From NCBI RefSeq assembly GCF_963921235.1, contig NC_086108.1:60824001-60888000 (forward strand): a DNA stretch of 64,000 nt, given 5' to 3'. How positions within the stretch are numbered: position 1 is the first letter of the stretch; each line of letters begins with the position of its first letter. The notes beneath the pieces were generated by a model. It did no database searches, was not told the origin of the DNA, and was given only the letters and a program-made list of their open reading frames with translations. This DNA comes from Mobula hypostoma. Lineage: Eukaryota. This document shows, piece by piece, positions 1 through 64,000 of the stretch. The translations under genes were made by a program, and so were the position numbers.

Positions 1-168
1 ATGAGCTCACATTTACCAAAGTCATGCTCCTTTTGCCAGACCCGTGTCCATTTGCTTAACCTATCTATATCTCTGCATCCTCTGATTTTCCACTCAATTA
101 AATGTCATCAACATGTGATATGCTACACTCAGTCCTTTTTCCAAATCGTTAATCTATATTGTGAACAG
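1..168 (-). mobile_element. CR1 LINE RT fragment (continues at 2137-2212 and ~3310-4015)
   Basis: The minus strand reads like the CR1 RT region after ADDT (IDRLSKW..WQ.E..GKCE). The sequence resumes as attgtgaacagttgtgggcccagcac at 2137. Confidence 0.65.
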
Positions 169-2136
169 GGCTTCTTCTTCTTCTTTGTTGTTTTATGGCG
201 GTTGGCAACCAGTTTTTCAGTGCATTACCGCCACCTGCTAGACTTGTGGTGTTCCAACCAAATATGTCCCGGAGTCCTCTACTTTAGACAATCTAGTTCA
301 GCCTGCTGTTCTCTATTAGCATCACTCTGTATCTGCAATTCCTCGTGAATGCTTAATGTGCTCATTAGATAATGCCGCAAACTGCTATTCTTCCCTAATT
401 TTGTCAAGTTTTCATGTACTTGCATTACCTCAATTACATTGATTTCATCTACATCACTTGTAAGACTAAGATCGTCTTGTTAACGAATAGTAATTATCAC
501 ACGTTATACTTTTAAAATTGCTGTTTTTCCAAGTCTATCTGCTTTTTCAGGTTTTCCTTTTCTTGGATCGTAGCCTGCAGTTGTTTACTGAGATCTCGGA
601 GTTCTTCTTCATTTGCTTCCATGTTTTCACTTATTATCTGAATGTAGATAATTCACTTTGCAACAAATTCCTTTTCCTTTTGTATCCTTGTAATAATTTC
701 CTCCATTTTCCAATCTCTTTCCAACTCACAGTTGTTCTTGTCGGGTACTTCCATTTGTTGTTGGAGTTCTGCACATTTACCCTGGGCTTCAACCATAAAA
801 TCTGAGGATTTTCCTTAAGTTCTGAAACATATTTTTTAAAATTCTTGACCATTTGCGATAAATATACTGCCATTAAGATTCCATCTCCCCTGCCTGTGAA
901 CTGTTGGATCCTCCATTCAGCATTTCTTTGACTTCTTCCCACCTTTAATACCAAGATACTTTTCTACAGACTTGACTATAATTTTAATTTTCTCAGTTTT
1001 TTTGCTTGTTTGCGCTGAACAATTAATTGCATCCACCATAAAAAGTATGAAATGCTTTCTACTCATTAATAGTGTATCCTTATTTTTCATATTACAGCCC
1101 TCACAATTCACCAGTTTATTATTCCCTGTATTTGTTTGCTTGACAGCCTTTTTTTCATCAAATTCTTTTACTGCCTCTGCATAACTGATTCCTTGAGTTA
1201 TTTTCACATATTGTTCTCAGCTGCCTTCTTGCTATAAATGTACCCTCGATAAGCTGCGCTGTGTTCCTCGCCACAATTGCAGCATTTCAGCCTAGCTCCT
1301 GCTTCACATTTCCCATATTCATGTATTCCAGCGCATCTCCCACATCTTTGTTTTCCTCTGCAGACCGCGGCAATGTGCCCGAATTTCTGACATTTATGGC
1401 ATCTTAAAGGCAGTGGTATATATATTCTAACCGCATAACAAAAATACCCTAAGTAAACGTTAGTCGGCAATCTCTCTTCATCAAAGTTAACCATTACTGA
1501 TAAACTATTACACTTTTTCCCGTTTCTTGTAACTTTCAAATGTTTGGCCTCAATAATTCTTGCTCCTTTTATGTTCTGTTCAATCTCATCCATAGTAACT
1601 TTTGTTGGTATCCCCGAAATAACTCCTCTAGTCCACTTTCTATTGTTGGGTATTGAGCATTTTACTTCTTTGCCGTCTATTTTACTTAATCTTATCACTT
1701 TGCCTTGCTGAGCACTATCCTGACAAATCACTTATAGCGATCCATTTCGTAAAATCTTTGCTCCTTTAATCTCCCCTATAATTTTGTTGAGCATCTTCGT
1801 CAAACGAATCGGGTTCCAATAACCAAAAGACGCCCCGTCTTCACTTAGTTTTATAATTGCTTTAATCTCATCTTCTTTCCATTGTTTTGCTGTCCTGTTT
1901 TGATCATCCACTGACTCCTCAGAGTTTGATATCCCGTACCTCTGCTTTCTTTTCTTCCTCTTTCCAGTCCGTTCCTCTTCCCGCCGAGCTCCATCTCTAG
2001 TTCACTTCCACTCTTGCCAAAAACTTCCTTCAACAGCTTGGCTCTTTCTTTGATGTTCTCTCTCTCTGCCATTTTCCAATCAGCCGTCTCAACCCACTGC
2101 TTCCAACACACCTCTCGTTTGCCAAAAAACCTGCTC
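169..2136 (-). mobile_element. I/Nimb-like LINE with ORF1 and 3' end, ORF2 almost entirely missing
   Basis: TSD ATTGTGAACAG at 158-168 and 2137-2147; (GAA)n tail; 3' motif GGCGGTAATGCA; ORF1 ATG at 2072; ORF2-start remnant IANGQEF/KKYVSELKENPQI at ~805-860. Confidence 0.8.
917..2072 (-). pseudogene. LINE ORF1 gag-like protein with three zinc knuckles, disrupted
   Basis: CHKCQKFGHIAAVC, CGRCAGIHEYGKC and CCNCGEEHSAAYRG, followed by ISYAEAVK. Split over several frames. Confidence 0.8.
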
Positions 2137-2320
2137 ATTGTGAACAGTTGTGGGCCCAGCACCCATTTATCCAAACTCTCTGACTTCTTTTGGATAACCA
2201 ATTCTCTGTCCAGAATCAGACATCCTACCTTTCCCGGAACTTCCGGGGGTCTCCCGCATGTTACTAGTGGCTCCCTGATGCCCGCAAATTATATACAATA
2301 TCACGGAAATCAATTTTTTT

Positions 2321-2510
2321 GAGAGCGAGTGAGAGAAAAGCAAGAGAGAGAGCGCGTGCGAGAGCGAAGGCAAGTGAGCGCGCGAGCGAGAGAGCGAGAG
2401 AGAGCGAGTGAGCAAGAAAGCGAGAGAGAGCGAACCAGCGAGAAAGCAAGCGAGAGCGCTTGAGAGCGCGCGAGCGACCACGAGAGAGAGAGAGAGTGAG
2501 AGAGCGCGCC
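2321..2510. repeat. degenerate (GA)n/(GAGC)n microsatellite
   Basis: Visible low-complexity run. Confidence 0.85.
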
Positions 2511-2630
2511 ATGGGAGAGTGTTCCAAAAAAAATAAAACGTACATCATCCCAGACTACACTAAAGTGTACCCCTGCCTAATAGGGGTCAAAATAATGACA
2601 GTGTTGCTCGCTGCGCTGTTTGCAACAGTG

Positions 2631-3135
2631 ACTCCACTAGTTGGCATATCTCACTCCTGTACGCAGTCTCATCTCCATCTGAAATTGTTCCAACGATGGT
2701 TGTATCATCAGCAAATTTATCGATGGTATTTGAGCTATGCCTAGCCACACAGTCATAGGTATAGAGAGAGTAGAGCAGTGGGCTAAGCACACACCCCTGA
2801 GGTGCACCAGTACTGATCATCAGCGAGTTGGAAATATTACCACCGATCCACACAGATTGTGGTCTTCCAATTAGGAAGTCAAGGATCCAATTGCAGAGAG
2901 AGGTACAGAGGCCCAGGTTCTGTAACTACTCAATCAGAATTGTAGGAATGATGGTGTTGAATGCTGAGCTATAGTCGACAAACAGCATCCTGACATAGAT
3001 GTTTGTATTGTCCAGGTGATCTAAGGCCGTGCGAAGAGCTACTGAGATTGCATCTGCCGTTGACCTATTGTGGCGATAGGAAAGTTGTAATGGGTCCAGG
3101 ACCTTGCTGAGGCAGGTGTTCAGTCTAGTCTTGAC
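2631..3135 (-). mobile_element. Rex1/Babar-like LINE RT fragment
   Basis: [22 protein letters not shown]...[21 protein letters not shown]. Confidence 0.8.
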
Positions 3136-3309
3136 CCCCCAATGTTAACATATAACCCCCAACTCCATGCATCCTTCTCTTATAGAAAGTCTTTTTTGTT
3201 CAAAGTTCTAAGTAAATGTATTATTAAAGTATGTATACATTATATATCCTTGTGATTCATCTCCTTATAGTCAGCCACAAAACAAAGAAATCCCAAAAAA
3301 AAATATATC

Positions 3310-4015
3310 TGACACCTTATCAAATGCCTTCTGGAAATTCAAGTATACAACATCCATCTGTTGCCCCCTACTCCTGCACTCATTATATCCTCAAAAAATT
3401 CCATTTAGTTTGCCAAACAGGATCTGCCCTTTATGAATCCGTGCTGTGTCTGCCTGATGAAACCACTTCTATCCAGCTGTCACACTACTTCTTCCTTTAT
3501 GATAACTTCAAGCACTTCCCCAACTATAGATGTTAAACTAACTGGCCTTAAGTTACCCGCCTTTTGTCTTTTTTAAAAAAACAATGGGGTGACATTCCAG
3601 CATCTGCAGATTTTCTCTTGTGCATGACATTCTCTGTTTTCCAGTCAGCCAGGACCTGCTCAGAGTCCAGATAGTTTTGGTAAATCATTACAAACGTACC
3701 TATTACAACTTGTGCCACTTTTTTCAGTACCTGGGATGCATTCCATCAGGACTAGGTACTTGTCTACTTTTAAGCCCCCTAGTTTGTTCATTACTACTTC
3801 TTTAGTGGCAAAGAGTGCATCAAGGTACTCACCTCCTATTACATCCATAACATATCTTTAGCATGTTAGATGTGTCCTCCACCATGTAGATTGATACAAA
3901 ATAGTAATTCAAGTCCTCAGCAATTTTCACATTACCCAGTATTATTTACCCGTTTTCAACTTCCAAAGGAAATACTTTCACTTTAGCCACCCTTTTCTGC
4001 TTTTTATAATTATAA
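3310..4015 (-). mobile_element. decayed CR1 ORF2 fragment
   Basis: Typical CR1 segments (gacaccttatcaaatgccttctgg; LKVDK..PG region). Confidence 0.65.
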
Positions 4016-4367
4016 GAACTTATACCATCTATTTTTTATTACATGTGTATATTACTTGAGCTACATGTATACAATATGATTGAAAATGTGTTTCTTCAGA
4101 CACTGTGCAATTAAGTATAGATTCTAATGAAGATATGTGAAACTCAACTTGCTATTTTACTGAAAGGGTGGTGGGATCAGTATTTTGTGTATATTCTTAT
4201 ATACGATAGATAAAAATGAGTCAGTCCAGGACTGGTACTTCAATAAGAGTAATTGTATTATTCTGCATAGTTCTTCTAAAACAAAAACACTTAAAGTTAT
4301 CAATACCAAGAAGGTCAGTCATGACCACATTTTTTCTATTCATCCCAGTGATTGGCTGTAGGCTACC

Positions 4368-4625
4368 TAGATAGATAGATACACACTTGATTGATCCCAA
4401 AGGAAATTACAGTGTCATGGTAGCTTTACAAGTGCACAGATTTACAAATATTAGAAGTAAGAAAGAATAAAAAGTAAGTTACCTCAAACAGTCAAACAAG
4501 AGGGAGTCACCACTTCCCCAGCTATAGGTTGACTCATTATAGAGCCTGTTGGCCGAGGGCAACAATGATCTCATATAGTGCTCTTTGGAGCAGTGCAGTT
4601 GTCTTAGTCTACGACTGAAAGTAAT
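4368..4625 (-). mobile_element. LINE 3' end with (ATCT)n tail; a second copy lies at ~24912-25200
   Basis: gatagatagat...atcccaaaggaaattacagtgt...tataggttgact...ctctttgga is shared by both loci. Confidence 0.7.
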
Positions 4626-5233
4626 GCTGTTATCTCACTACTTACACTTCCTTTCTCCCTAACATCCTAAATCATGCGTTTGTCTGTCTTCATTGCTGCT
4701 ACCTACATATTACAATACTGCTTGGCTAGTATATGGTTCCTAGGAGCATCATAAAGTTATGTTTGCTTAATATTTCAGTAATACTTGAGTAATGTTGTAA
4801 ATATCTTATTTAATTAAGTTTTATTAAGTATTCTTTGCAGTTTGCATACTGTAATTCATTACGGATTATAAGTAAAAATACGTGAATGGTATACATCATT
4901 ATGCCAACATGTCACATATACATGCCATGTTAAAAGTAAGAATGAAATAGACATGTTATCCCCAACTCTGTTTTTCTTTCAATTAGTTTTGGAGTAACAA
5001 AACATAACAATAGCGATGAGTCAGTTTTAAAATGAACTTGAGAAGACTACCTACCTTTTGAAGTCAGTGAGACGTTTGAGCTTTAAAATAAGTGCAGCAT
5101 GTTTTATCCTTCAAAAGGCAGAGAGGACAGTCAAGCTAAAGAAAAGGCAGAAAATGCACAAATTTGTGGGTTCACAAAAAGGGAAAACAGATGATAAAAT
5201 AATGATAAATTTAATAAAAGAGCAGAAGACATA

Positions 5234-5865
5234 TGAAACACCCTGGTTTCCTTGGCTGCGTAAGTCTGGGGAAAACACTCTCAAGTCCGCCAAACTCGGG
5301 AGACTGAGACAGCTCGTCCCACTCCAAACGCTGGTTTGTGTGGATGCTGTGTAATTTTCTACCCTGTTACAAATTAGTGCCAAGAAATATTAGACAGTAT
5401 ACTGCATACAATTAAAGGAATTATCTTTATGAATCTTAACTTATCTAAAGGGTTAGTGAAGAATAACAAAAGAAAAGGGCCCATTCTAGCTAACAGTCAA
5501 CAGTGCGCCAGTTGGAGCTCGTCTTGAACTTTGTCACTCACTCTCCAGGCCCTCGGTCAGCAGGAAAGCACACACCACCTTCCGAACGTCGCTCACAATC
5601 CATCTCGAACAAACAGGTCTCCCACCGGATCATATACTACAACTGGTTTCCTCGGTGTCTTCTCTCTCCATCTCCTGCCGAACACAAGCCCAAGACCAGC
5701 CTTATTGTCCCTCACCAAGAAAAACTCCCAGATGGCACACATTCCTCATCATCCCTTATCTTCAACAATAACCCAAACAGCCTGAATGCACAAAAGCAGC
5801 TCTTACAGAGCTGCTAAATGAAATACCTACAGCATAACTATAAAGATGTGAACCAGGACATTACA
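5234..5865. mobile_element. solo LTR of a different family nested in Gypsy gag
   Basis: TG...CA ends with imperfect inverted termini (TGAAACACCCTGGTT / AACCAGGACATTACA); 4-bp TSD CATA at 5230-5233 and 5866-5869. Confidence 0.8.
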
Positions 5866-6384
5866 CATACAAAGAGCATTATTGGGCAGAGAAGGTAAAT
5901 GGACAGCACAGGGAACACATAAAGATAAAAAAATCAAAGTGCAATTTCAAAAACAGCACTAATCTGCATGCTGTTAATGAAAAATCTGATAATGATGAGT
6001 GACACAGGACTAGATAGCCTTCAGATTTACAATCTAAAACTACCAAGAGACAAGCTTACAACAGAAGTGAACAGCAAATTAATTAAGACGGAATTGGATG
6101 CTGGTTTGGCTATTCCACAAGATGAATATGAATGGCTTTTCAAATATACTGAATTGAAGCCTGCAGATATCCAGTTAAGAACTTATACTAGAGATAAGAT
6201 GACTCCTGTGGGAATGACATTTGTGAAAGTGAAATATCAACAATCACACTGGGCTTGTATGTAGTAAAAACAGGAGGGCTAGCATTGTGGGGCTATGATT
6301 AGCTGAGACAAGAAAAACTTGATTGAAGATCCATCCACAATTTGCATGTCACATCCCCTGCAATAGTCAATTGAAAGTGAATTA

Positions 6385-7005
6385 GATTATGAAGCCACGT
6401 AGTCCTCTTTTATTGTCATTTAGTAATGCATGCATTAAGAAATGATACAATATTTCCTCCGGAGTTATGTCACAAAACACAGGACAGACCAAGACTGAAA
6501 AAAACTGACAAAACCACATAATTATAACATATAGTTACAACAGTGCAACAATACCATAACTTGATGAAGAAGTCCGTGAGCACAGTAAAGTTCAAAGTCT
6601 CTCAAATGTCTCACATCTCATGCAGATGGGAGAAGGAAGAAAAACTCTCCTTGCCATGCCGACCACGATCCGACTCTGAGTCATCGGAAAACTTCGAGCT
6701 CTGTTCAGCTCTCCGACACCGAGTACTAAGCGCCACCTCTGTCCGAACAATTCAACCTCCTTCTCGGATGCCAAAAGCAGGCAGGCAAGGCTGGGGATTT
6801 TGAGGCCTACCCTCCGAAAGATTCCCGACCACGCAGTAACGACAGCAGCGGACGAGGGTTTCAGAAATTTCTCCAGATGTTCCTCTGTGCTTTCACGCCC
6901 ATTCTCCATCAAATCGGAATTGTCCACGGCCCCTATTTAACAGATAAATATCGTTTTTCACCAGAGGGCTGCGCACGCGCAGGCGCGTCGCCATCTTCTC
7001 CTCCC
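6385..7005 (-). mobile_element. short non-autonomous retroelement, copy 1
   Basis: Homologous to 10153-10826 and ~28932-29551. 5' GGAGAAGATGGCG head, 3' AATAAA and (TAATC) tail; interrupts Gypsy pol. Confidence 0.85.
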
Positions 7006-9021
7006 TTACGAAAGTTACTGGATGATGCCACAGCAGTGTTCAAGAATAGCACTGGAAAACTAAAATATATCAAAGGTAAGATAGTGTTAAATAAAAATGC
7101 CACGCAAGTTTTACAAAGCCCATCTGATTCCTTATGCAATCCGTGATAAAGTAGCCAGTGAGCTAGATCACATGGAGGCTGAGAGCATTCTTTCCAAGTT
7201 TGAGTGGAGCCCATGGGCAATGCCTGTGGTCTGAGTAGCCAAGAAGGATGGGTCTGTCTGTGGTAATTTTAAGGTCACCATCAACCCAGTACTGAAAGTA
7301 GATCAATCTCCTCTGTCCAGGATAGAGGATAGTTTTGCAAACCTCTCTGGGTTAAACACTTCAGCAAAGTGGACTTAGCAGAAGGACCTACATCATGTAC
7401 CTACAGATGGAGATGGAAGAGGAGTCCGTAGTGTTTCTCACCATAAACACTCACAAAGGGCTTCATCACTATAATAGACTTATTTTTGGAGGAGCATCTG
7501 CACCTGCACTCTGGCAGAAAGCTATGAACCAAGTACTTCAAGGCTGCCCAGGCACTCAGTGTTACTTCAATGACATCATTGTCATTGATAAGGATAACAA
7601 GGAACATTTCCAAAATCTCAAACCAGTACACTGTTAAAACGATTAGAAGATTAAGGGCTCAGAGCACAATGCAACAAGTTTGAATTCTTTGTTCACACCA
7701 TTGACGCACAAGAATTATGCAAGTGTGCTGAGAAAATTCAAGCAGTTGTGGCTGCCCCAAGGCCAGAAGACATGTTGCATTTGATCCTTTTTAGAATTTC
7801 TCAATTACTATAACAGGTTACTGCCAAACTTGGCCACTGTGCTCCACACCTTAACCTCATTACTACAGATCGGGAAGAAATGGCAATGGACAAAGCAGTG
7901 TGAGATGGCTTTCAAAAAGTTAAAGGAAATGGTGATGACAGACACATTATGATCCACGTCGTCTAGTGAAGCTTACCAGTGACACCTCACCTTATGCTAT
8001 AGGTGCAGTGATGTCACATGTTATGAGTGATGGAAGTGAATGCCCACAGCCTTTACATCACGTTCCCTTACCAGTGCACTGACCATCAACCACACGTGTC
8101 CATTTTCAATCCACAGAAGGGTGTTCCACTAACAGCTGCAGCAGGAATGCAGAGATGGGCTCTGTTTCTTGGAGGACACAATTACAAGATCGATTTCAAG
8201 AGGACATCTAATCATGGAAATGCTGATGGATGGTCACGTTTGCCCTTGGAAAAGTAAATATCTGAAAAATTTTAAAAAGAGGACACTCTTTATTCTCCCT
8301 AATGCAAATCTAAAGTCTCCCTATTACAGCAGAGGTGATCCAAATGGAAACCAGAAAAGACCCCACACTGTCTCAGGTCTGCATGGCCACCCAAATGGTT
8401 GGAATATACAACAGAAATTCCAGATCCCTCATTTTAACAGCATTTGGTATGAACTTGCCCTTGACAGTGGTTGACTTATGCGGGGGTTAAGTGTTGCTGT
8501 TATACCATTCATGCTAAAAGCTAAAGTGTTGGAGGAGCTACATGCTAGTCATCTAGACAAGGTCAAAATGAAAACTTTGGCTCGAAGCTTTGTCTGGTGG
8601 CCTGGAATAGATCAACAGATCGAGCCGCTCACCATGCACTGTCTGGGATCCCGACACATCCAGAAGATGGCAACAACTGTGCCTCTCTATCCCTGGTAAT
8701 GGTCTACATCGCCCTGGCAGAGAATTCTTGTGTATTTTGACCATTCATGGACATAAATTTCTGGTAACGTGGCCAGAAGTGCCCCCAATAGCCTCCACTA
8801 CACTTCAGAAGTCTGTTGTTCCAGAACAGTTAGTCAGTGACAACGGACCACAGCTTGTTGCAGAACAGTTTGAGTCATTCCTGAAAATCAATGGAAGAAG
8901 ACATTTCACATCTGCACTATACCACCCAGGTACAAATGGCTTGGCAGAAAAGTCTGTCTGGAGTGTAAAGAACACATTTCAAGCAATGTCAGCAGAACAC
9001 ACTGCACTGACACTGAATCAG

Positions 9022-9384
9022 GTGTATAAGATGATGAGAGGCATTGATCGTGTGGACAGCCAGAGGCTTTTTTCCAGGGATGAAATGGCTTACATGAGGG
9101 GGCATCGTTTTAAGCTGTTTGGAAATAGGTACCAAGGGGATGCCGGGGTAAGTTTTTCACACAGAGAGTGGTGGGTGCATGGAATGCACTGCCGGTGGCA
9201 GTGGTGGAAGCGGATACAATAGCGTCTTTTAAGAGCCTCTTAAATGGGTACATGGAGCTTAGAAAAATAGAAGGCTATGCGCTAGGGAAATTCCAGGCAG
9301 TTTCTAGAGTAGGTTATATGGTCGGCACAACATTGTGGGCTGAAGGGCCTGTAATGTGCTGTAGCTTTCTATGTTCTATGTTAT
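9022..9384 (+). mobile_element. 5'-truncated CR1 3' end nested in Gypsy integrase
   Basis: VYKMMRGIDRVDSQRLF..RGH; (TTCTATG)n tail; TSD ATCAG at 9017-9021 and 9385-9389. Confidence 0.85.
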
Positions 9385-10152
9385 ATCAGAAGTTCACCAA
9401 TTTCTCTCTTTTAAATCACAATGCAACACACTCCACAGCCAACAACTCACCAGCTACGCTGTTCCTAAGTCAACCCTGCACTCATGCTTGGATCTCCTCA
9501 AGCCCAATCTCAGAAGGAGTATTCAGGACAAATGGCTGATTCTAATTGACGTCTCTTCAAACAAGGAGGTTTGATGTTTCACTCCTGAACAAGCAGTTCT
9601 GGTGAGGGACTACGGAGGTGATAAAAAATGGGTACTTGGAAAGATTAAGGACAAAACTGGACCACTCTCCTGCACAGTGGAGATTGTATCTGAAGTCTTC
9701 TGGAGACGACACATCAATCAGTTGAGGAAAGCAAAGTCCTGTTAGAGAAGAAAGGTGTCCAGAGCTGTCAGAACCACTTCCTGCAGTCCCAGAGTCAACT
9801 CCTGCAATCACCACGGAGGAGGCCCCAGAACCTGAGATTGTTTCACAGCCTCAACTTCCACCTACCAAGCAAAGTGACTCCACTTGTCAGGAAAGATAAT
9901 TATCCCACAAGAGTAAAATCCTCCGTAGCATTTAAATCTTCAGACATGAATGAGATAATTTAAAATTTACTATGCTGTGGATGTCTATGTAGTATTTGTA
10001 TTATATGGTATGCTGTGCACATAAGAGAGAGACAGAGAGAGAGAGAGAAACACATTAAATGTTGAGTTGTGATGCATTCTATATTCAGTTGGGGTTTAAA
10101 ACTAAGCTGAGAGGAGTATTGTGTATTTAATACTCCAGTAATATTTGAGTAA

Positions 10153-10826
10153 GAGAGGAGAGGAGAAGATGGCAGCGTGACGCAGCGCGCAGCGGCCACT
10201 CCAGTGATTGATATCTGTTATCTGTCAAGTAAGGTGCCGTGCACAATTCTGATTTGATGGAGGCAGATGTGAGAACATGGAGGAACATCTGGTGAAACTT
10301 CTGAAATGCCTGTTTCACTGGCGCCGCTACTGCGTGATCCAAAATCTCCGGAGGGGAAGGCCCTGAGTCCTTGGCTTTGCTTGTTGCTTGGCAGCCGGGG
10401 CGGGGTCGAAGCGCTCGGCAGAGATGGTGCTTAGTGCTCAGTCGGAGGGCAGGTTGGAGGCTCGAAGCTTTCGGACGGACTCAGAGTTGGCTGTGGTTGG
10501 GTGCTTCCAGGATGCTGTATTGGCAAGTTTGCGGCGCTGGAGGCTCATGGCAGGGAGAGTTTCTCCCTTCTACCGTCTGCGTGAGATGTTGGGGCTATCG
10601 GGACTTTGAGACTTTTTTTTACCATGCCCATGGTCTGTTCTTTATCAAATTACGGTATTGCTTTGCACTGTTGTAACTATATGCTATAATTATGTGGGTT
10701 TTGTCAGTTTTAGTCTTGATCTGTCCTGTGTTTCTGTGATATCATACTGGAGGAACATTGTATCATTTCTTAATGCATGCATTTCTAAATGACAATAAAC
10801 AAGGACTGAGTCCTCATAATCTAATC
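10153..10826 (+). mobile_element. short non-autonomous retroelement, copy 2 (inside the Gypsy 3' LTR)
   Basis: Same head and tail as copy 1; flanked by TAA on both sides. Confidence 0.85.
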
Positions 10827-11149
10827 TAATATTGTAAATATATTGTTTGATTAATCGTTCTTGTTTGTTTAAGTAATTCATTTCGGGTTATATGTAACAG
10901 TATGTAACAGCATACGTCATCATGCCACCATATTGTAAGTGCATGTCTTACTAAAAGTAAGAACAATGTAGACACATTATCCCCAGCTCTGTGATTTTCT
11001 TTTGATTAGCTTTGGAGTTACAAAACATTACAGTTTGTTAAGGGGAAAGGGGGAGTAACAGGGTAATTCTGATATAAAATCAGAAGAGAGTGTGGGTTGA
11101 GAAGGTGACGGGATGTGAGAAGAAAGATTAGGTAAGAGGATGCTAACAT

Positions 11150-13397
11150 CTTTGATGGTTTAAACATGACACTACTATTTAAGAAAGGAGTACCGGTATG
11201 TGATAAAAATAGGATGAAGTCAGCATTGTTCCATTAAGGGGAGATCTTGCCTTATTAACCTGTTAGAATGCTGTAAAGAGGTAACAAGCAGGTTAGACAA
11301 AGGAGAGTCAGTGGATGTTAATTACTTGGATTTCAGAACTCCATTGACATAGTATCACATAGATATCTGCGAGACAAAATGGTGTTAGAGATAAGGCACT
11401 AACATGGATAGATGACCAGCTGATTGGCAGAAGTCAGGGAGGGGATAAAGAGGTCCTTTTCAGGATGGCTGCGGGTGACCAGTGGAGTTCTACAGGGGTA
11501 GTGCTGGGTCTTCTACTTTTCATGTTATATGTTAATGATCTGAATGACAGAATTAATGGTTTTGTGGTCAAGTGTGCGGAAGCACTTGGACAGGTTGGAA
11601 GAGTGGCCAATGAAGTGACAGATGGAATGCAGTGAAATACAGCATTTGGAAGTGTGGGGTTATGCACTTTGGTAGACAGAATAAAGGTGTAGGATGGTTT
11701 CGGATTCAGAAAACAGAGGTGCAAAGGGATGGTTATGCACTTTGGTAGTAGAAATAAATGTGCAGACTATCTTCTAAACAGGGAAAAAAATCCAGGAATC
11801 TGAGATGCAAAGGGACTTGGGAGTCCTTGTGCAGAACACCCTGTAGGTTTCCTTGCAGGTTGAGTCTGTGGTGAGGAAGGCAAATGCCATGTTAGCATTC
11901 ATTTCAAGGGGTCTAGAACACAAGAGCAAGGATGTGATGCTGAGGCTTTATAAGGCACTGGTGAGGCCTCACCTTGAGTATTATGAACAGTTTTGGGCCC
12001 TTCATCTTACAATAGATGTGCTAGCATTGGAGAGGGCCCAGAGGAGGTTCACAAGGATGATTCCAGGAAAGAAAGGGTGATCATACGAGGAACGTATGAT
12101 GGCTCTAGGTCTGTACTCACAGGAGTTCAGAAGGATGAGGGGGATCTCATTGAATCCTTTCGAATGTTGAAAGGCCTAGACAGAGTAGAAGTAAAAGGAT
12201 GTTTCCCATAATGGGAGAGTCTAGGACAGGAGGGCACAGCCTCAGGATAGAGGGATGCCCTTTCAAAACAGAGATGCAGAGAAATTTCTTTAGCCAAAGG
12301 GTGGTGAATTTGTGGAATTTGTTGCCACATGCAGCTGTGGAGGCCAGGTCATTGGGTGTATTTAAGGCAGAGATTGATAGGTTCTTGATTGGACATGGCA
12401 TCAAAGGTTTTGGGGAGAAGGCCGGGAACTGGGGTTGAGGAAGATAGGAAAAAAAGATCAGCTATGATTGAATGGCAGAGCAAACTCGATGGGCCAGTTG
12501 GCCTAATTCTGCTCCTATGTCTTATGGTCTTTTGATACAAAGTGGTGGGGCAGGTAGTGTTGCAAAGCCAGGGAGTTTGCAGAAGCACTTGGACAGGTTG
12601 GAAGAGTGGCCAAAGATATGGCAAATGGAATGCAGTGGAATACAGCATAGGGAAGTGTGGGGTTATGTACTTTGGTATATAGAATAAAGATGTAGGATCA
12701 TTTCAGATTCAGAAAACAGAGGTGCAAAGGGATTTCAGAATCCTAGTGCAGAATTTCCTCAAGGATAACTTGCAGGCTGCATTGGTAATAAAGAAGGCAA
12801 ATGGAAGTTTAGCATTCATTTGCAGAGGATTAGAATATAAAAGCAAGGATGTACTGTAAAGGTTTTGTAAAGCGTTGGTCCCACCATATTTGGAATATTG
12901 TGAGCAGTTTTGGGCCCTATATCTTAGGAAGGATGTGCTAGTCCTGAAGAGAGTCCAGAGAAAGTTCACAAAAATGAGCTAAGGAATGAAAGACTTAACA
13001 AACGAGATATATTTGATGTCACTGGTCCGGTACTCAGTGAAAATCAGAAAGATTGGGAGGGGAAAATCTCATTGAAACCTACTGGATATTGAATGGGCAT
13101 CAAGAGGATGTTTCCATTTGCAGCAGAGTCGAGGATCTAAGGGGCTCAGACTCAGAATGAAGGAACATCCCTTTAGAACTGAGATGAGGAGGAATTTCTT
13201 CAGACAGAGGGTGGCTAATTTGCTGCCATAGATGGCTGTGGAGGCCAAGTCGTTTGGTGTATTAAGGCAGAGGTATGGGTTCTTTACTGGTAAGAGTGAG
13301 AAGGCAGGGCAATGATGTTGAAAATCAATCAGCCATGACAGAATGGCAGAGCAGACTCGATGGTCTGAATGGCCTAATTCTGCTCCTATGTCTTATA
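11150..13397 (+). mobile_element. CR1 RT and 3' end, with a second CR1 3' segment (11731-12530) nested inside
   Basis: KANAMLAFISRGLE..LYKALVRPHLEY; RNFFSQRVVNLWN; two 3' tails cctaattctgctcctatgtcttat. Confidence 0.85.
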
Positions 13398-16224
13398 GTA
13401 CAAACTTGCCATTGACCATGACCTCATAACTGGCTCTACTAATAATACCCCTCAGAGGGGGTTAGAAGGTGCAGCTGTGCTGCCCCACCTAATGACTATC
13501 TGTGGTCTGCGGTGGTGAATTACCTTTGTCTGTGTGATGCAAGAGTGTTGGTGAGCGTGTATAAAATGTGCAGAGAAATAAGGAATATACCCGCTGAGTT
13601 AGGAACCTCTCATGGAGAGTCATAGAGATATACAGCTTGGAAACAGGACCTTTAGCTCAACTCCTATTGACCCCTATTGTGTTTCTTGGCTTTACTGTGT
13701 ATGTCTTCATGAAAATGAATCTCAGGGCTGTATATGGTGATGTATACATATGCACTTGGATAAAAAATTTACTTTGAACATTGCTAACCAACTTGCCTAA
13801 CTAGCTTAGTTCCATTTGCTGCATTTGGCCCTTTAAAACTTTCCTGCCTATGAGAGTGGAAAATAGGAGTTCAATGAAGCAGGTTTTAGAAAAATTGAAT
13901 CTAAAAATTAGATACTTTTTAGACGTGGAGGGGCAAAGGCTTATCAGGTTTTGTCACCAACTCTCCCTGTACTTCTTGACTTCCTTTAACTCCCAGTCTA
14001 AAAATATCTTAATGTTAAAATTCTGTTTATCATCTTGCCCTTCCTAAATTGGCAACTTCTTCAACTTTACGACCAGTTGAGACTACTGTTCTCCCACAGT
14101 TCTAGCCTCTTCTGTATTTCCAATTCTCTTTACTCCACTATCGATGGTCAAGCCATTTGGTGACCAGGCCAAAAGGTCTTAAGTTCCAATGTAAGCACTC
14201 CACTTTCTATAATAGCATATAGACATCCATATTAACATTAGACAACATTATGAAATCCATTAATCTGTCAAGGATTTTTGGTGACCAGTCTTTAAATTCA
14301 TGCAAGCCACAAAAAGATGTTAAGACTGGTTAAATAACCGTTAAGTAATCACGATTGTGTGGTCTCTCAAATGGTTTTACTCTGTTATAAGAGCTCCTTA
14401 AATGCAGATTGTTGTGGTCAGATCTGTGGAGAAGCAGACAAGTTACTGGAACATGTAGTTTTGGGGTTATGTAATTAGAAAGATGGAATTAGTGGAAAAT
14501 GAATGGCACAGGGAAGAAAATAAAAAGATCTATTTTGAAGGGGAAGAGGCAGGACGAAAAATGTTTGAGAAAGTCAAAACTTAGTGTGTGACTTCACAAA
14601 GAAATACACGTAACAGTAAGTAAAGCTGAATTCTGATGAGAAGGGAAGAACAAACAACTGATTGTATGAGAACTTAGCTGAATGGAGTATCCTGTCAGGA
14701 GTCTGTAATGTTTATGATCACGTGCAAAGAATTGAAAAACCCTGACCCAGTTACAATGGAATTAAGGTTTGGAGACTGCTGGTTTTGTAGCTCCATCTAC
14801 TGGAAAGCACAGTACATCTGCATTTGTATCTGCATCCAGGTCATTTTGTTTGTAAATGAATAACAGAAAATTTTACAAAGGAGAAAGTACACCTGCATAC
14901 TGACTAAACTGTCATTAAGAGGACTAGCCTGCAGTAAGTTATTGTTGCCCCTTCCCCAACTCTATTCTTCCTCTGCCAACTCTAAATAACATTTCCATTT
15001 TCAAAATCATTCCTTACTGTTAATTTTAGAACTTTGTATCTTTTGCTCAAATAAGTTAAAGAAACCTATTGCACAAGATTAAAAATAACATGAAATTCTG
15101 TTTCAAAAGAGCAACAAGCATTTTCTACTAAAAAGTTATATAATTATTCTTTGATCTGTTGTACAAATCTCCTCCATTTAGTGGCTTCATTATCTCTGCC
15201 TTTTCACAGAAATCCTACGCAATAACTTCCTTCCCCTTTCATTGAACCTTTAGGGTTGTTCTTCATCTTTCTAATTGCGCTCGGAGAGTAATTCTCTTTC
15301 TTTCTCACTATTTGTATCTGTTATGTATTTAGATACCATTTAAACACTGTGAGTATATAAAGGGCAGAAATTTATTTTCAAGACATGCGGTCTGGACTAC
15401 TCATTTCTGTACTGTTAAATGTTACATTGGGCTGATATGTCTGCCTTGCAGCTCATGAGTTTCACACCCTTCATACCCAGTAGTAATGGCCAAAATGAGT
15501 GCCACTCCATGCTGCCCGCCAAAACCTTGTCAGTCCTTCTGAACTCCCAAAGAAATAAAGTAATCATGCTGACACTGTAATTTCATTTGCTCTTAATAAA
15601 TATGGGAATATTTTTTTCTCACTACAGGTTCTTCCACTGCACGTTTTTCTAAACACAGCAACATGTTTTGTAACTTGTTTTAATGCATAGTAGACTACTT
15701 CAGTAGTAGTTCAAAGTTCAAATTATATTTATTATCGAAGTACTACCCTGAGATTCATTTTCTTGAGGACGTGCCCAGTCGAATAAAGAAATACAATATA
15801 ATCAATGAAAAACTACACACAAAGATATAAACCTTATTTTAATCATATCCTCAAGCTTTCAGTCTAATCAAATAACTTTTGATGAGATTAATCTAGTTGA
15901 TAGTAAGGTTGTCAATAGCTGCTATTGTTTTGATAATATGAATTTATTGAGTCTTTGATGGACTTCGATGATCTTGGTATTTGTTTGGTACAGAATATGC
16001 CAACTATATATTTCTGTGCATATCATGACTACATCTGTAGACTTAAGGTTCCAAATTGTATGACTGCACAATTAGCTCTGCAGATGGAAACATGGCCAAC
16101 TCTGTAGCGGTGCTCGACAGAAAGCAAACATTTCCATTTTGGGCAATAAATGTATATTTGATATCTTCAGCATAAAACTGTAATAGAATATTACAAGCAT
16201 CATTATAAATTCACAGGATCTTTT

Positions 16225-16509
16225 TATTTTTTATTAACATACAGCACAGGGTTGGCCCTTCCAGCCCTTCGAGCTGCGCCACCCAGCAATCACCCGGTTT
16301 AACCCTAGCCTAATCATGGGACAATTTACAATCACCAGTTAACCTACCAACCAGCACATCTTTGGAATGTGGGAGAAACTGGAGCACCCAAAGGAAATCC
16401 ATGCAATTACAAAGAGAATGTATACACTCCTTACAGGCCGCGGTGGGAGTTGAACTCAGGTCGCTGGTACTGAAAGGCATTTTGCTAACCACTATGCTAC
16501 CATGCCACC
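16225..16509 (-). mobile_element. tRNA-derived V-SINE-like element
   Basis: Minus-strand head has A box TAGCATAGTGG and B box GAGTTCAACTCC, followed by the V-domain-like core ggatttcctttgggtgctccagtttctcccacattccaaaga. Confidence 0.75.
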
Positions 16510-16534
16510 ATTTGTATCAGTGAGGAATTGTATT

Positions 16535-16910
16535 GTGCAAGGATTTAACAAAATGACAAAAGAGGGACATGAGATATCCTTGGCAGATAAAGGTGAAGGA
16601 GAATATGGAGAGATTCTATAACTAAAAGCAGAAGGGTAATTACATCATCTTAAGAATCCAATTGATTATCTATGTGTGGAGTCACAGGGGATGGGGAAGG
16701 CCTTAAATTAATACTTTTCATCCTTATTTTTTGTGGAGAAGTCATAAAAGCTAGAGAGCTTCGGAAAAACAATAGTAATTTCCCAAAGCACATTGCCATT
16801 GCAAAAGAAGAGGTGTTGGCAGTATTGAGATGCATAAAGGTGGATAAATTCACAGGGCCTGACCAAGTTTACTCCAGGACATTATGGAAAAGGAGGGAAG
16901 AAATTTTAAA
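16535..16910 (+). mobile_element. decayed CR1 ORF2 fragment
   Basis: KEEVLAVL..IKVDK..GPDQVY.RTLW. Confidence 0.65.
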
Positions 16911-17722
16911 AGCATCTGAAAAATGCATGTAAGTTAATTTGTCAAAGTGTAGGCAAAAATAATCAAAACTGGAACTGATGAATGCGTGTGAGAAAGAATA
17001 AGTTGCAGGGGCACAGGGAAATATAGGGAATGAAGCCAAAGGGATTGTTCCATGGAAGCCAGCAAGAACCCAACGGGCTGAGTGGTCTTTCTGAATGATT
17101 ATAAGTAACATCAATGCTGAGATTCAATGGAAGACAGATTTGATCTAAAACATTATTTTTGGAATTTTCCAGATCCATTTACAGGCTTCTGTGGTGAGTC
17201 CAATTTTGGAGAGCTTGGATGCATGTTTGAACATGGAGAAGGTTTTCAGATGAAGTAGTGAAGGCAGCAATAGATGAGAGGGACAGTGGCAACATTAATG
17301 TAAGAGATGATTCCATCTGAAAGATGAGCCAGCAAGTCGGGCTGAATGAGTTGAATGCAAGAATAAAAATTGACTATTGTATTCATTATAGGAAACAGAC
17401 AATGGACCTCCAAACCACCTCAAGGGAAATTGAAAAGATAATATGCAGACAAAATCTCATTGGTGGTTATAGTAGGGGATTTGAATTACAAAAATATTAC
17501 GGGGATATAATCAGTTTTAAAGGTACTTTTTTTGGGAGAGGGACAATGCAACTGAAAGGGATATCAATGGAAGAACATGTTTGAAGCTGTGATCATGATT
17601 TAGTTGGATTTAGTCATTCAGTTTCAGATTTTGATTCATTTATTTATCACATCTACATCAAAACATATAATGAAATGTGTCATTTGCATCAAAAGCCAGC
17701 ACAATCTGGGGATGTACTGGGA

Positions 17723-18283
17723 TCAGAATCAGAATCAGAATCAGGTTTATTATCACTGGGATGTGACGTGAAATTTGTTAACTTAGCAGCAGCAGTTCAA
17801 TGCAATACATAATATAGAATAAATCAATCATTCAATTACAGTATATGTATATTGAAGATTAAAAATCGTGCAAAAACAGAAATAATATATATTGAAAAGT
17901 GAGGTAGTGTCCAAGGGTTCAATGCCCATTTAGGATTTGGATGGCAGAGGGAAAGAAGCTGTTCCTGAATCGTTGAGTGTGTGTCTTCAGGCTTCTGTAC
18001 CCCCTACTTGATGGTAACAGTGAGAAAAGGGCATGTCCTGGATGTTGGGGTTTCTAAATAATGGACACTGCCTTTCTGAGACACCACTCCTTGAAGATGT
18101 CCTGGGTACTTTGTAGGCCAGTACCCAAGATGGAGCCGACTAAATTTATGCCCCTCTGCAGCTTCTTTTGGTCCTATGCAGTAGCCCAGACATCCCACCC
18201 TGCAAAAACTCATTTCAAAACAACAAATGTCACTACATACAAAATGCCATTGATATTAAACCTGACTCTGATTCTGATTCTGA
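17723..18283. mobile_element. two LINE 3' ends with (TCTGAT)n tails joined head-to-head
   Basis: (atcaga)n at the left end on the minus strand and (tctgat)n at the right end on the plus strand. Confidence 0.65.
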
Positions 18284-19034
18284 CCTGCAGAGATCACTGC
18301 ACTTGGGATCTCATTCAGTAAACATTCACTATTCAGACTAGCATAAACTCGATTTACTAGATGAGCTGAGAATAAGCAAATGCTCACTTCGCTTGAAACA
18401 ATTTTTTCTTCTTGACTCAAGAATTAAGGCTTAAGTGTGGTCTCTGTCTTTTTTTCATCAAGGGTTTTAAAAATAAGTGCCCCATGGTAGTATGAAAAAT
18501 TGTTCTATGCTCTAGTAAGAAATTATTCATGCAATGTTTCATATTGAATATCCCTCCACCATCTATTTCTTGAGAACTACCTTGATTATTTTGATATGCC
18601 CCTTGACTGCTTCATTTTAATTTGGATAATATGAGAAAACAAAACTATGTTTCATACTATTCCATTTTATAAAATCTCTAAACAGAGTGGCTGGAATCTG
18701 AAGTCTACTTTCAGACACCAGCTTCTCAGTAAAACATCAGAATGCACATATAGACCTTAACTCATCTCCAGTTCTCTATAGTTGTGGTACATGAATGTAT
18801 CTGTTTCACTTAAGTCCACTTTGAAACACTGTCGATTAGTATCAGGAAATAGTTATTTTCTCTTTTACAAACATCTCCAAGTACACTTTGAAAAGGTCTT
18901 GTAGACCATGACAATGACTGAGAAGTGGTTTTGTTTATGTACGTATTTGTTTCTTGAGAGTTCTGTTTAAGTGAAGCTAATAAACAAAACTTCATTTATT
19001 TGATTTAGTGATACAGTGCAGAATGGGTTCTAGC

Positions 19035-19355
19035 CAATGTTCCCTCTAATTTGTAATGACCTGTGTGCAGAAAAATCTTGTGCTGTGCAGTTTTTTTCCC
19101 AGGGACAACAACACATGTGCACCGAATAATTTCTTCAATAAAGCAGTATAAATAAGGCAGTTCTAAAATTTGCAGGCAAATCATCGCAAACTCCCCGTTG
19201 TCAACATCGTCTGCATCAGAAACCAGAAAAGGAAATGTGATTGTGTACAATCCTGAAATATACTTAACATGCCAATGAGTTAGAGGGTGACAAACTTTTG
19301 TTTAAGTTCCTTTATGTGCTATTAGCAAAAGATGTGTGTGTGTGCGGAAACATTG
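19035..19355. mobile_element. hAT-like MITE nested in a V-SINE copy (~18995-19585, minus strand)
   Basis: Termini CAATGTTCCC...GGAAACATTG; decayed 8-bp TSD gttctagc/cctctggc; the flanks match the SINE at 16225-16509. Confidence 0.6.
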
Positions 19356-20064
19356 CCTCTGGCCTTTTGAGTCACGCTGCTCAGCAACCCACTGGTTTAA
19401 CCCTGGTCTAATCATGGGACAACTTACAATGACCTATTAACCTACTGAAACGTAGGCTTTTGGACCATGGCAGCAAACCCATGCACACACTGGAAGGAAC
19501 GTGCATGCTTACCTACAGATGATGCCGGAATTGAACTCTAAACTCTGATGCACAGAGCTGCAACAACTACACAATAGAGGCATCCCACAAAACTGCTTGC
19601 ACTTGCTTTCTTAATGACTATTCCTGTGTGTTCACTATAAAGATTTTCTCCAAGTGGTAGGTATTAGCCGATCAGAGCATGGTATACCCCCTATTTGTGT
19701 GACTACTCATATACCAGATGAGAAATAGATTCATGTCCTTGTCTTTTAAGTGAGGAGTTTACCACATCTGTTTATTGATCTTGTTTGGTGCTGATTTGTC
19801 TGGATTTTGTCTGTAATTTTAGATGCAGTTATTGTTAAGTTTTCATGAACTTGTTGACCACACTTTCACCTAACTTTGAAGTTCTTATGCAGATTCTATG
19901 ACGGAATATTTAAGCTGTCATTCTACTTGAAGCTGCTGTATTCAGTGGTATAGGTGTATAGTTATAGAAGGTTTGCTTGTCACTGCATCTATGCAGCTAT
20001 TTAAGGATTGCTAATATGCAACAGTTAGCTAATAGTGGTTGTGACCAATTGTGAGGGTAAGGGA

Positions 20065-20667
20065 CCTATTGAAGGAAAACACATTCATTGTATGCTGATT
20101 CCTCACCACCTTTGATTCAGCCTACAACAGTGGTGTTGTCAGCAAACTTGAATATGGCATTGGACCTGTGATTAATCTCCCAGTCATTAGTGTAAAGTGC
20201 AGAGAGCTGAGTACCTTGCTGATGGGGATTGTGGAGGAGATGTTGTTGCTGATCGGAACTGACTGGGGTCTGCAAGTGAGAAAATCAGGGATCCAACTGC
20301 ACGACTTATTGAGGCCATGGTCTTGGAGAGTATTGTTTAGTTTCGAGGGGGAATGTATTGAATTCTGAGCTGTAGTTGATAAGGAGCATTCTGATGTATG
20401 CATCCTTGCTGTCCAGATGTTCCAGGGTTGAGTGAAGAGCCATTGAGGTGGCATCTGCTGTGGACCTGTTACTCTCGTAGGCAAATTGGAGCAGCTCCAA
20501 GTCACTTCTCAGGCAGGAGTTGATATGTTTCATCTCCAACCTCTCAAAACACTTCATCACAGTGGATGTAAGCGCTTCTGGTCGGTAGTCATTGAGGTGG
20601 GTTATCACGTTTGTCTTAGGCACCAGTATAATTGAAGCCTGCTTGAAGGAAATGATTACCTCAGACT
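20065..20667 (-). mobile_element. Rex1/Babar-like LINE RT fragment
   Basis: LNDYRP.ALTSTVMKCFERL..LQFAY..NRSTADA. Confidence 0.8.
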
Positions 20668-22107
20668 AGGCATGGTTAAAAAGAAGGCTTTGTCTGGTGG
20701 CCTGCGATAGATCAGTAGATTGAGCAGCTTGCCGTCCGTTGTTCAGGATGCCAACACATCCAGAAGATGCCAACAACTGTGCCTCTCTGTCCCTGGGAAT
20801 GTCCTACATTGCCCTGCCAGATGATTCGTGGTTATTATGTCAGACAATTCATGGGCACAAATTTCTTGGTAGAAGTGGCTGCAAGTACAAAATGGCCAGA
20901 AGTGTTCCCAAAAGCCTCCATTACAGCTTTGCACACTGTAGATGTGTTGAGAAGCCTCTTCTCAAGGGCTGGTCCCAGAACACTCAATCCCAGAACACTG
21001 AGTCACTGACAAGGGACCACAGTTTGTTACCGAACAGTTTCAGTCATTCCTAAAAATGAATGGGATAAGATGTACTACATCTTATTATGTACCATACCAC
21101 CCAGCAACAAATGGCTTGTCAGAAAGGTTTGCCCAGAGTCTAAAGAACACACTGTGAGCAATACTACCCTGACATTGAAGCAGAAACTCACCAATTTTCT
21201 TCTTGCATATCGTGATGCAGCAGACTGGTCAATCAACAATTTACCAGCTAGGCTGTTCCTGGTTTATCCCTTGCATTCTCGCTTGGCTCTCCTCAATCCC
21301 AATCTCAGGAGGAGTATGCAGGACAAACAGCCGAGACAAATTGAAGGCTCCTCAAACAAGGAGGTTCGATGTTTCACTCCCGGACAAGCAGTCTTGGTGA
21401 GGGACTACAGAGATGATCAAAAGTGGCTAACCAGAAAAATTAAAGACAGAACTGGACCATTCTCCTGTGGAGACAACACATCGATCAGTCAAGGAGAACA
21501 AAGTCAATTGTTAGAGAAGAAAGTTACCCACAGCCGTCAGAATCACTTCATGTAGAGCCAGAGTCAACTCCTACAATCACCACAGAGGAGACTCCAGAAC
21601 CAGAGACTGTTTCACAGCCACAAGTCTCACCTGCTAACCAAGAGTGACCTCCTTGTCAGGAGGGATGTCATCCCACAAGAGTAAGAAATCCTCCACAGCG
21701 ATTAAATCTTCAGGCCAAAATGGGCTAATTTAAAATTGACTATTCTGTGGATGCCTGTATATAATAGTTGTATTAAATTGTATACTGTGTATATCGTTGA
21801 GATGTATTCTATATGGAGTTGGAGTCTGTAGTTAAACAGGGAGGAGTGTTGTTTCAGTAATTATTTGAGTAATTTCAGTAATATTTGAGTCATCTTGTAA
21901 ATACGTTGTTGCTTAAGCATTCTTTATTTGTTTAAATAATTTATTGTGGGCTATATGTAAAAATAAGTGAATTGCATACATCATGACACTACCATGTGAT
22001 ACGTGTGTGCCTCGCGTAAAGTAAAAAAAAAACGAAGTTAGACTTACATTTCAGACTCCCTCGTGTTTCTTTTAAATAGTTTGATGTTTTGGAGTTACAA
22101 AACAACA
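20668..22107 (+). mobile_element. partial Gypsy copy (integrase and 3' LTR 21847-22107), same family as 4755-11032
   Basis: Collinear with ~8565-10150 and lacks the nested CR1 and short-element insertions. PPT gggaggag, then a TG...CA LTR. Confidence 0.85.
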
Positions 22108-22289
22108 CTTCCAACTTCCCATCAAACAACAGTTTGATGGGAAAATTGTATGTAAAATTTGTAAAAGGCTTTCTTAGGTAAGATAATAAGAAACTGTTCC
22201 CCATGGCAAGCAATGTCTAAAACTAGATTTACGGCGAGGCGAAGGGGGTTTTGAGGGTAAATCTGAAACATCCAGTCTCAACTTTGTGG

Positions 22290-22790
22290 TGAATATTTAA
22301 GGTATCAGCCTTTGACTGGTTGCCTCATTGTCTTGTACTGAAATTCAAATACGCAAGAACGCTAGAAGCTGCAGAGAGTATGGACTCTGCTCAATACATC
22401 ACGGGCACATCTCCCCGAACTTTTGGTGGGGCATCTACAGGAGGCACTGCCCCAAGAAGTCAACATTCATTATCTAATATCAGGCAGGGGATACTCAAGC
22501 CTGATGCCCACACCACCACTGTCAAGAACGCCTACTTCCCTTCAACCATTTGGTTCTTGATCCAACGGGCCAAACCCTACAGCTTAGCGACACCATAACT
22601 ACTTCGTACATTTTGTTCTAAAGCAAACTTCTTTTTTGTTCTAATGGAATTTGCACTTGGAAAAATTTGTATAATTTATGTTTAATTTGTTTTTCTTGTG
22701 AAGGTTGCTTGTATGATGCCACGTGCCTATGATGCTGTTGCAAATAAGATTTTATTGCATCTGCCATACATGTAGGTATGTGTATTTGTT
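22290..22790 (+). mobile_element. decayed Rex/L2-like LINE 3' fragment
   Basis: TTTVKNAYFPSTI resembles the T.RFKNSFFP C-terminus, followed by a typical 3' UTR. Confidence 0.55.
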
Positions 22791-23560
22791 TTGTTGCAGC
22801 ATAGTGTATGATATAAAATTACCATAATTTATATTAAATCAATAAATAGATAGTCAGATAAATAAATAATGCAAAAGAGGAATAGTCAAATTTGACTTTG
22901 GTTATCAAGATGACAAATCGATTGCTTTTAGTGAGTTAAGTAAGGGTATGGGTATTTGGTGGTCATGTTCGACACAGTGGGTTGAAGTGTCTGATCCTTG
23001 CTTTATGGTCCTTCATATTTATATGTTGCGTCTCTAAAACTCGGCGAAAAACTTAGTATTTCTATTTCTGTGAAACTGTCAGTTTAAGAAGGCACACTAC
23101 TCTGGTGTCCAATCGGATCACACTTCAACCATATAATCTGAACAAACAGAATGTTCCGTGTTTAAAGATACATCGCATCCATGCTGTAGCGAGGAATTCC
23201 CTGATTGTGCTCTAAGACTGGCAGTGTGCGTCAGATGCAGCAGACTTGCGAAGCAGATCCTGCTGGCTAGCTAGTAGGCTGGGCTCTCTGAAGTAAATGG
23301 GGACAAGGTATCAGAACATGCTGTTGGGGGTGACACACCAGCCTTGCGTATCACAAAACCCACACTCAAAGTTTTAGGACAGCTTCCTCCCGTCTCCGCC
23401 AGATTTCTGAACAGTACATGAATATCACCTCGCTATTCCTCTTTTACACTACTTATTTATCTGTCCAGTTATTTATTTCATGCATTATATGCTACTGCCA
23501 CAAAACAAGTTTCACGACGCACGCCAGTGATAATTGACCCGAGTCTGATTCTGCCATTGA

Positions 23561-24120
<560 letters not shown>

Positions 24121-24715
24121 TCCTGCCTTGCTCCACCTTCTGCCGGCTATAGTGTCACTTTCTCAGCCTGTTGTACCATCCACGAGCCCTGCTGTTCAGC
24201 TACCCCATAACCTTCTGTTCCTACGCAGTCCCCTGCTCAATCTTTCTTTCACTTCTGCACACGACTTATCCCTAACCAACTCAGAGATCCCACCCTTTTT
24301 CATGCACAACCCCTGCACCTGCCTAGTTCCCAGTCTCTTTTGACTCAGTACATCACCCCCCCCATTCACCTCCCCAACTCCTGCAGCCACGTAGTTGAAG
24401 CCCAATCCTTATTGCACAGCTCCATATTCCCTACCCTTTTGCTGACTTCCAAACACAATCCAACGTGTTTACTGTCAGTGTACGCAACTTTACCACTTTC
24501 CCCTCCACTATTTTTTACTTGTACGAGACTTGCTAAATCCTCCCTACTCTCCCCCTCCAGCTGCCTAGCTCTCCCCAATCTCTGTCATGATAACATTAAC
24601 CTGTTCTATAGTGCTTGCCAAACTTTGTTTTCTAGTTTCCTTTGAAGTATTCCTTTTAATTAGTTTTCTTTGTATGCTATCCTTACCCCAAGTAGTGTGA
24701 AGTAATTCTTGCTGA

Positions 24716-24880
<165 letters not shown>

Positions 24881-25554
24881 TGAGTAATTTTTCTGAGTTG
24901 ATTCTATAATAGGTAGATAGATGCTTTAATAATCCCAAAGGAAATTACAGTGTTACAGTAGCATTGCAAGGATACAGATGAAAAATATTAGAAGAGATGT
25001 TAGAAAGAATGAAAAATAAGTTACCTCAAACAGTGTACCAGGAGGGGATCATGACTTCCTTGGCTATAGGTTGACTTATTACAGAGCCTAATGGCTGAGG
25101 GTAAGAATGACCTCAATTAGCGCTCTTTGGAACAGTGCAGTTGTCTCAGTCTATTGCTAAAAGTGTTCCTCTGTTCAACCGAGGTGGCATGCAGAGGTCA
25201 GACCAGTTCTAGAAAACCCTGTTCAATTTCAGAGCTGCACCTCAGAAAAAAGAGATTTGTAGAAGTCGGTCAGGTTTATAGTGTGGGCCCTCTCCATATT
25301 CACCAGAATGGTTATAAAATTTAAAGATTGAAATTGAGTTTGGGTTCGATAAACTTGGTTTAAATAAACATGGGTTTGGAAGGTTTGATGGATGGTAAAA
25401 GTGTTTAAAATGACAGTTCCTGATCTTTATTGATGGAGGACAATGCTGATATTAGCAGACGGTATTTAGTATTGAAACGCGATAAGCACATTTTCCCAAA
25501 GGGATGGTTGAAATTTGAAAACGAGAGAAAATTTGCCGAAGTTGGAAATCAAAC

Positions 25555-25722
25555 CAGTGCATGAAAAATGCTGGAGGAACTCAGTAGGCCAGAGAGCATC
25601 TATAGAAAACAGTAAACAATTCGACGTTTCAGGATGAAGGGTCTCGGCCTGAAATGTTAGCTGTTTACTCTTTTCCATAGATGCTGCCTGGCTTGCTGAG
25701 TTCCTCCAGTATTTTGTGTGTA
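25555..25722. repeat. Penelope-derived terminal-repeat remnant (fold-back)
   Basis: aaaatgctggaggaactcag...gctgagttcctccagtatttt form inverted arms around a degenerate hammerhead-like core. Confidence 0.6.
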
Positions 25723-27088
25723 TAGACATATTGTCTAATGAGGAAAGGTTAGACTGGTTAAACTTGAATCTGCTGGAGTTTAATTGAATCATAAGATTCT
25801 GAGGGGCTTTGAGAGTCTGGATATGGAGAAGATGTTTTGTCATGTGAGACGTCTTTAGGTTATGTTGGTTGTTAATACAGGCGATGCATTTCACTGCATG
25901 TTTCAATGTACATATGATAAATAAATGAATCTGAAAATCTAGAAATAGGATTCACTGCTTAAAAGTAAGGTGTTAACTATTTAAGAAAGATGAGGTTTTT
26001 TCCTAATGGTTGTAAGCCTTTTGAAGTCAATTCCCAAAGGTTAATGGAAGCAGTCTTTGAATATTTTTAAGTCTGAGCGAATAGATACTTGCTAAAGCAA
26101 AGAGGATAAAGATTTAAAGGTATATGTGTGAATCTACAGTTGAGGTGAGGTTGCTGTTTGATAAACCATGCAAAACTAATGAGTGGCCTAGTACAGCTGC
26201 AAATTTGAACACCGGCACCTGTTATTTGGCTTTTGATTCTACCATGTTTCTGTTCCTTGAGTTGCCATGTGTTTGGAAGTTACTCCGTATCTCCTTCATT
26301 GAGAATGCTCATGATCGTAATTTGTCACACCATGCTTTTGTTGAAGGAGTACATTTGAATTAAATCCAGTATCTCAATGTTAATATTGTGAACAGAAAAC
26401 TTCATCAAAAGTTTAGAAATGCCTTTTTATAGGATGCCCAAAACTGAATACATTTTCAAATATTTCAGACTGGTGTTACCTATTAGCTTTCATATATTTT
26501 AAGAATGAGCTTGGATGTGTCATATGTTTTTCTGGCATTTTTATATCTTAATTGGTTTTTAAAATCTCTTATTTATGTACCTTGCCCTGTGTATTGAGAA
26601 TATAATTGAGGTCATATTCTCAATTCAAGTTTAAAATCTAAAGTGTGCTAGCTGGTTGGTTTACCTATAATTTCACGATTCTTTAGTTCTCTGTATTACG
26701 GGGTGCCATGTGTAAAATTAGGTGTCCTTCCTACTTTTAAATATTCTGTTGATCTTCTCTGCTTGTCTTTTTCTTTTGTTTTCACTAATTCTTCCAGTCA
26801 TTAGTATATTCATATATATTGTTGTCTATTTGTAACGTGTATCTTTTTGGCACTGTACTTGTTTTAAAGAAAAACCACCTCCAGCAGGCTCTAATTCCTG
26901 AATATTTGTTTTGTTAGAGAAACTGTAGCTACCTGATGTTTAATTTAGTTTCTTGTTTATATTCAGAATTACATATTTTGGTGTAAAAGATTTTTAATGA
27001 TTGTTGAAATAGGCAACAATTCACACATTGTAATACTGCCTGAAATCTACCATGTAGTAATGATTGTCTTCACCCAAAAATAATGGTT

Positions 27089-27262
27089 TAAACATAGGAA
27101 CATAGAAAATAGGTGCAGGAGTAGGCCATTCGGCCCTTTGAGCCTGCACTGCCATTCAGTATGATCATGGCTGATCATCCAACTCAGAACCCTGTACTTG
27201 CCTTCTCTCCATACCCCCTGATCCCTTTAGCCACAAGGGCCATAACTAACTCCCTCTTAAAA
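27089..27262 (-). mobile_element. CR1 3' end
   Basis: aacatagaaaataggtgcaggagtaggccattcggccc tail. Confidence 0.7.
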
Positions 27263-27662
27263 CTCAGGTGACTATCAAACAGCAATGTCTTGTTTATTTA
27301 AAAATGCAAACAACAGGAATTCTGCAGATGCTGGAAATTCAAGCAACACACATCAAAGTTGCTAGTGAACGCAGCAGGCCAGGCAGCATCTCTAGGAAGA
27401 GGTACAGTCGATGTTTCAGGCCGAGACCCTTCGTCACTGCGTCCGGTGCTCCCGATGTGGCCTTCTATATATTGGCGAGACCCGACGCAGACTGGGAGAC
27501 CGCTTTGCTGAACACCTACGCTCTGTCCGCCAGAGAAAGCAGGATCTCCCAGTGGCCACACATTTTAATTCCGCATCCCATTCCCATTCTGATATGTCTA
27601 TCCATGGCCTCCTCTACTGTAAAGATGAAGCCACACTCAGGTTGGAGGAACACCTTATATTC

Positions 27663-27694
27663 CTGACGAAGGGTCTCGGCCTGAAACGTCGACT
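27663..27694 (+). ncRNA. minimal hammerhead ribozyme motif 1
   Basis: CTGACGA-A-GGGT ctcg GCCT-GAAA-C-GTC-GACT; the 5' strand of stem I is truncated. Confidence 0.6.
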
Positions 27695-27802
27695 ATCACT
27701 TGTCCAGCTCTTCGCTCCATCCCTCCCCTTCCTGTCTTCTCCTATCATTTTGGATTCCCCCCCCCCCACCACTTTTAAATCTCTTACTAACTCTTCCTTC
27801 AG

Positions 27803-27840
27803 TTAGTCCTGACGAAGGGTCTCGGCCTGAAACGTTGACT
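27803..27840 (+). ncRNA. minimal hammerhead ribozyme motif 2
   Basis: ttAGTC-CTGACGA-A-GGGT ctcg GCCT-GAAA-C-GTT-GACT; stem I is AGTC/GACT. Confidence 0.65.
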
Positions 27841-28931
27841 GTAGCTCTTCCTAGAGACGCTGCCTGGCCTGCTGTGTTCACCAGCAACTTTAATGTGTGT
27901 TGCATGTCTTGTTTATTGTTTTTTTCTATGGAGGAGGGTCCTTGTTAGTGGGACTGCTCTCTGGAGCTGAGAATCAAATACCACCTTCTGCATATCAGAA
28001 AACCTGCTTTCAAATGAATTTGAATCCATAGATGTTCATACTTGTCCTTATAATTCTGTCCTGATTTATGTGCAATAATTTGTATATGCATTAAAAGCAT
28101 CCAAGGTGCTACACAGGAGATATGAGGGCAGATGAGTAGAGGGAACTTTCGAGGACCTCTTTTTAATCCTTTAATATGCATCTCAAAATGACCTTAAAGT
28201 GGAGCTAAACTGCCGTTGTAAGTCACAGGCACCCTTTTGGTGATGGCCTTCTCACATTACTGCTAGGTAAACAGGAAAGAATCGCAGCACATTTCCAAGC
28301 TTGTGAAACCTGCACCTGCTGCCCTTAGTAGTAGTAATGGTATAGGATTGTGAGCTGCTGTTGACTAAACTTGTGATTTATTGCTGTATGTTGATTGAAT
28401 CAACTAACGTCAGGGACAAGTACATGAAGGGTGAGGGGCTTTTGTATTTAGAGTGGGTGTTGAAAAGGGTACTAAATAAGATACGATATATACGATAACA
28501 AGACTTTCATGATTTGGAAGTAGGTCACTTGTTGAAGAACATACATCCTCCTGAGGAATTGGGTGTTGTAGTGTGGGAAAAATGTTCAATGAGGAAATTT
28601 ATAATTAATACCCTTAATAATTAAAGCTTGTTATATTCAAACTTCTTTGCTATAATAAATGTGGCTTGGGTTTTGTGTTCATTGGTAGAATCTGATTTAT
28701 TACTACTGACGTATGTCATGAAATTTGTTGTATTGTGCACCAGTACAATGTAGGACGTAAAAAAATACTATGAATTGCTATAAGAAATAAAATAATTCCA
28801 AAATGTAAAGTGAGGCAATGTACATGAGTTTATGGATCTTTCAGAAATCTGGTGGAGGGGAAGAAATTTCTTGAAGTATTATTGAGTGTGCGCCTTCAGG
28901 TTCCTGTATAGTGTTCACCGATTATCTCAAA

Positions 28932-29551
28932 GGCTGGAGGAGGAGATAGCAGTGCGCCGTGCGTGCGCAGCCCTCCGGTGAAATGATATCGTATCCATTA
29001 AATAGGGGCCGTGGACAATTCTGATTTGATGGAGACAGACGTGAAAGCACAGAGGAACATCTGGAGAAGTTTCTGAAACGCAGGTTCGCTGCTGTTGTTA
29101 CTGCGTGATTCAGAATCTTCCAGAGGGAAGGCCTCAAAATCCCCTGCTTTGCCTGCTGTTGGTGACCGAGATGAAGGTCGAATTGTTTGGATAGAGATGG
29201 TGCTCGGTACTCGGTATCGGAGAGCTGATCGGAGGCTCGATGTTTTCGGACGACTCAGAGTTGGACTGTGGTCGGGCATGGCAGGGAGAGTTTTTCTTCC
29301 TTCTCCCTTCTGCATGAGATGTGGGACATTTGAGAGACTGAACTTTTTACTGTGCCATGGACTGTTCTTCATCAAGTTATGGTATTGTTGCTCTGTTGTA
29401 ACTATATGTTATAATTATGTGGTTTTGTTAAGTTTTTTCAGTCTTGGTCTGTCCTGTGTTTTGTGATATCACACCGGAGGAAATATTGTATCATTTCTTA
29501 ATGCATGCACTACTAAATGACAATAAAAGAGGACTGCATGTCTTCATAATC
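28932..29551 (+). mobile_element. short non-autonomous retroelement, copy 3 (prkaa2 intron 2)
   Basis: Collinear with the reverse complement of 6385-7005. Confidence 0.85.
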
Positions 29552-30207
29552 TAAAAAAAAGAAAGCTGCCCATAAAATTTTATGGTGTTGATTTCCTTAA
29601 TTGCAGTGCAACATATGGTCTAATGTATCCTGAGTGTGGGGGTGGGGGAAGGTGAGTGTCATATTAAAACAATAATATCATCAAGAAACTGAACAGACAG
29701 TCAGGTTGACAATTTCTCTCTCAGCAGTTCAGGAAGTAAAATGAGCAGATTTCGATTAGATTTTTACTCATTTTATACAAAATAAAGATTGGGACAAGCA
29801 TGAGATGAAGGTAGTTAATATATTTAAAATTAAAATAATATTAAAACATTAAAATTTTAAAATCTTGGAATAGAGAGAATAGCATTCAACATTATTAAAT
29901 CATTTTGATGGGACCAGTGAGATTTTCCTGTATTAGTTATTACTTAAGATCTGAACTATCCATTATTGAATAATGTTTAGAAATACCAACATTTTCACAG
30001 CAAGGATAGAAGTTAACAGATCATTACCTTTACATTGATTACATCTGCAAAAGCTACAGAAGTGCTCCCTGTAGAAAATCAGGGTATCATCAATGGCATC
30101 CTCTGTTGTTTACTGGAAGTTTCTGTCAATTTTACACTTTGTGAGTTCTTGCACTTTTGTTGTCACTTACAATGGCTAATTTCAGGCCAATTATTTACAT
30201 TTCCTGA

Positions 30208-30441
<234 letters not shown>

Positions 30442-30876
30442 TAGGATTGCATGTGTCATTTTTTTTTCATCCGTTCAACCTATTGGTAGATAGACAGGAA
30501 TTCATGTTCTTAATTTCCTTGGTGATATGTGTAACTGTTTCAATCCATAACTGCAAACTAATCTGTAAATCCTGCCATTGACAAATGGTTTTGTGAATAT
30601 ACCTAAGATGCAGTCTTACAAAGAAATCTATCTACTGTATAATTTTTTTTTGCCACCTTATATGCTCTTGCTTCCCCAAATTTTCCAACTGACTGCTAAA
30701 AATAATCCTCTCTCAATTTAGAAAAGAACCTTCAAAGGAGAGTGGGTAATTTTCAACATTCATGTTGGTGTTTATGCAAGAGTATTTTGTGTGACTTTCC
30801 TGCATTAATGTTATTTATTTCTGTAACTGATTTCGGACCTTCTGCTGTGATAATGCCCGTTTTCACTTTGCTGTAG

Positions 30877-31026
<150 letters not shown>

Positions 31027-32049
31027 TGACCCCTGGGGCATGTGGAGAATGTGTCAGACAGCAGTTAAATGTTCCAGAGCTGTGAAGTTATGTTTTCAGC
31101 CAAGTGTGTCAAGAATACAAGACACAACTCTTAAGTTGTTTCACGCAGGTGTTATAATATAGTATGAAGTGCAATGGTCATTGGTAATTGGTAGATAAAA
31201 TGGGTTGCCATCACTGGTGCATTATAAATAAATATTTTTATCTGCCTGTGGTAATTGGAGTTTGTGAATAAGGATTTGAATATTTGGGGAATTTGAAACT
31301 GTTTTGTAATGAGAGAGATCTTATTCTGTCTGCTGCAATCATCTATTAGAACGTGGCATAAACATATTTTGCTTATCTTATTTCTGTCGCTCTGGAATAG
31401 ATTTTGAGACTGCGTAATTTTAATTTGTGAATGGGAATGTCCCATGGCAGTGAAGGTTGATTATATTAGTCAAGTGATTTTAAGACCACAGTAACAATTT
31501 TTATATGCTTCCTTGATGCACGTGTTCTATGCTTAGCCCAGCAGCACCTGAGCTTTTGGGTAAATGCAATTAAATACTCAGTATGAACCTAATTTGTGAA
31601 GAATCTTCTGCAATCAGAGATAATTCATAATTTGGGAAGACCTGGAGAGAAAATGTGGAAAATCCAATTAGATGATTACACCATTATAAGACTGTTGCAG
31701 AAAATTGAGAATTTTATTTTAGAAAAGACCGGAAGTTCATTTTCAGACAAACAAATGTAAAGAACATGTTTCTGCCTGGAATGCAGAGTCATTAGTGGAA
31801 ATTGATAAGATTTTGAAGCAAAAAGAAAATGGCATTTGATATTTGGTCATGTTTCATTGCAAATGTTAATTACATGAAGATTTTTTTTTGTTCAAATTAG
31901 AAAAAAACAAAAGTGGAAAATGGTGTAAATGGACTTGTGAAAGATGCTACCTACATTTTTTTTTTGTTTATTGCTGTAATATGAAGAATTTATGTCTGGA
32001 ATACAAATCTCAAGGAGCGTAGCATAACTTAAAAGGACCCAGCTGCTGA

Positions 32050-32163
<114 letters not shown>

Positions 32164-33109
32164 TAAGATCTATCTCTATCATATCTTCATGTTTGATTCA
32201 ATCACTTTTTCTTCTTGGGTATTCATTGTAGATAGAATAACTTTTCTATCCAATTGATTCCCATTGATGTCTTCTGGTATATTTTCACATCAGCAATATA
32301 AATGCCACTTATAATGTTCCTATTTTGCTGTTATTATTCTGCTCTTGAAAGATCCTGAATTAATTTATTTTGAGTTGAAAATGTTAGAAATCGCAGTATC
32401 TTAAGTGTATGTATTTCTTGTCTCGATATGATATAACTGGATATAGAGAAAATTTACCTGTTAGTACTGAACCAGGAATGCTCAAACTTCAGAAGAGCAT
32501 TATTATATTTTCTTTAGATATATTGATCATTATGTTTGGCTGGTTTAATGCAAATACTAATTTGGCTGCTGTCCATGTCTTTTATTCTGTGATTATTGTT
32601 AATTTAAAATAGTTTTGAGGTCACCCAGACTCATTTGAAATCGTACTTTTGAAATTGGCATAGATTGTTAATGTATGATTGCTTTATTTGTATGAAAGTT
32701 GTCATTTATTACTGTTTGAAACTCTGTTCTCAGCTTGTCTGTGTCAGCTTATGTAGAAGACTTGAAACTATCCAGTGTGAACCAGGTTATTTTAGTTTCT
32801 TGACTGGCTCATCATAAATGCCTTTTGATTAGATTGCACAGAATTTCCTGCCTCTGTCTGTGACACAGGTAGTGCAGAGTACGTCTCCGTGTTCCCCATC
32901 ACATAAAAGTGCAACAACTTAGGGTTAATGAGGCAAATGACAAAAGAGAATGGTATGAAATCTTGAGCAGTGAAGAGTCAATCACTCCTGATAAGAAAGC
33001 TGGGAAAGTTAATGGTAACAGACTTGACATTTGCTTCTTTTTACACAGTTCTCAAGACATTGAAGAAGGCCATTTGACCCATTGAGCCTAGGTAGGAAGG
33101 AAGCTCTCA

Positions 33110-33910
33110 TGCAGAATTATGAAGAGCTCAGTGCAAAACTGAGAAACAGAACCACAAGGGTGATAACCTCCAAATTACTATTTAAACCTCATACAAATTA
33201 GCAAAATATAAATAGGATTAAAGAGGTAAAAGATTGACTCAAAGTGTGGTGTGGTAGAAATAGCTTTTGATTCATGGAACACTGGCACCAGTACTGGGAA
33301 AGGAGAGAGCTGTTTAGTTGGCCTCACTTGAATTGTGCTTGTAGTAAAGTCCTGTCAAATTGTACAAATAGAGTTGTAGAGATTCAAAAATGAAATGTTT
33401 AATAAATCAAGAGGAAATGAGAGAGCAGTGACACAGGATCGAGAGGAGGAAATTGATAAGCAAAATATGACAGGCTGGAACAGAAATAATAAACAGAAGT
33501 ATACAAGTTAGAGTAAATCCAACCTTAAAAAACCATAACAATTCAAAGTTTAATAATCTTTATTAGAAAGCATGTAGTATTTGAAAAAGGTAGATGAGTT
33601 GATGGCATTGATGGGAACGTAGCCAAGGTGCTCAATTTTCAAGGCTATATGATGTTCCAACGGAATAAAGGAAATAAGCATTTTTAATCAAGGAAGGTTT
33701 CAGTGTGGTGTTGAGTCATGATATAGAGGCAGTGGATAGTAATATAGAATCAGTTTCGATTGAAAGCATAATTACCAAAGGAAAGAAAATATGGGTGTGA
33801 GTAGGCTATAGGCTACCAAAATGTAACCACTCAATAGAAAGGGCAGACCATAAGTGGAGAAATATCTAGGTCAGGACATAGTTGAAGGGAATTGTAATGG
33901 GAATATAACA
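33110..33910 (+). mobile_element. very old CR1 remnant (end of ORF1, start of endonuclease)
   Basis: ggcaccagtactgggaaaggagagagctgttt and ctataggctaccaaa resemble CR1 ORF1 and endonuclease segments. Confidence 0.45.
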
Positions 33911-34172
33911 GTCACATAATGATTGTATGTATTAAACAGACAATGTAAAATTAAGAATTTCACCTCATCAGTCTTGAAATGGGAAATTTTTTTAAGTCTT
34001 ATTATGGGAAATTCTTCTCTGGGAGTTGAGTCTTTAAAACTCTTCCTTCTAAAAGTTTTTGAATACTTTTAGGGTAGAGACAGATTTTGGTAAGTAAGGA
34101 GTGAAATGTAAATTTAGGTAGCTAGGATTGTAGAGCTAAGGTTGCAATCAGATCAACTATGTTCTCAAATCC

Positions 34173-35175
34173 TTGTGCAGCTGGATCCTGGACTTCCTGT
34201 CAGATCACCAGCAGGTTGTAATAGTGGGCTTCCTCACCTCCAACCCTCAGACTCTCGATACAGGAGCCCCTCAGTGCTGGCTCCTGAGTCCCCTCCTTTA
34301 CTCCCTGTGTACCCATGACTGTATCACCACCCACAGCTCCAATCTGCTCATTAAATTTGCTGATGACACCTCATTGATTGGCCTTATCTCAAACAATAAG
34401 GAGGCGGCCTACAGGGAAGAAGTCATCTCTCTGACACAGTGGTGTCAAGAAAACAACCTCTCCCTCAATGTCGCAAAACAAAGGAGCTGGTTGTGGATTA
34501 CAGGAGGAATGGAGACGAGCTAACCTCTAATGGATCTGGGGTCGAGAGGGTAAACATTTTCAAGTTCCTTGACATCCACATCACCGAGGACCTCACATGG
34601 TCTGTACACACCAGCTGTATGGTGAAAAAGGCACAACAGCACCTTTTTCACTTTAGATGGTTGAGGAAGTTTGGTATGGGCCCCCAAATCCTAAGAACTT
34701 ACTACAGGAGCATAATTAAGAGCATCCTGACTGGCTGTATCACTGCCTGGTTATGGGAACTGTACCTCCCTTAATTGCAGGACTCTGCAGAGAGTGGTGT
34801 GGACAGCCCAGCGCATCTAGTTGTGAACTTACCGTGATTCAGGATATTTACAAGGACAGGTGTGTAAAAAGGGCCTGTAGTATCGCTGGGGACCCAAGTC
34901 ATCCCAACCACAATCTATTCCAGCTGCTACCATCCAGGAAGTGGTACCGCAGCATAAAAGCCAGGACCACCAGGTTCCAGGACAGTTTCTTCCACCAGGC
35001 CATCAGGCTGATGAACTCACACTGATTTGAGTGTACTCTATATTACATAGACTGTTCTATTTAGTATAAATTATTATAAATTACTATGATTGCACATGGC
35101 ACATTTAGAAGGAGACGCAACAAAGATTTTTACTCCTTGTGTATGTGAAGGATGTAAGAAATAAAGTCAATTCAA
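34173..35175 (+). mobile_element. Rex1/Babar-like LINE 3' kilobase
   Basis: [65 protein letters not shown] and tail. Confidence 0.85.
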
Positions 35176-35436
35176 AACTACAGGGTAGTTCCTGGTGTCT
35201 AACTCTTGCTCTTAATTTGTATGTTTGGAAAGAATTGGCAATATTGGAACTTTTTATGAATGTAACATGGATATATGTTTCTTTTATTGTAATAGTGGAT
35301 TAAATTGGAAAATAGTGACAAAATCAAGATGGATTCTTTGCATGTTAACACGTCATAAGTTCAAAATAAACTTGCAGTTTCAAATGGCAAAAAAAACATT
35401 TTTAACAAAAGTAATGTTGAAAAGACTATTCATGTA

Positions 35437-38010
35437 GTGGCCTGACTAATCAGGGACAGTATCACAGCTGCACTCAGAGGGGACATGATGGAAGGTTTGT
35501 CCACTGATTCTATATGGGTAGAACTCAAAATTAGGAAGGGTGCAATCACTCTGATGGGATTGTGCTACAGATCTCCCCAGAGACACCGGGGCATTGAGGA
35601 ACAGTATACAGGCGGATTAAGAAAAGGTGTCAAAACAGAAGGGTTTTTGTCATGGAGGACTCCAACTTCCCTAATATAAACTAGGACCTTCTTGGTGCAA
35701 GTGGATTAGATGGGGCAGAATTTGTTCAAGAAGAGTGGGGGCTATACTGGATCTGGTGTTGACTAATGAACCTGGCCAGGTAACCGAACTTTCAGTGGGT
35801 GAGCAATTAGGAAACAGTGACCACAACTCCTTAAGTTGTAAGAAAGCTATAGATAAGGACCTTGCAGGAGAATATTAAAGTGGCGCAGGGCAAATTATGA
35901 GAATATTCAACAGGAACTAGGGAGAGTTAATTGGGAACAGCTATAAAGTCCACATCTGGCATGTGGAGGGTGTTAAAAGTCCAACAGCACAGAGTGCAGG
36001 ACGGGTATGTTCCAGTCAGAAGGAAGGATTTGGATGTGGAGGGAGACGATGAATTTGGTCAAGAAGAAGAAGGAAAAGTATGTAAAGCTTAGGAAGCTAG
36101 AATCAAACAGAGCCCTGGATGATTATAAAGAAGACAGAAAAGAACTCTGGAAGAAAATTGGGAAAGCCATGAGGGACTATGAATAGTTCATGGCAAGTAG
36201 CATTAAAGAGATCCCAAGGGATTTAGTACTTACGTGAATGAAGAGCAAGAGGATAACTAGTGAGTGGGTGGGACCACTAAAGGACAAATGGGGGAATATT
36301 TGCTTGGATGCGAAGGATGTGAGTGCTATCCTTAATAATTACCTTACATCATTATTTACCAAGGAGAAGGATGTGGAGAATAGGGAGATCAGCATTGTAA
36401 GTATTCATATGCTAGGACATTTGGAGGTAAAGCAGGAGAAGGTGTTTGGTCTCTTAAAAAGCATTAAGGTGGATAAGTCCCCAGAACCTGATGGGATATA
36501 CCTCAGGTTATTGAGAGAGGCAAAAGATGAGATTGCTGGGGCCTTGACCAATATCTTTGTGTCCTCTCTAGCCACAAGCGAGTAGGGGCTCATGTTGTAT
36601 CATTATTCAAGAAGAGAACCAGCGATAATTCTGGAAAATGTAGACCGGTGAGCCTCACATCAGTGGTAGGGAAGTTATTGAGAACTTTTAGGGGTAGGAT
36701 TTATGAGAATTTGGAAAGTTGTGGCCTAATTAGGGAGAGCCAGCATGGCTTTGTGCAGGGCAAGTCATGTCTTACTAACTTGATTGGGTTTTTTCACAAG
36801 GTGATGCAGGTGATTGATGAAGGTAGCACTATGGATGTTGTTTACATTGATTTTAGTAAGGCAATTGACAAGGTCCCTCATGGGAGTCTCATCCAGAGAT
36901 GCATGGGATTAATGGTGAATCAGTTGTTCGGATTTAGAGCTGGTTTGCCCGTAGAAGACAGGGTGGTAGTTGAAGGGACTTATTCTTGCTGGAGGTCTGT
37001 GATTAGTGAAGGTCTGTAAGGATCTGTATTATGAGTTCTGCTGTTTATGATGTATGTAATTGATCTGTATGAAAATATAGAGGGGCAGGTTAGTAGTTTG
37101 CAGATGATATTAAGACTGGTGGTGTTGTGGATAGTGTAGATGGCTGGCAAATAATACAGCAGGATATAGATCAGTTGTAGATATGGGCAGAGAAGTAGTA
37201 GATGGAGTTTAATCTGGCCAAATGTGAAGTGTTGTACCTTGGTAGGCCAAATGTAAAGAGAGAGTACACTGTTATGGGCAAGATCTATAACAGAGTTGAT
37301 GAGCAAAGATATCTTAGTGTCCAGGTTTGTAGCTCATGCTACACAGGTTGATAGGGTGGTTAAGAAGCATGTTTGTCTTTATATTGAATTCAAAAATCAG
37401 GAAGTTATGGTGCAGTTTTATAAAACTCGAATTAGGCCACATCTGCATACAGTTCAGGTTGCCCAATTATAGGAAGAATGTCAAGGCTTTGGAGAGGGTG
37501 CAGATGATGTTTACCAGGACGATGCCTGGATTAGAGGACATGTGCAGTAATGAGAGGTTGGACAAACTTGGGTTGTTTTCTCTGGCATGGTGGAGGCGAA
37601 GAGGAGATCTGATCGAAACAATCTGATAATCTATAATTATGATAATTATACTCTTTAAGATCATGAAAGGCATAGATAGAAGAGTTAGACAGTATCTTTT
37701 TCCCATGGTTGAAAGGTCTGATACCAGAAGGCTTACATTTAAGGTGAGAGCAGGATAATTTTAAAGGAAATGTGAGGGGCAAGGTTCTTAACATGGAGTG
37801 GTGGCTGCTTGGGGTGGTGGTAGAGGCAGTCACATTAGGGACTTTTAAGAGACCTTTAGCTAGGAACATAAATGTGAGGAAAATGAAGGGATATGAACAT
37901 CGAGTAGGCAGAAGAGTTTAGTTGACCACTTGATTACTAATTTAATTGGTTTGGCAAAACATTATGGTCTGAAGGGCCTGTTCCTGTGCTGTACTGTCCT
38001 AAGTTCTATT
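35437..38010 (+). mobile_element. CR1 LINE ORF2 (endonuclease to 3' end), decayed
   Basis: SIWVEL..YRSP; IKVDKSP.PDGIY; SQHGFV.GKSCLTNL..VYIDFSKA.DKVPH; 3' tail gggcctgttcctgtgctgta. Confidence 0.9.
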
Positions 38011-38936
38011 CCGTATAACTCTATTGTTACTTCATAATATAACATACATAGATTCATATAATAATGCAAATTACTTCAGTATTTAACATTCTCTTTCAGA
38101 GGCAAACCACTATCCAGTATGAAGTTGTGCAAATGTAAATTGTTCTGTAAATTTTCCAGGAATATACTACCATTTCCATTTTTCTCTAGGTTGTCTCTTT
38201 CGAGCAGATGTTTTTCTGGCAGTTTACTGGAAGGAGCTGGCAGATAAAAACTTGCAACAGTTACAATAGTCGAATCATGAGCTAAGTATTAGTTTCTTCC
38301 TGAAATAAGAGACTAATTCTTATGCTTTTTTATGTTGGTTGCACATCAAACTTAATAATATAACAATATCAAGTTGCCTTTCAATATTGAGTACTCTACT
38401 TATGCTGGAGGAAATTTTGATGTTATGGTAATTGAAAATCAAAAGAAACTGCTGATTTTAGAAATATAAAAATAAAACAATGCTGGGAAAATCTGTCTGT
38501 CAGGCAGTATTTGTGAGGGAAAAACAGCATTAATATTTTAGGCTCAGTTGTTTGTTTATATTCCTGATGGGTTTGCAGTACCAATAAATATTTTGAATTT
38601 TGCATTGCACAAAAGAGGAGTTAATAGTAATCTCTTGTACCTTTATTTTGTGGATAGTACTTTGGAAGTATTTTGTCTCTTCTATATCTGTTCCCTCATC
38701 CATACCATACTCTTCACTCAGAACTAAGGGTGCACATTCAGTCTTTTTAAGACCAAAAGTATCTATCCTTAAAACAAGCTGACAGCTTTGTGGACCAACT
38801 TCTGAAACTACCCTGATGTGAAACTGGGATTTTAGTCGAAGCCATAGGATGTCTTCCTTAATGGAATAGCTCCTACACTTTCCTACATGTGTTTTTATTT
38901 CATTGGAATTATATACTGTTATTTTTTGCAACATCT

Positions 38937-40428
38937 ATATAGAAACATAGAAAAACCTACAACACAATACAAGCCCTTCGGCCCACAAGGCTGTGCCGAA
39001 CATGTACTTACTTCAGAAATTATCTTGGGTTACTCATAGCCCTTTTTTTTTCTAAGCTCCATGTACCTATCCAGGAGTCTCTTAAAAGACCCTTTTGTAT
39101 CTGCCTCCACCATCGCCAGCAGCCCATTCCATGCAATCACCACTCTCCGCATAAAAAAACTTACCCCTGACATCTCCTCTGTGCCAACTTCCAAGCACCT
39201 TAAAAATGTGCCCTCTCGTGTTAGCCATTTCAGCCCCGGGAAAAAGCCTCTGACTATACACATGATCAATGCCTCTCATCATCTTATACACCTCTATCAG
39301 GCCACCTCTTATCCTCCGTCGATCCAAGGAGAAAAGGCCAAGTTCACACAACCTATTCTCATAAGGCATGCTTGCCTATCCAGGCAACATCCTTGTAAAT
39401 CTCCTCTGAACCCTTGCTATAGTTTCCACATCTGACCAGAACTGAGCACAGTACTCCAAGTGGGGTCTGACCAGGGTCCTATATAGCTGCAACATTACCT
39501 CTCGGCTCTTGAACTTGATGAAGGCCAATGAACTGTATGCCTTCTTAACCACAGAGTCAACCTGCGCAGCAGCTTTGAGTGTCCTGTGGACTCGGACCCC
39601 ATGGTCCCTCTGATCCTCTACACAGCCAAGAGTCTTAACATTAATGCTATATTCTGCCATCATATTTGACCTACCAAAATGAACTACCTCTCACTTATCT
39701 GGGTTGATCTCCATCTGCCACTTCTTAGCCCAGTTTTGCATCCTATCAAATGTCCCACTGTAACCTCTGACAGCCCTCCACACTATCCACAACACCCCCA
39801 ACCTTTGTGTCATCGGCAAATTTATTAACCCATCCCTCCACATCCTCATTCAGGGTCATTTATAAAAATCACAAAGAGAAGAGCTCCCAGAACAGATCCC
39901 CGAGGCACACCACTGGTCACCAACCTCCTTGCAGAATATGACCCGTCTACAGAGTTCTAGATCTACAAAGCAAGGTCCCCTTGGATCCCATGCCTTCTTA
40001 CTTTCTCAATACATCTTGCATGGGGTACCTTATCAAATGCCTGGCTGAAATCGATATACACTATATCTACTGCTCTGCCTTCAATGTGTTTAGTCACATC
40101 CTCAAAATGACAAAGCCATGCTAACTATTCCTAATCATATTATGCCTCTCCAAATGTTCATAAATCCTGCCTCTCAGGATCTTCTCCATCAACTTACCAA
40201 CCACTGAAATAAGGCTCACTGGTCTATAATTTCCTGGGCTATCTCTACTCCCTTTCTTGAATAAGGGAACAACATCTGCAACCCTTCAATCCTCCAGAAC
40301 CTCTCCTGTCCCCATTGATATGCAAATATCGTTGCCAGAGGATCAGCAATCTCCTCCCTCACTTTCCACGGTAGCCTGGGGTATATCTTGTCCGGTCCCT
40401 GTGATTTATCCAACTTGATGCTTTCCAA
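38937..40428 (-). mobile_element. CR1 LINE RT and 3' end
   Basis: LYRTLVRPHLEYCAQFWS; IEVYKMMRGID; (catagaaa) tail at the left end. Confidence 0.9.
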
Positions 40429-41388
40429 TGATTTTTGATTTAGCAGGAAATATACAAAGTGATTAAATTTTTAAAGTAGGACTTAAAAGAACAATTCAAA
40501 ACCTGAGTAGTATTTTGTTCAGGTCTGCCTTAGGTTATGAATACTTGATATGTGTATAGGAGACAAATAAGCAAGATTTGTTGGGCTGCTGCAGGGCTGC
40601 AAGTGTTGCTTTTTGTGTGGAAAACCTGATTTGCAGGAATAGCATTACATCTTGCAGAAAAATTTTTAATGCTTACGTTAAACACCTTGGTTTAATTACA
40701 TGTTGCCCTTGGCTGTCTGATACTTATATTTAAATATATTGCTGGATGGTTAAACAAATATTTCATTATGAGTAGTTCTCAGATATGGAACCATTTTGTA
40801 ATGTAATCAATTCAGATTTCCACGTGAAGAATTAATGCATATGCATTAATTAGTATAAGCTTTATTTATTTTGGAGGATATTTTGGGCGTTATCTACTCA
40901 CACAGAATCGTGATTTAACAGACATTGTGATCTCTCAGCCCTTGTCTCGACTATGAAAGCTCAGGTTTATAATTTATAAAAATATGTAATTGAAGAAAAA
41001 CTGGCACAATTTTATCAAACTAACAATTGTCCTCAGCGTCACACTACAACTTGTTTCGATAAATTTTTTTGACAGCCAACATTTTCTCCCATTCATTTCT
41101 AGGAATCTTCTTGTCTTGCATATAAAAATTAAGGTAAATTTCACCAACTTCTATAGTTGTGAAGTTCATGCTTCCCATTTTCATTTTATGTAAATGCTAA
41201 TCTGTTAATTGCTTGACATCTCATTTTCAGCATCTTCTAGACTCTGGCTAATTCATTGCAATACTATAAACACATCAACTGGTCTGAAAGAGTATTGTCC
41301 TCTTTCTCTGTTCCCCTTCTGTTTTTCCCCCATCCTTATGTTCACTAATGTAATATTAGTGACGATACTCATGCATCTTTTCAAATGA

Positions 41389-41736
<348 letters not shown>

Positions 41737-42543
41737 TAATGCCTACTCATTTACAATATTACTGCTCTGTGTTCGATTTTTCTGAGACTACAAACAAAGG
41801 TCTTGTTTATAGGCCTAAGACCATTTACATCAGAAAGGAAAAAAAGTGTAGGTTAACCTACCCATAAATCACAGTGATGGATTTCCAAAAATAGTACCAC
41901 CTCCAGGGCAAAATTGAAGACCTAACTTCTTCCTGAAAAATATATTTAAAAATACCTTTCTTGGGTTCAGTATGTAATTATCTCGATTTTCAATAAGTAC
42001 TTAAAACAAGTTTCAAGTTGATGGTTGAGGGCATGATATATTTAATATTTTCATTAATCCTATAGGAAGATACAAGAACAAGACACAAAAAGAGTGGAAA
42101 AGTGAAGGTGGGGAAGGGCAGTATTGGGGCAATGGATGAGAGATAAAAGAAGGGCTAGAGATGGCATTTATAGTGAGAATATTAGGAAGGATAGGATAGA
42201 GAGGAGAAGTAAATTTTGTAAAAATATATAAATGATGGGCATCTTGAGCCAGAATTAACTGATAAGCTTATATCTTTCTCAGGCTGGTTATTATTCATCA
42301 AAAGTTCAAGAACTAAATCTGTTGTTGGTCATTTGAAGTTTGTGCCTTTTTGTCTGCAGGAGAGTTAGTTACTATGGGAATTTGCCAGGAATATAGAGTT
42401 AAGATCAGGATTGGGTCAGCCATGATTTTATTAAATGGTGGAGCAGGACTGAGGGGTTGAATAGACTATTACTGCACTTGATGCTTATATTTATTTTATT
42501 TTGGGATAGAATTCAATCCTAATTTAGGATAACATAGGTTTAA

Positions 42544-43143
<600 letters not shown>

Positions 43144-44574
43144 TGATTTCCTTTATGACATGACATCTTTGTCTGTTTTTAAATGCCAGCTGGTATCAGC
43201 AGTCTGAGAAAGTATTCCATTTTTTATAATTTCCCTACTCTTAGATTTAAGGAGATGTGGACTATGCAATTTATTTTTGTTAGTGTAAAGGTGATGAGAT
43301 GGAGGAGTTTCATCATGCTCGACAAGCTAATTCTGTGCTAGTTTCACAGAGCGCATTACAATTTACAGTGTATTTGTGCATCATCTCACCTTTAATTACT
43401 GAGTTAGATATTCCAGTTCTCCCATAGCCTTTTAAATGAAGATCTGCAACCCCTTTCAGATTAGTGGAGCTGGGTAGATGGGGTAAATTAATAGATGGGC
43501 TGGCGTTGGTGTAAAGTTGGGTGGGGCGGGCGCATGCAAAGTATACTTAGCCCATTAGTTCAGCAATTTAATAAAAAAAAACTCCTGTACATGATATTGA
43601 GAGCATGGACAGATCATGAGGCCAGATGATATCTAATAGCACGCACTGCAATTTGATGGTGTTTCTCTTTAAATGCTTGGCATGTTGTCACCAAGTCCAG
43701 TGCCTGTGATTATGGGATTGGATTTGCATTTGGATCTGACCAGTTAAGGAAAACTAGTTTCTTTCCTCAAAAATATTAGTGAATCAATTAGACATTTACG
43801 CCATTTATGGCTTCATGGTGACATGGTATTTCAACAGCGTTTTATGAGAAATTGAAATTTTTCACATAAATGCCATCATATTTTCCATCTATTTGTGACT
43901 TAGAACAATCTTCAGTTTACTATAATTTTAAATGGAATCTGCCCAGTTAGTAAAGGTAACTTGAGCTCAATTTATGCTTCTCTACAATTCTGTTTTGGAC
44001 TTTTGGAGGTGGTAATTCTTCTAACCATTCTTTAAAAAGATAATTTATTATTTTAAAATGTGTTTTCAAAAGGCACAGATTTTCACCTGGGGTAAGATTA
44101 TGAACAATTTATGACTTCCCCTCATATCTGTCTTTGAGTTGCTACTTTTGACTGCCACTGTATGAAATGAGTGGGTGTAGCCATAAGATAGTGGAGGTTT
44201 GAGATGAGGGCTATACCCACTCATGGGGAAGGGTTTGGGAGTAAACCTCTAGGAAAAATCCAGAGATGGAATCCCTAAGGCAGTCCTTCACTGAGTTCAA
44301 CTCTGACTGGCAACTCCTGTGATGTCTCTGGTATCAAACTGCATCGATCTCTGCCATTCCTTTGGATTTATCAGCTGCGTGGAGAAGGGCAACCTGCTGC
44401 ATGTGCAGCAACTTTCTCTCTCCTATTATACCGCCTAGATTGCATACTGACTTGCATATCAACTGATTGTAGACTGTTAGGATGCAGCCTCTATGATCGA
44501 CCCCGACCAATGGAGATCTCCCCCAACTGTATGAACCTGGTGGCTTTGCAAAGTTAACTTTGACTAAAATTTAA

Positions 44575-44817
<243 letters not shown>

Positions 44818-44836
44818 TAGGTTTTTATTCCATTAG

Positions 44837-44907
44837 CAGGGGTTCCCAAACTGGGGTCCATGGACCTCTTGCTCAATGGTATTGGTCCATGGCATAAACA
44901 AGGTTGG
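44837..44907. mobile_element. short hAT/Charlie-like MITE, right end truncated
   Basis: Starts CAGGGGTTCCCAAACT and ends ...AAGGTTGG. Confidence 0.5.
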
Positions 44908-45371
44908 ATTAGACAAACGTTTATAATGGAACACTTTTAGTAGAGGAATAATTTCACAATAGCCGGTTTGCTTGGACTCATTCTAGCCTCGGAAAGATAA
45001 TGAGAACAAATTATTACACTGAAATGAAGATGAAACAAAGTGCAAATGCTAGCAGTTTAAAACAGAAATGCAAAACACTAGAAAAGTTCCGCCAGTTAAA
45101 CAACATTTTTGGAAAGAAAAGCTGAATGTGTCAGGTTAAAAACCTCCTTCAAAACTGGGAAGGAGAAAGGAGCTTTGGAGCTTTCACTTGAAACGGTAGC
45201 TCTTTTTTTTCATTAATGCTGTTTCAACTGCCAAGCATTTCTGGCATTTTCTGTAATTACTAATGTAACAGTTTAAACAAGTATCCTTATTAAAAGAGTA
45301 TCAGAAATGCGTATACCTCATCATCTGTGGTGGGAAAATGAGCTAATATTCAGTCCATCATGGAAAGGGAA

Positions 45372-45493
45372 CATGGAACATAGAATCTACAGCACATTAC
45401 AGGTCCTTCGGCCCGCAAAGTGCCGACCATGTAACCTACTCTAGAAACTGCCTAGAATTTCCCTACAGCATAGCCCTTTATTTTTCTAAGCTC
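45372..45493 (-). mobile_element. CR1 3' end (same family as 9022-9384)
   Basis: Reverse complement of ~9256-9380. Confidence 0.7.
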
Positions 45494-47029
45494 TGTTTTC
45501 CTAAGGAAATCTGGAGGAGAATAGAACCGTTTGATAGGAATGAACAAGACAGAAGGGAAAGAAGTACTTTGACATGAGGAGAAGCAGCCATTCCAACCAT
45601 CAAGCATTCAGTGAGAAATGCCCAGTATGTAATCTAATTGTAGATCACCAATCCATCTAATAACATTTGATTTGCAGACACTTAGTTGTTTCATTGGTGA
45701 AGTTAAAAATTCTCCTAACATCACTTGCCATTTGCAAACGTGGTTACCAAACTTTTACCACATTTTGCGCAATGGGGTTGTTTCCTAATTTCACTCCTAG
45801 ATTCTTGGATTCTTAGTGTATGCTATGCAGTTTTCAGCTCTTCAACCAACAGAATTAGTTTCCTTGTCTTTACCCTTAATATCTTGAAGCTTAATCGAGA
45901 TATCCTTTAATTTTTAACTTCTGTGTTATAGAGCTCTAGTTTATTAAATCTGACTTTATAATTTAGCTCTTGAAGAATGTCTTTCACTAAATTAAGATTG
46001 CACTCTCTTTATCCCAGTATCTACCTTCTAAGATCTAGTGCCTATGTTTTCTCATTTTATTTTAGGGGCTTGTGTAGCTGTATAATGAATACTTGTTCTT
46101 AATATCCCACATTTCGGAAGCAGCATTACTTTCACTTAAAAAAAATCTATTGATGACTTTGAAGTCTCTCAACAAAAGGATGTCAAGGTCTCTTTGAATA
46201 TCCACCATTTTATGTCCTTTTTAAATGTTCTCGCATTAGTCCACATTGAGATCTCTTTGCCACAGTTTGGTTCAATTATTTAATCCAGGAATACCTCTAT
46301 AATTTTATGCTTTTAGTTGTACAGTTTAAAGCACCAGTAATAAGAAAATTTAGTTGAAGAGATGGAGAGTCACCTATCTAATTTGCCATACCAGTTCATT
46401 AAGGCCCCATAGATGTGAACATGAAAAATTGAAAGTCAAGAATACAGACTCCAATGGGATGAAATAATCTGTTGGGTAGATAACAAGAATACTTCTGTGG
46501 TTTACTTTCAACATAGGTGAAGACTGGAAATTGTTAGCAGGGATAAACGTACTTGTGCATTACAAAGTGAAATACAACTGCATCTGAAATTCAGGAAATC
46601 TGGTGGGGAAAGAATCAAAAATATAGGAATCAATGCATTCACCCCTGACTGAAAGCTCTGGGTGCCTAGTGTGAATTATTTTGACAGATAAGGATTGTGG
46701 CCTCAAATTTTATAAAATGGCAAATCATGTTAAGTTTATCTTTCTACTGACAAGTTATATTCAAATTCCAAAGAAATTAATTTACAGAACATGTGTCATA
46801 AAACAAATGAAAATCACTGGGGACAAATGAAATCATTGTCAGACTTGCATCATATTCCTGTCATCAATCATGCTTGAAAATTAAAAGTTTAATTTTGTAA
46901 ATCAACATTAGTGCACATTAGAGCTGGCATACTTAAGAAAATGCATTTTTTTCTTTCCACAAGATTTATTGTATTTCTTTGCATTCTATTGCATTTGTCT
47001 TAATAATTTTCCTTGATTTCTTTGATTAG

Positions 47030-47271
47030 ATGATGTTATGGAGCAAAGATCAGGCTCTTCCACTCCGAAGCGTTCAGGATCAGCGGCTCTGCTACATAGA
47101 CCAAGGCTGAGTATTGATGCAGCAGCTACTGACGGCCAGCCTTTAACTCCTGTTGGGTCACTCCCCAGCTCACTGACTGGGTGCTTGACCTCTATAACTC
47201 CACGATATGGAAGCCACACAATGGATTTCTTTGAGATGTGTGCTAGCCTTATTACTACACTGGCTCGTTGA
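47030..47271 (+). CDS. prkaa2: prkaa2 exon 9 (coding part), ST-loop and C-terminal NES helix
   Basis: Acceptor tgattag; DVMEQRSGSSTPKRSGS...GSHTMDFFEMCASLITTLAR, ending in TGA. Confidence 0.95.
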
Positions 47272-49443
47272 AAAACGTGCTTTCAATTTGATGACAAATC
47301 AGCTCTTTAACCCGTAAAGGTGTGAAAGAAAATGCCTTTTCTACTTTGCAAAACTCTTGAGTAATTGTTATTTATAGTTCTGGTTTGCAGCTGGTGCTTT
47401 TGCTACCTTGATATGGTGGAAGCTCAGAGCAATATTTGCTCATTGCCATCTAGAAACTCTACAGGCATAGAGTGGCGTTTAAGTTGAATTTCTTTTTGCC
47501 AGCCAAATCCATAGGATTATACGGGTTTATCAACAACTGTAAAAGTGTAGAAAAGCATCAAATTTCATTTTTAAAGTGATGTACTTTAGAATGTTAAAAG
47601 TTGGTGGTAATGTAAAAGAACAGATGAGATGTATTTAATGATTTGTTGTAGCGCCAGGATTGTTCACATGATGTGTTGGTGGACAGAATGAGTGCATTTA
47701 CTCATAAACCAAGTTGTGAGCAGTTGAGATGTGAATTTCTATTCAGGATAGTGTGGCTTGAAAGCTATAAAAACAAATTGGATCATAAAATTAGGTAACT
47801 GAAGTGTGAGCTGGCTGTTGTGTACAATTATAAAGGTTTAGTGTCATTTTATTGCTGAGAAGGATTAAGTTTACTTGAATAGAAATGTAAACAACAGAAA
47901 TTATTCCATGTATCAAATAGTGTGTGATCTTTGGGTTAAAGTGTGAACACTCCTTTGAAAGTATCTTCTTGTGTGAGGATTTCTCTTAAGCACACCTTTT
48001 AACTGATTAAGTCAGCAGCATGCACAGCTAGATGTAGTTGATCATTTGCTGATTTACTTATAACATTTACTGTATCTTTATGGTACGACTGGGATTACGT
48101 TCAAAATGATCACAAATGGCCTGTTGCGCTAAACAAAGATCTCCAATCAGTTCCCATTAGTGGCAATTATGATTAACATTTTGTTTTTGTTAGATCTCAC
48201 TATCGGCTTGGTAAGATCTAGAAAATGTTCATTTTCAAATTAACGTCAAACAACTTTAAGGCAAAACTGCAGGTATTGGAATTTGGAACATCAGAGCATT
48301 GTAAGAATTTAGTAGGTCAAATAGGTGTAAGTGAACATTTCGAGTAATCACCCTCTCCCCATCTGATACCAGCCTCTTCCCACTAGCCCACCCCCACATA
48401 CTCCTATATACTGGCAATCTCTCGCCTTCTCTCTCAGGTCTGATGCAGGGTTTCGACCCGAAATGTCAACTTACATCTTTTGCTTCCATATATTGCTTAC
48501 CTACTGAGTTCTTCCAGTGTTCACTTGAAACAAGTTTAAGATTAATTTTCTAATGCAAGACAGGATAACTTAAACCAATAATGCCCCAAAAATTGGCTTC
48601 CCTTTGATTGGATAGTTTTCTTGCTGTAGATTTATTTTTCAGTTATTTTCAGCTTATTTCTTTCACTGTCACAGGCTTAGTGACTCTACCTAATGGCATT
48701 GCCATTAATTTGAATTTTAAGTCAAAAATTGAGTCTTGATGGTGAGATTACCTCTAATGTATTCAGTGCAAGTATTTGTAATAGGCAGTTATTTATTTTC
48801 CAAGAATATACAGTATTCTGGGCCTAAAAATGCAAGCATTTGCATACGAGCATTAAGTTGAGATTTTAGCCAAGATTCTACTGGGTGAATTCTAGCTTCT
48901 GCCTTTAATCTTGTGCAGGTTGGTACTGGGGGCATAATGTATGAAAATTTTTTATAGTGGGCACGTATTATGGTTCACAAAGTCAAACGGTACAAGCCAA
49001 GTAAGATGGAGCGGGAACACAATAGCACTTTCAGATAAAAGATTTGTTAGCTCCTACCTGTCTTTTGTTTTACCAATTAGGCAATATTTTGGAAGAAAGA
49101 AGGTCCTTCTGTTGTTCTTGAAGAATGTGCAAAATGTGCCCCCACCCTCCCAGTAAATGGAGCTCTCTGCTGCTGTTTTCTGTTGCAAAGACTACACCCT
49201 CCTCATTAGCAGATACCTTGTGATGGCAAGGAGCAATGACACTGGCATAGTAATATTATGGTTGATATTTTATGTAAAGTACAAACCTTCATCTGATATT
49301 AAGCTAGTTAATCACAAACTTGTAAGGCCATCACATTTATTTTATAGCTAATCTGATGAAAGATTTTGTATTACCTAAACTATTTTCTCTATTTGAATAT
49401 CAAATTTCAGAGCCAAAGATGTTCCATAAATTTCCTAGGTATT

Positions 49444-49449
49444 AATAAA
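49444..49449 (+). promoter_or_regulatory. candidate polyadenylation signal of prkaa2
   Basis: First AATAAA I could find after the stop codon (~2.2 kb downstream), with GT-rich sequence ~25-35 nt further on. The true 3' end may lie further out. Confidence 0.35.
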
Positions 49450-50239
49450 AACAGTGGAATTTAAATGGACTAGTTTGATTGTGAAGGTGAACTATGTGAA
49501 GTCCAGCGTTTCTTCTTGTCTTGTAGTAGTGTTACTAGGATTTCTGCACAGCACCAAACTGCATGTTGAAAGAACCAGAAATTATTGATATATTATGCCA
49601 ATTTTACATTAATTAATTTGTGAATGCAATGACAATACTTAGGAACAAGACTGCAGATGCTGGCTTCTAGAGGAAAACAAACAAGGCTGAAAGAACTTTA
49701 CAGGTCAAGCAACATTGAGACAGGAAAAGAGATGAATTTCAGTTAAAGACCCTCCATCTGGTCTAGATCTAGAAAGAAACTGGGAGTCCAAGGCCTCGCT
49801 GATGGGGAATGGAAGCATATAGGGGCTAGATGTCCATGGTGAAGGTGAGCCATTTGGGACCAGGGGATCGAAAATTGTTTTAAGACAAGGTGTCTGTAAT
49901 ATAAGTGGGAAGGGACTAGACAAAGGGAGATTGGATAATACTGAGGAATGAATGAATGTTCAGTGAAGGCAAGAGAAGGTATAAATAGTGGGCTTGCTGG
50001 TGCAGTCTTGTTTGCGAATCTTGGGTAGGAGATAGTAATGGCACTATGTGGTTGGAGAACTATTCGGGTTCGAGGCTATGGAGGGGAGATCCGAAGTGAT
50101 GAGATTTGTGATGGTATGGCCTGACTATTATTTGTAGGGGTCATGGGCAAGTAGTAGGAATGGGGTGGTGTCTGAGAGCTGCTGATTAGCCCCTGCAAGT
50201 AGTGGTCAGTCTTCCAAGCGATGTTACCGCGCTTTTCTG

Positions 50240-51220
50240 TGTGATGGGATTGATTCAAGATGGCTTAGTGTCAGTTCCAGTATACAAGTGTAAAGGAAAA
50301 TGAAATAATTGTTCCTTCGTATTTGAAGTGGCACAAAAGAACACAATAAGATGAGGAAAACAATACTAATGAAAAAACAGGATAAATTGAAATACAAAAG
50401 ATAGCTTATATACATTGAGTGTATGTTCATAAAGTGACACTAAGGCACAGAAGTGTCTGTACATAAGGTGACTGACAGGAAATGATAAAGTTGTGGTCGT
50501 TGGGGGTGTAGAGTAATGCAAGTACAGGTGTACATAGTCCAGCTCTCTTCAGCCTCCTCAGAAAGTAGAGGCATGGGTGAGCTTTCCTTATTGTGTGTGA
50601 TCTGTTCTGGGACCATGAGAGGTTGTGCGAGATTTGCACTCCCAAGAGTTTGAAACTACTGGTAATTTTCGCCGGTGTAAAGAGCAATGCAAGTGCTGGT
50701 GAGTTCTCCTTTTGTTGACATTGAGGAAGAGGTTATTGCCTGGCACCAGGTCTCGATCTCTTCCACCTCCTCTCTGTAGGCTGTTTCATTGTTGTCTGTG
50801 GTGAATTCCACCACTATTGTGTCATTGGTGAACTTGACAATGTGATTACTTGAGTGTTTGGCCGTGTAATTATGTGTGAGCAGTGTACAGTAATGAGCTC
50901 AGCACACAGCTCTGGGGACACCCATGTGGAAGATGTTGGGGAGGGAGGAGCGGCTGTGCATCTTGATGATCTGAGGTTTATTGGTTAGGAAGTCCCAACA
51001 CCCAGTAGCACAGAGGTGTATTTAGACCGAGGGGTAGGGGTTTGTTCACCAAGGTCTGTGGGACAATAGTGTTTAATGCCAAACTGCAATCCAGAAACAG
51101 CATTCTGACAAGTGTCCTTATTCTCTAGGTGTGTCAGGGTTAGGTGCTATGGCGTCTGTGGTAGAGCAGTTCTGTCGGTAAGCATATTGGTGAGTACCCA
51201 ATGTGGCAGGAATAGAATCA
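50240..51220 (-). mobile_element. decayed Rex1/Babar-like LINE 3' part
   Basis: QYAYRQNCSTTDAI; FKLLGV.IS.NLSWS..KA..LYFLRRLKRAGL. Confidence 0.75.
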
Positions 51221-52399
51221 GCACAAAGTAAGCGAGATGGGACTGGCCAGAAGAGAGTGGAGAAGTCAAGGTGGTGGTTGCAGTATTGACAGTTGGGATT
51301 AAAATTGTCAAGAGAGAATAAAGGGCCAGAAAGTAGTGTCCAAGAGGAGGTGGTGTTAGAATTGGGAGAAAGGGTCAGCATTGTGGAGGGAGGGGATGGG
51401 GAAAGAAAGAGGGGTTGAGGGGGTTGGAGTGGTGTTTACCAAATGGGTATGGATACAGTTCAAAAGACAGATCTTGGCCTGAAACATCGACTGTTCATTA
51501 CTCTCTGCAGATACAGCCTAATATGTTGAGTTCCTCCAGCAGTTTGATTTTTGCTCAATATTATGTAAATGCTATTTGGATCGCCAATGCCACTTATTGT
51601 CTAGATTTTACATTCTGAATGTCAGAGGCATTCATATATTTACATGTGCTATGAAATTTGACAGCCAATGAATGTGGGGGTCCAGAGATTTGTCAGCTGT
51701 CAGTTTTCAGAGATATTTGAGTCTTTGCTGCGGGCTTCAGTACAAGCTTTGAAACACATTGTGGCTGCAATATTTTTTCTCTTTATCTGTATTAAGCAAA
51801 TTCAAGAAAGAGAATACTGAGGTGTGACCAGTGTTGGTGCCATGCAAGCCTGTATATTTACGTTAAATTTAAAGTTGGATGAGCAATGCTGCATTTTTTA
51901 AAAAATCTATCAGAACAACTCTGACAACCATGTAATTTTATTCAGCAAAGGAAATGCATGTTTCCTATGTAATTCCAAAATCTTCAGTAATTAGGATATT
52001 AGTTAAAACTTAATAGTTATGTGCTGTATCTTTTTTTTGGTAATTTATGTGTTCAGTGAGGATTATTGCAATTTTTTAAAGAAGTACTATTTTAACAAGC
52101 TAAGAAAAACTGATTTTTTTTTTAGATAACACTAACCTGAATTCATATTTGCATGATTCACATATGAACATACTTTTGAGTTAGAAATTCATTTGTAAGT
52201 GTTTTGATGGATGAGTGATTTCCCAAATAGCTAGTATGGAACTATGCTAATTGGAAATAATATTTAATAATGCCCATTAAATCAGGTTACTGTCTTAATG
52301 CTTAGTGTCAAAATTCCTAAAGAATTTGAATGTAAATACATCTTAATGGCAAAATGTTGCAAGAACAATAAACGATATTTAGCACTGGTCAACTGATAG

Positions 52400-55170
52400 T
52401 CCATAAGACATAGGAACAGACTTAGGCAATTCAGCTCATCAAGTCTGTTCTGCCATTCCATCATGGCTGATTTATTGTCCCTTTCAACCCCATTCTCCTG
52501 ACTTCTCCCCATAACTTTTGACACCTTGATAAATCAAGAATATAATCAACCTCTGCCTTAAATATACACAGTGACTTGGCCTGCACGGCTGTCTGTGGCA
52601 AGTATTCCACAGAGTCACCACTATCTGACTAAAGAAATTCCTTATCTCTGCTAAATGGACATCCCTCAATTCTGAGGCTGTGCCCTCTGGTCCTAGACTC
52701 CCCCACTATAGGAGACATCCTCTCCACATCTGCTTCACCCAGACCTTTCAATATTCAACAGGTTGCAATGAGATTGCCACTCATTTTTCTAAACTCCAGT
52801 GAGTACGGTCCAGAGCCATCAAATGCTCCACATGTGCTAATCCTGTCATCCCTGGGATCATTCTCATGAGCCTCCTGCTAGCACACCTTTCCTTAGATAA
52901 GGGTCCAAATCTGTGCACAGTACTCCAAGTGCAGGCTGACCAATGCCTTATAAAGCCACAGCACTACATCCTTGCTTTCGTATTCTAGTCCTTTCAAAAT
53001 GAATGCGAACATTGCATTTGCCGTTCTTACTACCAACTCAAGTTGACCTTTTAGGAATCCTGCACGAAGACTCCCAAGTCCCTCTGACCTCTGATAATTT
53101 GAATTTTCTCCCCGTTTAGAAAATAGTCCAAGCCCATATTCCTTGTGCCAAAGTGCATGACTTTGCACTTCCCAACATTATATGCCACTTCTTTACCCAT
53201 GCCCCAATCTGCCTACGTCCTTCTGCAGGCAGTCTGCTTCCTCAACACTACCTGATACTCTACCTATTTTCATATCGTTCACAAACTTATCCACAAAGCC
53301 ATCAATTCCTTCATCCAAATCATTGACGTACAATGTGAAAAGAAGCAGTCTCAACTCTGGCCCCGGTGGCACAGCACTAGTTACCAGCAGCCAACCAGAA
53401 TAGGCCTCCTTTATTCCCGTTCTTTGCCTTCTGCTAGTCAGCCAATCTTCAACCCATGCTGGTAATATCATAGACTTTTGTTAAGCAGAATCATGTGCCG
53501 CAGCTTGACAAAGGCCTTCTGAAAATCCAAGTAAATCAACTGACTGTCTTGTCCATCCTGCCTGTTACTTCCTCAAAGAATTCCAACAGATTTGTCAGGC
53601 AAGATTTACCCTTTAGAAAACCACACTGAACTCGGCCTTTTTATGACGTGCCTCCAAGTACCCTGAGATCTCATTCCTAATAATAGACTCCAATGTCGTT
53701 CCAACCACAGATGCCAGGCTAACTGGCCTATAATTTCCTTTCTTCTGTGTCCCTCCCTTCTTAAAGTGTGGAGTGACATTTGCAATTTTCCAGTCCTCAG
53801 GAATCATTCTAGTGATTCTGGAAAGATCATTACCAATGCCTCCACAGTCTCTTCAGCTACCTCTTTCAGAACCCTCAGGTGTAATCCATCTCGTCCTGGT
53901 TACTTAACTACATTCATGCTTTTCAGTTTCCAAAGCACTTCTCCTTAGTAATAGCAAAGACACTCACTTCTGCCCCCTAACTCTCACATTGCTGGCATAC
54001 TGCTAGTGTCTTCCACAGTGAAGACTGATGCAAAATACTTACTAAGTTCAGTCACCATTTCTTTGTCCCCTATTTCTGTCTCTCCAGCTGCATTTTCCAG
54101 TGGTCTTATATCACTCTCATCCCTCTTTTACTCTTTATATAGCTTAAAAATACCTTCTGTACCCTCTTTTACATTATTGGCCACCTTACCTTCATATTTG
54201 ATCTTTTCTCTCTGTATGGCTTTTTATTTGCCTTTTGTTAGTTTTTAAAAGCTTCCCAGTTCTCTACATTCCCACTAATTTTTGCTGTATTATATGCTCT
54301 CTCTCTTGCTTTTATATTGTCTTTGACTTCCCTTGTTAGCCATGGTTGCCTCAGCCTCCCTTTAGAATTCTACTTCATCTTTGGAATGCATCTCTCCTGC
54401 ACCTTCTGAATTTTCTCCATGAACAGCAGCCATTCTTGTTCTGCCATCATCCCTGCTAGTGTCCCCTTCCAAACAACTTTGGCTAGCTTTCTCTCATGCC
54501 TCTAATTCTCTTTACTCCACTGTAATACTGATACATTTGATTTTAACTTCACTTTCTCAAACTGCAGGCTGAATTCTCTCACACTATGATCATTGACACC
54601 TAAAGTTTCCTTTACCTTAAGCTTCCTAATCAAATGTGGGTTATCCAGAATTGCCATTCTCCTTGTGGGCTCTACCAAAAGCTGCTCTAAAAAGCCATCT
54701 TGTAGGCATTCTACAATATCTCTCTTGGGATCCAGTACGAACTGGATTTTCACAATCTACCTGCATATTTGAATTCCCCATGACTATTACAACATTTCTC
54801 TTTTTACATGCCTTTTCTATTTCCCGTTGTAACTTGAGGCTCATGTCCTGGCTGCTGTTTGGAGGCCTGTATATAACTCCCATCAGGGTCTTTTTTCCCC
54901 CTTGCAGTTTCTTAAGCCTACCCTCAAGTCTTCTACATCTTCTGATTCTATGTTGCCTCTTTCCAAGGAATTGATTTCACTTTTTTGCCAATAGAGCCAC
55001 CCCACCTCCTCTGCCTACCTGCTCATCCTTTGGATACAATGTGTATCCTTGGGTGTTAAGCTCCCAACTATGATCTTCTTTCAGCCACGACTCAGATGCC
55101 CATATCATCATACCTGCCAATCTCTAAATGCAGCACAAGGTCATTACCTTATTCTATATTCTGCATGCAT
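52400..55170 (-). mobile_element. CR1 LINE ORF2, decayed, in the region 3' of prkaa2
   Basis: GVIYRPPNS; PEDWKIANVTP.FKKG..GNYRPVSL; LYKALV..HLEYCAQ; tail at the left end. Confidence 0.9.
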
Positions 55171-55912
55171 TATAGATCGATACCAATAAAAAGTAATATA
55201 CTACCTCTTATTTTAGCTTTCTTATGTAATTTTAATTAGTTAAATGCAGAACCAATTTAGTGAAACCTTGCAGTACTCATTGTTGATAATAAGGAATGAC
55301 AGGTTTTAAGATGATTAAAATACAGCCCATGTTTTGATTTCTTCCTTGTTTAATCAATCTTCCGCAGGCCTTGATGCTGAAAGTGTAGAACCACAGATGC
55401 ATTGACCATGTAGATATTTAGTCTTTTAAACAACTTGATAACTTGTCAAAACATATAGAAATAAAAATAGTGCACAAGGATAGCAGATAGATTAAAATGT
55501 TCTGTTTCAGGTGTCTCTAAACAGAATTTTGGATGTGTTGCTTGTAATATGTTCAATACAAACTGTGACATTATAATAATGCCAGTAGGAACCAGAGTGT
55601 GCTGTTTGTTCATAAATCGCTAATATCTTGAAGAAAACACTAAATTTGTTTTTTTAAATTCTTCAATGTTGAAGCAGAGAAACAAAAGCATTGTAAATAT
55701 TTTATACTAATAAGGTTGAGTTTTAAAATTTATTATTCCAACTGAATTCACTGGTTGCTGGTATCCCCTTTTAAACCTGATTCATCATGTTTAAGACATG
55801 AAACAGGTTTGTAAATCAATTTTGCACAAATGTAGCTAACTATTAATACCTGAATGTAGTTGACAGCTGATGAAACCATTACCTTTCTAAAGTACAGTAT
55901 AGTCCAGCTGAA

Positions 55913-56225
55913 TAGAATAGAATAGGACTTTATTGCCAGTGCTCAAGAAAGCGAGATTGTGGTGCTACTCTTGTCCATGCAAAACATATTTACAATGCAT
56001 GTGGTATAGCTTAAGTAATAAAAACAAATTCCCATATTTGTATGCAAAAAGGGGCTTCAATAGTCCATAACACTCAAAGGCTGTGGTGCAGCATTATTCA
56101 GCTGTATAACTGCCCTCGGGAAGAAACTGCTTTTCAATCTTACTCTCTTGGCTAAGATGTTTCTGTGTCTCCTACCAGATGGCAGGAGACTGAACAGACT
56201 GTGTCCAGTATGGGCTGGGTCTTTA
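55913..56225 (-). mobile_element. LINE 3' end with (CTATT)n tail
   Basis: aatagaatagaatag run; the minus strand encodes LFSLLPSGRR...SFFPRA-like sequence. Confidence 0.6.
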
Positions 56226-57263
56226 GGCAGAAAACATTAATGACTTATTTTAGCAGCTGATGGGGGGAAACAATGTTAGTTGATGCTTCAAGTTTAACAG
56301 ATATTTCCTCAACTTGGCATCCTGTTCCTGCAATCTTACTGTAAATCCATGTATTTACTCCCTGTACACTTAGTGTACTTAGAGCTTCAGCTCAGCTAGT
56401 AGCACTTGCCTTTTTTCAGAACGTTGTTGGTCTAGTCTTGCTCTAGATACCCTTGACAGTGAGATCTAAGCTGATACTCAAGTACTACCATTGCAGATGC
56501 TGTCTTGTTTTCGCAAATGGAAGGTCGGCACTCAAGTTCTATGGACATTATTTTTCAATCAATGTGACTATTCAATCTATCACTTGGTCATTATTGCCTC
56601 ACTATTTCTATTTGAATACATTGGTTGTGCTGTTTCCTACATTACGTCAGTGACAGGACTCAATAGTTATTATAAACAGCTTTGGGATTTTCCTGAGTTT
56701 GTATTAATGCAAGTCTTACCTGAATTAGTTTTTTTCTCCTCCGCTAAAACTATGTAGCCTGAATTAAAATTGAGTTATCTGCTGATTGTTTTGAATAAAA
56801 CAGCATTGTGGTTGTTTAATAGTTGACTGATAATTTCAGCAGCATTTTTACCACAAGCTGTAATGCAAATTAGAGCTGAAGAAACTAAGATACACAGAAA
56901 ACACAGGCTCCAGAAAGTTTCCACATTATTATGTATACTGTGGAAAGTAACCATTGTGCAGAAATCAGAACAGTTTTTCTGTTCTATCATATTTTGAGGA
57001 TGAATTTCTCTAACGTAATTTTCCTTTGCGCAACTGTAAGGTAGCATTTGGTTAAATAGCATGATTACACCAATGGTATCATTTTGTAAAGAGACAGTTT
57101 ATAGTCAATATAAGGGTTGTGTGTATGGTAATGTGGTGTATGGAACTAGATTCTGTACTGTTTGCCAGGTAGTATGAAGTTTAATCCTATCCTAATTTTC
57201 TCACTTTAATAAATTACTTCATTGGCTGGGAGTGCTTCATAATACCAGAGTTCAAAGGGAGTA

Positions 57264-59856
57264 CACTGGATTCCAATTAATTTGGACACATTGGGACCAG
57301 TGTATTTTGGCCCAGTTAAGCAACTGTCCCAATTAGCCAAAGTTTCATGGAAATACTTAAAGGTATATATAAAAAAAGCAAATGATCGTTTAACTGATTA
57401 ACAAATTATGTATTTACATGACATACAGAACAAATTGGAACACTACCAATACTACTACAGTACTATAAAACTGTTAGTTCATGATTGTTATTGGAGGAAT
57501 TCATCCTGAGTACACTGTCATGTTTTTTTTGATTGACTATAAATGAACAGCATCAGCACAGTCACTTAATACAAATAATGGACTGTCTTTATACAATGCT
57601 TTTGATGATTGCATCCTCCAAATCTTCATTTTCATTGTAACATTCAAGATGGTCCTCTTGAAGATCAGAGTGGTCGGCTTTGTGCGGAACCAAGGAAATG
57701 GGGGAGATCTTAAATAGGTCTTTTGCGTCTGTATTTACTAAGGAAGCTGGCATGAAATCTATGGAATTGAGGGAATCAAGTAGTGAGACCATGGAAACTG
57801 TACAGATTGAAAAGGAGGAGGTGCTTGCTGTCTTGAGCAAAATTAAAGTGGATAAATCCCCGGGACCTGACAGGGTGTTCCCTCGGACCTTGAAGGAGAC
57901 TAGTGTTGAAATTGCGGGGGCCCTGGCAGAAATATTTAAAATGTCGCTGTCTACGGGTGAAGTGCCGGAGGATTGGAGAGTGGCGCATGTTGTTCCGTTG
58001 TTTAAAAAAGGATCGAAAAGTAATCCGGGAAATTATAGGCCGGTGAGTTTAACGTCAGTAGTAGGTAAGTTATTGGAGGGAGTACTTAGAGACAGAATCT
58101 ACAAGCAGTTGGATAGACAGGGGCTTATTAGGGAGAGTCAACATGGCTTTGTGCATGGTAGGTCATGTTTGACCAATCTATTGGAGTTTTTCGAGGAGGT
58201 TACCAGGAAAGTGGATGAAGGGAAGGCAGTGGATATTGTCTACATGGACTTCAGTAAGGCCTTTGACAAGGTCCCGCATAGGAGGTTAGTTAGGAAAATT
58301 CAGTGGCTAGGTATACATGGAGAGGTGGTAAATTGGATTAGACATTGGCTCGATGGAAGAAGCCAGAGAGTGGTGGTAGAGAATTGCTTCTCTGAGTGGA
58401 GGCCTGTGACTAGTGGTGTGCCACAGGGATCAGTGCTGGGTCCATTGTTATTTGTCATCTATATCAATGATCTGGATGATAATGTGGTAAATTGGATCAG
58501 CAAGTTTGCTGATGATACAAAGATTGGAGGAGTAGTAGACAGCGAGGAAGGTTTTCAGAGCCTGCAGAAGGACTTGGACCATCTGGAAAAATGGGCTGAA
58601 AAATGGCAGATGGAGTTTAATACTGACAAGTGTGAGGTATTGCACGTTGGAAGGACAAACCAACGTAGAACATACAGGGTTAATGGTAAGGCACTGAGGA
58701 GTGCAGTGGAACAGAGGGATCTGGGAATACAGATACAAAATTCCCTAAAAGTGTCGTCACAGGTAGATAGGGTCGTAAAGAGAGCTTTTGGTACATTGGC
58801 CTTTATTAATCTAAGTATTGAGTATAAGAGCTGGAATGTTATGATGAGGTAGTATAAGGCATTGGTGAGGCCGAATCTGGAGTATTGTGTTCAGTTTTGG
58901 TCACCGAATTACAGGAAGGATATAAATAAGGTTGAAAGAATGCAGAGAAGGTTTACAAGGATGTTGCCGGGACTTGAGAAACTCAGTTACAGAGGAAGGT
59001 TGAATAGGTTAGGACTTTATTCCCTGGAGTGTAGAAAATGAGGGGAGATTTGATAGAGGTATATAAAATTATAATGGGTATAGATAGAGTGAATGCAAGC
59101 AGGCTTTTTCCACTGAGGCAAGGGGAGAAAAAAACCATAGGACATGGGTTAAGGGTGAGGGGGGAAAAGGTTAAAGGGAACATTGGGGGGGGGCTTCTTC
59201 ACACAGAGAGTGGTGGGAGTATGGAATGAGCTGCCAGACGAGGTGGTAAATGCGGGTTCTTTTTTAACATTTAAGAATAAATTGGACAGATACATGGATG
59301 GGAGGTGTATGGAGGGATATGGTCCGTGTGCAGGTCAGTGGGACTAGGCAGAAAATGGTTCGGCACAGCCAAGAAGGGCCAAAAGGCCTGTTTCTGTGCT
59401 GTAGTTTCTATGGTTCTATGATTGTTGATGCCTTCAAATTCTTAATAGTTCCTAACTTGTTGAAGTAGTGAAATTGTTTTATTTTCACTCCTGGCAGTTT
59501 TTTTGGCATCTCCAAGCCAAAATCCTGAAACCTCAATGAGCTAAACAGTTCTGAATTCTTACTGCTTATTTCTCACCAACCATCAGTAAGAAAAATCACT
59601 ATTGAACGCCAACACATGAAACTATTTAAAAACTGATTACTCCAAGTATGGTGTAGTGTCTAACGGCCACACAAGTGCACGTGACAGATGCTAGTTAGAA
59701 ACAGTTCGGCAACAGCCACTTGTCCCATTAAAGTGGTGTAGTGGGAAATTGAAGGGAATCCCAGCTATTTTCTTGATTAGTTTTTATTATTTAAGAATTG
59801 TCCCAAATCAGCAGCTGCCCCAATTAACTGATAGCCCAATTAACTGGAATCCACCG
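57264..59856. mobile_element. Tc1/mariner (Tigger/pogo-like) non-autonomous DNA transposon split by a CR1
   Basis: TA-flanked TIRs: CACTGGATTCCAATTAATTTGG on the left and the reverse complement of CGGTGGATTCCAGTTAATTGGG on the right. Confidence 0.75.
57652..59420 (+). mobile_element. young 5'-truncated CR1 LINE with an open 390-codon RT frame (57680-58852)
   Basis: Complete RT motifs (NYRPVSLTS, QHGF, YMDFSKAFDKVPH, GVPQGSVLGP, FADD); premature TAG at 58850; (TTCTATG) tail. Confidence 0.93.
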
Positions 59857-62800
59857 TATTATAAATGCAGTTCTTTTACCTCCCTAACTTTCAAAATATG
59901 TACTTAAGTTGTGGGAAGGAGGAAATTCATGTAGAATGGAAATTAAGTGGCAAGCATTATTAGATGAAGGGGTAGAAGTGCAGAAGCTGTCATTTCTGGC
60001 TTTCTTCTGACTTGTAAATAACAATGTTCTGCTGCCTAGGAACATCAGTACTTGGATAATCATTGATCACTTTCAGATTTTGGTGTAAAAGTGACCAGTC
60101 TTGTTTCAAGCAGATTCATTCTTAATAGCTTAAAATATTTTAATCAATGGACTTCCATTTTGAATGCAATCTATGTACGGTTTTTAAATGATTCATATAA
60201 TTAATCTTTTCAGTGTCCTTACGAGAAGTATTAAGTTACATAAAAGAGAAACAAATGCATTAAAATGGACACTTCATACCTTGCATTTTATTTGAAAATG
60301 TAGCTTAGCACATGCATTACTTCAGATATTCATGGATTTTAATAATACAAACCTGTAATTATATAATGACTGACTGTGTGACAATGTTATTAACAAAATG
60401 CCAGTTTTACAGGTTTCTGAGGTATCTAATAATATGGTATAAATGAGTAGTAAAGCAGTTCAGTTACTTTGCTAACTGATAGTATCAGTTTAAATATTTT
60501 ATTGTTCTTCACATTTAAACTTACAAATGCATTAACTTTTTTGGAGTAGTTTTTAATGGTGTGAAATGCAAATAGAGTTGTTAATTGAACTGTAAAAGTA
60601 ATTAAACCAATGGCCACATGTCAGATTAAAGTATTAGACCATGGAAACTTTAACTGCTTGGTCTTTTCAGTGCTATTAGCTTCAAATATCACATGATGGC
60701 CTGTATATCATGACTACAATACTTAGTGTATTTTGTCTGCACTAGGCAAGCTGTAGATACTGGTGTACTTCAAGTATTCAGAATAATATAAAACTATGTG
60801 AAATAAGTATTCAGACTAATACAAAGCTTTGAAAATTTGTTCTGAAATTATTTTCATATATCTATGTAGAACTCAGCATTTATAATGTTTGGAGTGAACA
60901 TTTGAAAGGGAATTTTAGTTTGAGGTAAATTTTGTTATTTGTTGAATATACTGATGCCCTAGGCAGAATAAGTTTAACATGAAAAACTTGGCTCATTAGT
61001 GCAGTTTTGAGTCAAAGATGTGAATTGGAAATAAAAATATGGATTGTTCATAAATGGAGTCAGCTGACAAAACCCAAGCCATATAACACTACTGATGCAC
61101 TTCTTCGATCGTTACTGAAGTAAAACAAGTGGCAGAATTGTTAGATGGAACTGTGTATGTAAGGTATTAATGCCATTTTCCTTTCTTTCTGGTCAATCAC
61201 TGCATTATAGCAGCAGTGAAGCAATTTGGCTATATGTACAGTTTATTTGCAGAACTTATTGTTTGCTCCAGAGTAGGGATGCCTGTTGTGTCACTATTAA
61301 TCCAGATAATAGTGTGCAATTGATTATCAGAAGACTGATGTGTGTTTTGCCAAAGATCTCAAGAACAGCCTGAAGTGGATCATCCTCTTTAACTCCGGGC
61401 TGTAAGTATTTGCAAACATGTCAATCTTAGCATTTTTGCACTGAGGGCTCTGCCTTCATTGAGGATGGAAATATTCATAATGCTCCTCTCTTGTAATTTG
61501 GTGTAGTTTTCCATCTATGTACGTGGGTAGGCTATTGTTTAAAGAATGCTACTTCTGCTGTTAAGGTACGTGTTGTAAAATTAGTGTTGGTATCTCATTT
61601 TCAAAAGTACTTACACTGTTTAACATTTATTTCTACATTCCTCATTGAACTGGAATTGGTTTTCTGGCTGAATGGTACTCATAAGGAGAGATTTACAGGA
61701 CCATGAGTTTTGAAATTGTTAGAATATGATTTTGGTGCTGTTTTACAACTGGCTAACAGAGTTACTGGGTTTTGCTTCATATCAACTAACAGATGACAAA
61801 TATTGAAGTATGTACCAAGTCTGACTTTTTACCTTTTTTGTTTCAAGATTGGTGGTCAATGTCATTAATACTATCATGAACAAATGCTTTTTTTTAATGC
61901 AGATTAGCAAAGATTGATTCATGTAATGTTTTCTCTCATTGGATTTTGTAGGCCCAGGCTTAGTACTGTTCAGCAATCTGGATTACTAGCTCAGATTATT
62001 ATTTAAAATAGAAATGTAACATGGATAAAGGGTAATTTGAACATCAAGGTTAAAATAATCACTATTTAAAAATGAAGACTTAGTCATCACTTTTTTTTTA
62101 ATATAAACGGGTATAATTTCTTTAAATGAACATCCATCACTCCAATGCCAGAAAGTCAGTTGGCAGTGATTAATAAAGGCAAACAATATTGCATTAATTA
62201 GTTTAAGTGGGAAAATTGTGCATATTTATATGTGGGAAGGATTGACTATGCTGTGTGAAGTTGATCATGGAATACATCTTGCTGCCTTTTATAGTTTGGA
62301 CCCATCATACACGGTAAAGCAATGTGTTGATTTTGGCCCTTGTTATAATTGTCTGCTGTTGTTGCCTTAAAACTTGGATATTATTTCATCCCAGTAGCTT
62401 TATTGTTTTATACATTTATATATTCATTTTTCCTATTTGCAAGAATCAAATAATTGAAAGAGAAAAACTGCTAGAGATGCTCAGTAGGTCAGACAGCATC
62501 TGCATAGGAAAATGGGTTGATGCTTCTACAATGGATATACTGACTTTGCAAAAGATGCCAACTGATCTGCAGATGTACATGTTCTGTTTTTATTTCAGAT
62601 TTCCGCAATGTTTTATGTTTGTGTAACAGTATTAAATATGTTGGTTTTCCAGTAGAATTTGTGAAAGTAATGCTATTTCTTGTTTCTAATCCACTGGTCA
62701 TGTTTTTGTATAATTGCAATGTGTCAAAGTTTGTGTATTACTCTACTTGGATGTACATGAATAGGAATCGGTGAATTTGGAGTGCCTGATTTTACATTGT

Positions 62801-64000
62801 TTATCTTATGACAGTTAACCTCAACTGGAATATTGACATTTTTGCCATTAATTAGTCTTCGGTAGGTTTATAAAATTCCAATTTTTAAAAACCAATTTCT
62901 AGGTTTGTTTTTATCTGCATTAATACAAAGTTCAATTCTCTGGCATTGCTTTGATTTGCTGAATATATGGCCCAAGTCGGATTCCATTTTGAGTAAGCTA
63001 AAATATTAACCCGGGAGATAGTTTAAAAACACTATAATGTAATCCTAGAAATTACAGAAAGGTGGTGAACGTATATGACATCAGGTAGCCAGTGGGAGCT
63101 TGTACCTTCATTTTCATGGCTTGAGCCTGCTGCAGATTTTATCGGTTGTCAAATCTCTGCCTGCTGTAATGCTTCTTGGGATACTCTCATATACACTACA
63201 GAATTATGGTCTTCCATATTGAATCTGGTAACTCAGATGCAAAAGAATAGCTGTTATTTCTTGGAGTATGCATTCAGTGGTGGATTCAAGTACAGTACAA
63301 GGTTCAAATTGAGGGTATGCACAAAGTTTTATTATATTGTTGCACTTGTGCTATAGCTGCAAATGTGTCAATTTGGGAAGTATATGCATTCAGTACCAGG
63401 TTGCTCGGCCTTTAACAGCAAATTAGTTACCAATAACAATACATTTGATTAGTTTCACTATTTCTGCATGATGAGCACTGAGTTTTGACAGTTTGTGACA
63501 TGTACTTTTGTGGTATCAGAAGATATTGGCCATTCTGATTGGTGTGCAACTTGTCTTTGTTTTTGAAATGTAATGCACTGCATGATATGGTTGCTATTTG
63601 CACTTTAATAAAATCAGAGAATACTATGTTTCTGTTTTTTTTTAAATGTCTTTTCTTGTGGAAGGCCACTGGTTTTCAGGTATTGTTGAAGTTTCTTTTA
63701 TGTTTTCAGGCTGCATGTCCTCCCATCCCAAGCAAGTAACATTCAGCATTAATGAATATTGGACTGACATATTCATGAACATGCTGAAAATCAAGATTGT
63801 GCTTGGGCAGGTGAGGAGCTGTGGTGGCATTTTAAAAAAATATTTCCTTTCATAAAGTGCGTAGTCTAGTCTAAAAGCATTCATTACTTTTAACTCAGCC
63901 CATTCAACCAACTGAACAAGTCCTTACATTGTATACCTTGTTTTTCATGCTTTTCTTGACCCTGGGAACCTTGCATCATTCCAGATCTAAGGTGGATGAG

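Follow-up and report, generated by a model that had tools for sequence, protein, structure and literature searches.

Intron 2 of the AMPK alpha-2 gene (prkaa2) of Mobula hypostoma carries two minimal hammerhead ribozyme motifs in tandem on its sense strand, and the locus raises the question of whether the pre-mRNA of this gene can cut itself there. The original prediction, made for the stretch of 64,000 nucleotides of contig NC_086108.1 that is analysed here (the window), was that neither motif can act alone but that the two could pair with each other, leading to self-cleavage within the intron or to release of an RNA of about 146 nt. The reading that we favour, with a probability of roughly 80%, is that the locus is a truncated Penelope-like insertion in which a single rearrangement event likely doubled the hammerhead, and that its RNA, by prediction, forms a hairpin of about 95 bp that would keep the ribozyme silent and likely inert.

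The host gene was identified from its coding exons. Exon 2 (24740-24880) matched the solved AMPK alpha-2 chains at 46 of 47 residues with 84.7 bits, compared with 78.4 bits for alpha-1. The single mismatch in this exon is an Arg, in GEHQLTRHK, at a position where the solved alpha-2 chains have Gly (GEHQLTGHK). Both motifs are on the + strand inside the intron that follows, so the orientation originally proposed for them, the same as that of the AMPK pre-mRNA, is confirmed. They are part of a 605-bp Penelope-like insertion, which runs from 27299 to 27903 and is flanked by an exact 14-bp target-site duplication (Table 1).

Table 1. Features of prkaa2 intron 2 and of the Penelope-like insertion, in window coordinates
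Feature	Position	Strand	Basis or description
prkaa2 intron 2, GT...AG	24880..30236	+	Exon translations and borders; lies between coding exons 2 and 3
Target-site duplication, left copy, 14 bp	27285..27298	+	Exact 14-nt direct repeat
Inverted, 5'-truncated terminal-repeat arm with long tail at its end	27299..27436	-	97% identity to sibling L004 over 134 nt
3' piece of element ORF (GIY-YIG endonuclease)	27437..27663	+	Pfam PF01541, E 1.9e-4
Hammerhead copy 1	27663..27694	+	Core, stem II, ACGU palindrome and GUC intact; own stem I 5' arm missing
Native terminal-repeat (pLTR) segment, 114 nt	27695..27808	+	Siblings; predicted structure; would serve as the 108-nt loop of the hybrid site
Hammerhead copy 2, native motif of the element	27804..27841	+	5-bp stem I, intact core, GUU triplet
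Element 3' end, at the short-tail position	27842..27903	+	Sibling 3' ends
Target-site duplication, right copy, 14 bp	27904..27917	+	Exact repeat; organism C contig bridges the whole insertion

The piece of element ORF retained in the insertion is 227 nt long, stops short of the stop codon, and has at its end the sequence that serves as target for self-insertion. Its match to the Pfam GIY-YIG profile, at 22.1 bits (E 1.9e-4), is slightly below the cut-off of 22.6. Because this piece is 98.7% identical to its best sibling, with a median of 97.4% over 29 siblings, the insertion is young. Copy 1 sits in place of approximately 238 nt of native terminal repeat. The original prediction had also placed an inverted copy at 27343-27436; an inverted copy is indeed present, but it is longer than was thought and extends from 27299 to 27436. 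It carries a hammerhead remnant of its own (27406-27436), which is dead, lacking C3 and the 5' arm of stem I and having a broken palindrome. The inverted arm pairs with both of the sense copies, and at 27340-27436 it complements 27810-27906 at 92%.

Related sequences were seen elsewhere in the window. An older two-armed element of a related family lies in the same intron at 25565-25715, with 54-nt arms that are 87% complementary and a decayed hammerhead between them, and older, more diverged pieces of related terminal repeats are found at 51470-51550 and 3595-3625. Just before copy 2, the sense strand at 27780-27808 resembles a splice acceptor, with TACTAAC, a short pyrimidine tract, and AG at 27801-27802 and 27805-27806. 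An intron belonging to the element itself may terminate in this stretch, which may also be a cryptic acceptor within prkaa2 intron 2; the distance from branch point to AG is short (12-16 nt). In the Penelope element of Drosophila virilis an intron is described as terminating at helix I (PMC4209133).

The two motifs were found where they had been predicted, on the + strand, their C3 residues at 27663 and 27809 being separated by 146 nt. Apart from position 17, which is C in copy 1 and T in copy 2, the copies do not differ across offsets -2 to +31. In both copies the core (C3-U4-G5-A6-N7-G8-A9, G12-A13-A14-A15.1, U16.1 and H17) is intact, and an ACGU palindrome occupies positions 15.2-16.2 with no true stem III. 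The extra A after A9 is borne out as well, being present at offset +7 in both copies, and is described as conserved in PMC4209133. Stem I has 5 bp in copy 2 and in the hybrid site formed between the copies; in copy 1 it is reduced to 2 bp, a U-C mismatch and three further pairs. Stem II is closed in both copies by a G-U pair and not by G-C, while the G10.1-C11.1 pair at the base of this stem is called highly conserved in PMC4209133. Among 42 unselected motifs of the family, position 11.1 is U in 35, C in 6 and G in 1; since the G-U closing pair is thus a family-wide trait, we regard it as a variant of the motif and not as damage at this locus. An intact core, the palindrome, a 5-bp stem I, the stems and GUC are all combined in 24 of the 42 family motifs, but in neither window copy, so that both are damaged relative to the typical member of the family. 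A scan of 24000-32000 against Rfam at E values up to 1 gave no matches, a result that is uninformative because minimal motifs lack stem III.

Position N7 is C in 37 of the 42 unselected motifs. A family motif with C at this position (L004:2076-2115) is predicted to fold on itself, its core GACG pairing with the CGUC of the cut site, in what would be a built-in off-state.

Across the 3.48-Gb genome, a 34-nt pattern describing the family motif was matched exactly at 48,191 places, on average every 72 kb, whereas a reversed control gave no match, which puts the motif far beyond chance. It is located 110-122 nt past the same pLTR landmark in 28 siblings and is the standard terminal-repeat ribozyme of the family. 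One sibling (L020) has an ORF of 593 amino acids that matches RVT_1 (E 1.7e-5, below the cut-off) and then, at its C-terminus, GIY-YIG (E 4.9e-5, above the cut-off). The identity first proposed for the two copies, namely minimal hammerheads of a GIY-YIG Penelope-like element, is supported. Between reverse transcriptase and endonuclease the sibling ORF contains a CX4CxxC linker, CKRNKCYTC. A CX2-5CxxC linker marks Neptune and Nematis elements (PMC8557442), which suggests a placement with these elements that is read from the linker motif alone and not from a tree. 5' truncation, an adjacent inverted copy and a tail on one side only are typical of such elements according to PMC8557442, and the two tail lengths seen in the family fit the two reverse-transcription starts shown for an anole element (PMC11167929).

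Two-armed insertions are common in the family: among the first 100 matches listed, motifs within 1 kb of each other formed seven pairs on opposite strands and none on the same strand. Short copies tend to have their 5' ends near the outer hammerhead boundary, with 7 of 36 arms beginning between -12 and -2 among the first exact matches (L037-L066), and 11 of 28 5' ends between -4 and +4 at nested sites (L138-L157). The inverted arm of the window (27436) and copy 1 (27661-27664) both begin at this edge.

To trace the origin of the tandem, 29 siblings picked by DNA search were compared with the window insertion. In 28 of them, the place taken in the window by copy 1 (31 nt) holds 220-248 nt of native repeat. 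The remaining sibling (L002) was considered as a second tandem and rejected, having a different deletion and only one hammerhead. The right junction of copy 1 has a single match in the 3.48-Gb genome, whether searched exactly or with a gap of 0-12 nt allowed, and the left junction is found at five places including the window. Three of the four other left-junction sites are nested inserts, in which a short copy made up of hammerhead plus tail interrupts the ORF end of a second copy and is followed by a repeat of the target. Exact tail-to-target joins number 35 genome-wide. Of 20 that were fetched, 12 had the target duplicated within 220 nt and 4 had the target joined straight to the start of the hammerhead; same-strand hammerhead pairs, 433-537 nt apart, were present in 6, with both motifs intact in one. 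The family inserts into itself at one AT-rich site in its own ORF end (loci L138-L157, L033, L034 and L036), the short cases having target duplications of 12-13 nt. The locus with both motifs intact (L146, C12:168004675-168007695) has two same-strand hammerheads 494 nt apart, and is a cleaner test case than the window pair, although it too has an inverted copy upstream.

The tandem is private to this locus and not part of the family's design, and it most likely arose by nested self-insertion followed by a deletion. Copy 1 would have begun as a short hammerhead-plus-tail copy that inserted at the ORF-end target of a second element, and its present distance of 146 nt from the native motif would stem from a later loss of some 350 nt across a 2-nt (CT) microhomology. 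The CT at the right junction is present in 20 of the 28 siblings. Double template switching during a single insertion would give the identical sequence outcome. Splicing was rejected as the source of the left junction of copy 1: if the GT that follows the ORF-end site were joined to the AG preceding the motif, two TCC triplets would remain, whereas only one is present in the window.

The age of the insertion was approached by comparing assembled contigs of four runs over 26500-28700. In a related species (organism C), a contig of 1375 nt aligns with 26590-27089 and with 27909-28700, two parts that are separated in it by about 36 nt, and differs from the window at 24 of 500 and 38 of 792 bases, so that the flanks are about 5% diverged. 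Because a single contig spans both flanks with only these 36 nt between, the insertion and the neighbouring repeat are absent in organism C; the empty site is represented by one contig from one run. The insertion is therefore not conserved at the orthologous site and, on this comparison of contigs, is lineage-specific. Two samples of organism A have contigs across the 3' junction, and one of these samples may be the source of the assembly. Among the contigs listed, none of organism B reaches the right flank. None of the runs is recorded as RNA; in one presumed to be so the junction contig has a depth of 4.4, contigs being a form of data that does not report RNA ends. The neighbouring repeat (27090-27261) is a high-copy fragment 37 nt upstream of the insertion; organism B apparently has it, organism C does not, and it presumably resembles the 3' end of a cartilaginous-fish SINE or LINE.

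The dimer geometry originally put forward holds for one of its two sites. The pairings were correct base by base: the two ACGU palindromes are complementary to each other, UAGUC of copy 2 forms 5 bp with GACUA of copy 1, and a GUC triplet lies immediately before 27690/27691. At this site (site X) the catalytic strand comes from copy 2 and the substrate strand from copy 1, and cleavage is predicted after 27690. Its stem III has 4 bp, or 5 when the A-U pair permitted by U17 of copy 2 is counted, and in cis the site has type III topology with a 108-nt loop. The geometry fails for the reciprocal site (site Y, predicted cut after 27836), where 2 bp are followed by a U-C mismatch at the third pair of stem I and then three more pairs, and the triplet is GUU. 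According to PMC3138052, mismatches close to the core are badly tolerated by hammerheads, and GUC and GUA are the preferred triplets. Release of a 146-nt RNA is unlikely because it needs site Y, with its broken stem I and GUU, and this part of the original prediction is not supported.

Whether site X could form was examined by folding with the site forced. The predicted cost was 18.7 kcal/mol in 27640-27870, 16.9 kcal/mol in 27437-27906 and 29.1 kcal/mol in the whole insertion, rising to 33.7 kcal/mol in a transcript ending just past copy 2, the first moment at which both copies exist. Forcing both sites in the whole insertion cost 71 kcal/mol. In a control with a neutral linker, an ideal family pair cost 16.5 kcal/mol and the window pair 12.5 kcal/mol. 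The ideal pair is costly too because the model lacks the tertiary energy of the core and because the single motif has the GACG/CGUC off-state. Absolute folding cost was therefore rejected as proof of inactivity, and since the model has no term for the catalytic core, only the increment of 11-12 kcal/mol due to the inverted arm is informative.

The duplexes predicted for the inverted arm have energies of -68 kcal/mol with copy 1 and -180 kcal/mol with copy 2 and the tail. Sequestration by the inverted copy, which the original prediction had named as the outcome that would count against it, is thus what folding predicts, at about 12 kcal/mol against the active fold. The inverted arm, transcribed first, would pair with copy 1 and then be taken over by copy 2. 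Site X, the sole well-formed site, can form only while copy 1 and copy 2 are unpaired at the same time; the ribozyme would therefore stay silent, and the prkaa2 intron would be spliced out uncut. In addition, a 7-bp hairpin at the end of the native segment between the copies is predicted to cover the stem I 5' arm of copy 2. Published minimal hammerheads of this kind cut weakly or depend on the element's protein. A single minimal hammerhead is reported not to cleave in vitro, and dimers to cleave weakly (PMC4209133); the anole motif is reported to cleave only with the element's protein, with no RNA-seq ends at the site (PMC11167929); and in a zebrafish intron three hammerheads other than the engineered T3H48 gave less than 3-fold mRNA knockdown (PMC11856399). 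Tandem hammerheads of vertebrate retrozymes, in axolotl, are described as cleaving efficiently as dimers (PMC7229834). As a side observation, the pre-mRNA duplex of about 95 bp predicted between 27340-27436 and 27810-27906 is a likely substrate for A-to-I editing.

Against an inert locus stands site X itself, with its intact core, GUC triplet, 5-bp stem I and stem III of 4-5 bp, and in cells the hairpin could be opened by helicases, by RNA editing or by the element's own protein. It is unlikely, but deserves consideration, that site X, helped by the element protein or a helicase, cuts a small share of prkaa2 pre-mRNA after 27690. All core bases are present and correctly paired, the modelled neutral-linker cost is below that of the ideal family pair (12.5 versus 16.5 kcal/mol), the hammerhead of a related element is activated by its protein (PMC11167929), and the site is about 2.5 kb upstream of the 3' splice site, which allows some time before splicing. 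Such leakage would nevertheless have to escape an arm that is transcribed first and, in the model, captures one copy at every stage, as well as the predicted local hairpin over the stem I arm of copy 2, and would have to do so with a G-U pair in place of the conserved G-C closing stem II and with no apparent tertiary contacts between loops I and II. The starts of genomic copies were also counted. Copies starting at the cut site numbered 445, compared with 218 at +31 and 213 at +24, an excess of only about twofold over the two control positions in a comparison of patterns that differ in length and flank letters. Thirty cut-site starts were examined, of which 25 were inverted-arm joints, 3 were small local changes and 2 were other; at the controls inverted-arm joints made up 10 of 20 and 16 of 20. 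Many of the inverted-arm joints at the cut site share letters, by eye, with the continuation of the arm. A stronger form of the idea, in which the locus is a newly arisen accidental ribozyme, a discontinuous hammerhead put together in cis from two broken Penelope halves by nested self-insertion and a deletion, so that AMPK alpha-2 pre-mRNA is cut after 27690 once editing, a helicase or the element's protein opens the hairpin, seems to us distinctly improbable.

There is only a very slight chance that both sites are cut, releasing the 146-nt unit 27691-27836 in a form that could be ligated into a circle, as in a proto-retrozyme. In the released unit the core would be complete and stem I would have all of its 5 bp, and non-LTR retrozymes have been proposed to derive from Penelope terminal repeats (bioRxiv 10.64898/2026.07.22.740005); the same source reports retrozymes in one chondrichthyan genome, with a mean unit of 363 bp. 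Yet site Y combines 2 bp, a U-C mismatch and GUU, the fold with both sites formed is predicted to cost 71 kcal/mol, and the locus holds only 1.2 units. The junction of the unit occurs once in the genome, and the unit has therefore not been amplified. We find it scarcely credible that selection has retained the pair as a regulator of prkaa2 expression or splicing, in the manner of the conserved intronic hammerheads of amniotes. The sense orientation within an intron of a key metabolic gene would suit such a regulator, and the introns of RECK, CTCL and DTNB provide precedent (PMC6155905). However, the insertion is absent in a relative whose flanks are about 5% diverged, copy 2 and the inverted copy have undergone CpG-type decay, and with one exact motif per 72 kb, sense intronic copies are to be expected in very many genes. 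A special role at prkaa2 is not supported, the tandem being a single-copy accident in a lineage-specific insertion.

If the preferred reading of a silenced insertion holds, the locus most likely matters little in itself, since the motif is already described and present in tens of thousands of copies, of which this one is rearranged and probably silent. Its value would lie in being a natural construct in which to study both cis-dimer cleavage by vertebrate minimal hammerheads and silencing by the inverted arm that is typical of these insertions. Such silencing, if true, would explain how the genome tolerates many sense intronic copies, and self-insertion into the ORF end offers a tangible way in which tandems resembling retrozymes could arise out of Penelope repeats. 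Should prkaa2 pre-mRNA be cleaved after all, a transposon accident would have given a metabolic gene of a vertebrate a functional ribozyme in one of its introns, and were the locus such a newly arisen accidental ribozyme, the 146-nt unit would show how a Penelope terminal repeat becomes the monomer of a retrozyme.

By most of the features tested, the locus carries Penelope minimal hammerheads, with a G-U closing pair that departs from the published consensus; the features tested speak against a retrozyme and against a domesticated intronic ribozyme. A literature search of partial coverage turned up no publication describing hammerheads of Penelope elements from sharks or rays; the supplementary motif alignments of PMC4209133 and bioRxiv 10.64898/2026.07.22.740005 may already include the family. 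With the minimal hammerheads of metazoan Penelope-like elements, as described by Cervera and De la Pena (2014; PMC4209133), the window motifs share the core CUGANGA...GAAA..UH with an extra nucleotide at 9/10.1, a short stem I (5 bp in copy 2 and in the hybrid site), a stem III consisting of the palindrome only, a location in the terminal repeat, a massive number of dispersed copies, and close pairs on opposite strands. They differ in that stem II has 4 bp and is closed by G-U in 35 of 42 motifs, and in that copy 1 lacks the 5' arm of stem I. Same-strand spacing also differs, being 146 nt here by private rearrangement and about 3 kb around an ORF in the published elements.

The order of reverse transcriptase and C-terminal GIY-YIG domain, and the CX4CxxC linker, both from the sibling ORF, agree with elements of the Neptune and Nematis type (Craig et al. 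2021; PMC8557442), as do 5' truncation, the adjacent inverted copy and a tail of 30-40 nt at one end only; unlike these elements, the window copy retains only 227 nt of ORF. The green anole element Poseidon PAc (Frangieh et al. 2024; PMC11167929) has in common with the family its short-tail and long-tail 3' ends, a hammerhead in the terminal repeat, and insertion into its own sequence at an AT-rich site, but belongs to a different clade, and its hammerhead overlaps the start of the ORF. Metazoan non-LTR retrozymes (Cervera and De la Pena 2020, PMC7229834; bioRxiv 10.64898/2026.07.22.740005) resemble the window pair in having closely spaced same-strand type I hammerheads, which in the window would act as a dimer, and a likely origin from Penelope. 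Retrozymes are recognised by two or more consecutive units, each holding a whole hammerhead (bioRxiv 10.64898/2026.07.22.740005). Unlike these, the window has 1.2 units, one broken site of two, a copy 1 lacking its stem I arm, no other genomic copy (the unit junction occurring once) and no apparent loops for tertiary contacts.

The intronic hammerheads of RECK, CTCL and DTNB in amniotes and the discontinuous hammerhead of Clec2 are described as complete and conserved (PMC6155905), whereas the window pair is minimal, lineage-specific and accompanied by a competing inverted arm. What the locus has in common with them is a sense position in a host transcript and, as in Clec2, a discontinuous layout, in which site X would have type III topology and a long loop I.
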